64,000 bases of DNA, taken from assembly GCA_001938485.1 (NCBI GenBank), contig MQRK01196706.1:1-64000 (forward strand). The letters are read 5' to 3'. Both the position numbers and the translations under genes were made by a program. Under the pieces are notes generated by a model. It saw nothing but the letters and a program-made list of their open reading frames with translations, was not told where the DNA came from and did not search any database. The stretch's first letter is position 1, and every line of letters starts with the position of its first letter. This document shows positions 1 through 64,000 of this stretch, piece by piece. The stretch comes from Girardia tigrina (lineage: Eukaryota).

Positions 1-234
1 TCATTTATTTAATAATAATATTGATTTTATATTCCCTCATTATCCGAATTATTTCACAATCCGAAAGGAATTCGATTTTTAATTTTTCGGATTAATGAGG
101 GTTGACTGTATATGTATAAATATTTATTATGTATTTAAGTTATAAAATAGCTAATTAAATACTTTGAATAAAGTTGAAGAAAAATGTGTTTGGACACGTT
201 AAATGATGGCTTTAGTGAAATTATCAAATATATT

Positions 235-1825
235 CACTGGGGGAAATGATTTTGCCGACACTAACATTTTTCTAAAAAACATCAAAAATCAAAAAATTTC
301 TTTTCGATTTTTTAACAATATGTTTATTGACTATTTATACAAATATCGTAGAAAAAACTATTTTAAAAATATTTATAGTTTTGGATCATTTCTAGTTTTT
401 ATGATTTATTGCATGCTCAAAGTGGGAAATAATTTTACCGACACACATTTTTTTGGGCTTAAGAGTCACATTGTGTTCAATATTTGGGCCATTTGCCTTT
501 CGCATTATGTAATGCGATGATCTGACGTGGGAGACTGTCATTCAGGGATACGATTTTAACCTGGGGATTTTTTTACCATGCTTCCGTGATGGCCATCTTC
601 AGTTCGTCTTTGTTGTTGAATTGTCGACCTTCTTTGTAAAATTCTCGAGCTCAAATCGACCAGACGTTTTCAATAATGTTCCTATCTGGTGATTTTGCTG
701 GCAAAACGTCAAAAAGATTGATTCCACGGTTCCGAAAATCGGCCAAAGTTGATCAAGCCACATGGATTGGAGCGTTGTCTTGTTGAAATTTCCAGTCTAA
801 TCTGGCGCAATCGTAGCCATATGGCGGAAAATGACGGTCGACCATCTCCTGGTACTGTGTGGCGTTCATTCTGGTTTAAATAAATGACAGTGGCATCTTT
901 TTCAAGTACCCCATGGCACCCCATAACATCACAAAACCACCACCAGATTGGCGATTGCTGAGAATCTTTTCTTCGGTGCGTAAATCATGCCAATAATATG
1001 CAAATCCATCTGTACCGTCTAAATTGAACTTCTTTTCGTCGGTAAAAATGATTTGTCGCCATTCATTTATTCAATAGATGTGGTCTAGCGCAATTTTTTG
1101 CGTCCCTCAATATTGGCTTTTAACAACATTAGTATGCGCTTTATTTCCTTGTATTTTATTCATTTTTATTTACTATTCATAATTTGTCGAACACGACGAA
1201 CATCAATAGGAAAATTGTTTTCAACCTTTAATTGCCGAGCAAACTTGAAACTATTCTCTGCAGTTCGAATTAACAGTCGTTTTTACGCTGATGAAACAGT
1301 TGATGGCCGGCCGGTGTGCTTTTTTGCAATAGTCTTCATGATTTTTAAGAAAATTACCAACAACGTCTTTTCCGCTGTTGATTTCCTTTGCAATCTGACG
1401 GTTTGACATATTCGAGTAATCTTTAAATGTGGATATTTTCGCCATTTCGGCTTCCGTTATTCGTTTACCACGCGCCATTGTTAACCTAACGATTTTCAGA
1501 CGAGAAATGAGTCAAATCTAATGTGAAATTGCACAATGAGGTTCGAGAAGGCGTGTGTCAGTAAATCAAAACAACACAGATCATAAATATCGCAGTAACA
1601 CAGATTATTTTAAACAAAATGTAACTTGTCGGTAAATTTATTTCCAACTTTGAGCATGCAATAAATCATAAAAACTAGAAATGATCCAAAACTATAAATA
1701 TTTAATAAAATATATTTGCATAAATAGTCAATAAATATATTGTTAAAAAATTCGAAACAAAATTCTTTGATTTTTGATGTTTTTTTAGAAAAATGTTAGT
1801 GTCGGCAAAATTATTTCCCCAAGTA
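235..1825 (-). mobile_element. Tc3-like (Tc1/mariner) DNA transposon, decayed
   Basis: About 200-bp TIRs (cactgggggaaatgattttgccgacactaac / gttagtgtcggcaaaattatttccccaagta). Transposase MARGKRITEAE... and WRQIIFTDEKKFNLDGTDGFAYYWHDLR, with frameshifts. Adjacent to (TA)n. Confidence 0.9.
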
Positions 1826-1849
1826 TATATATATATATATATATTTAAA

Positions 1850-3130
1850 ATTACTACCAAATATTTAAAAATCGTATATCATTACATCTGACTATCAAAA
1901 TTCCATACTGCTACCCGACCGACTGTGCTCTGGAATCCAATTTCAGAGATAATGAGAAGTCTCAAATGAATGTGGCATTGCGTCCATTACAAGAAAATTG
2001 ATAGACAAGATTGGAGCACAAACTTAAAGGATTTGGAATTTTATTACTAAACATACTTTAAATTTTGTGACTTAAAAATTTACTATCAATTGAATTCAAA
2101 ATACAAGATTTAAAATTTTAAAACCATCTGAATAGAAAACAGTTAGAGTGCATCCACTCTTTTAAACTCCTGTAGGGTTGTATATCATATTTTCACTTGA
2201 ATTCGTTATTTATTAATTTATCTATTGTATCATTCGTTAATGTTTCAAGAAACGATTTGGAATAACCATTCATATACAAAATTTCATTTAATATATTTAT
2301 GCTAACATAAACTTTTAACATAAGTTGAAGAAATAGATCAAATCTAAATATAAAACATTTTATCATATTCCGATTATCCTTGTGTTCACATATGTTGTGT
2401 ATAACCCAGTATCTCCATTCATTCTATAAATATCTACCTCATAATGACTACCTTTCCTCTCAATTAACAATAAAATTATTCTTTTTCAACTTAAACGTGA
2501 AAACAATATTTTGACCTAAAAAAATCATATCTGTTAGAAAGGGCAACATATGATCACGGTATTTGAAGCTAAGAAAAATATCATCAACATACCGTTAAAG
2601 ACAAAAGGTTTAACACCTATAAACAAGTCAATTTTATTTCAAATTTTCGAAATAAATAGAAGCAAGTGTAAGTGTTTATGGAGAACCTATCTTGTGCGGC
2701 ATTATTGATAAAATCCATTTATCCATCAATTAATAATCAAACCACTATCTTTTCCAGTTTGTTGAATGTTTTTTGGATAAGTTGATTGTGCTTTCACCAT
2801 ATATATATAGTATTAGTACAATTGTTGAATATTTTACTGAATTTCAGTGAAAAATCCACTTAAATAGAAGTGACATTCTAAAAGTTTGTGAAAAAAGTTA
2901 AATTACTGTGGCTGCATATGTATTAGGTACAATTACCTGCTGTCTCATTATCCTTTGGGAAGTCGACAACAGGTTAAAAAAGCGATAGCAGAAAATAGAG
3001 ATTAATATAGATTTCGCGAGTTTTCATATTTTATCTGTAAATCAATGTAGGGGAGACCCTTACAATTTGTAGAATATTTTGTCCGGAAAACGCAAAAATC
3101 ATAAACACTCAAATATAATACAACATACAA
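1850..3130 (-). mobile_element. Penelope-like element remnant (RT plus GIY-YIG), heavily decayed
   Basis: Minus-strand pieces in PLE order: L*GLP (about 3060), IGSP...LASIYF, RYVDDIF (about 2590), YMNGY (about 2270), NLVYQFSCNG..FI*ET (about 1980). Confidence 0.75.
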
Positions 3131-3659
3131 TAAATAGACTGAGAAAATATTTTTCAAAATACTTGTAAACTATTATTTTAGATTAAATTAAAAATCGAAT
3201 AAAATATATTATTTTTAATTTTGAGGTTATTTAAAAATAATCAGAATTTAAAAATTGAAAGATTATTTAAAAAATAAATATCGGCAAATTGATAATTAAA
3301 AGGAATATGAAAAGTTGTTTGTAATAAAAATTATTTAATTGTGCCACTTTTGCTGATAATACTAACGCAACTAACAATGTGATTATAAGTTAGTTTTAAA
3401 CTTATCGTATTTTAAATCAAATTTTTAAAATTGATGACTGAAAAGTTTAGAAACACTGTAAAAAAGGAATTGATAAAATATACATAGAGTTATGTAAGGT
3501 TTTACTAAACATAGGGGAAGTGTTTGGCATGTTAAAATGTTATATGATCGTCTATATTATTATACTGTTGATAATATGATCACATTCTCAAGACTTTTAT
3601 AGACATAATAGTATTCCTAATATTTAATGCGATAAATGATGCGTGAACTTTCCTATATA

Positions 3660-4826
3660 TTATGTTGGTCGAAAAATAATGGCGGTTTTGGGACACAAAC
3701 TTCAAAGACGTGCAAATTCACAGAAACAAAAGTTTATTAATCAAAGTATGAACCGTTGGCATCAATATATTTTTGCCAACGANNNNNNNNNNNNNNNNNN
3801 NNNNNNNNNNNNNNNNNNNNNNNNNNNNNNNNNNNNNNNNNNNNNNNNNNNNNNNNNNNNNNNNNNNNNNNNNNNNNNNNNNNNNNNNNNNNNNNNNNNN
3901 NNNNNNNNNNNNNNNNNNNNNNNNNNNNNNNNNNNNNNNNNNNNNNNNNNNNNNNNNNNNNNNNNNNNNNNNNNNNNNNNNNNNNNNNNNNNNNNNNNNN
4001 NNNNNNNNNNNNNNNNNNNNNNNNNNNNNNNNNNNNNNNNNNNNNNNNNNNNNNNNNNNNNNNNNNNNNNNNNNNNNNNNNNNNNNNNNNNNNNNNNNNN
4101 NNNNNNNNNNNNNNNNNNNNNNNNNNNNNNNNNNNNNNNNNNNNNNNNNNNNNNNNNNNNNNNNNNNNNNNNNNNNNNNNNNNNNNNNNNNNNNNNNNNN
4201 NNNNNNNNNNNNNNNNNNNNNNNNNNNNNNNNNNNNNNNNNNNNNNNNNNNNNNNNNNNNNNNNNNNNNNNNNNNNNNNNNNNNNNNNNNNNNNNNNNNN
4301 NNNNNNNNNNNNNNNNNNNNNNNNNNNNNNNNNNNNNNNNNNNNNNNNNNNNNNNNNNNNNNNNNNNNNNNNNNNNNNNNNNNNNNNNNNNNNNNNNNNN
4401 NNNNNNNNNNNNNNNNNNNNNNNNNNNNNNNNNNNNNNNNNNNNNNNNNNNNNNNNNNNNNNNNNNNNNNNNNNNNNNNNNNNNNNNNNNNNNNNNNNNN
4501 NNNNNNNNNNNNNNNNNNNNNNNNNNNNNNNNNNNNNNNNNNNNNNNNNNNNNNNNNNNNNNNNNNNNNNNNNNNNNNNNNNNNNNNNNNNNNNNNNNNN
4601 NNNNNNNNNNNNNNNNNNNNNNNNNNNNNNNNNNNNNNNNNNNNNNNNNNNNNNNNNNNNNNNNNNNNNNNNNNNNNNNNNNNNNNNNNNNNNNNNNNNN
4701 NNNNNNNNNNNNNNNNTAAGATTTCAAATAATATCTAACACTAATGCATTTAAACTTATATACATATCAAAGTAGATAAACAAAGTATAAAGCTCAAAAA
4801 CCGCCATTATTTTTCGACCAACCTAA
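3660..4826 (-). mobile_element. mariner element (interior is an N gap), same family as 20892-22106
   Basis: TIRs tt(a)gttggtcgaaaaataatggcggtttt and its reverse complement, TA flanks. Ends match the 20892 copy in inverted orientation. Confidence 0.9.
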
Positions 4827-6319
4827 TATGATTTTATATAACAATTTTTTGTTCATGAAATCTGTTAATTTCTATGTATATTTGTCATCCTTCATGAGTT
4901 TCGAAAGACATCAAAATCAATGTTTTTATTTTTAGCGGTTGTCGTCTGGTATAAATGGAATAGCGCTGTCTATGGTCTGGGTCTTAATTTCTCAAAACAG
5001 GGTCTCAAACTGCAGATAAGGACAATGTAAGGGTAAGTAAAATTTGATACCTATTAGTCACTTCTGTCCTAAAATATTTTGCTGCCAAAAGTCAAAAAAG
5101 GTCCGTCAGACCCAGGACAAAAAGTTAATAATTTTACTTTATAGACTCACAGAAACTACTCAAAGATGAACTGAAACTTCAGCTTTCTTTTTGAAGAAAA
5201 TAGCATTTAAGTATTTTCTATAAAAGTTTAATTTAAGAAAAATACATCGTACACGAAGTCCATTATATTGCGTTTTACACCGTAAAATAATATCATAATC
5301 CTGTAATTATTTTAGTATATGATAATTAAAAAAAAATGTTTCATAGTAATATAATTCTCTGATGAGAATAATATTAAACCGAATTAATATTTTAATATTA
5401 ACCTTTTCGAAGAGGAAAAAAATACGTTTTTAATCTCATTTAAACACAAAATATATATTTATGCGAATATATAATGAAAATATTTTTTACAACTTTCGAT
5501 AAAATAGAGAAAATAATTTAGAATTTTCCCCAAGGTACAAGAGAATATTAACTGTTTTATTTTAATTATGACAGTCTAAAATAAAAAAAATAGCTAAATC
5601 TAAACTATTTAAGCAGACTCAAAAAATATTTCAGTTAGAAATTATATTGTTGTAGAAAAGGATTTAATGATATTTAACTTGGTCTAAATATCACTTTCTA
5701 CACAATTATAAAATAAAATATTGCAATTGTTATAGCATATTATAAATATATAATGTTCATCAATATTTTAACAGAAGGAAAAGACGAAGAATAAATTGCA
5801 GGTCACAGTAACAAATATTAGCCCGTAGACATTATCAACTCAAAACAGTTTATTATATACAAAGATTGGTTGATAAATAATGTTTCTAATAGACATAAAT
5901 TGAGTGGTCGATTGATAGATTCGATGTCTTGGTATTATTGGTAAAATAAACTGATGATATTCTGAACTGATCGGAATAAATTTACGGAATTATGATAACT
6001 CGATGACAATTTTTATTATTTTTATCATTTATTGTGTTTTTCACCATTTATTTTTAACCAAACGTTTTAAAATGTCGTTAACAATAACACATTAATAAAA
6101 TAAATAAATACCATAATAAAAAAGTAATTAAAATAAATATTTTTGAAGATGATGATATTGATGAAAATTCTGTCAAAATTGAATATGAATCTTTAAGTGA
6201 TTCATAAAAAATATTCTTTTTTGTATTTCTTTATTTGTTTTTCTTAGTGTATTAATATATAATATAAAATGTATTATATATAATATAATATATATTATAT
6301 ATTATATAACTATTAATGA

Positions 6320-6975
6320 AATCCGAGCCCGTGCCCATAACCATGTCCGGGCTGTTGCCAGTAAAATCGGCCCATATCCGTACTGGCCGCACCATAGGGA
6401 ATATTTAATTTTGAATTTATGATGACACTATCTTAAATCTAATAGGCTGAATTAGTCGAAATCCCTTTATCTAGTTCTTCTATTTCTTCTACACTAATGG
6501 TTTTTATGTACAAATTTATTCAGAATGTATATCCATTTCAAATTGTGCATCCTTCAGTGACATGAGCTGTTAGCTATACAATGGGATTTAAAGTGAATAT
6601 TCTTTTAAGAAAATCAAATATCAATTTATGGAATTTATTTGAAAAAACAAATGTAGAAAATATGTCTCTGAAACGCTGCTTATATCATTGTGAAGGTATT
6701 GTATGGAAAACTCAGGTCTATGAACTTTCTTCCAAATGTAGAATGAGAAATGCAAACATTTGTTTTACTAAAAACACTGTTCGCTTCTTTAGGCATTTTA
6801 ATATACAATTTTTTGCTGTCTGTAGTAAACCGATTCTTATTGTTAAGAAAACACACACATATGCTACAACATTTATTACATTTACAATTTGGGTCATCTC
6901 TATGACAATATGTAATAATGCCTTCGCTCATATTCATCAAACAATGTATAATACTTCTCACTTCAAAATTTGAAC
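6320..6975 (-). mobile_element. Possible hAT transposase relic with GC-rich subterminal segment
   Basis: FTTDS and SHCIANS resemble the hAT TTD and CxAH motifs. GC-rich terminal-like patch at 6322-6397. Confidence 0.35.
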
Positions 6976-6983
6976 TAATTTGA

Positions 6984-7024
<41 letters not shown>

Positions 7025-7027
<3 letters not shown>

Positions 7028-7310
7028 TAATACAAATGCTATTGGTTAAAATAAAATTACTTTTTATTTTCCTTTAAAAACATTATTTGATTAAATAACT
7101 TAAAAATATACAAAAATAAAATTAATAAAACTATTTAAAATTTACAATAATAATAAAATAAAAATTTGAATATTAAATCTAAATTTGAATAAATTAGTTT
7201 CAGATAATAATAATTAAAATATTAGTCATCCATGTGATTAGGAGACACACGATACCAAATCAACACACAACATTTAAACACACAACGTCAACATTCTAAG
7301 TATTCGTCAC
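7025..7310 (-). repeat. Diverged partial solo LTR (family A)
   Basis: Reverse complement starts TGTGACGAATA and contains ctcctaatcacatgga, resembling the family motif ctcctactcagatgga. Left boundary is uncertain. Confidence 0.5.
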
Positions 7311-8215
7311 ACCTATCTCGACGACAGAGTGCTTTAACAATTTGTTTCAACCGTTATGCAGTAATTATATCAAATAAAATTTGAATATTATAATTAAATA
7401 AATTTAGCAAAGTCTTTTTATGTGTAAATATACTTTCCATATGCAATATTTCAGTAAAATAAAAACATTCCCCCTTTAAGAAACATTATTTCTTCCCGTT
7501 AAGGACTTTAATATTAAACAAAATATTATCAAAAATAGTTAGGCCAACAAAAATGGCTACCAGCGATGTTTTTTTTCACATTTAAAAAATTTATAAAGAA
7601 TGAAACATGTTTTAAGATTTAGATATTGTTTCCCATTTATCAAATTTGTTAAATAAATACTTTTTTCAATTAAGGAAAATTTTATTAAAATGAATTAAAA
7701 ACTTTTTTTAATATATTAAATTAGAAAGTATGTCATTTCGATATTTAAAAAAATATTATGAAATTGTATAATTCGTTATCCGAAACAATACGAAGAAGTA
7801 AGTTGTTGTAAAACATTGTAAGAGTTATTTATACAATTATGAAAGTTAAAGTTTTGATAAACAAATAAAATAATTAGTTCAGTAATTAAAATTTATTATA
7901 TAAAAAATTATTTTTTATCATTGAAAGTATCACAAAATTAACATTGAGAATGAAACTGAGTACAAAAATGTTTGTCTGAATTTAGACTCCAAGCCAGTGA
8001 AGAATACACCAGGTGCTACTGTAATCTATGTAGCACGAGTTCCAATACTTTTCTTTTATATAAATGTATTTCTTAAAATATAATGTTGTGGGGGAATCCG
8101 TACATCGAATTGCGATAATACCATCTGGGAAGGATCACAGTTTAATTAAAATAAAACATTTACCTTGCTATAATATTTTATGCAATATTTTAATTTTAAA
8201 AACCAGAATTTAATA

Positions 8216-9350
8216 TTAGGTATGAAATTTGTAGGCATGATTACGATAAATTCAAATAGTTATCATTTGACAATGACTTAACATTTTGTTGCTCAGTTTT
8301 TAGTTAGATTGCTACATATCTTGGTCAATGAACACATCAATAAAATTAATTGAAATTATGAATAACTTGTTTAAAATCAGCATTTTAAAAAATTCTAAAG
8401 GCAGAAATTTGAACTATTATCAAGTAAGAGTTTCTACGTGGAACCTCAGCATCAGAAACCATGCAAAACATCAATAATGTATTCGGATACAATTTTACTA
8501 TGCAGAAGACAGTCTCAAATTGATCCAGGAAATTTGGGTAAGGTAAATTTAACCTTGATTATGAGTCTCATGGTTTCTAACTGAAGGTAACAATGGAGTC
8601 CGATTCATCCTTAAATAGTCATGATTTATTTCAAATATTTTCTGTTACAGATCAAACAATATTCAAGCACTTAGCTAAAATTGGTAAAGTGAAAAAAATG
8701 TATAAGTAGATACCAAATGAGTCGAACGAAAAGTATGAAAAAGGCATTTGAATGCTTCGTTAATAAGTCTTACTTGTTATAAATGTAATCACTTTTGGAA
8801 TCCAATCTTATTTGTAATGAAAATTTGATCCAATATGATAATCAAAAACTTTCGCAAGCTTTATGGATACTAAAGAAGCACCAAAACACATTTCAGCTAG
8901 ACATTCATTAAAAGAATTTGATGGTGAATATTTGGTGGTCTGCAGCAAGCATAATCCATTATGACTTCATAAAACCTGGTTTGTCAATCACAGAAATTGT
9001 CTACTGCAACCCATTGGAAGATATGATGCTGAAACTCAAAGAAAACAAGCCGTGTTTGATAGACAGATCTACTCTTGTCTTTCTCAACGACAATGCACTT
9101 AATACCGTTACAAAACTACAGGAACTTGAGTTAAGAATTTTGAATCAACCTCCATACTCACCAGACCTAGCGTTAACTTACGACTATTTCTTCCTCAATT
9201 TGAAAAAAATTTTGATAAAAAAAAACTTAATTTCGAGGAATCCGTAAAAATGGCCTTTCAAGAATTTTTTTATACAAATGGCCTTTGTAGTATGCATTTT
9301 ATGAATTAATGTACAAGTAAAACTATATTTGGTTCCTATTTCTAATTATA
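8216..9350 (+). mobile_element. Decayed mariner
   Basis: MVNIWWS...IIHYDF, LNDNA, QPPYSPDLALTYDYFF. TIR-like start ttagg. Many stops. Confidence 0.8.
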
Positions 9351-10062
9351 GGAAATGAACTGTAGAAGAGGTACATCTTATCCCTCGAATCATGAGATTT
9401 GTGCTACAAAGTTTCGATTAGATAAAGAAATAAAAATAAATAAATAAATATATTTTAACTTCACACAAAGTAAATAAATGAAATAATAAACAGAAATAAT
9501 TAGAATTAATTTGACTCAAGAGGGTCTTAAAATTTTATTTGTGTCAGTTGTATTTTTAGAGTCTGAAACTATTTTATTTATATTTCAATTATAAATATTA
9601 AACAAAATAAATTTATAAAATTCGAAAATTCTGCCAAAATATTTTTGAATTATTTTATTTTATTTGTAAAAAAAATAATTAATTAATCCATTTTTTTTCG
9701 TTTGTATAATTTCCAAAATTACAGTTTGAAATGAAATGCTAATTTTATTTTGATTAAAATTATTTTTCATTTTGATTTTCGTACAACAATTTTGATGAGA
9801 ATTTATCGTTTCAGCAAAAGTTTGGAGATAAATAAATATTAATTAATTTTTAGTTAAAAATAATTCCAGTCGTACATTAAGATAATTTGTCAAATCAAGA
9901 GAAAAGTTAATTGTACATCTTTATTAATAATTATTTTATATTTATTTTATTAAAACATATTCTATTTGAACTGTGAAATTATGTTTGAGATATTATATAA
10001 ACGACGCTTTTCAATATTGTTCGGTTCGAGATCAGAAATTGAAGATATAACACCAAAATCTT

Positions 10063-10485
10063 TATTAACAACATCACAATTTGAATGTAAACATTTATTT
10101 ACAACACAAACAGATTCTTCACAACAATTTTCAGTGGTCATCTTTCTTTGATTAAATATTTAAATATGAAAAAAAACAATAAATGATAAATTTTAATATT
10201 ACATTTTAATTCCTCATAATTTTATTGGATAAAAAGATATTATGCAATTTTTTAAATAAACATTCATTTTTAAAATATATTAAATTTAATAAGTTAAAAT
10301 CGTTTACTGAAAATATTATTAAAATTCATAATTATCAAACTTTAATTAATTAGTACTTAAAATTAATATCATTAAATTAATTTCATTGGATTCAATCAAC
10401 ATATCAATCCCATCTGAGTAGGAGAGTCACAAATCAAAACAGCATACAATCAACAAACTTACAACATTCCAAATAATCCCTCACG
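10063..10485 (-). mobile_element. Solo LTR, family A (subfamily A2)
   Basis: Perfect 5-bp TSD ATCTT (10058-62 and 10486-90). High identity to 40247-40688. Confidence 0.8.
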
Positions 10486-11222
10486 ATCTTATTAATCAAA
10501 CACAATATATTTCGAATAAATTTTCGAGGAACAATTTTTCTTTTATACATAAAGACAATGAAATATAAATAGTATTATTTCCTTTTTTGGAATTCACAAA
10601 ATTTGTTTTATAACATTTCTTTTATTAAAATTTAATTCTTTCGAGATTTTGTTAAAATTCTTTTCTTTTAAATTCACTTTATAAAAAGTCTTCATTTCCG
10701 AAAAATTTTAATTATTAAGTTCCTATTTTAATCTTTAAACATAATTTTTTAAAAATCTTAAACTAAGCTTTTCTATTTAATATTCTCATAAAATTTGCAT
10801 TTTTTTTATTAATGTTTACATAATAAAATTCTCATTTTAGATTTTAATGTAAAATATTTTAAAGCCAAAAATTTTCTAATATTTTTAATTAATAAAATAT
10901 TTTTTCACTCTAAAATTTCTTCTGCTATAATTTATATTTAATGAATGAAATATTTTTAAATATTTGAAAATTTTCTTGATATATTTTAAATATTAAAATT
11001 CAAAAATTTAAACGAGCTTGCCAAAATTCTAACAGATGTAATAAATATGATTTAATTAATTAAAACAGAATGGATAAATAATCCATATTTATTTAGTTAA
11101 AGATTATCAGTATTGAAGACAATTTACTTGACCTCTTTTGAATATCAATAACTGAGAGAGTGTACTATTTAAAATTGAAAACCCATCTTGGGAAGTAGAT
11201 GACGTTTTTCTAACGAAGCACA

Positions 11223-11444
11223 GTCAATGGTCAAGAACCTGCAGACGCGTGATCGATCTCATCGCAATGATCCAAGGTTTCTAATCATGGTGAGGGGTAT
11301 TGTGAAGCCGGTTCGCCGGTGGAGCTTAGGCATGTAAATCCCTACATAGGGGAGTGCCCTTTGAAGCCATAAGAGTCTCACACCTCCTAAAAAGCTTCAG
11401 GCTTAATACCTTATAGGATGAGAGGATCACTCGATGGTATTGAT
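11223..11444 (+). other. GC-rich element with 5S rRNA-like ends (possible 5S-derived SINE or expanded 5S pseudogene)
   Basis: 5' gtcaatggtc...acgcg..cgatctcatc and 3' ttaatacctt...tcgatggtattgat resemble the two 5S halves. The termini can pair. About 110 nt of extra internal sequence. Confidence 0.35.
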
Positions 11445-11539
11445 TATGAATGCTCACTAATTTAGTTTTAAAATGACGATTTACTATTATATATGATGTG
11501 GCATGAAAATATCAAAATGTTCATGAACCAAAAATAACA

Positions 11540-12860
11540 ACTTTAAACTTTTCGGTACTTTTGAAAATAAAGTTGGATGAATCAAAAGAGTTTCAAAAAC
11601 TTAATTAGCAGTGCTTCAATAATTATAATCAAAGTTACTGATTAAAACCCGAAAATCACTGTCATTTTCGTTCTTACAATTTCCAAAAGACTTCAACACA
11701 TTAAGCTATTACTACTTAATTGAGTATACCTATTTGTCTCTCCAATGTACAGTAATCACACGTTTGACATTTATATTAATAAACTGGGTCAGCTTTCATA
11801 CCAAATAGTGTGATAATTTTATTAGAAAAATAATTGGACATTTTACTAGTTGCAAATAACATTTTAATTTAAACTCCTACTCGAGCGTGTTTCTCTAGAA
11901 CACGTTTTAACTCTTTTAAACCTTCAGAAAACGGAAATTTTAAAAGTATTTTTTCTGTATATCTCCATTCCTTTGTTACATTCATTATACGGTTTAAATA
12001 AATTGACTTAATAGTATTTTTAATGAGGTTTGTGAGGAATATTTTAAATTGTTTGAATGTGTGCATATATGGATGCTGTATGTTGATTTAAGTATGTTGA
12101 ATTTAGAATGGTGATTCTCCCACCCAGATGGAAATTGGTATTTTTTATTTAAATTTAAAGTGATTGACTATTCGAACATAATTAAAATAATCATTTGATA
12201 AGTCATATTTGTAATTTCACAATTAATATTAAGTTTAATATTTTTTTAGTAAAATTTGAATTAAATGCATTTTTAATAATTTGATGACATTTTTATTATT
12301 TTAAGATTTATTGAGAAATGGTAAAACTTATTATTTTTTAATTAATATTTTTAGAGTTTAAATATTTTTAAAGGTAATTTAGAAAAATTGTTCGAATAAT
12401 TATGATTAAAAACAGAAATAAGAAAAACAATTAGAAGGATGACAAACGATGAAAGACTTTCTGAGAGTCATAATGACTTCAAATGTGATTGTAATAAACA
12501 TTCAAACGAGACTTGTTTAAATGTTCTTAATAAGGTTATTTAAAAGCTGTTTATTTTAACCATTATTACACAGTCTATTGTGAAGAATACCAATTTCATT
12601 ATAAAAAAAATAAAAGAAAAGTTAATCTCCATACTCTATGAACTCAACCCTTGATCATATTCACATTATATTTTCTGACACAAAAAACGATAAAGCGTAC
12701 TGCTTTATAAACGATGGAACAAAAGAAGGGAAAGATATAACAAAAACACTTTTAAAATTTCCGTTTTTCCATAAAGGGCAAAATATGTTTTCTAAATTTA
12801 AAAAATTATAAATGGTCTTATTCTCTTTTATTATTAGTGCTGACATTAATTTATCGAGAT
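11540..12860 (-). mobile_element. Penelope-like remnant (RT thumb plus GIY-YIG) interrupted by a solo LTR
   Basis: SFPSFVPSFIK, then LCNNG*NKQLLNN|LIKNTI reading across the LTR, then KFPFSEG, VY*YKCQTC..YIGETNR and IEALLIK. Confidence 0.75.
12031..12532 (+). mobile_element. Solo LTR, family A (subfamily A1)
   Basis: TGTGAGG...TGTTCTTAATA with perfect TSD AGGTT (12026-30 and 12533-37). Homologous to 23791, 36137 and 37274. Confidence 0.82.
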
Positions 12861-13609
12861 GGTAAATATAAAAATGCAATTATTTATCAATCAATTTTAA
12901 TTAATTAATTTTTTTATTACAATAACATTTTTGATATTTTATTTAAATTAATCTGTAAATAAAATTATTGCTAATTGTTAGGGATTTTTAGGTAATATTT
13001 CTAAAATTTTTGAAATAATAATGGAATTAAAAGTATAATTTTAAATTTAAAAAAAATCAAGAACTAAATAAAGGTTATGTTAAGCATGATAAAATTTCGT
13101 ATATTTAATTAAAGGAAATGAAATTATTTAATCGTTCGAAATTAACAAAAAGTAAAATGAATTATTAATACTATATTTATTTTTATTATACCGGTTTGAG
13201 ATTTATGAAATAAATTTTTTCAAAAAATTAAAAAAAATAAATGAATTTAATTTCGATTAAATTTGCTTAAATAAAAAGTATGGGACATTTTTTTGTGGAT
13301 TAATAAAATTTGACTACTGATGTTGACTTTTAATATCGACAAGATAGAAGATGTTCCGAAAACATCTAACACTAATACTTAAGTAACAAAACTTAAAACA
13401 TGTCTTATGTATATATTTTGAAAAAATTCTTTGATAAAATTATTTATTTATAATGTTAAATCAGCTTTCATACAACTCTCCTTCTCTCTCCCTATATATA
13501 AACGTTTATTAAAATGTTAAAAAATAACAAATTATTTAAAAATAAAAAATCTAATATAATAATTAGATTTTAATTTAACTTTTCATGATAATAATATAAA
13601 TTTTCTTAA

Positions 13610-13780
13610 AAAATTTGGGGGTTGATTAACTAGAGATTCCAGGACGAGTAAATCCTTTATTTAATATTCTCAAACAAAGATACTTCATCTTGAACCTCTG
13701 ATCGAATCATATGAAAAATACTTCCCAACTTAAATATTACTCCAGATGTTATTCCTTTTCCAAAATTCGTAAAAAATATC
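13610..13780 (-). mobile_element. Possible PLE GIY-YIG C-terminal fragment
   Basis: GITSG...SEV...KDLLVLESLVNQP resembles the endonuclease C-terminus. Confidence 0.3.
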
Positions 13781-14983
13781 CAAATTTTTTAAATTAAATT
13801 ATTTATTATTATATTCTTTCTTTAAATATTTTTAGTTTTTTGTTAGTTGTTAAATAATTAAAGTTATATTTTTAATTAAAATTTATTAATTTATTTCTTT
13901 CCATATATTATAAATATATTTTTGTTTTAAAAATAATAATTATTTTTTATTAATATAAATATTTTTTTATAAAATATCTAGTGATAAAATTATATAAAAA
14001 ATTATCACATTAAAAGTTATTTATATTTTAAAAAAATATTTTTTTCATATTTAAAAACATATTTGAAAAACTTTAAATAAATCACTTCACTTTTTTAAGG
14101 AGTAATTTTATCTTTATTAAATAAAGAAATAAAAATGAAAATTTGTTTTAAACCTATTTTTTGCAAAAAAATAGATAATTATTTTAAAGATATATTTGAT
14201 TTATTATTTGCATTAAAAATTTAATTATATTTTTCTTACATTATATACCTGAATTCTTATTTATAAACCCTTTTGTGATTTAATTACTGACAATATTTCT
14301 ATAACTCATAAGATTGGTTTTAGTATTTTAAACAATTTCTAAGATTATAATGCGATTTCGAATATTAAGTAAATATTTTCTTAATAATATAAAAAAGTAC
14401 ATATAAAATTAGTTATCAGTCCCATGTTCCGATTTTTATTTCTTAAACTAGAACACAAGGAGAATAAGATTTATTAAAAACAAAAGTGATAACTTTAAAA
14501 ATTTTACCTTCACCCCCAAACGTAACGTATCAACATATTATGTCTATCAAAACATAGCCTTAAAGAGATTGTATATGTATTATAAAAAGTAAAATCACAA
14601 AATTTCAAAAATACCCTTTTTTCTAAATAGATGACCACAATGAAACTATGAAGAGCGATTCAAAGGTTTTTTAATCATGCTTACCAGATGAAAAAGTATG
14701 AAGGATATTATTAATACATTGTTTTCCATTTAAATACAAGATTCAAAGCACTTGGTTTTCCTTCCACAGTCTCCCAAGATACAGTTGAAAGAAGCAAAAT
14801 ATAATATTCAAGAAAAATTGCATTAAAACTTTTAATTTATAGAATGTTTAATTAATTTGTTAAATATTTTATTATCTATAATAATTTATTTATTAATTTT
14901 AATTTCCAGTAAACATCATATTAATGTACTCAAAAGCCCTTCCTCAATATGTTTTAAATTTTCAGATTTTGATTTTGATAATA

Positions 14984-16250
14984 TTAGCTTGTTGCAAAAG
15001 GAATGCAGGTTTTTAAATTTAATGAATTGACCGCAATGTTATGCGACTAAAACATGTATGATGTTATGAGTCATTCGAAAGCTTAATTTATACTCTTTCA
15101 GATATATTTGTCTAAACTTATTATAATGTTTCTTTTGTTAATAATTTCGATTTTAATTGAAAATGTCAAAAAGTGATTTTCGCAACATATACTTCTACGA
15201 GTTCCAACTAGGACGTAATGCATCTAAAACCGCTCAAAACATCAACAAAGTTTGGGACAAGGGAAGTGTCAACAAATGCGCGGTGCGGCGCTGGTATCAA
15301 AAGTTTCGCTTCGGCAATACTAGCCTGGAAGATGAGCCTCATGGCAGCCGCTCATCGACGATCGACAACGATGAATCGAAGGAGCTAGTGGAAGCTTATC
15401 CACACACAACTGTTTGAGCACTCATAAAAGAGCTTAACGTTGATCCCTCTACCGTCACTTGGCATTTAAAGCTATTTGAAAAGTCGAAAAAGCTCGATAA
15501 ATAGGTACCTAATGAATTGATCGAAAATCAAAAAAAATTTTCGTTTTTATGTGTCATCCGCGCTTCTTCTGTACAACAAGATGGAGCCGTTTCTCGATCG
15601 GATTGTGACGTGTGATGAGATATGAATTCTTTACGACAATCGGCGACGTTCGGCACAATGGTTGCACCGCACTGAGGTTCATCACCACTTTCCAAAACCG
15701 AAACTCTACCAAAAGAAGGTTATGGTGACTGTTTGTTGGTCTGCAGACGGTATTATCCACCACAGCCTTCTAAATACGGGTAAAACGATCACCGCAGAGA
15801 AGTACTGCTAACAAATTGAAAAAATAGATCACAATCTCAAACGTATGTACCCGAGATTGGTCAATATGAAGGGGCCAATTTTCCTCCACTACAACGCCAG
15901 GCCACTCAATGCACAATCGATGCTGCAAAAGCAAAATGAATTGAGCTACGAAACTCTGCCTCATTCTCCTTACTCACTGCACCTCTTGTCCACGGACTAC
16001 CATTTTTTCAAGCATCTAGACAACTTCATCCAGGAAAGATTCTTCAAAAACCGAGACGATGCCAAAGACACCTTTAGCGCTTTCATCGTATCCTGAACTC
16101 AGAAGTTCTACACTAAGCGCATCAATAAACTTGTTTCTCATTGGCAAAAATGTATTAATTCTGATGGTTTTTATTTCGATTGATAAAATTTCTTCTGTGC
16201 TGATTTAAAGTTTAGATTCAAAAACCTGCATTGCCTTTACAACAACCTAA
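14984..16250 (+). mobile_element. Full-length but inactivated mariner
   Basis: TIRs ttagcttgttgcaaaaggaatgcaggtttt / aaaacctgcattgcctttacaacaacctaa, TA TSD. IVTCDE, LHYNARP, SPYSLHLLSTDYHFF. Confidence 0.92.
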
Positions 16251-17989
16251 TAATTATTAGAAAATGTTTACATTTGTAAATATAATTTGCAAAATTTTAT
16301 TATTAAATAAATTGAATTTTATAAAAAAACATGGAAAACATAGCATAGTCTACAAAAAAAAGAATGTTTATTTTGAGCCACCAAAATACTTAAAGCTTCC
16401 AGTTAAAGTCAGTGTTTCTTGTAATTTTGAAGTAAGTTTAATAAATATTTTGGAGATTTTAAGTAATAACTGAAGAATTTAAAATATAGAAATTTTAACA
16501 ATCAAATAGCTGATTGAATGATAAAAGTTTTTACTTTTTGAAACGGATAACCTGTGCAAAAACATTTTCCTATCAAATTTTAAACGAAGTTTCTTACAAC
16601 AAAAACAAAATCACTATATTAGGTTGTCCCTACAAAATGAAGTGGTTTTTAAAACAGCGTAACATATGAACCGGTAAATAAAACAAATGAAACTATGCAT
16701 TAAAAACATGTACATTCTCATAGCAAGTATTTGCAAGTTCACAAACAAGAAGTCAAAAGGAGTCTAAGCAAAACATTGTTGAATCTATTAACAACATTAA
16801 TATGAGTTTTACAACATTTATTATTATCACAAGCGCATTCACTATTTGACATCTCTCTTGATCAATATATTTCTGAGTCCATACTAATAATGAAACCTGT
16901 TCAAAATATTTAATGCAGCCATTTATACAAGGTATGTGACATGAAGTTCTTCAATTTAATCAAGCTTTAGATTTCATTTGTTTTTGAACAACAAATCTTG
17001 AAAAATCTACTGAGATTTTCTTATTACTTTAAATCAACAAATTTCCATTTTTTATTTTTTTTAAAAAAATAATTTTTTAAAAAAACTATTTTTATTTATT
17101 TTATTTTTAATTACACAAGTTAATTTGGATGTATGAAATTTAAATTTGAAAAAGTTTTTTCAGGCAAGTCTCTTAATCTTCGAAATAACGTAATTTATTT
17201 CTGACTATTTTTATGTACGAGTCAGAATATTATATTAATAATTTATTTATAAAAATATTATTTATAAAATAAATAAATTTCCAAATTTTATTTCATAATA
17301 ACTATTTTTTTACGGTAAATTTTGTTTCAAAATATATGTTTTAAATAAAATAAAATTTCCGAAAAAAATATTATTTAGCTTAAAATTGACCAAACGTATA
17401 ATTTTAAAAATTATTTTATTTGTTTTTAATTTGAATATAATTGACAGTTTGTTATTGAAAAATTAAGCCGTCTCTCTTCATTAAACTAAAATATAAAACA
17501 AATAATTATGAAAATAATTGAGAATAAAATAAACCCCAATTTTAATAAATCAACATACTCTAACCAATGAATAATTTAAATAATTACTTTAATTAAAATT
17601 AAATTTTATAATCAAATAGTTATCACTTTTATAGACAAGTCAAAATTATAATCAATTAAAGAAATTTAATTAATGAATAATTTAATTAATGACATTCTAT
17701 GCATAAAAATAATTTTTGTATTATTTTTCATTAATAAAAACATCACTTTTTAAATATTATTTTAAAATATTTTAATTTATTTACTTTAATGTCAAAGAAA
17801 CATGTTATGACTGATAAAAGTTTTGACTCTGGATTTAAGACCAATGATTATAATAATAATGTTTTAATAAATAATGTTTATTGTCGATTTTTTTATAAAT
17901 AAATTAAACTCTTTAAAAATTATTTTATACGTATTACGACCATTACCCTGTAAGACTTAGTATGAAATAAAAATTTTACAATGTCCGAA

Positions 17990-18260
17990 CAACTTTTATT
18001 TTGAACAGCATTGATTATTAGTACAAAAACACTCGTTTTAATTGATCACTATTGTTTATTTTAGTTGGCGGCATTTTGAAGAAAATTGAAAATTTAGAGA
18101 ATGCAGCGTTATTAAATTTTACTATAGACTTGGAAAAGTGCAGACAAAACGATGTGAAACATGGTCAAAGTTTATGACGGTGATTATCCATCTAGTGCCG
18201 CCCTTATAATTGACTAAAAGAGTGCGAACAAGACATGGAATCAGTGAACGATGTTTAACA
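17990..18260 (+). mobile_element. mariner 5' (HTH) fragment
   Basis: KFYYRLGKS...VYDGDYPS...YNW-like N-terminal pieces. Confidence 0.5.
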
Positions 18261-18289
18261 AAGTCTAAGATGAAAAAAAGTCGAATACG

Positions 18290-19935
18290 TCAAAATAATC
18301 TAAATAGAAGGCTGGCAGGTTTCTGTAATTTTTTCCGATATTTTAGCAAATGATAGTTTGAAGTCAGTCAAATACAAGCAACATTTAAGAGTAAAGCAAC
18401 CTGAAGATGCGAGTAAGGGAAGTAATTTTTACAAAAGACTTAAAAAATCTCGAACTGATAAGATTAAATCATTAATAAAATATGTAACAGTTTCGTCAAA
18501 AGCTCAGAGAGTATCATTTGAAATATCCTTATTAATTGCTAAGGCAATGAATTCCTATAATATTTGTGACAAATTAGTACTACTAGAGAAAATTAAAATT
18601 TGAGTAATATTGCACGGTATATATTATGCCAAAAGTTTGAGAACAATACCATTATATCGTGACACAGTTAAATGAAGACTTGTTGAACTATCAAATAACA
18701 TAAAAGTGGCTGTTTGTCAAAATACAAGAATATGGTAAATTTGCTATTCAACTTGAAGAAACTACGAATATAAAGGATACAGTACAATTAATGGTACATG
18801 TCAGGTATTTCTAATAAAATAGATTTGTAGAGAGAATGTTATTTTGTCAAGCTATGAAAGGTCACGCGTCCTGGTAATGAAATTTTCAATTTAATAGATA
18901 ATTTTTTAAATATAATAATTTGTCTTGAATTAACTGTGTGGGAGTATATACAGATGGTGCCGGTGTAATAGTGTGAAATAGAATCGGGTTCAAAGCAAAG
19001 GTTTTAAATATTGAACGCCATGTTGACTTTACGCTTAGTATCATCCATCGTATAATTCTGGCAGTAAAAAAATTGGAATCGGAAGTAAATGCATTTTTAA
19101 ATGATGTAATTAAAATTTAAAATGTTATCGAATCTCGATCTTTAAGAAAAAGAGACTATGATAGTTTGCTTTTACATAAAGACGTTAAATGGGTATCAAG
19201 AGGAATAATAGTTCATCGAGTTTTCGACTTCATCTCTTTTTTAAAGAGGATAAACATTCCTTTTCAGAAAAATGTTCAAACGAGAAATAGATTTTAATTT
19301 TATGTTACCTTGTCGGCATTTTTGATAAAATAAATGGACTCAATATATAGCTCAAGGCAAAAACACAACATTTTAACCATGAGTGATATAATGAATAGTT
19401 TTTCTAAAATAAAATTAAGTTTTGGAAAAAGCAAATTGATGCAAAAAGATATGAAATGTTTCCATGCTTTAATGAATTTATGAGCACGTCAGATGCCTTT
19501 AAAACTATTGTTCATGTGATAATATTATCACAGCTGGAAGTACTTCAGAAAAATTTTTCAACTAGATTTCCCGATTTGAAACATAATGAGTTAAACAGTT
19601 TTCTAAATCCTTTCATAGTAGATGTAAAAAAGCTAATCTGGACATCAGTTATGAGGAACGACTGGTACACCTGGCCAAGCACATTATTGAAATCGAAATT
19701 TAACGAAGAAACAACTGAAAAATTGTGGCTTGAAGTGAGCGGAGAATATAAAAGTCTGTGCAAAAAAGCAATTGGCATCGTGTTACTTTTTGCTTCGACA
19801 TAATTTTGCGAGGAGTCATTTAATAGTTGAACGTTAAAAATTTAATTTCGCTCGGTTTAAATGTTGAAGATGAACTAAGAGTAGCAATCTCGAATTTTTC
19901 TTTCAAACTCTCTCTTAGATTCATTGATCTCATTG
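18290..19935 (+). mobile_element. hAT (Buster/Charlie-type) transposase pseudogene
   Basis: FAIQLEETT, CVGVYTDGA, IIHRIILA, LLHKDVKWVSRG, LCYLVGIF, LLFAST*FCEESF, LNVEDELRVAIS. Confidence 0.85.
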
Positions 19936-20289
19936 AATCTTCATAATTATTAATTTATTTAAACCCTAAAGAAAATTGTATTTTCGATATAAAAAATGTA
20001 ATTAAATTTTGTTAATTTTTGTTTGTTTTTGCTAAAGAATAAAAACTATTGTTTTCTTGATATTTAATTTATAAGAAACAGAAAAAATACACTTTTTTTT
20101 ATTATTTTTATGACAATAACACATTGTCAAAGAAAAAATTTTTTCTTTAAATGGGGTTTTTTATTAAAATAAAATGCAAATATGTTTTAATTATTTGAAT
20201 AATAATTGTTAGGTGTTCTATTTGGTGAACTGTAAATTTTTTATATTTTAAAATTAAAAATCATAATTATATTTGAGACAAATTAAAAA

Positions 20290-20470
20290 TAATGTTCTAC
20301 TAATTAAAATGAAATAACTTTTTATAAAAAATAGGTTTATAGGTAATATTTTTACTAATTAAATTGAAATAACTTTTTATAAAAATTATAGTTCACAGAT
20401 AGTATTTTATTAATTAAAATGAAATAAGTTTTTATAAAAAATATAGTATAATGATAATATTCTACTAAGA
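20290..20470. repeat. About 55-bp AT-rich tandem repeat (about 3 units)
   Basis: Recurrent tactaattaaaatgaaataactttttataaaaa. Confidence 0.7.
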
Positions 20471-20840
20471 AGATTTTACTAGAAGATTTTGATATATCTT
20501 GTAACACTATTTAAAATAAAAATCATAATGTTTATTGAATTTAATTGTCAATGGAAAAGTTTTATAAAAAAATTTATTGAATATTTTAAAATTAAGTTCT
20601 AAAATAAAAATTATAATGTTTTATTGAAGTTAATCGTCCACGGAAAGTCTTATTAAAAAATAATTTATAATTGAATGATTTGAAATGAAAGAAATTATTT
20701 AGTAATTGAATTTTTACAGGACATGTCCATTAAAATATTTTTAATGATCTAAATTTATATTTCAATTATTAAACATTGTAAAAATTAATAAAACAAAAAC
20801 AAAATATGATTTATGCAAAATTGAATAAAATAACACACAT

Positions 20841-20891
<51 letters not shown>

Positions 20892-20895
<4 letters not shown>

Positions 20896-22106
20896 GTTGG
20901 TCGAAAAATAATGGCGGTTTTTGAGCTTTATACTTTGTTTATCTACTTTGATATGTATATAAGTTTAAATGCATTNNNNNNNNNNNNNNNNNNNNNNNNN
21001 NNNNNNNNNNNNNNNNNNNNNNNNNNNNNNNNNNNNNNNNNNNNNNNNNNNTAAACTGGGTCGTAAAGCAGCAGAAACGGCTCGCAATATCAATAAAGCA
21101 TTTGGCAAGGGAACAGCTTCTGAGTGCACAGTGCAACGATGGTTCCGAAAATTTTCTGATGGAGATGAAAACCTTGAAGATGAAGAAGGTGGTGGTCGTC
21201 CAGTCGCTGTGAACAACGATAATTTGAGGACAATGGTGGAAAAAGATCCCTGTACAATAATCAGAGAACTTGCAGATGGGTTGGTCATTAGTCATTCACA
21301 TTCCAGGATCATTTAAAACAACTTGGAAAAATGAAGAAACTTGATAAATGGATTCCACATGATTTGAATTAAAATCAAAAGAACCGACGCTATGAAATTT
21401 GTTCTGCCAATCATTTTCGCAATAAAAACGATCCATTTCTTGATCGTATTGTTACCTGTGATGAGAAATGGATCATGTATGATAACCGACATCGATCTAC
21501 ACAGTGGTTGGACAAAGATGAAGTACCGAAACCCTTTCCAAAACCGAAACTAACACCCCGTAAGGTTATGGTGACAGTTTGGTGATGTGATGCTGGAATC
21601 ATCCACTATAGTTTCTTGAATCCGGGTGAAACAATCACAGCGGAGAGGTACTGTCATGAAATTGATGATATGCATAAAAAATTGAAAACCCTCTGTCCGG
21701 GATTGGTCAATCGAAAAAGTCCCATCCTTCTTCATGATAACGTTAGACCTCATATTTAAAAAGTGACTTTTCAAAAGCTTAGTGAGTTGGGCTATGAAAC
21801 CCTGCTTCATCCACCATATGCACCAGACATCTCGCCAACGGACTTCTACTTTTTCATGCATTTGTACAACTTCCTACGTGAAAATATTTTCAAAAATCAA
21901 AATGATGCACAAAATGCCTTCCAAGAATTCGTCGCTTCGAGAACCGATGCATTTTATGCTGATGGAATAAAACAACTTGTTTCTCGTTGGCAAAAATATA
22001 TTGATGCCAACGGTTCATACTTTGATTAATAAACTTTTGTTTCTGTGAAATTGCACGTCTTTGAAGTTTGTGTCCCAAAACCGCCATTATTTTTCGACCA
22101 ACCTAA
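20892..22106 (+). mobile_element. mariner, near full length, few disablements
   Basis: TIRs ttaggttggtcgaaaaataatggcggtttt, TA TSD within (TA)n. WIPHDL, IVTCDEKW, HDNVRPH, PPYAPDISPTDFYFF. Confidence 0.95.
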
Positions 22107-22110
22107 TATA

Positions 22111-23603
22111 CAGTGACCAGCAAAAGTGTATAGTTTTTTTTTGGCATTTTGGTAAATGTGAAGTAATGTCTTGGATTTTAAATATTATGTCAAGTGTTAT
22201 ATATCATTTTGAAGCAATTTTACTTCTCTACCATACCCATGTTATGGCTTTTTAAATGTGAAACTAGTTTAAGAACAGTAACAGTTACAAAATTTATTCA
22301 AAACTATACAGTTTTGCTGCTTTTTCAATGTTTTACAGAAATCGCTTTTAGTTACAATATTATTTGTTTAAATGTAACAATTTCATTAAAATTTTGTTAT
22401 TTATCATGTTTTATTTTAAATTGAATAATATTTAATATTATATTTAGTTTTTTAACATATTTTNNNNNNNNNNNNNNNNNNNNNNNNNNNNNNNNNNNNN
22501 NNNNNNNNNNNNNNNNNNNNNNNNNNNNNNNNNNNNNNNNNNNNNNNNNNNNNNNNNNNNNNNNNNNNNNNNNNNNNNNNNNNNNNNNNNNNNNNNNNNN
22601 NNNNNNNNNNNNNNNNNNNNNNNNNNNNNNNNNNNNNNNNNNNNNNNNNNNNNNNNNNNNNNNNNNNNNNNNNNNNNNNNNNNNNNNNNNNNNNNNNNNN
22701 NNNNNNNNNNNNNNNNNNNNNNNNNNNNNNNNNNNNNNNNNNNNNNNNNNNNNNNNNNNNNNNNNNNNNNNNNNNNNNNNNNNNNNNNNNNNNNNNNNNN
22801 NNNNNNNNNNNNNNNNNNNNNNNNNNNNNNNNNNNNNNNNNNNNNNNNNNNNNNNNNNNNNNNNNNNNNNNNNNNNNNNNNNNNNNNNNNNNNNNNNNNN
22901 NNNNNNNNNNNNNNNNNNNNNNNNNNNNNNNNNNNNNNNTGGATATTTAACAAAAATTGAAGGTAAAATGGACGCACAACTGTATTGCGATATCTTAAAT
23001 GATGAATTTCGACAATCCTGTGACTATTATGGATTCGACATGGGACAGATTATTTTTTCAACAAGATAATGACCCAAAGCATACATCAAAAAAAGCAACC
23101 AAATGGCTGGTTGAAAATGATGTAAATGTTATGCAGTGGCCTTCACAATCTCCTGATCTCAATCCCATCGAACATATATGGGTATTNNNNNNNNNNNNNN
23201 NNNNNNNNNNNNNNNNNNNNNNNNNNNNNNNNNNNNNNNNNNNNNNNNNNNNNNNNNNNNNNNNNNNNNNNNNNNNNNNNNNNNNNNNNNNNNNNNNNNN
23301 NNNNNNNNNNNNNNNNNNNNATTTTAGCATTAAAAAAAGCTAAAGGGGGCTATATCAAATATTGAAAGTTGGTTTTTATAAAATCATTGAAAAAGCCGCA
23401 AAACTGTATAGTTTTGAATAAATGTTGTAACTGTTACTGATCTTAAACTAGTTTCACATTTAAAAAGCCATAACATGGGTATGATAGAGAAGTAAAATTG
23501 CTTCAAAATGATATATAACACTTGACATAATATTTTAAATCCAAGACATGACTGCACATTTACCAAAATGCCAAAGAAAACTATACACTTTTGCAGGTCA
23601 CTG
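22111..23603 (+). mobile_element. Tc1 element with about 220-bp TIRs (partly N gap)
   Basis: cagtgaccagcaaaagtg...cacttttgcaggtcactg, [41 protein letters not shown]. Confidence 0.93.
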
Positions 23604-23790
23604 TATACATCAATATTATTATTTATATTTAGAATTTCAAAATCTGGTTTATGTAACTGAAATATTGTTCCTCATAAATTTGTTTGAATAACGAAATTTG
23701 TATTAGAAATAAAGTTTGCGAATAATGACTTTAAATTTTAATCACAAACCCAATAATAATAATATTAATAATAATAATAATATTAATAAT

Positions 23791-24278
23791 TGTGAAGAAT
23801 ATTTTAAATTGTTTGAATGTGTAAATGTATGGATGCTGTATGTTGATTTAAGTATGTTGAATTTAGAATGGTGATTCTCCGACCCAGATGGAAATTGGTA
23901 TTTTTTTTATTTAAGTTTAAAGTGATTGACTATTCGAACATAATTAAAATAATCATTTTATAAGTTCATATCTTTAATTTCAGAATTAAAATTAAGTTTA
24001 ATAATTTTTAGTAAAATTTAAATTAAATGCATTTTTAATAATTTGATGACATTTTTATTATTTTGGGATTTATTGAAAAATGGTAAAAATTAATATTTTT
24101 AATTAATATTTTTTAAAAAATAATTTAGAAAAATTGTTCGAATAAACATGATTAAAAACAGAAATAAGAAAACCAATTAGAACGATGGCAAACGATGAAA
24201 GACTTTCTGAGAGTCATAATGACTCTAAATGTAATTGCAATACAGATTCAAATGAGACTTGTCTAAATGTTCTTAATA
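23791..24278 (+). mobile_element. Solo LTR, family A1, inserted in (AAT)n
   Basis: TGTGAAG...TGTTCTTAATA, ATAAT on both sides. Close homologue of 12031-12532. Confidence 0.8.
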
Positions 24279-25269
24279 ATAATAATAATAATAATAATTT
24301 TTGGAAAGTTTTTAAGAAAATTTTTTAGAAATGTTTTGATTTTATATTACAACATAAAAAAGGTTAAAACATATTTTTATAATTTATTTATATAATTTGA
24401 TTAAAATCAGGGACAACTTGCAATGATCAAATTAATTTAATTAAGGAAACTAAATTACAAATGTTTTTATTAATAAATTTAATTATGAAATGGTAAAAAA
24501 GAAACAAAATAATTCATGAATTATTAAAAATAACTCTTAAGCTTTAAATAATTGTTTTATTTTAAGTGGAAATGAGTAATAAAAAGTGAATATTTTTCCC
24601 AAAGGAACAATTTCTTTATAAAAAACTTATTCCAGATTTTAAATACGGAATTTCTATGGACAGGAAGACTCTGTCAATTTTGCCCGGAGCTCGAGTTTTT
24701 ATAAAATTAGATTTCCATGTTTTTTTTATTTTCATATTATTTTTAATAAAAATTAAATTCAAATGTATTTTCATTTAATACATTTAAAATAAATACTATG
24801 TTATTTTTTTCAAAGTTTTACTAAAGAAATTATATTTTATGTATATATAATTAATATATTTATTAATATACTTTCATATTTTATTCACTATATAAAATAT
24901 ATTGTTTTAGATTAAAATAAATAAAAGTTAAAATAATTTTAAATATTTATTTTCAAGAAAAAAACTAAAATTAAAAAATAATTAAATATATACTTTTATA
25001 TTCAAAAAATATTGCTGTGCATGTAAAATATTTTAAAAATTTAAATAAAAGAAAATCATAAAGATACAAAATTATGAAGATATAATGTAAAAAAAAGTAA
25101 ATTAAAAAATGTGTTTTGTAATCATTGAAAATTTGTGCGTCGTTTAAACATAGAAAAAGTGATTTATAAAATTCATTCTTTAATTAAAATTCGTTTTCTT
25201 CTATTTATTTCGATTTTCGAAAAATAAAATAATAAAAATAATAAAATAAAATTATTCTGTTATTCTGAG

Positions 25270-26119
25270 TTGTGGATACACGGGTGATTGTAGAGAAGTT
25301 AAATGTTGCACATACAGCCATTGAGATTCATTTGAAACGGGTGATCTCGTTAAGAAGTTGGATATTAGGGTTCTGTATTATTCGAAAGAAGTTCATCTGA
25401 CAGATCGCAACAACGCTTGCAATGCATTGCCTACACAATTAATTCTATCCTTTTTTAAAAACAAATCATTACTGGAGACAAAAAGTGGATTGTGTTCAAC
25501 AATTTCATTCAAAAACAAGCATGGTGCACGCCTGGTGAGTCATCTCAAACGATTTTATCCATTAAAAGAAGTTTTCCTGTTTATTTAGTGAAATTGGAAT
25601 GGCCCGGTGTATTTTTAGCTGCTTCCAAGGAAGCAAACCATTAATTCAGAGGTCTACGGTCGGAAACTGGACAAATTGAATGCAATGGTCAATGAAAAGC
25701 GATCAGATTTGGTCAATCGTAAAGGTATCATTTTTCTCAAGGATAAAGCTAGGCCTCACACATCTTTAGACTTTCGGCATAAATTGATTGATAATGGTTG
25801 GAAATCGGTGCAGCACCAACCATATAGCCCTGATCTCGCGCTATCGGAATACCACTTAATTTTATTACTGGAAAACTCCTTTTGTGGTGAATCTTTCAAT
25901 GATGATGACGCTATAACATCTCACTTAACTGAGTTTTTCGCAGAAAATTCCAAATAAAATTCCACAATTTCTACTGGCGTGGGATTTTCAAGTTGACAGA
26001 GATGGCAAAAGGTCACCGAAAAAAATGCAAAATACATTATAGATGAAAGTTTATTCCAAGTAAAAAAAAACTCTTTCATTTCATTGAACAAATCGACTAT
26101 TATTTAGTTGCCAACCAAA
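25270..26119 (+). mobile_element. Decayed mariner (3' two-thirds)
   Basis: LVNRKGIIFLKDKARPH, HQPYSPDLALSEYHL. 3' TIR-like tagttgccaaccaaa. Confidence 0.8.
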
Positions 26120-26279
26120 TAAAACATTTTTACGTTTAAAAATAAATTGTTTGGTATTTATTTTTTTTATTTTTATAATTGAAATTGTTGTATATATACA
26201 TATGGTTGTGACAAAGTGGTTTATTTAGGTTTAAAATTTTTCAAAAAGTCAAAGCAAGTGTGCTCAACAAAAACTTGAT

Positions 26280-26960
26280 TTCGATTGGTGATAAAGCAAA
26301 AATTTGAGAAGAAAAATGTTTCCAAATTCAAAACTTTTTGAATCAATGATCATCAAGGATGTTTAATGTAAAAAGAGCATATTTTATAAATCTTATTGGG
26401 GATCTTTTTCCATATATGTTTTGCTGCTGAATTTTGGAAGGTTTTGTATTCAGAAAAGTTCATGTTTATTCCACAAATCGCACAACTGCTTTAAGGAAAA
26501 TTAACTTGAAATTCGAAAACGTTAGTAGTTTATATCCTCCATGTCAGTTGTAACAAACCTTTTAATGCTTTGCATTTTTTTAGAGTAAAAATATGCTATC
26601 GTAATTCCAAGAAAAACACTTTTCATTCTGTATATAGAAGATAATCTTTATTTAAAAATGAAGAATATATAACTGAAAAGAAGTCACTTTCACATAGGTT
26701 CATAGTAGAATTGTTCCTTTCTTGTATATTACATATCCGACATCGCTGTTGAATTGTATTATGACAAGCCTTTGTGCTTTATCTTATATGTTTAATTTCC
26801 GTAATCAACCAAGTATAATGATCCCATTTTCATTCCAAATTTCAACATCAAAAATCGGAAGTGATCCGTGAGTATGTGAGAAATCCAAGTTTGCAAAGTC
26901 AAATTCTGTATAATAAATTTTATTGGTACTTTGGTGGTATTTTTTCAATAAGTATAACAC
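26280..26960 (-). mobile_element. Possible Penelope-like RT/EN remnant
   Basis: GSLPIFDVEI resembles LPFLDV. Downstream CAICG and SAAKH pieces. Confidence 0.4.
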
Positions 26961-26974
26961 AGTGCGTGACTGTG

Positions 26975-27504
26975 TCATAATTATTTGCAAATCATTCAAG
27001 GACAGAGTGAGGCAAAAATGGATGGTTTGGATAACCACTGGTTAGCAAGAACTGAGCAAAAATGGAAATATCAAGAGACTTAGCCTGTCTCTAGTCTCTA
27101 CTTGGGTCAAAGAAGCCTGGGATTCCGTCTCAGATGGTTGTCGAAAGTTTCATGAAGTCTGAAATCTCAAACAGAATGGATGGTTCAGAAGATGATGAGT
27201 TCTCGAAAGAAGGCACAGAAGAAGAAACGGAAGAAGATAAAGATCAAGCTGAAGCCAACTGTGATACAGATGAAAGTCTAATTCCGGAAGAGTTTCATGA
27301 AGATTTTGGTGACAGTGATGATGATGGATTCTGATTGAAATAAAAAATATGTATTTTTTGGTGGAAAATAAAATTCTTTCATAAAAAAACTTTTTAAATA
27401 AAATTCTGAAAACTTACGGGGAGCGTTATCCTTGGGTATATCAAAAAAGACCAGTTTTTCGATTAATTAAAAAGTGATGGAGCATTATACTTCTGTGATT
27501 ACGG
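26975..27504 (+). mobile_element. pogo/Tigger 3' fragment (DDE C-terminus and right TIR)
   Basis: KSFKDRVRQKWMVW...WVKEAWDSVS...ISNRMDGSEDD acidic tail. Ends gattacgg|ta. Confidence 0.8.
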
Positions 27505-28652
27505 TAACTATTTCGAATGGTATTTATCATCATATTTAGATCCATTTAAGACATTTCAATTGTTCAGGCATTTCAGGTCTTGTTTTGGTTGGTCTAATAA
27601 GTATATATAGTTTAATAACTTCCATTTCCTATGAAAGTCCATTTAAATTAAAAAACAATTATAGCCTACTGCTAAGTATATAGCTTTATATTTCCTTATG
27701 AGTAAATATTGTTTAAGTTTTTTAATTTGAATTTTCTTATGCCCCATATTTTTAATAGAATTTAACTTATAGTAATAATTTTTAAAATATTCGTAAGATT
27801 GAATTTTACAGGATAAAAATTTCATATATTGCTGCAAATTTATTTTCCTTGAGTAGATACCATGGAAGTATTGGAATCAATGGAAACCTGTGAACTCTGA
27901 ACTTGACATACATTTTATTCCCCCAAAGTTTAATAAGTATTCCGCGACAAAGGGACCATGTTATCATTGCCAGGCCCTCAACACAACATCAATTATGTCC
28001 TTCATTTCCATTCTGTCTGGATAATAATCTTCTGAACTGATTTGTTTTCCGCTACATGTAAGCCGCACATTCAGGTTTTATTATCTGGTTCATACAAGAG
28101 GATCATAACTCTTTCTTAACTACCTCTGAAACAATCGCCTTCAGTCTCTGACTAATGCGAGTCTTTGTAACGATATAACGGTATTATGAATCATAATGGT
28201 AAATATTTGCTATAAATCTCTGAATTTCAATGAATTGTCCATTTACTTTATTTTATTTGCTATAAATGGGTCATATTAATGTAATTCCTAATTCAGACCA
28301 TTTAGATCATAATTTATACCATTTATTATCATAATTCATACATATATATCTGTAACTATTGTGAGTAAAACAATTTTTGATACGATAATTAATGTTTTGT
28401 AAAATTAAAACTTGTGAATAATTCAAGAATTGATATGTTTTACAAAATGAAAAAAAGCAGTTTAATAGCAAAGCTTAGTTGTATTTTTTTAATAATATTT
28501 ATTTTATAATAATTTTTTTTAAATTAATTGTGTAACTTATTGTTATGTTTCAGTAAAATCAATAATAAAAATGAATAAAATTATTTCAAATAATAAAAAA
28601 AAATAAAATATATCTGGAATAAATTTTATTAGAATAAAAATATCAAAATACT

Positions 28653-29833
28653 TAGGCTGTCCAAAAAGTCCTCAGGTGGCCTTTAACAACACACTAATAT
28701 TTTACCAAATTTAACCAAATTTGGACTGAATATTATTCCGACTGTCAGAAATATTGTGTTAAAAATGGTTGACTGATTTAAAAAAAAGCGGACGTCCTTC
28801 GAAGATTCATCAAGAAGTGGCAGGCCGTCATTAATAGGCGATGACAAGATTAAAGCAGTCAAAGAAGTGATTGATGAAGCTCCAAATGTGTCTTTGTATT
28901 ATATTGAAAATGAACTTTCTTTAGGAAAAATACAGTCCACAAAATTTTNCGTGAAAAACTTCATTACAAAAAAGTTTGCTCTGTTTGGGTCCCTCACGAA
29001 CTTTCTGCTGCTAATAAACAACAACGCATTAACACTGCAAAGCATATACGCCATGTAATTTCACAGATGGGTGATGAAGCATATTCCAACATCGCGATCG
29101 AGGATGAGACATGGGTCTTTTTCCAAGATAGAAAAAAGAGAGAAGATCACAAAGTTTGGATTCCTTCTAATGCTGTTCCACCAAAAGTGATAAAGCCACC
29201 GCCAATGACTGATAAAAAAATCTCTTTTTTTCATAACGTTTACCTGCAACAAAAGTTACCTGGCGGAAACTTAGATATAACAGCATCAAGCTAAATGAAC
29301 TTAAGTCGTGGCATGATAATGCAAGACCTCATTCTAGCAAAGAAACAACTCTTTTTTGAAAGAAGAAAAATTGAAAAAATTTATCAATCGCCCTATAGTC
29401 CAGATTTTAATCTGTGTGACAGATTCTTGTTTTCAAAAATGAAGAAAAGTTTTAAAAATCATGTTTTCAAATCACATGAAAAAAATTGAAGAAGCTTGTA
29501 AATTCTTTTTTAATTCTTTATCAACAGAAACATTAAAAATGAACTAGATAAACTTTTTAACTATTGTCAGTTGGTTATTGACAACAATGGTGAATATGTT
29601 GTTGCTTAAGAAATTTTTAAAATATTTTTTTTAAATAAATTTTTAAATTCGCTGCATCTAATTTTTTTTGTTTGTTAATAATATTATATTTTTGGTAAGT
29701 TTCAAATTTTATGCTTTGAAATTTTAACACAGTATTTATGACAGTCTGAATAATATTCAGTCCAAATTTGGTTAAATTTGGTAAAATATTAGTGTGTTTT
29801 TAAAGGCCACCTGAGGACTTTTGGGACATCCTA
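28653..29833 (+). mobile_element. mariner-like element with about 110-bp TIRs and N-terminal deletion
   Basis: taggctgtccaaaaagtcctcaggtggcc...ggccacctgaggacttttgggacatccta. EDSSRSGRP, DETW, HDNARPH, SPYSPDFNLCD. Confidence 0.88.
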
Positions 29834-30826
29834 TATATATTGTATAAGAATTTTAGGATTGAGACAGATTTATTATGTTTCTTCTAAAAGTTATTTAATG
29901 TGTTATAGTTCCTGAAGAATTAACAGAACTTCCAATCATAAGGAAAATGAAAACTCTTCTTGAAAAAATATCTTCTTTCGAAATTGATCAAATTCTATTC
30001 TATGGATCAATGATCAAGGACCTCACTTGATCGACTCGATTGTGATTCGGGCTTCGAGATAATCGCGAATCTCTCTTGATTTTACATTACAATCTACATT
30101 TACCGTATTAAACAACATTCTCTTTAATTAAAAACATATTTGTGAATAATCACAAATAATCTTTTTACGAAAAGGATTAATTAATTAATTAGTCGTTTTA
30201 TTACTAAAAGTGGGATTAAGAATTATTTTAAAAACATTAAAAATTAGTATTTACAACATGTTCTATAAATCAATTTATAAGAAAAATTCAAATAAATATT
30301 ATATATTATTGTATATTATTGTTAAGTGAATTGTTTGATTGGTATAGGTAATCAAAAAATCATCCAATATGTAAATAATAATAAAGAAATATAAATGAAA
30401 TACTTATACAAAAATATATTGAACGTAACAAAATCACAAAAAGAGAATAAAAGAAAACAATTGTTAGGGATCACTGATAAAAGAAGGTAGATGGGAGAGA
30501 AAAGTTAATAAAAATATTACCTCTGGATTGGAAGTGTCAACAATTGTTTAGTATGTTTTTTAATATTGTTTACACATTTTGTAAGGGGACAATAAAAATA
30601 TCGACTTTTCTTATCATGTATCTTATTTATGTTGGGTTTTAGAATTACGATATAAAAGAATTGTTTCCGGAGTTTATTTGTTTTCTAAGTCTTTGAATCG
30701 CAAGTTGCTATTGTTGGAAAATTAATTATTAATTTTATTGATGATTTTTTTATTTCCATATTATTTTTAATTATATAGTTATTTCATATATATATATATA
30801 TATTATGTTTGACCACTTCAATAAAA

Positions 30827-31029
30827 CCGTTTTATTCGGGTAGATAACGAGCACCTATTGTATAACACGTAGCTCTTACTTTTTGGCATCAATTTTTATG
30901 AAAAGATAACGTGCATAGCAGGCATGATGGTATACCTAAGAGATATGCATCGTTATCACAGTTCATATTTTGACAAAATTTAACATTTTTGTATAGATAA
31001 TGGTGCGCGTTATCTACCGGAAAATATGG
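30827..31029. mobile_element. pogo-type MITE
   Basis: TIRs ccgttttattcgggtagataacgagcacc / ggtgcgcgttatctaccggaaaatatgg. Right part is shared with 60460-60525. Confidence 0.65.
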
Positions 31030-31055
31030 AAATTTCAAATTAATATACTTTAGAC

Positions 31056-31671
31056 CAGTGTTTCCAATCGTTGGGCGTACGCCCCACCGAAAGCAATTTG
31101 GTTTTTAAGATGGACATTTCAAAAGTTGACTCATCTTAAAATGAACATGCAAAATTTTAAGGTAATTTAAGCTGTTTTCTTTGACGCCACCGATACAATC
31201 TAAATAAATCTAATAGCCACCGATATCGTTATTACATTGACATAACAGCAGCTGTCACTGGTAGATTTAATAACATTATCATGACGACATCTGCCGCTTC
31301 GGACGAAGTCAAAGAAAGTACAGCTTTCTGATAATAATTCCAGAAAAATTTTTTAAGATGAAATAATATAAAAATTTAATATTCATAGAATTTCTTTATT
31401 TATAATTATTACAATTTTAAAAAATTAAAATTAAAATTTTTAGAAGAAACTCAATGTTATTTAATATATTTATTTAATCTCTAATAAATATTTTGAAAAT
31501 TTTCTGGTTTTTCTTAATAATTTTCTAGTTTAAATTCGGTAAACAATCAATTTCGCATTATCAAAATTATGTATAATTATATTAGTGAGAAAAAGAAGAG
31601 GAAATGGAGGGACAATAACAATTTTTAGTAGACTTGTGTAGGAAGTGGGACAAAAAGTTTAGGAAATACTG
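31056..31671. mobile_element. hAT (Buster-type) MITE
   Basis: cagtgtttcc...ggaaatactg termini. 8-bp TSD ctttagac/ctttagaa with central TA. Confidence 0.75.
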
Positions 31672-31772
31672 CTTTAGAAAGTATAAGTAAATTGTAATTT
31701 AATCTGATATAAATAAAAGAAAAAAATTGCATATTAGATTATTAGGTTTGTTTTCCTTTTACGTCGGAATCA

Positions 31773-32062
31773 TTAAACATTAAACTCACTCTTTGGTTTT
31801 TCAATTTCTTCTATGTCAGATTTTTTAATTTCAATTTCCATATCCGTGATTTGATTATTTTTCCTTGGAGGTCCAACGGTTGGTGGTCCTTTGCCTTTGG
31901 GTCTGACTGCCTCAACAGGAAGCACTCGTCTTCTTTGTTTCGGAAGTTTGGCTCGTGCTTGAGTGTGTGAGTAAAACATTGAAAAGTTGCTGACAATTAC
32001 AGGAATTGGTAAAGATATGGTCAATACACCAGTCACGGCACAAAGTGCTCCCACCAACATGC
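31773..32062 (-). CDS. Shaw: Shaw/Kv3 channel last coding exon (S6 and C-terminus)
   Basis: Follows a 45-bp GT-AG intron (32107-32063). G|GC restores Gly, then [48 protein letters not shown]. Stop TAA at 31775-31773. Confidence 0.93.
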
Positions 32063-32107
32063 CTTTTTGTATAAAAGATGTTAAACTTTAAAAATTAAGA
32101 AAAATAC

Positions 32108-32756
32108 CTGGAAGGCTTTTAGGAACAAAATCTCCATAACCAACAGTGGTCATAGTGATAAGTGCCCACCATAAGCCATCGATAATTGACATAAATTGCG
32201 TGTCTGTATTACCACCCAGTCTTTCGGCATAATAGATAAAAGCGGCAAAAACCACAATAAAAACAAATAAGAAAAACATAAGAAGAACAAGTTCATTCAT
32301 ACTGGCTTGGAATGTGAGTATTAGGATCTTTAAGCCTGATATGTGTCGTGTAAGCTTAAATATTCGAAACAATCTAACAATATTAAATGTTTCGAAATAA
32401 ATATTAAATCTAATCAAACTATTAAGGTAAAAGAGAATCAAAGAACAATAAAAACTAATTAACGCAACTATATCTACGCAATTGATTGGCGATTTTAAAA
32501 AGGCAATGATGCTCGGCGTAGCAAACAAACGGGCGATTAATTCAATAGTAAAATATGCATTACAAATAAATTCAATGTAAAAAAATGCAATATTTGGATC
32601 TGGTAGGAATCCATCTCTTGCAGAAATTGTCCAGTTTGTCCCATTGGAGGTTGTATTTACAAATACTATATTGGCAACTTTGAAAACTGGCACAGATTTT
32701 AAGCAAAATGCAATGAGAGAAAGGATAATGAAAAAAACTGAGAAATAACCGAGAAT
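32108..32756 (-). CDS. Shaw: Shaw/Kv3 channel exon (S1-S5 and pore)
   Basis: Acceptor TTTTAG|ATT. ILGYFSVFFIILSLIAFCLKS..., S4 IVRLFRIFKLTRHISGLKIL, pore WWALITMTTVGYGDFVPKS. Donor CCAG|GTATTT, phase 1. Confidence 0.96.
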
Positions 32757-33113
32757 CTAAAACAAAAGACTAATTAAATTTTATTTTAATTTCCATAAAA
32801 ATCTTTATTAAATATTTTATTATATTATATTTTAACCTATTAAACCAGATAAAAATATTAAATTTCAAAAATTAATTTACTTATAAAATTTAATAATTAT
32901 TATAAGTATTAAACAAATAAATAATAAAAGTACATGTTTAAAAACCACAGAGACCATGAAGATCGACTGAAATTTTCTCTCGACGAAGTTAAAACATTTT
33001 TTGCAGATTGGAGTTCTATTTTTATAATCAAAAGGACAAAACTGAGTTAAGGCGTTCGATGCTTAATCGATCGCTATTTTCAACAATTTGATCAATTCGG
33101 ACGTTGACATTTT

Positions 33114-33712
33114 TGTTGGGTATACAATTAAATCTAACTTTATTCTTTATTTATATTCAACTACTAAACTGACTCCAAATGAACAAAAGGTTTCTTCCAA
33201 CAATAATATATGGAGAATGAACAAGACCTTTTAATAATAATTTATTCTGCAAACAACAACTGAATTACAAATATAAATTCAACTCTAACAGTACACTACA
33301 ATTCAAAGATCAAACTTCGATTAAACAGTTACAATAACTTTTTAGTTCGAGCGATGCTAGAATGATTTATTTAAAACTTATCTTCTCCTTTACAGGATAC
33401 TGATACTTTCGTAATATTACAATTTATTTAAAAGCTTAATTTCTCTTTTACAGGTTACTAAAAACTTTTCTATTAATTTTTTTTAGTTTAAAAAAAAATA
33501 ATAATAAACAAATTTACCACGCATATAATTTGAAGTTAATTTTCTTTTGAGTGATCAAATGGGAACTGTAACTGAAATAACTATTGCTTATATACTAATT
33601 TTTCCTAACCTTGAAAATTGAATTACTAAAACAAATCTCAAAATATTTACAAATATTTTATAAATTTTATTAAAATACTATAATAATAATTAAAAAATTA
33701 TTAATTTTAACC
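33114..33712. repeat. Solo LTR-like repeat, family B, copy 1
   Basis: Begins TGTTGGGTA and is colinear with 42296-42830. No TSD seen. Confidence 0.6.
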
Positions 33713-36136
33713 AGCAAATTATTTTAAATTTTTTATTAGATTTAAAAATTTAATTTATATTTTTCGGAACCACAACATTTTGGATCCCACAATCGAATTA
33801 GTTTTTTTCGATAGACAAGATGACCAGGAAATCTAACAGGAAAATTATGGAAAATAGTGGAATACCAGTTAAAAATAAATAATCGATCAAACAATTTTTA
33901 ATAACTTCTGAAGAAACACCGTCCTACAACATCAAAATCAGATCTAATATATTCTAATAAAGACAGTTTTAATGCAGATTCTGGATTATTTTGATATTTG
34001 CTATAAAATTACTTTATAAAAATGTTTTACCTTCTTTTAAATAATAAAATAATTTCTGAACCTAAAGGTTGAATTAAAGATGTTCTATTTGATAGCAGTA
34101 ATAATAATTCAGTGTTAGTATGATCTAATTCTTTATGCAAGTCTAAAAAGCTTTTATCCACACCTTTCTGTAAAACAAGAATTAATCCATAGATTTTAAA
34201 GAATCTAGTTTTTCCATTGTTTCTAGTACCGTGGAGTTCATTTTTTTATAATATATTAACTTTGGTAAATATATTATTGTCTGGTTGTTTTCGGTGGTGT
34301 ATATCGGTTGTTTAATTTTTCATTGTCAACTTGTGTAGGCGCATTGTTTGTCGTCATAAATGTCAATTATTTATTTATTTTTGGTTGTGTCTATTGAGTC
34401 ATGTTTGCGTGATCATGATTGTGGATTGGATGTTGTGTTTTGAGGGAGACTTTTGGCTGAATACTTTTGAAGACAATTTAAAGGGAATTCTTGAACTCTG
34501 ATTCACATCTTACGACACTATGACACATTATAGTGATGGTCGAGTTTCCTATTTCGTCACACAAGAATTTAGGATAGTGGAAACAGGTAGAATAAATTTA
34601 TTGTCGCAACAAAGGGTCAAAGACCGATAAGGATGAGTACACTAAATCTCTGTCGATGGGATCAATTTTTATCAATCTACAAGTGCTGGTAAAACATCAG
34701 AAATATCAGTTAAAGTCATTAGATAAAATTGGATGTCTTTCTCTCGATGACTGCAATAAATGACAGGATAATGACAAGTGTATATTAAATAACATCATGG
34801 ATGTCGATTGTAAATTAAATGAATTATTAAGTAGAGATATCCAGGTTGGTCATACTTCATTCGACAATGAATTAAAAAATCTTGATATTCTTTTAAATCA
34901 AGAAAGAGAATTACTTGAAACCAAGATTAATTAAAATGAAACTGCTTAGAATTATTAAAAAAAACAGAAATACTTATTGTGAAGATATTAGTTTTATATT
35001 ATAAGTAACTTAAAAAAAGAAAAGTCCTCTTAAAATTATATATATTCTCGAAAATTAAAAATTATAAGATCTATGATCGCTAAGTGATCATAAAATCGAT
35101 AAATTTAATATTAAATAAAGTTATTAATTGCCAACTATTACACGATTATTTTTATGGAGTATTTTGTATTGCAAAAATTCGTTCGTTCAAAAGAATTGTT
35201 CAACAGATTTCAGAAGCATTTTGCTGCTGACTGTTTACTAGCAACACAAATCATCGTTGCTATCTCGTAATTAAATAATATTTAATTCAATACGTTTTGA
35301 CTGAAATTTTGTACGTTGTTGTGAAAAACATTGTAAGTTTAATTTAGTTTTATGCATTTTTACAATTACAATTAAATCTCACACCGTCATCACTTTTGCT
35401 TTTATTTAATTATAGTGATAATAAAATTACTATATTTTTCAATCCCAGAAGAATTACAACACAATCAATCTTTTGTTCTTTGTTTTTTTCTTCAAAAAAT
35501 TTCTTCTCATGTGAGACCTTTCTTTGGTTCCATTCTAATAAACAAAGATGTCTAGTCCAAATTAAATAAATTGTCTAATAAATACTCATGGATTTTCTAA
35601 GTCAGTCTAGGTAAATTCATATCAATAACTTTAGAATCAACTGATTCTGATTCTTCATTCAAAATTCTTAATTTATTATTCTGCCTTTTTTAAATGCATT
35701 CAACAACAAATTTGATAATATCTATTGTTTCTTTGAAATATTCAATTTCAGCATTGATATTTCTACTTTCTCATTCATAAAAGTATAGACAATAGACAAT
35801 TTTTATTCATTGTTTTTAAATGTTTTTTCTAGTACTTGAAAGCTGATATCTCTTATTCTTTTTATTCGAAACAACAAGTTGTAAAAATGCATTTCAATCT
35901 TTTATTATCATTGATTGAGTTATTCTAATCATAGTTAAATTAAACTCTTTAAACACATATTTTACCTTTTTCCTGTTTTAGCCTTGATGTTCTACAAAAT
36001 CAATTAACGCTAGTTTCTCCTCATTTAATGACTCATAATCATTTTATGATTCATCCTATGTTATCTAATAACTGCAAAAGAAATGTACTCAAATGATTTA
36101 TAAATTCATATTTACTAAAATTTCTAATTTAATGAT

Positions 36137-36620
36137 TGCGAGGAATATTTTAAATTCTATGAATGCGTGTATGTATTGATGATGTATGTTGAATTTAGAA
36201 TGGTGATTCTCCCTCCCAGATGGAAATTTGTATTTTTTGTAAATTTTAAGTGATTACTATTCAGGCATAATTGAAATAATAATTTGATAAGTTTATATTT
36301 TTAAAATTAACAATTAAAATTAACTTTAATATTTTTTTAAGAAGAGAACAACATTTAAATAAATATAGATAAAATTAATAAAATTTAAATTAAATTTATC
36401 TTTAACAATTTGATAACATTTTTATTATTTTGAGTTTTTATTAAGAAATGGTTAAAATGATTATTTTTAATTAATATTTTTAGAAATTAAATATTTTACA
36501 AAGATTTACAATATTTTTTCGAATAATCATTATTAAAAATAGAAATAAAAAACGAATTAGAACGATATCTAACGGGAAAGACCTTCTGAGAGTTTTAATG
36601 ACTCTAAATGTGATATTAAT
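36137..36620 (+). mobile_element. Solo LTR family A1, 3'-truncated
   Basis: TGCGAGGAATATTTT...ggtgattctccctcccagatgga, homologous to 12031. Confidence 0.7.
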
Positions 36621-37273
36621 TATAGTAAATTTCAATCCGAAATAATAGAATATTATCAGAGGCCAAAAAGGTTGCTTGGCAAAAATAAATATTATAAATA
36701 ACTATAAAATTAGAATAACAGGTTTTGACTCTATCAATGAAATATATTATGGATTAATAACAAAGGTAACACAAAAAAAGTTCAATCAATACAAATAAAC
36801 TTATCCGATTTTTTATCGTAGAAAACGAAACCAACACTTTTACCAATATGGAATTGCAATTCACTTAACCAGAACTCAAAAGTACTTTGTAAAATGTCTA
36901 AATTAATAACCCAAATATGAATATGAGACGAAATGAGAAGCTAATGATTAGATAATCGAATAGACGGAAAATTCGAAATAATTGAAAATGTTTTGAAATT
37001 TGTAAAAGGATAGCCTGTAAATTGTGATTGTGGTATATAGATTTTTAAATTGTCTGGCGTATCTTGCTTTCTTCTCTCATTTTCGAGTATTTTCATTAAA
37101 ACAATAATAATTGTTTAGAACGAAATCCGGCATAATTGACGTTGATTAGAAATTTCCGGGGATTAGAATGATAGCAAAAAAATAATAGTTTTATATGTAG
37201 GATCATACGAAAAAAATTTTCTTTTACTTTTCAAAAATATAAAATGAACAAAAATATACTGATATTTATTAAG

Positions 37274-37733
37274 TTTGAGGAATATTTTTGAATGGTGATT
37301 ATTGTGTGTTGTTTGGTATGTTGTTTTAGGATTGTGTTTCTTCCATCCAGATGGAAGATTGATATTTTAAATATTTTAAAACGTCGAGTTGTTTAATCAA
37401 TTATTAAAAGTTAAATAATCACTTTAAAATTAAACTAATATTTCATAAATAATATTTTAATAATAATTTCTTAAAATAAATAAAAATTATTTTAAATTTC
37501 AATTATAAATAANTTTTGTAATAATTAAATTATAATTTATAGTATAAATTATTTTTGTAATGATTAAATTGTATTTTAAATTTGTTTGAATAATAAGACG
37601 TTAAAGAATATTATTAAAAAATATCAATCAAGAACGATGACGAGCTACGCAAGTTTGACGGAGAATTGTTCTAGTGGCAATTCAAATTGTGATAATAATA
37701 AATGTAAAGGAAACTCAATTAATGTTCTTAATA
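37274..37733 (+). mobile_element. Solo LTR family A, diverged
   Basis: tttgaggaatatt...ccagatgga...aatgttcttaata. TSD not preserved. Confidence 0.6.
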
Positions 37734-38950
37734 AATAGTAAATTAATAAATCAAAATGATATCGATTTAAATTATGAATCGATAAAAAATAAAAAGTAAG
37801 TCAAAAAATATTTAATTTAATAAATTAAAAAAATATTTTTGTTTAAATAATATTTAATTTTAATAGCAAACTTTTAAATTTAACTTAAATTTTTATTTAT
37901 TTCAGCTGAATTTTAAGGTATCAAAGTAATTATTTTTTTATATTATTTTTTATAATTCTCAAAATTCAATTAAACATAACAACATAACCACAATAATACA
38001 AAAACAAATAAAACAGCATCGTTTTGTAAATCACAAAAGCGAACCAAAAAAATAAATTAATTGAACCACAATAAAAAAATAACTGTTAGTAGACATGATC
38101 ACAAGAAAATCTGAAGAAAGAAAACTTAATGAATGGTCTTCCTAGGAGATATAGGTACAAAAAACAACTAAATATTTGTAGGATAAATACTCTAATATGG
38201 TTATTTTGAAATAAATAAATATATTATTGGATATAAAACAACGATTACTACAGTAATAAAAATTCATATGAAAATTGTCTTAATGTTCTTAACAATGCTT
38301 CTAAGTTTTAAAAAAAATTGTTAAATTAAAACATATGAAATTATTGAGATTTTATACTACAAAGATAATAATTTTTTTGTTCTAGATTTTTTGTGAAATC
38401 ACACATCTTGTAAAATTAGGCAGTTTCTATTAAATATTATTTTATTAACATATAATAAATAACATCAACAACTTATGGTAATAAAAGAAGTAGAAAATAT
38501 TTATCATACAATAAAAGAAAAGGGAATAAAATTTAAAGAAACAGTTTTTCTTTCATCTCATAAAAATTAATAATAAACATAAAACTTCTCTAGTTAAAAT
38601 ATTTTATTTTTCGTCTAGTTTTTTTTGATTTGGGTTCTATGTATACAAAAATTAAGTGGAATAAGTTTTCTTTGTCATAAAAATGCATTATATAAAAATG
38701 CATTATAAAATTTTTATATACAAAATATAATTATCTTGTAAGTAATAATGTCTTGAAAATTCTAATATAAAAATAAGTATTAAAATAAAATTATTTATAC
38801 TGTGAACTTTCTGATGAAGTTGGAGTAAAAACAAATGAAGTTCGTGTTATTTTCCGTGTAACTGACAAAATAAACTACGGCATAATTCTTTGTTTTATGG
38901 TAATAAATTATTTTATATTTCCCACACAAATTAGACTAAACAGACTATCT

Positions 38951-39000
<50 letters not shown>

Positions 39001-39685
39001 CTTAAGGTTTTTGTTCAACCTTTTTTTCTGAACAAAATACAAAAACTTGTTAAAATTATTTTTGAATCATATTTTAATTTGATAATTATTTATTCTCTGA
39101 CAAATTTATAATTTAATATGACTATATTCCCGTGAATTCCTATCCTTCTTCAATATATTTGTGTTATGATGATTTATGATTGAAATGAAAGTCTTGTCTG
39201 ATAGAAAATAATATTTATTTAACCAATTAAGCAAATGTGTAAATTGAGAAATATAAAAAAACATCATTCGTCTGTAAATCTAAGCCACACTCTTTTACCA
39301 GCGTTATGGAAATTACTTTTTGTCTTTATCATAGAATTTTGCAAGTTTTAAAGGGAACGTTTTTTCCAAATCACATTTCACCTCTGTTGGATTCGAGATT
39401 GTGTTTTAATGAAAATTCAGAAAAAAACATTTTTAACACTTTTATTTTCTAACAACAATAAACATATTATTGAAATTTTTTTGCCTCAGTAAATTTCTGA
39501 GGAACGATCATTATTTTTTCTTGCACAAACCAATAATATCAAAATAATTTGTAAATATAAGTTTATGTAAACTTAATATTTTCGTAATTTTAATATTGTA
39601 TTACTTTTATAAAACTGCTTTTAAATTTAAAACTATTTAAATTATAAAATAAATTTTTTTATACATTAATTTAGTACTTAGTTTT

Positions 39686-39735
<50 letters not shown>

Positions 39736-40129
39736 GTATTTTCTTTTGAAAACACATTTTATTGAACGTCGTTAAAATTTAATATTTTTTATGATATTTA
39801 GGTTGTTTTCATATTGTATTTACATTTTAAAATGTATTAAATTCTGTTTAACTATTTTTAAGATCTTATATTTAATTCGTTTTTAAATCTATTTTATTTA
39901 CATATTTTATTAATTTAAATTTAATTTGTTTTTTAAATTTATTTAATTACAAGTTTCATTACTTTAAATTTTATCTAAAAAATTTTAAATATTATTAATA
40001 TTGTAACTTTATACCATGTTTTATCATCTTCAGGTATTTTACAAAAAAATTCAATTTTATACTTTTATAATTTAAAATTAATTTTAAATGTTTTTTATCT
40101 TTAATTCAAAAATTTTAAAGTCTTCCAAA

Positions 40130-41420
40130 ATCCTCACAACCTCTTCAGAGGAGTGATGTGTTTTCACACTAAAAGAGTCTTTCATAGAAGAAAGCATTTA
40201 ATAGACTAAAGAAGTGAGGTCTAGGAAGTATAGTGGATGTGGTATTTATTAACAGCATCACAATTTGAATGCAAACATTTATTGACAACACAAACAGTTT
40301 CTTCACAACAATTCTCATTGGTCATCATTCTTTGATTGATATAGTTTTTTTGCTAATATATTCAAGTCTTAAAAAACAATGAATGGGAAAGTTTAATAAT
40401 AAATTTTAATTTCTCATAATTTTTATTGGATAAAAGTCATTACATAATTTTTTAAATAAAAATTAATTTTTAAAATTTATTACATTTAATAAGTTAAAAT
40501 CATTTACTGAAAATATTATTAAAATTCATAATTATCAAACTTTAATTAATTAGTACTTAAAATTAATATCATTAAATTAATTTCAAATAATCAATCAATA
40601 AACATATCAATCCCATCTGAGTAGGAGAGTCACAAATCTAAACAGTATACAAACAACAAACTTACAACATTCCAAATTATCCCTCACAGTATTGATGTAA
40701 AACCGCTTTCAATGAGTTTGTTTTGAGTTAAACGTGTGATATTCCGTTGTACGTTATCAAGAAGAAAATGGAACGTTTCAAAACTGTTTCTACTCAACAT
40801 ACATCTCTTTTTTGATTCTCATCTGTGAGATTTTCCAACTAAGGGCAGTATGCAGGAGAAATCCTTTCAGATGCACAAATTCTTTTGTGCTGTCAAACAT
40901 TGACAAATTGATGTTGTTGGATGATCACAAGCACTTTACAAAGACTGGTTGTGATCAAATCGATCGTCATTGTTTCAATATATCTGCACTTTATCCTCCG
41001 TTCTTAGTTGGGATAGAAAGTCGTTCTATCACTTTAGGACAAACAATTCGCTACATATTTTTCCATGTCGGCTTTATTTTCATCTGACGAAAAATGTGAC
41101 AAGTATTATGTTTCCCTTTGGGGCAAGTGTCGAAGTACTTTTGTGTGATACAGCGAAGGATCTTCTGCCCTACTTCGAGATGCAGCATACTTTTCGTATG
41201 TCAGAAATTCTTTGATTTGATCTTCGACATCATATTTATACAATGGTTGCCCACTCTCTCTTCTTCACCAACAGCGAAATTACCAACAATGAATTTTGTA
41301 ATTATGCAATGTCAGTTTATTTAAGACGCAGTACCGGTGCCAAGCAATTACTACAGTATTCATTCTATCGTTCCACAACAAAGACGTCAGCCTTTTAAAG
41401 TCGATTTGCTCAAACTATAT
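40130..41420 (-). mobile_element. Decayed mariner interrupted by a solo LTR
   Basis: GFTSIPHPLYFLDLT (resembles HPPYSPDL) is restored when the LTR is removed. FHFLLDNVQR resembles LHDNARP. Confidence 0.7.
40247..40688 (-). mobile_element. Solo LTR, family A2
   Basis: Perfect TSD GTATT (40242-46 and 40689-93). Reverse complement reads TGTGAGGG...TGTTAATA. Confidence 0.85.
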
Positions 41421-41949
41421 AATATGCCACTCAAAAATATTGTTTAAACGATTAGATATCTTAAGCAATTATTTAATTATAAGATATAAATAAAATATTT
41501 AAAAGAGTATTTAATATTATATTTAAACTAAACATTTCTTCGTGAAACATTGTTTTTTAGATATACAGGCGATTGCTGTTTTTCATATATTTCCATTTTT
41601 CTTATTGTCTTTATTGGTTAAATAAATATTATTTTCTATCGGACAAGACTTTCGTTCCAATCAAATATATGATAATTAAATTTACAATTTTATAGTCCTA
41701 ATTACATTTTACAAATCGCCGTTCGCCGTAAAGTAATCAAGTAAGATTTAGAAAGTATATGGGATCTAAAAATTATTATTAAGGATAAAATTAAAAATGA
41801 ATTAATTTTCTCTACACTGGTTTTGATACTTTTATAATAATCCAAATAGATAAATGTTTTAACTAGACAATCTTCCATATTGATTGTGAACTAGGAGTAA
41901 GATAAATTCACTTTTTTAAAATATGTTACGACACCATAAGAAAGGGTTT

Positions 41950-42290
41950 ATTATGTACCGGAAAAAGTTATGAACATCTTTCCATCAGATTCAAAAAACT
42001 TAGTTTATTATGATAAACAATGTTTAATTCATTACAATATCCAACTGTTAGGATAATCAGTTTTCCGGTAAATATGCGAGATCATTCCACGGGAATAAAG
42101 CAAAAACTGATTTTATTTATGTTGAAAACAGCATATTTTTTAAGGTGTTTGCTGGTCAGGTAACTCGATAATGGAAAAAAGAGATAATAATCTGTTGGAA
42201 AGATGTATTTAGGATACAATGCCTTTTGGTGTCGCTTCTTTTGCTCAAGCATTTTTTGGTAACATGTTTTGGCGCCAAATTTTTTGGTCA
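41950..42290 (-). mobile_element. mariner 3' fragment
   Basis: PTDYYLFFPL motif and a TIR-like end. Confidence 0.55.
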
Positions 42291-42295
42291 CATAT

Positions 42296-42830
42296 TGTTG
42301 GGTATTACAATTAAAACTCGTTTCTATCTTTGATTATATTAAATTGCTAATCTGACTCCAAATCGACCAAAAGGTTTCTTCCAACAATAATATATGAAGA
42401 ATGAACACAAATCTTTTTAATAAACTTTATTTGAAAATGACAAATTAAGTACAAAACTGAAATCGAAACTTTATCGCTAAATCAATAGTTTGAAGCACAC
42501 TTAATCAACACAAATCAATATCAATTTAGAGCGAGCGATATCTGGAAGTCAAACTTCAATCTTTCTCCTTTACAAGATACTAGATTTGTTACCAAAAATT
42601 AAATAAAAAAGATTACCGTAATACATGATGAAATTTAAAAACTTTAGTAGGATCTGCAAGTATAATTTTTGTCCGAAATTTTGTGTGAATAATACTGAAA
42701 TAATAATTGTTTATATACTAGTTTTTTCTAACCTTGAAAATTAGTTAGCTAAAACAAATCTAAAAATATTTACAAATATTATACAAATTTTATTAAAATA
42801 ATGTAAGTCGAAAATTATTGATTTTTAACA
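42296..42830. repeat. Solo LTR-like repeat, family B, copy 2
   Basis: TGTTGGG...TTTTAACA. Matches 33114-33712. Confidence 0.6.
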
Positions 42831-42834
42831 GAGA

Positions 42835-43440
42835 ATTATTTTTTTGACTGTTTCTTTTACTGTTCCCTTCATTGAGGGTTTCAGGAAATTCAAAAAATCT
42901 ATTTTGAAACATGATGAAAATAATTTATTAAATTTAAAAATTGTATCTAGATCATGTAAGATAGGAAGTTTGTTTAGTAGTAAATTTATCACTCCAAATG
43001 GGTTATGTTCCAATTTAGTTTATCAATATAAATGTAATGGGTGTGACGCCACATACATCGGAGAGACTTGTCGTCATCTAAACGGATTCAGGAACATAAT
43101 CGCAGGGAAAGTGATAGTAATATTGCTCAACATAAGAAGAACTGTTTGAATAGTAAAGTTGATGTAAGTAATTTTAAGAACTTGTGTTCACAATTTGATA
43201 ATTACTGGGAGAGGGTGATGTGTGAAGCATTGTTGATCAAATCTTTTGATCCTAAAATCAATGTACAAACACCATCCTCTTCAACTTTATTGAAAGTATT
43301 TTCATGATTTAAATGACATAATGATTACATAAACATTGCTTTGATATATAAACGCGAGTATATCATTGTTAATTCAGTCTGATGATGACGGTTGATCCGT
43401 CGAAATTAATGACAATATATTCTGACGAAATTTTTTTGAC
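42835..43440 (+). mobile_element. Penelope-like element 3' end (GIY-YIG endonuclease and pLTR)
   Basis: VPFIEG, NLVYQYKCNGCDATYIGETCRHL, frameshift, KRIQEH...CEALLIKSFDPKINVQ*. Followed by a hammerhead-like motif. Confidence 0.9.
43377..43413 (+). ncRNA. Degenerate minimal hammerhead ribozyme
   Basis: gt-CTGATGA-t-gacgg(ttgat)ccgtc-GAA-attaat-G-ac. G at the cleavage position and only a 2-bp stem I. Confidence 0.6.
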
Positions 43441-44085
43441 TTTTAAAAATTCATTATCGTCATTTTTTAAATATTTATATATTTTTTTAATTAATTTTTT
43501 ACAAAACTTTTTGATTAAACATTTAAATTTATATTTTGAAACCCCAACAATATTTATTGAATTATTTTATTGAATTTTTTAAAATTAATTTTTGTTATGG
43601 TAACCAAATTTAAAAAAAGCTTTAAAAAATTAATTTTATAAAAAATAATGTAAAGTTTTCTATTACTTATTTATATATGTTATGATAAAAAAGTTTAAAC
43701 TAATAATACTAATTTTTGAAATACAATGTTTGTTAATGGTAAATATCTTTCTTTAGAATCGTTCCTCAAGCTGCCATAATATCAATCTAGTTTTGGAGAT
43801 TGTTATACGTCCCACCCTTGTCTTCACAGAAGTCAATTCGATAAATGAAAGAATCACTGATTACTCAGACCGTTAAACAATTGCAGATCAACAAACCTGT
43901 ATTTTTTGTTTTTACCTAATCTGTGGAAGCCATTTTTCAAGCTTTAACATAAAACCAAAGGCGTGGAGGCATTTCCAGAGGGCCAATTAATCTCATTTGA
44001 ATACTTTCCTAATTTCTTTACCTATTACACTAGGACAAACTAAAATAATTCGACCTTCAATTTTATCACATAAGTAAGCCTAGGA

Positions 44086-44421
44086 CAAGGGTGCGCAAAC
44101 TTTTTGTCGTTGACGGCCACAAAGAAATAAGTCTTCTAGAACTAGGGCAGCATGAATTTCAAAGCGATAATTGGCCGTGTGTAGCTGCCTTACCGCAAAT
44201 GTGGGCCCAAACACAGTCAAGACGCTATTGCCTACCATAAGCCATGAGAATGCACAAACATTTGATATTTATGACCGCTTTATACATTAAAATTTAATAT
44301 TTAAATTTTAATTAATGTTTAAAAATTTAATTTAATGATTAAATTCATACTCTTCTCCACGGCCGAAAACGTTCCTCACTCGGCCCCATACGGCCATACG
44401 GCCACAAATTGCGCCCCTCTG
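44086..44421. mobile_element. hAT MITE
   Basis: caagggtgcgcaa...ttgcgcccctctg. 8-bp TSD gcctagga/gcctagaa. Confidence 0.78.
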
Positions 44422-45929
44422 GCCTAGAACAAATTATAAAAACCTTTTTTCAAGTATTAAATTAACAATATCCAGAATTTTATTGATTTATTATTTTATA
44501 TAAAAATATTATTTTTTAAGTCGAGATATTTGTCTTTTTAGAAATATTTTTAAGATTGAAATTTTTTATTTTTTAACATTTATAAATAAATTGAAAGAGT
44601 AAAAAGTAAATAGATTCTCTAAGCCAAATTATGAATGTTATTGATTTTCTAATTGTCTCAAATATAAATGTTTGTTCTTTGAATAAAAAAGAAAAATATT
44701 ATTTTATTTTTATTTAAATTTATAAAATGAACAAAAAACATTTCGTAATACAAATAACAAAATAATTTGTTTATTTTAAATTTTCCAATTTGTTCTATCA
44801 TCCTCCAATCATTAACTCAAGAATGTGTACTTGGTACTGAAATCTTTGTACCATTTTACATTTCAAATACGTTATTAGTTAAAGTGATTTTTTATTTTCA
44901 ATTTATTTCGTGATACATCTCTTCCTTAATCAAAAAAATGTAAGAGACGAATAGATAAAAAACCGTCATTATACACAAAAAACATCTAGATTATAACACT
45001 TCTCCAGATGAAACCCTCATTAAGTTGAACCTACTTTTCTTGAAAATGAATTTTAATTAAGACTTACACCGTCACAAGTCGAAAATCTCTTTATCCTGCT
45101 TCTAGGACTATTTTCTCGGGAACGTACAACAGAAAATGATTTCTCTAATAACATATTACATTAATTGAAAATTTTATCAAAAAAAGACATATTCAATCTG
45201 TTCAAGAATCAAGATGAGTTTTCGTTTAGTTCAAGTTCTGGTGGGAGGAACTCGAGTGCCATTTTAACTGCTCCGAACAAAAGGAGCGCAGAATTGCCGA
45301 TTTATGAAACTGAATCAAATGATGTAAATTTATTGGTGAAATTATCGTTTGTATATGAATGTTTCTTTAAACTTGTTAATGTTGATAAAATGTTTATTAG
45401 AATTGGTTTTTATTATTAATTTTCGAAAAAAATGTAAATTGTTAATTAAATTTTTAAGAAAAAGTTAAATTTCTTAAATAAGTATTTAATAATATATATA
45501 TATATATATAATTCTTATTTCTTACATTCCATACAGGATAAATATTAAATAAATTGTTTGATTAAACCATTGGATGCTATAAATATAAAATTGAATATCA
45601 ATGCAAAAGATCTCAATGCAAGACACAACACAAAAATAAAAAACCTTAAAAATGAAACAAAACTATTTCACAAATAAATGACATAAACTTACAAAATTAT
45701 TAATACAACATTATTATTATACGATAATTAAAAGTAGCAAACTAAAATACTAAAACTTTTCCAAAAAATATACTAAACAAGCAAAGTTATTTAAATAGTT
45801 TATCTTTTAGACATTTGAAAATAATATGCTATAGATGAAATATTTTGATTATAAACTTATTTATATTGCTTTTTTTACAATCGGCAAAAGCAGCTATATA
45901 GCTAAAAACTGATAAAATCATCAAAAACC

Positions 45930-46550
45930 ATCTACTAATAGAAGGGTATGACTTACTATTGACAATTTAATAAAAGGCGTTGTCCCACACTTCCAGTATA
46001 TTGTTTGTATGGAAAAATATTCAATGTTCTTAGACAACAATTCCAAAACGTGAAAAGGTCGGACGTCTTGTATCATTTGTTCTAGCAATATATCTGAACT
46101 CAAAACACCTTACAACATAATGTGCCTCTGTTGCAAAGTCACTGTAAGACATTCTTGGTAAAAAGAAGATATTATAACTGATTCTCCAATGAAAGACATG
46201 TTATCTAATTAAAAAATATAAAATCAGTTTGATATAATGTTTTAAGACTGTTCTCAACTGTTTTAGACCATAAACGTTGATTTAAAAATCTCTAGACAGC
46301 GATGTAAGTGCAAAAACAGATTTCATCACTAGACAAACTTCACTGGATATTTCGCAAAAATAACCAGTTGATACATCCTTTCTCAATGCAAAAACAAAAG
46401 GTACAGTGGGATTATCAATAATTAATCCATGTAATGTGTAAAAATTAAATTCAAGTGGACCAACACTAAATATACCATTTCGAAATATGTGTTCTGAAGA
46501 TGATAAAATATTAAGCAAAAACTAGCAAATTATCACTTTCATATTATAAA
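45930..46550 (-). mobile_element. MULE (Mutator-like) transposase fragment
   Basis: LSSSEHIFRNGIFSVGP..FYTLHG..TVPFVFAL..Y, then RDF and FH, matching the MULE DGTF...YTIHG...PLVFAL...DFE...CxFH pattern. Confidence 0.65.
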
Positions 46551-46677
46551 AATCTCTGGCAATCAATTGTTGTAGGAAGACGCTTTGAAAAAATAAGTCA
46601 AGATCACTTAAATTATTTCTCCGACATGGACTTCAAATTGTGAAAAGAACGGCCTAGAAGGAAAAGAATTAATAATA

Positions 46678-47533
46678 ACGGGTATAAAGGCAAAATCTGG
46701 ATATTTTAAAATTGAATTAATAATATACTTAAAGTAAGAATGGAATGTTAAGAAAAGAGGTAAACAATTCTGATTGTTCCATGTGTTGATTACAAAACAT
46801 TTAGTCATAAAAAAATGATTTCGAGGAAAAATGATTTTCATGGATGACGAGTGTTATTTCAAACTCAAATCTGATCATCATGACTTTTACAACTCGGACA
46901 TCCAAAACAAACCCCCTATATTGAAATATCAAGTTGAAAAGAAGTTCCCCATTCAGTTGATGGTTTGGATCTGTGTTTCAGAGGATGAAAAGGTTAGTGA
47001 ACCCGTGTTTCTTGAACGCCATAATAGTATCAATGCAAAAATCTATCACGACCCTAGCATTAACACTGCACGGGTGTGCTTTATTGAGAAGGAGTACCGA
47101 GAGAGCAATGTTATGTTCTGGCCAGACCTTGCATCAGTACATTACGCGAATTCCACACTGCAACTGTTGCAGTGACATCATATCCAATTTTAGCCAAAGA
47201 CACCCAACATAATGTCATCCAGTGGATAATGTTTTGGCCAATTTTATATCCGAAGTTTACAAGGGAGGTTAGGAGGTTACAAAGATCATGCCGTTAGAGC
47301 GTTAGGTGAAGAAATCATTGGAGGAAATGGACATGTCGCATTTGAGCAATGATTTTAGGACTGTCAGAGACCGAATAACATGTATGTACCATAATGGACC
47401 ATTGTCTCTTGTTTAATGTGTATTTCATGTTCTACTTGTCCTGTTCATTTGCAAAAAAGGTTTTGCCTTCATTAGACATTTATTTGTATTTTTTGGGATT
47501 GAAAAAATGTCTAGATTTTGCCTTTACACCCGT
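46678..47533 (+). mobile_element. Internally deleted DD37E-like (ITm) element
   Basis: TIRs acgggtataaaggcaaaatctgga / tctagattttgcctttacacccgt. IFMDDECYF and FWPDLASVHYA motifs. Confidence 0.75.
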
Positions 47534-48543
47534 CACTTTCGGGAGAGCTCACCATAACTAAAGAAACATAAGGCCAATAAATATTCTGATTTTACACTTC
47601 TTCCAAATATTCTTGATTTCCTTCTCTTGAGCTCTTTTATTTTTGTCTCAGGCATTTATCTCATTAGTATTTTTATAATTTTATCTTCCGACAAAATTTG
47701 AGCTCTGCAAGTATAATCAGAGAATCTTCAATAGGTTTTCTTTTCTAAAAAACTTCTTTTTACTTTATAAATACTCGTTATATGCAGCTAATCTTGATTT
47801 ACCTGATAAAATAAGTTCTATTCTGTTTATTTTCTGTTTTTTATGAATTTTTACTATTTTTACTATTATTATTATTTACTATTATTTTTACTTCCTCTAA
47901 AATACAATTACGACTTTTGAATTACGACATTTTGGAGTGTGACAAATGAATAACGGCATTTTGATTTACAACATTTTGATAGTAAACCATTTTTTATGAA
48001 AAGATGTATACTTATTTTAATGTTGAAAATGTTCTGTATTAAAAAGGAAGACAGACTGGTCAGTACTGTAAGATGATTACTTATTTAAGATACGTTTTTA
48101 GACAATGTATAAATCATACAGCAAGTTTATGAAATGATTATAATAATTATTATTTGCAACAGCCATCATTAAGACTAAGTCCTTTTAATTAAAAAGATAA
48201 ACAAAATTATTTTTTACACTCTCCTAAAGGAAAGCAAGCAATTTATTTATAACGTAATATGACAAAAATTAATTAAAAGAAGAAAGCTCGTGAAGTTTTA
48301 ATTAATGAAATTTCATAAGTAATTTGCTTAAAAAGTAATTTAGAATAAATCACGATCTACAGCAACTGAGCAATTATGTAAAACAATTGGAAAACCGAAA
48401 ATTCAATCAGTGAGATTAAAGTTATTGTTTATGAAAAAAAAATTTAAGTTAAAAAAAACAATTTTGTAATATAATAATAAGCTTAATCCTTCACTAAATG
48501 TACTCACTTTTATCGGTGAGGACATACTTTACATACAATAGCA

Positions 48544-48584
<41 letters not shown>

Positions 48585-49790
48585 TAACTTAAATTTAAGG
48601 TGATGAATTCATAAATGTTTTATTTTTGTATTGCATGAAAGTTCCTTTTAAACATTTCTATTATGAAATAATGTTACTTAAAAAAAATTATAAGTTTTCC
48701 ATTGACAGAGGTACATTAATTTTATTTTCTTTAAATTTCTTATAAATTTTAATAAATTATAAATTAATTTAATAAATTGTAAGATTCGAGAGGATTTTTT
48801 CAAATCTTGATTTAAAGAAGAAACGAAAATTGACATTATCCAAAATTTTATTATTATTACACAATAACATATTTTTTAACAAATTTTCAAGTAACAATTT
48901 TGTTTTTCACAAACTTTTTTATACATAAAGATATTAAAAAATAAATACGAATACCTAATTTATTATTTCTTTTTTTTAATTTAAAAAATTAGTTTTATAA
49001 CTAGAGAAATTATATAAATAAATAAAATACAACAATGACTTTAAACAGAATATAATTGTAACGTAATTAAACAGACGGAGGGAAAAGAAGGATGACAAAC
49101 GAATGATCAAGAATAAACAGAAAAAAGTGAATCATAGAGGATTAGTCAGTAGATAATTTAATTTACAGTAGGATACGGTCTCAGTGTGGAAATCGGTAAT
49201 TGGTTTGTAGTTTTCTTTGATAAATAGAATCTGATAAATATCGGAATATTTTCGTGTTTTTGAGGATTTTTGAGTTATTTTTGATTGATGTAATGTCAGA
49301 CATTGATGTAATTACAATTCCAATGCGAAACGTTTTCAGTATGTTTTCAACGTACTTTCAGTAAAATTTCAAAATGTTTTTGGTTCTTCGGATGTCTTCT
49401 AGGATTAAGAATAATTTTTGTAATTTCAGTAATAGTTTCAATGAATTCAGTTAGAGGAGGTTCGATAAACTCGATAACAGAAAAAAACTAATAATTTAAT
49501 CTTATATAATTATGTGATCGATTAATCGATGCACATTTGAATATAAAATTTTAAATAATCTTAACAACTTAATTTCGTTAAGGTGAATATAATAATTATT
49601 ATTTAGGTGGTATATAATAATATGATACATGATACATAATAATGATATGTAATATAATAATTAAATAATAAATAAGAATATTAATAAGTAATTATATAAT
49701 AGATATATATTATGTTTTACGTAAAATTAAAAATAGGTAAAATTTAAAAAAATTAAAAATTTTTAAAACACTGACCAATAAAACAAGTTA

Positions 49791-50556
49791 CCGTATTACT
49801 TCGATTTAACGTCGCGGCGTTTATTTCAAATGCTGAATCGAAGGTGCGGCGTTAAATCGAAGGCGGTGTTTATTCGACGGCGGCGTTTATTTCAGAAAAT
49901 AAAAAATTAAAATTAAAAAACCTTTATTCAAAAAAATAATAATTTGTTTAAAAATAAACAATATATTCGCTTATTTTTTATAGAAAAGAATGCCGAGCAA
50001 ACGATCTTATGACCAAGCTTTCAAACAGAGCTGTAGACCTAGCAAAAACGAAAAGAAATCGTCTAGCAGCAGCGCAGCTTCATGTTGACGAAAAACGGAT
50101 TCGTGAGTGGAGACAACAGGAAGCCACTGGTAAGTTTTCATATCTGTATGCGTCAATTGGAGTATGCAAAGCCTCAAAACGACAAGATCTTCCTGGCGAT
50201 ATCGTAAAGTTAATAATGAAGAAATGGAAATTAAAATACGACAATGGATTTTAGATGAGCGCTCACTCTATCATCGAGTTACACGCAAATTTATATGCAG
50301 CAAGGCTATTGCTCTAACCAACGACCCCAACGTCAAAGCAAGCCTTGGATGGATAGAAAAATTTATGGAGCGTCATAATTTCGTCCTCCGTAGTAAAACA
50401 ACAACTGCGCAACGACTTCAAATAATAAAATTATACTGGTGCTGGAAACACAATCGTACTTTTAGATATATTATATTATAAAATATGATTGATTGTATAA
50501 TCGTATTCTTTAATGCGGTGTTTATAAGAGGGCGGCGTTAAATCGAAGTAATACGG
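49791..50556 (+). mobile_element. Internally deleted pogo element (Brinker-type DBD and CENP-B HTH)
   Basis: TIRs ccgtattacttcgatttaacg / cgttaaatcgaagtaatacgg, TA TSD. VDEKRIREWR and KASLGWIEKFMERHNFVLRSKTTTAQRL. Confidence 0.9.
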
Positions 50557-51059
50557 TATTAATAATTTAAATTGACGTTTATTGATATGAAGCAATCAAA
50601 CAAAAAAATTGAGTAACGAAATGTTAAGTCATTGTCGAAATATAACTATTTTAAATTATTGTAATCATGCCTAAAAATTTTATACTTGACAACCTAATAC
50701 ATCGACTCTATTAATATAAAAAATTTAACTTTAATTGTAATTTTAACTTTTCATTTAAACTTTATAATTATTTTAAGATCTGTGAATTTTATCCCAATAT
50801 TTAAATTGTCATTCTTCCCTCTTTAATTTTTTTTAATTTTAATATCAATTTCCAAAAACCATGAAATTGAAGAGGTAAAATTAAATGAATCCCAATATAA
50901 TTACTTTAATTAAAACTAGTAAATCAAAAAATTAATTTTTTTATATCCATTCTTTATGCAGACAGAACTCTACTTTGCAAAAAAAGTTTTTAAAATTTAA
51001 AAAAATTAAATTATAAAAAACACAATAAAAAATAATATAAACTACTTATAATTTATAAG

Positions 51060-51340
51060 TAGATATCAGGAAATTATTGTTGTTCGGGAACTCCAAATTT
51101 TCTGGTTTTTTTTCCCATTTTGGGACTTTAAAAAGTTTTTTTCGATCATATTTTACGATCATTTATTGTCATCGAGAATGAGCAAGTGTGCAAAGTTTGA
51201 AGAAAATCGATTGAGTAAAAGGCCTTCAAAAACAGGTTCCTAAATTCCATGGATACACACACACACACANNNNNNNNNNNNNNNNNNNNNNNNNNNNNNN
51301 NNNNNNNNNNTATATATATATATATATATATAAAGTAAGC
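51060..51340 (+). mobile_element. Helitron-derived (HINE/DINE-like) non-autonomous repeat
   Basis: gtgtgcaaagtttgaagaaaatcg core followed by (CA)n and (TA)n, the usual layout of such elements. Confidence 0.45.
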
Positions 51341-51557
51341 TAATAAAAAGAATTGAAAAATACATGACTAAAGACATAAATATCCTTGAAAAAGTGTTAT
51401 TTTGCTGACAAAACCATTATTGATATCCAAACCGTTAGGCTTAACCATAAATTATAACATGCATTTTATTTTATTTTATAATTTTATAAGACGTTAAATA
51501 CAATATTTATGATAGAAATAAAAAAATTAAATCAAAGATAATATATCAATTTATAAC

Positions 51558-51785
51558 CTTTGCTAATTTGGAAGAATACGGCTCTTCCATTGTTTGCCAA
51601 AGCTTTGGTTGGTTTCTTTGCCAAAGTGACATTTCATTGTCTTGAAATCTGTCCAACAATCCGAATTTTTTATATAAATCTTCTTCGCTCATTTTGTCGG
51701 AATCTATGTCCACTTTGTCAAGCGTTGTTAAAATATCCTGAGTGCTTCGATGTAAAGTGTACGTCATCCAACAACACGGTTCTAC
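51558..51785 (-). CDS. Shaw: Shaw/Kv3 channel exon (end of T1 and T1-S1 linker)
   Basis: Acceptor TATAG|GTA, then VEPCCWMTYTLHR...WQTMEEPYSSKLAK, donor AAG|GTTATA. 228 nt, phase 0 at both ends, joins NQ|VEPCCW in frame. Confidence 0.95.
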
Positions 51786-52690
51786 CTATAATAATAAATA
51801 ACTAATTTAATAAAATATAATCTACGTAATATGAATCATTGATATATTGGTAAAAGATTGACATTCAGGAATTATATTTATAAAGTATTTAATATTATAT
51901 TATGCAGAACTAAGTCAAAAAATATAAACTCAAACTGAAGAAAAAGGCGAAGGTAGAGAGAGAATATTTAATGTCTCTTCTAAAATGAATAATAACGATT
52001 ATTATTATCATTGAATAAAATTTCATTGATTTTTCTCTAATTATTTTTCTTCCTCCATTTAGGGAAAAGGTTTACTTATTTTGTAGAAAGCATGAAGGGA
52101 ATTTACTGCTTCCTCTGTACAATTAATTATACAATAATACAAATAATAAGGATCATTTTAATCAAAACTATATAATAAAATACAGTATCCTGCCAACATA
52201 AGACAACAGAAACTCAAAGAGCTTCAACTTTTAATTGGAATGAAATAATGAATGTTTTTTTTTCAATCCATTTAAGATAAAATCGTAATTAGAGTTAATC
52301 AAAAAATTAGCAAATATAAAATGTACCAAATATAATCTCCTGTTTGTTCGACGTTAATATTTAATTAATAAAAAAAACGTTTTTGCTAAATTGAATAAAA
52401 GTTAAAATTTATATTCTTCAGTAGCGCTCAAAATGATACCGACAACATTTTAGTTTAAATGTTTTTTTTTAAAAAAATATTGCTTAAAGGACTTAATAAT
52501 ATTAACAATTTAAATATTGTTTTGTTCATTTTTTATCGGTATTTCCAAATTCATAAATCCTTTTTTATACAACTTTAACTATTTTCATAATTCGAAACAA
52601 AAAAAGATCATTTTACTACTTAAAATGATTAGGACAGTGTTATTAAAATTATATTTCTGCATATACAGGAAAATGGTGACTAGAACTATA

Positions 52691-52960
52691 CAGTAATGTT
52701 CGAAAAATAAAATATAATCAATATTTTGTTGGATATCCCTTTGACTTGATTACTGCCTGGTACCGGCGAGGCATACTGTCCACTAGATTGATGCAAACAT
52801 CAATTGGAATGCAGTTGATTTTTTCGAATAATTCCTACTCATTTGATGCCTTAAAAACAATCAACTCTCTTCCAACATATTCACAAAGATGTTCTATTGG
52901 GTTGAGATCTTGCGAAGGAGATGCCCATTCGAAAATTGACTCACAATTTTCTTACTCCAA
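52691..52960 (-). mobile_element. Tc1 3' fragment
   Basis: WASPSQDLNPIEHL...LVDSMPRRYQAVIKSKGYPTKY*. ta|cagt terminus. Confidence 0.8.
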
Positions 52961-53259
52961 TGTCCCCCAGCATATTCTGCACAGTTTTCTGGTTCACATT
53001 ATTTCTGTTTGACAGCTCTCTCTGAGTGATTCGTCTCTCTTTAACAATTATCGATACAAATTCCAATATTTCATCAGGAATTTCTTAAGCGCTCCCACTT
53101 CTTTCTTCGTCAAACACATTGCTCCTCCCAGAGGAAAACTCGAATAACGCTGCCAAATTCCACTGACTGGTACATTTTTTTTAAAGTTTACAGAAAATAA
53201 TGCTTTTAAGCATTAAAGACGTTAAACAAACTTGATATTATTTACCTAAATATATTTGT

Positions 53260-53600
53260 TGTACTATATTAAAAATGTATTGCTAATAACTCTTCTTTCA
53301 TATCAAAATTGTTTGTTATTGCGATTAGAAAATAATTAATTAATCAGTATCTTTAATATCACAGATTCCATCCAAAGCTATTCCAGAAATGATGTCTTAT
53401 ATAAAATTTAGTAACTTGGTATTTAGATTCTCATTAATAATTTCAATTCGCATTGTAATAGTATGACGGGAAAAATTAACATTTTCAAAATTAATTTTTA
53501 TTTTACATGCATCCATCAAACATGTTTTTAGAAATTCTCCTTCCAAAAAAGGTTTGCCTTTACTTCGATGTAAACAGGTGAACGTTTTGTTGAAAGTTGC
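53260..53600 (-). mobile_element. hAT (SPIN/GTF2IRD2-like) transposase fragment
   Basis: KGKPFLEGEFLKTCL...FSRHTITMRI...IALDGS. Confidence 0.7.
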
Positions 53601-53843
53601 CCTAGATTCAATTTGAATTGTGATATTAATAAAAATGTTAGTAATCATGCTAGAGTTCTTAATAAGTAATCTTAATGTTAATTAATCATAAGTAATGGTA
53701 ATATATGTAATCTGATGCTACTTTTAAAACATATATTAGCAGGGAGATGATATTTTTGCTTGTCAACATTTTTCAAGCGAACGTATATGAGAAAAATCTA
53801 CCAAATCACTACTTTATATGATACTTTAGGATTAAAGTTTTTA

Positions 53844-54680
53844 TTAGGTTGAGTCATGAATAACTTCCGTTTAGTTTCATACATTTATTTTTCAATTACA
53901 AAAGAAACTAATTTAGAATGTAATCTCCCTTATTTGTTTCTTGTTTTTAACTTATTGATTTTTTCTTCGTAAAACATGGCCGGTTTAGAGTGGAAGAAGC
54001 CAAGGGCAGCCTCATTCAGTGCCTGGTCTGAATCAAAAAATATTTCCATTTGAGAAATTCGGCAAGGAGTAGAAAAGATGATAATCTGTCGGAGCAATGT
54101 CCAGAAAGTATGGTGGATGAGGTAAAACAGACCAGCCATGTTCGAGAATTTTTTCTTGAGTCACCATGTGGTCTTGCATAATTGTGCAACAGAAGGACGT
54201 TTTTACGGTTGGCGAGTGCAGGGCATGTCTCCAAAAGTTTTTCGTGTACTCTTTGCAGTTGTTTAACATACATATCTGCAGTAACAGTTTCATTCCTGTT
54301 TAAAAACTCATAGTGAATGAAATCTTGGTCACCCCACCATACACACAACAAAGTTTTCTTCCCATGAATGTTCGCTTTAGGATCCGATAGAGGTGGTCGG
54401 CCTTTATCAAGACTCTACCTCTTTTGGGCGAAGTGACCCCTTTTTCATCACCTGTGACATTATTCTTGAAAAAAAATTCATTTTTTCTCTTGAGAGGAGA
54501 CATGTGGCAATCAACATCCTATCCGCTTTATTGTGTTCACTTAAATTACGGGGTACCCATTGTCTCAGTTTGCTTATTTTCCCCAATTTCTGTAGGTGGT
54601 AGCAAACAGTTGATTGTGACATATTAAGCTTCTCTGCTAATTCTCTCGTTGTTTGGCGCAGATTTTGTTGCAATAGTGAA
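53844..54680 (-). mobile_element. 5'-truncated mariner
   Basis: QWVPRNL, VTGDEK, MLCVWW, LHNYARPH, HPPYFLDIAPTDYHLF. TIR ttaggttgagtcatg. Confidence 0.88.
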
Positions 54681-54859
54681 TAATAATTAAAATAGACCAA
54701 ATATTATAATAGACGGGTTCTAATTGAGTCACTTTTGCAAATTACAGATGCAAAAGGCTTTTAACAACAATTCATCCACATATATATTATTTATTCCTTT
54801 TCAAGAATCCCTATCGTTTTTTAAATAACCCACGAAATCAACAGAGGCATCAAAATCGA

Positions 54860-57600
54860 AGATATGATATTGCAGAAATGCATGATGAAAACGATTACAA
54901 CGAATATGAAGAAACACGATCAAATGAATGAAACTCGAGGCAAAGAATGTTTACAGATAATAGACAAGTATACGACAAAGACCAGGGAAACGAGGATGCA
55001 CGATCACAAGGAGAGGTGATCAGTGTGCTTCACTAAAAAGTAAAAATGTGTGTGTATGTGATTGTGTATGTAATGGTATGTATAACTGTATGTGTGATTG
55101 TGTGTTGGAAGATACCTCTCTCGAAGTTTGTGAATTAGATTGTTGGAAAGAAGAATTTGAAACATACTGTTTTGATAAGGAGATAAAGACAAAATAGCAA
55201 AAGTTGAAACAGAAAGAAATGTTGAAAATATCAAAGCTTAATATTAGATATGACAAATTGAATGGGAGACCAAGCATTGAATTTAATACAAAGAATATGA
55301 ATGTTGAATGTCTTTTGGGTACCGGTGCCAAAGTAAATGTTGTTAAAGCAGATATACTTAAAAGTATGAAAGATGTTCAGATAAAGAAAACGAGTAAACG
55401 CATTCATTGTGCAAATGATTCAGAACTTATAAATTATGGAATTGTTAAATTAAACGTAATAATTGAAGGAGTACAAAAAATTATAGAGTTTTATGTAGTC
55501 AAAGAACTCAATCCAGAAATGATAGCAGGAGTTGACTTTTTGGACAAATTTGGAATAAAACTAAAGAAGGAAACTATAGATTCAAGTGACATATGGATGA
55601 TTAGTGCTAGTCTAACAGATGATGACAGACTAAAGAGAATTAAAGAAATATTTAACACAAAAGTTGACAACGAACTAATGAGACTATTAACAGAATATAA
55701 ATAAATATTCATGGCTGACAAGTGGGATGTTGGGAAAACTTCCTTAACGAAACACAAAATAGAAACTCATGGAGAACCAGTATTAGTGAAGCCTTATCGA
55801 TTACCACAACATTTTGAAGAGAAACTAGATGATGTCATTAGAAATTTTGAAGAAAATGGTATAATTGAAAAGTGTAGTTCTCCATTGAACTTCCATCTGG
55901 TGTGTGTATGGAAAAAAGAAAAACAAGACATCCGAGTATGTGTCAATTTTCGACAGTTAAATAAAATTACGGTAAGACCGGCATTCCCCATGCCAAATGT
56001 GGATGACATGTTAAACACGTTGAATGGAGCAAAATATTTTAGTACAATCGATCTGGGAAATACATATTATCAGGTTGAATTAGAAGAAGATTCAAAGATT
56101 AAAACTGCGTTTTCAACAAAGAATGGTCAATATTGTTTTAAAAGAATGCCTTTTGGAATTGCAGCGGCTCAGCTACCTTTCAAGAATTAATGGTGAAAGT
56201 TCTAGGAGATTTGAATTGGAAAGAAGCAGTCGTATATTTGGATGATATCTTGATTTTTGCAAAAGATAGAGAAGAACAACTTCAAAGAATACATAACATA
56301 TTTGAGAAAATTAAAGAATCCGGTTTGAGAATAAATCCAGAGAAATGTCAATTCTTAGTAGAAAAAACGAACTTTTTAGGATATGTCATAAGTAAAGAAG
56401 GTATTGAGACAGATAAAACAAAGATTGATGCAATTAGAAAATTTCAAAACCCATCATGTATCAAACATTTAAGAAGCTTTTTGGGTTTGACGAATTACTA
56501 CAGGAAATTCATAAATGATACGCTAGATATGCAAAGGTTTTAGAAGGCTTATGTGGTAAGAGCAAGGATAAAAAACTGCTTTGGACTGAAGAATGTGATG
56601 AAGCTTTTCAAAAATTAAAAGAAAGAATGATTAAGACACCAATATGGTTCCCATGAAATGAATAAACATGAACTTGGTTATTGATGATTACACTTTTATG
56701 ATGACTACGAAAAACGCTATTACACCACGGTTTCAAACATGGATAAATTTTCTTAGTGGTCTTGACATGAAAATAGAATATCGGAAAGGTGAGAAACATT
56801 CAAATGCTGACGCGATGTCTAGAAATTCTTGCGAATTGTGTAGCCAATGTCAGACGATGCATGAAGAAGCCAAGAAAGGAAAGATCAAGACGAGAATTCA
56901 TGCATTGAACGAAGAGTCGGAGGGTTTCAAATAACAAAATAATAATGAAGAAATAAAACAAATTGTTGAAGATATAAGAAAAGGGAAAACGAGGAAATGG
57001 ACACTAAAAAATGACATCGTGGCAACTCAGGACAAAAAAATACTGGATCCCAAATGAAAAACGAACAGATTTTATTGAAGGGATGCACAAGCTGTTATGC
57101 CATGCTGATAGTAAAAAAGTCTATAACTATCTTCGAGAAGATTTGGGACATGGAAAATATGAGGAATTTCATTAAAGAAGTAGTCCAAAGTTGTTTAAAT
57201 TGTCAAAAAAGAAAGACATTAACAGCTAAAACGAAAGAAAAACATATGAAATTGTCGGCAGATGAACCTTTTTAGAAAATATACATGGACTTCTGTGGAC
57301 CATTCAAAAGAAACATAAACGGATATCAATACGTACTTGCCATAGTAGACCAATTCAGTAGATATATTAGCCTGAATGCAATTGCTAGTCAAGATAAAAA
57401 AAACAGTTCGTAGAGGGATACTGGACAGATGGATATGGAAATTCGGACCTCCAAAGGAAATCCATGTTGACAGAGGAAAAACATTTGAATCGGCTTTGTT
57501 CAAGGATACAGTTAAAAGGTTCAAAGTCGAGATATTCTATTCAAGTCCATGTCATCATAATACAAATGGGATAGTGGAAAGACAATTTCGAACAATTAAA
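54860..57600 (+). mobile_element. Ty3/Gypsy pol remnant (PR-RT-partial RH-IN), no LTRs visible
   Basis: LLGTGA (protease), RVCVNFRQLN, KRMPFG, YLDD, LRSFLGLTNYYRKFI, YRKGEKHSNADAMSR, IYMDFCGP, IHVDRGKTF, NGIVERQFRT. Stops and frameshifts throughout. Confidence 0.93.
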
Positions 57601-57797
57601 TCCCTATCGGATTTTAAGTATCGTTTTAATTTTTGAATTAAAGATAAAAAAAATTTTAAATTAAGATTTAATTATAAAAGCAAAAAAATATATTGTAAAA
57701 TAAGTAAAAACGATAAAATGTGGTATAAAGTTTCAATATTAATAATTTTTAAAAATGTTTTAGATAAAATTTAAAAAAATAGATTTTTTTTCAGAGA

Positions 57798-58450
57798 TGT
57801 AATGTTTTATATCATGAATAAAATTCAAGGAAGAATGTAGAATTAAAAAACTAAAAATTAAAACTCTCTTTTTAGTAATATTCTGCATAAAATATTAAAA
57901 TTTAAATAGATTTTAAAAAAGCTGATTAAATTTAAACTAATAAAATTAATAAATAAAATAGATTTGAAAACAAATGAAATATAAAAACCGGAAAATATTT
58001 TAACATAATTTATTAAACTTTAAAATTAAATAAAAATAGAAAAAAAATAAATATAATAATAAATATTAAATTTTAATGCAGTTTAATAAAATGATTATTC
58101 AAAAGAAAATACAATATTTAAAATAAAGTTATATAATAAATAAATACAAAAATTAATATAACATATTTGAAGACAGTTTATGTTTATAATAGTTTTTAAA
58201 TTAAAAAATTAAATACAATATAAAATTTAAAAAAATAATAAAATAAAGATTTGATCAAAATATTTTTTTATAAACATATATTAATTAATTATTTTACTGA
58301 AAAAAAATAAATCCTAAAAATGAGAAAGGGGAAAAAGGAGAAGTAATGTTTTATAAATATTATATCATGAATAAAATTCAAGGAAGAATGTAGAATTAAA
58401 AAAACTAAAAATTAATACTTTCTGTTTAGTAATATTCTGCATAAAATATT
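57798..58450. repeat. About 100-bp direct duplication (about 57798-57900 and 58343-58450)
   Basis: atatcatgaataaaattcaaggaagaatgtagaattaaaaaactaaaaattaa...tagtaatattctgcataaaatatt occurs twice. Confidence 0.75.
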
Positions 58451-59479
58451 AATTGAAAATTTAAAATATAATAATTTCTTTAATGAATTTATATTTAATT
58501 AAAAACTGTTTTTTTAATATTTTTGCCTGTACAATTTGCAACGAATTTAAGAAATATTAATGACTGTTCAAATATATAATTTAATTAAAAAAGCTTTGTT
58601 TTTTTAATTAATTAATAATTGCAAAATATATTATTTTATTATGAAAGTTATATTGTTTCTGTAGATTTTCAGAATTTTTTATTAATATTGACTGAGATCA
58701 AATTAACAAGGTTCAATTAAAAAAAATAAGTTTTATAATTTTTTCAAATGAAAAATTTAAGTTTTATCAGTTTAAATAGTTCAAGATTGCTTCATTTATG
58801 TACGAAGGAAACGATATTTAAAAAAATAACTAAATTTTTCTATAATGATAATATTGTATATTAAATATTTAATTTTGTGGAAAAAAAGGAAAATGGAAAA
58901 ATGAAATGAATTTTTGTTTGAATATTCAGTGTGATCGGTTTTCGAATTAGGGAGCGTTTTTAATAATAAATTGTTAATTGTTGTTTAAGTTATTCCAGAT
59001 TACAAGCTCTCCGGGTAGAATGAACGACGTGAGGATTATTTTGGATCACTAGGAAAAATTTGATAGAAGCCGAAGCTTTGAGGTATGTCAGAAGAAATTC
59101 TCGATGATCATGAAGATTCAGAAGATTGCTGACCCAGCTCCGTATCTCCTTTTTTATTAACGCAGGTGTCGTTGAATATTTAGATGGAGCTGGATTAGAA
59201 GAAACAAGGGTGTTGTGATGAAGTTTTCAGAATACTTAGCAATTCATTAATTTATAATTTATTATGTTATTTACAGCTTATCATTATTCTATATTGTAAT
59301 TTATAAATATATTATATTCTGTATTATATGATCTCATTAAAATAAAATTTCTTCATGATATTTTGATAAAATTGATAATTACAATTTAGGTTTTGTAATA
59401 ATAATTTTGAACGTTTATTTATTAGTATTCTCCCTCTTAAAAGTAGGTTATAAATCGACTTATCACTTTCCCTGCGATT

Positions 59480-59640
59480 ATATTTAGTTTATCAATGTAA
59501 ATGTAAGGGGTGTGACGCCATATACATCAGAGAGAATATCGTCATCTCTGTAAACGGATTCTGGAACATAATCGTAAAGAACGTTGACGGTTGTTCCGTC
59601 GAAATTGATCACAATATAATTTGATGAAAGTTTTGATTTT
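59480..59640 (+). mobile_element. Internally deleted derivative of the 42835 PLE, with the 3' half of a hammerhead
   Basis: Matches 43013-43100, then jumps to gacggttgttccgtcgaaattgatcacaat (corresponds to 43387-43416). Confidence 0.8.
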
Positions 59641-59730
59641 AAAAATTACATTATGTTTATGCTACTAATTATTTCTCATTTTAAACATTTTTGACGAGAA
59701 GATAAAAGGAAGACTAGTACAAATGAAGAG

Positions 59731-59845
59731 GTTAGTGGTCGCAGTTGGGTACGCCGGATCTCATCCGATCTCCAAAGTTAAGCAACCAACGGCCGCGTTA
59801 GTATTTATACTGGTGATCGATAGGAAAATTGCGGCGCCATTGAAT
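59731..59845 (+). rRNA. 5S rRNA-like sequence (pseudogene or SINE head)
   Basis: gccggatctcatccgatctccaaagttaagcaacc..ggccgcgttagta..tggtga..ggaa...gcggcgccattga follows 5S A-box/IE/C-box order. Termini are complementary. No T-run terminator follows. Confidence 0.7.
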
Positions 59846-60459
59846 ACTAGTCAGGTAAGACTAACTGTATGCTACAGATACCATGTAAACCTGTAATACT
59901 TGTCCCATTGTTGGAAGGATGGCAACTAAACCGGTTCCCTCCCCGAGAGCCACCTGGGTGAAGAGGGTGTGTGGACACCTAAAAATAAAAACCTAGTAAA
60001 ACATTGGAGCCAACGGCCATACATACCTGGAGAGGAAATAGGCACCATCAGGTTCCTTGCCAACTGAGACACTCAAAAATATTCAAAAACGAGTCATAAA
60101 TACTTGTGCGTAATTGAGTGCACCCACGCCTTAACGGCTACGTTCATTACTATGTATATATTCTCTTATCGTCATACAAAACGACGGAACTTGTCACCAC
60201 ACAGTCAACAAAGGCAATTGGGGAGAACTTTAGCTCCAAATCCATTGCTCCACCAATCAGCAAACTTGTGGAAATTTCTTCTCGTTATAAGGGGAAACCT
60301 GTTTGAGTTCCGTGAGTCGGAAAGTTGCGAGGTGGTGAATGCGCTTCATAATGCAAATAAATCATCATCGGGGTACTTAAATATAACATATAAAGATATG
60401 CTTTATTGTGATCATGGCGGAGTAATGTTTGCCAAGTTATATAATAGGGTAATAAACCC

Positions 60460-60525
60460 AGTACAGGATTCACAGTTCATATTTTGACCAAATTTAACAT
60501 TTTGTATAGATAACGGAAAATACGG
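60460..60525 (+). mobile_element. pogo-type element right end
   Basis: Ends ggaaaatacgg|ta and shares sequence with the MITE at 30827-31029. Confidence 0.55.
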
Positions 60526-60619
60526 TAAATTTATATATTTTAAGAATTGAATTATTGGAAATTTATGGTTATGGGTTTTGTTTACTGATGAGTAGGATTG
60601 AGAAGTCGCATAATGAGTG

Positions 60620-61620
60620 TTGATGGCAAGAGTTTGGACGCGGCGCAGCCGCGGAGCCCTGATGCTAAGACCGCGGAGACACTGGGACGATAGTGGGAGA
60701 AACACAAAAAAAGCTTATATATTTTTTAATCTAAAACATCAGATTGCTCTTTTGTCTGTGCTTTCGACACTGTTTCTCGACCCACCTTGATTTTTGGTTT
60801 TAAAAACGCTTTGTCATTTTAGTGACTTGCGGTACAAGAAAATGAGCAATTTTTAAAGCTTAAAATTATCAGGAAGAGTGGGTTGGTCTTCTTTTGGAGT
60901 GTGAATCGAAAAAATTGTGTGTTGCAAATTCGGTTGGAAATATTTGCTTGAGAAAGAGCTTATTTTGTCCGTCCTGATTGATCTTAGCAGGCACTTTGTC
61001 GAGATTAGAGCTACCACAGTGCGGACAGAAGATATCGGGGAAGCAGAACTGTTTGAAGCAAGACCAGCAATATGAGACAAATATGCGCGGTTCTTTGATT
61101 ATCAGGCCATGTATGAACAAGATATTTACTCCCATCTTTACTAAAATGTTCTGCATTACAAAATGGGTAGTTAATCAACCGATCGTCGACACCGAGTCCA
61201 CACTCACTAAATCTAACTCCGGCCCCGACTTCATGTCGTTGAAATTATCGATTGTCCTAGTTTTTCGATTCGTTTGACGTGTCTTCATTTGATTCAAATT
61301 TGAGCTTATTGATTGAATCGATTTTTAACCAATTCAAAGCGTTCTCCAAGACACATTCTTTTCTTTTATCACTCTTATTTCTGCAGTTGACTGGAGGGAA
61401 TCCGAATTGTCATGATGAACACAGAGAAATCGCGTTGTTTTCACTTTCCTCTTCTTTACCTGGGCGCCATATCGCTGACAATTGAAATTTTTTTAACATC
61501 TTCAAATCTCCTAATTGTGTGAAGATCCCGAGTACGGTGTTCGCATATTTTTCCACGTTTTCTAAAACTCTGTTTTTGTGTTCGGATCCGAAACTACCAC
61601 ATAATTAATGATTTTCAAAT
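60620..61620 (-). pseudogene. NOB1: NOB1 (20S pre-rRNA D-site PIN endonuclease) pseudogene nested in the Shaw intron
   Basis: IG*LTTHFVMQNILVKMGVNI (cf. GCLTTDFAMQNVLLQMG). Zn ribbon CWSC...FCPHCG..L.KV. Upstream EKYANTV..FTQLGDL, downstream RQKSN and VSP. In-frame stop and frameshifts. Confidence 0.85.
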
Positions 61621-62227
61621 GTATTTTGTTTGTTAATACACGCAAAAAAGTGATCGCAATGGAAAATAATGAACAACAAGCTCAATCACGTATATAAATT
61701 TATTTTTCCCACAATTCCTTTTACAAAATTTCCTACGTTAAAATAATAAAATTAATATTTTTACAAACTATTTAGTTATTTTAATCTATTTAAATCATAT
61801 TAAATATTATGCTCCTTAAAAATATGCGTCACAGAGCCCCCGAATAAACAACATAATTATATAAACAAAATTTGTTTTGAGAATTGATTTTGTGAAAAAA
61901 AGTACTGACTTTCTATTTATTGGAGTCACTCAAATTTTCAAAAAAGATTAGAGAACAAAGTTTGACTCGATCACAAACTTCAGACCATATTAGAATAGAC
62001 AATCATTAAATGGAAATCTGTTTTATTTAGGAACAAACATAGAATATAATGATCACAAATTAGAACAGCAAGCCATTGTCTGGAATGAAGAAACTTTGTA
62101 AAATGTTTTACAATTTATGGGTTGTTTTGAAAGTTTAAAGATCACAGAGTACTCTTTATTGAAACATTTTCCTCGTGATTCTCTTGTATTTATATATATT
62201 TATATCTTAAAGCTTTTTTATATAATT

Positions 62228-62269
62228 ATTGGACATGTTTCGATGTTTACATACATCATCATCAGCAAT
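62228..62269 (-). ncRNA. Minimal type I hammerhead ribozyme (sense to Shaw pre-mRNA)
   Basis: Reverse complement: attg-CTGATGA-t-gatgt(atgtaa)acatc-GAA-acatgt-C-caat. Stems I and II are paired, helix III is palindromic, GUC cleavage site. Confidence 0.85.
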
Positions 62270-62999
62270 TTTTGGATATTTAGTATATGAATATTGAATA
62301 GTTTGAATAATACAATTTTAACAGATATATTTACTTTAAAAGGTAACGAAAAAATTAATTATTATTATTTATCAAAGTATTATTGGGTAATAATGGCAAA
62401 AATATTTTACTTAAAAATTTTAAGTATTGAAATAACCTTACTTTGCCCATTCTGAATGTTACTTGATGGGTTGTAGTGTCTTATTAGTAGAGATTCACAA
62501 AACTGTCGTTCGTAATGTGAATAAAAACCCTTTTGTAGAACAGAAAACTCATCTTTTGAAATGGATGAGGTTCTATCCTTACAACATAACCAATGATCAA
62601 GAACCTTACTCGATCGACTCATTTGCGAGTGCTCGCTAATCCGGGTTTTGAGATGACGATTTGTCTCTGAAGAATACAAACAAATCATTAAAATTCCATA
62701 TTCTGAAGGATTTAGAGCGTTTAAGAAGAGTATTTGTAGAACAATAAGTAGTGCTAAAGTAGTCTCTGTCACATCCTAAGTTCAAAGTTTTCTCTCAAAC
62801 AAATCGAAAACAGTTTGTGATTTGCAAGCTAATCTGGTATATAAATTTAATTGTCAAAACTCGTACATCGGAGAGACAAATCGTCATAATACTTTGATAA
62901 ATAATAATAATTAATATTTTCGTTACCTTTTAAAGTAAATATATCTGTTAAAATTGTATTATTCAAACAATTCAATATTCATATACTAAACATCCGAAA

Positions 63000-63041
63000 A
63001 TTGCTGATGATGATGTATGTAAACATCGAAACATGTCCAAT
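63000..63041 (+). ncRNA. Minimal type I hammerhead ribozyme
   Basis: attg-CTGATGA-t-gatgt(atgtaa)acatc-GAA-acatgt-C-caat. Predicted cleavage after C63037. Confidence 0.85.
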
Positions 63042-63081
63042 AATTATATAAAAAAGCTTTAATCATATATTAAATATATAA

Positions 63082-63124
<43 letters not shown>

Positions 63125-63789
63125 AATTTATATATATTTATATACGTAATGTATAACTATGAACATCGACATGATCAACTAAAGTCTTGATCGGATTCTG
63201 TGTTACTGCATTTCGTTGTAACTTGATTGTGATTTATGTTTGGATATCGACAAATCAATATCATAACAATTACATTCTTCATCACATTACCCCCTTCTTA
63301 CAATCAAACAATGAGTAAAAGGATCTCCCAACATAACAAGAGAGAGAAGCTGTGATCGAATTACACTCGAATATCTTAATTGTTCTTATAAACTTACAGG
63401 GTATGGAGATGACATATAGATGTCGTAAAAGTAAAACTTCAAAAAATTGCAATAATAATACAATAAAATTAACTGAGAGAAAAATAAAAGAGTAAATCTT
63501 TAAAAAAAAATAACAGAACTTTTTTGTTCTGTCTTCAAAAATATTATTACTAGTTATAAAAAGTTGTATCAAGACAAAACTAAAATTAGAACTGTATTTT
63601 TTTGTGTCCCATAAAGTAAGATTGATTCTTGAACGGCTATTAAATATTCATTAGTTTTATTAATCTCGGAGACGTATTCTACTAATATGTTAAATTATTG
63701 TGTTTTGTTAATCATAACCAATTTGGAAGATAAATTAGTAAATTATCTATTGAATACTTATAAAACAATTAATATAATAAAAAAATTAC

Positions 63790-64000
63790 TTGATTCGAAT
63801 CAAGACCCCAAAAATCGAGTTCTTCCTCAAACAAAGGACCACAAACGTCATTTGGATAGTGAAGTTTCCCTGTTCGATAATAGTTAAGAATTTGGGAGAA
63901 AACATTGGGATGTCTGTCGAAAAAATACTCATTTAAAATTGGATCATAGTTGGCCAGAGCTTCGGTCAATTTTGAAAGTCTAGTAGCGGGAATTTTTTTC
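63790..64000 (-). CDS. Shaw: Shaw/Kv3 K+ channel, T1 (BTB) domain exon; continues beyond the window
   Basis: [69 protein letters not shown] is the Shaw T1 signature. Donor CAA|GTAATT at 63789, phase 0. Confidence 0.95.

Follow-up and report, generated by a model that had tools for sequence, protein, structure and literature searches.

The closest described counterparts of the locus analyzed here are Penelope-like elements (PLEs) of the EN+ Penelope/Poseidon type. PLE insertions generally have an inverted, 5'-truncated copy beside their 5' end, and the tail is one-sided (Craig et al., 2021, PMC8557442). The extra 3' tail is a PLE signature and has been explained in work on Poseidon PAc of Anolis, where both target strands are cleaved and extended and where cleavage by the hammerhead ribozyme required protein (Frangieh et al., 2024, PMC11167929). 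In Schistosoma, dual minimal hammerheads on opposite strands, about 100-700 bp apart, were published in 2014. Single minimal hammerheads were inactive in vitro and dimers cleaved little (Cervera and de la Pena, PMC4209133). Hammerhead-bearing, non-coding units derived from PLEs have also been described as non-LTR retrozymes, which are tandem, same-strand and amplified (bioRxiv 10.64898/2026.07.22.740005).

The window considered here is the whole stretch of 64,000 nt of Girardia tigrina DNA that was analyzed, and near one end it carries a divergent pair of hammerheads within an intron (Table 1). With high confidence, the locus can be read as a dead insertion of an EN+ element that is abundant in this genome, made up of two 5'-truncated Penelope copies in head-to-head arrangement. 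The divergent layout is ordinary and already published for Penelope elements. As with the Penelope/Poseidon-type EN+ PLEs (PMC8557442), head-to-head 5'-truncated copies appear as inverted terminal repeats, the target is AT-rich and microsatellite-like, the tail is optional in the family, and an RT precedes a C-terminal GIY-YIG with CxxC. In contrast, the window copy has extra deletions of 271 and 9 nt and a tail at neither end. Poseidon PAc (PMC11167929) likewise has a hammerhead at the element end and two classes of 3' end, with and without a tail, and extension from both target strands would be common to both.

The hammerheads themselves resemble those of Cercyon of Schistosoma mansoni and other metazoan PLEs in the 4-bp stem I, the extra base before stem II and the G10.1-C11.1 pair. 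Also shared with metazoan PLE hammerheads are the palindromic helix III, the thousands of copies and the spacing of opposite-strand pairs by a few hundred bp (PMC4209133). However, stem II is 5 bp in the window vs 7-8 bp in those ribozymes, and the pair spacing of 739 nt differs from the systems described there. A further difference is a small palindromic insertion in helix III, of the kind described for Drosophila, rotifer and shrimp elements (PMC4209133).

Table 1. Positions in the window of the cassette, its ribozymes and junctions, and the surrounding host gene. The stop codon, the exons and the intron limits are as read from the sequence.
Feature	Position	Strand	Description
Left copy	62207..62667	-	5'-truncated Penelope, 461 nt: ETNRH codons, GIY-YIG C-terminal half, 3' UTR, hammerhead end
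Left hammerhead	62228..62269	-	Minimal type I, identical in sequence to the right one; sense to host pre-mRNA
Stop codon of left GIY-YIG half	62407-62409	-	
ETNRH 15-mer, inverted copy	62653-62667	-	Exact match to the plus-strand 15-mer
Junction 1, head-to-head inversion point	62667..62668	.	2-nt microhomology; exact match also on contig G000:C95980
Right copy, 5' part	62668..62887	+	Linker and GIY-YIG N-terminal half, ends at ETNRH
Empty 11-bp LINE target, YIG codons	62865..62875	+	Unoccupied in window
ETNRH 15-mer	62873-62887	+	Exact match to the inverted copy
Junction 2, 271-nt deletion relative to left copy	62886..62887	+	2-nt microhomology; single-copy in genome
Right arm	62886..63062	+	Final 177 nt of the element
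Right hammerhead	63000..63041	+	Minimal type I; predicted cleavage after C63037
Pore exon, Shaw/Kv3-type channel gene	32091-32756	-	
Exon starting VEPCCW, Shaw/Kv3-type channel gene	~51640-51785	-	
Host intron, Shaw/Kv3-type potassium channel gene	51786..63783	-	~12 kb
BTB/T1 exon, Shaw/Kv3-type channel gene	63772-63999	-	Ends near 63784

The Penelope family in the genome

The genome searched is AT-rich and comprises 1.43 Gb in 255,254 contigs. Searching it with the locus stretch returned 3,359 candidates, the best at 95-97% identity, and the comparison set of 29 other loci was chosen by similarity only. In the family copies L003, L022 and L013, a single ORF encodes a PLE-type RT followed by a C-terminal GIY-YIG, of which the window copy retains the endonuclease end only. 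The longer copies have the RT motifs MGSPLAP and YVDD upstream of GIY-YIG in the same frame. The Pfam matches to the family were weak, with E = 0.0011 for the RT fragment and E = 1.5e-4 for the GIY-YIG of an intact collinear copy (22.4 bits vs a cut-off of 22.6), and the split GIY-YIG halves of the locus went unrecognised by Pfam. Two cysteines lie between GIY and YIG in the CCHH motif (VY..C..C..SYIG..R..EH..H) of L005, L008 and L013, a motif that the 9-nt deletion disrupts in the right copy of the window. By eye, no cysteine motif was seen in the linker, where Neptune/Nematis have a zinc finger. The hammerhead of the family is located in the terminal repeat, as in EN+ PLEs.

The tail, which is optional and 30-40 bp long in EN+ PLEs, is carried by 16 of the 34 hammerhead ends in the family. 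It is absent from the left and right copies of the window, both of which end about 20 nt short of the usual family 3' end. Divergent hammerhead pairs occur at 5 of the 29 other loci, 619-1,226 nt apart and in each case with a tail on one end only. Inverted pieces that lack a second ribozyme were seen at several more family loci. Genome-wide, divergent pairs of this layout probably number in the hundreds. The earlier, sequence-only reading is supported in that the locus belongs to a Penelope-like element, carries minimal hammerheads and has an inverted partner on its 5' side.

Anatomy of the cassette

At 62207-62383 and 62886-63062 lie the inverted arms, each 177 nt long, 98% complementary and 502 nt apart, and the hairpin that they form is far beyond chance expectation (z = -29). 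Direct comparison of both arms confirmed the reported four mismatches, at right-arm positions 62916, 62969, 62991 and 62996, none of them inside the 42-nt ribozyme. The left copy is 96-97% identical to collinear family copies. The right copy begins about 205 nt farther upstream in the element than the left one, runs to ETNRH, skips 271 nt and resumes with the final 177 nt. Its plus-strand endonuclease half contains a stop at 62777-62779, and a 9-nt deletion near 62852-62856, flanked by repeats of 5 nt, removes part of the CxxC present in other copies; the sequence-only reading mentions neither. GIY-YIG halves on opposite strands and an inverted ETNRH 15-mer are present as the sequence-only reading described them. 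The 15-mer is not the junction sequence; the true junctions share 2 nt each.

Junctions and history of the insertion

Junction 2 has one occurrence in the genome when up to 2 mismatches are allowed. Junction 1 is found on two contigs, that of the window and C95980. The genome-wide search that had been proposed for the same inverted cassette thus yielded no further copy, and the single-copy junction 2 indicates that the cassette has not spread. An amplified mini-element or non-LTR retrozyme was rejected on the grounds that junction 2 is single-copy and the hammerheads are on opposite strands. Although PLE-derived, hammerhead-bearing and non-coding like the non-LTR retrozymes, the cassette is divergent and single-copy where these are tandem and amplified.

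The second contig is informative about the order of events. At G000:C95980:250-561, junction 1 is present, the segment that matches has 9 nt more and stays collinear beyond ETNRH, and neither deletion is found; its match to the left copy ends after about 30 nt, at the contig end or by divergence. Because this segment is longer and collinear through ETNRH, it points to a later deletion in the window copy. On the simplest reading, C95980 would be an allele or sister copy still in the original state, its arms about 460 bp long around a centre of 205 bp. Template switching at ETNRH microhomology, as first suggested, is not supported, since each true junction shares 2 nt and C95980 is collinear past ETNRH. 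The 15-mer is instead the overlap of the two copies and would be a remnant of the inner end of longer arms. In the folded transcript it lengthens the 177-bp stem across a one-sided gap.

The insertion was described as recent, and it does appear fairly young, the arms, up to the terminal A-run, differing from the majority sequence of the family by 1-3 substitutions. Both arms have the shorter form of this A-run, which is also present in 15 of 47 other copies, and apart from A-run length they share no private variants. The arms are 97.5% identical, a value equalled or exceeded by the right arm against 14 of 31 other copies, so that one common template is unproven from the sequence.

Based on this evidence, the following series of events is proposed. 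The element would have integrated into AT-rich intronic DNA, with reverse transcription primed on both target strands near the hammerhead 3' end. Two short cDNAs, of about 460 and 690 nt, would then have met head to head and been joined through a 2-nt microhomology, giving the usual arrangement, a 5'-truncated copy beside an inverted 5'-truncated copy, with arms of about 460 bp. Later changes in the right copy, in an order that is conjectural, would include a 271-nt loss that begins 15 nt into the arm, the loss of a further 9 nt and the gain of a stop.

A single-step origin is an unlikely alternative, in which a twin-priming-like inversion with a 15-nt duplication and a 271-nt template jump would have taken place during integration, with no later deletion. 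This comes near the sequence-only reading, minus the 15-nt microhomology. A short duplication at the inversion point is typical of L1 twin priming, and internal inversions with short overlaps are found in the family copies L002, L003 and L004. However, C95980 has junction 1 but neither the 271-nt nor the 9-nt gap.

It is similarly doubtful that the cassette is the scar of a LINE endonuclease breaking a Penelope copy or its cDNA. Junction 1 falls 8 nt inside the target site (11 bp) of a LINE that inserts into this family, and if the scar reading were true, this hyperparasite would also rearrange its host element without inserting. Breaks within 5 nt of the LINE site were found in only 2 other copies (L006 and L016) of about 17 insert-free loci, which is too few to distinguish from chance.

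That junction 2 or the entire inversion was created by misassembly at a long inverted repeat is considered very improbable. The assembly is fragmented (255,254 contigs), inverted PLE structures hamper short-read assembly (PMC8557442) and junction 2 was found only once. Nevertheless, junction 1 is on two contigs, and a DNA run, which may be the source sample, contains 0.78 of the sampled words from 61800-63400. Since the arms differ at four positions, they were not collapsed in assembly, which also argues against an artefact.

The minimal hammerhead ribozymes

Each 42-nt hammerhead of the locus consists of a 4-bp stem I, the CUGAUGA core, one extra U, a 5-bp stem II opening with G-C, GAAA, a palindromic helix III and GUC. 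The conserved core, short stem I, palindromic helix III and NUH triplet are all present, and the intact, identical minimal type I hammerhead claimed for each arm was confirmed with all core parts on both strands. In the Rfam search that had been suggested as a check, the hammerhead models missed the locus ribozymes under both gathering and E-value thresholds and gave no score to either. For the isolated hammerhead, the predicted probability of formation is about 0.7 for stem I and about 0.98 for stem II, and the fold energy is unremarkable relative to shuffled sequences (z about -0.8).

The sequence-only reading treated two identical, intact ribozymes as something special. This is not supported, because the exact 34-nt hammerhead core occurs 2,063 times genome-wide (0 for the reversed control), so that identical ribozymes are the family default. 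Similarly, the probability that four mismatches all fall outside 42 of 177 nt is 0.33, which makes the avoidance of the ribozyme uninformative on selection. Selection on the ribozymes was accordingly rejected at this locus, their intactness being expected by chance. Family-wide, divergence is 3.2% inside vs 6.3% outside the ribozyme, a difference confounded by misalignment of the A-run and by older subfamilies.

On either strand, the antisense arm of a cassette transcript is transcribed first and is predicted to pair with the sense arm. The predicted probability of stems I and II in the cassette fold is 0.000 on both strands, vs about 0.7 and 0.98 for the isolated hammerhead. This value, together with the single-copy junction 2, speaks against a compact unit giving a ribozyme on either strand. 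No same-strand hammerhead partner was found within the 64-kb window. Cleavage by such ribozymes depends on a partner on the same strand, and at this locus both are predicted to be locked in the 177-bp duplex with the antisense arm. The locus ribozymes would then be passengers that arrive with each 3' end and presumably do not cleave. The locus is a clear example of divergent hammerhead pairs predicted to silence themselves, and the effect of the cassette, if any, is likely that of a long intronic hairpin.

Least probable of all is a bidirectional ribozyme module under selection, either acting on the potassium channel pre-mRNA as a regulator or mobile as a non-autonomous unit. In its favour, both cores are intact, and the left ribozyme is in sense orientation to the host transcript, with the donor site about 1.5 kb away. 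Against it, that intactness is expected by chance among 2,063 exact cores, the cassette is single-copy, its ribozyme stems are sequestered in the predicted fold, and the same-strand partner that minimal hammerheads need is lacking within the window.

The palindromic helix III also contains an AUG (window 63031-63036), which opens a frame through the tail in family copies with a longer A-run. This AUG may be the ORF start of the element, by analogy with Anolis PAc, where the ORF start overlaps the hammerhead.

A LINE that targets the Penelope family

At 11 of the 29 loci, a foreign insert occupies one Penelope site in the YIG codons. The 3' end of the inserts is fixed, their 5' ends vary and about 11 bp of the target is duplicated. 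The inserts encode an RT followed by C-terminal C2H2 fingers. Specificity differs by family, since 25 of the 30 top copies of insert family 1a terminate on the Penelope site vs 5 of the 19 copies of family 1b, whose remaining ends are at other sites, mostly beginning AC. Pattern counts across the genome, made with slightly different mismatch limits, gave 4,264 downstream half-sites, 2,015 uninterrupted sites and at least 1,182 family-1 junctions. Targeting of the Penelope YIG site by a LINE is thus well supported, and a large share of the family's endonuclease genes is interrupted at a single site by a LINE family.

The contig L081 (ENA ERZ2271576) has a 3.8-kb LINE copy between both Penelope halves (L081:73-3873). 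In this copy, Pfam matched a fragment of an APE-type endonuclease at E = 0.002, which is below the cut-off. From the first base after the duplication, the copy has a 5' HDV-like ribozyme (L081:83-165), matched by two Rfam models at 27-31 bits, below their cut-offs. Further loci with a LINE at the Penelope site are L042:500-2409, L009, L020, L022, L034 and L048. From its motifs, the LINE reads as RTE-like. No description of a Penelope-targeting LINE was found in a search of open-access literature, with Repbase outside its scope. The Penelope-LINE system would make target switching and the control of one transposon by another directly testable.

Several other inserts were observed. Inserts of about 400 nt at the same Penelope site (L010:470-872 and L018:1970-2370, both minus strand) are without an evident ORF, and their 3' end is 86% like that of the LINE. 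This family is a probable non-autonomous partner of the LINE, as judged from its sequence. Its 5' end resembles the LINE ribozyme by eye and had no Rfam match. At L019:1-210, L007, L056 and L059, inserts of different families follow one another in tandem at a single target site, in some cases with the duplicated target between them. In L082 (ENA ERZ2271649), a LINE relative with a similar 3' end is not adjoined by Penelope sequence, which indicates that targeting is not universal in the LINE lineage.

The host gene and its surroundings

The introns of the Shaw/Kv3-type channel gene are about 12 and 19 kb long. Because the cassette lies in an intron of this minus-strand gene, the left ribozyme is probably transcribed with the channel pre-mRNA. 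The channel intron also contains a solitary, divergent 5S rRNA-like sequence (window 59731-59845, plus strand, 52.3 bits), either a pseudogene or the head of a 5S-derived element. By eye, the translations of the window further include Gypsy-type protease and RT-like fragments (55198-56540, plus strand), a mariner transposase-like fragment (54019-54414, minus strand) and a hAT-like transposase fragment (19408-19800, plus strand).
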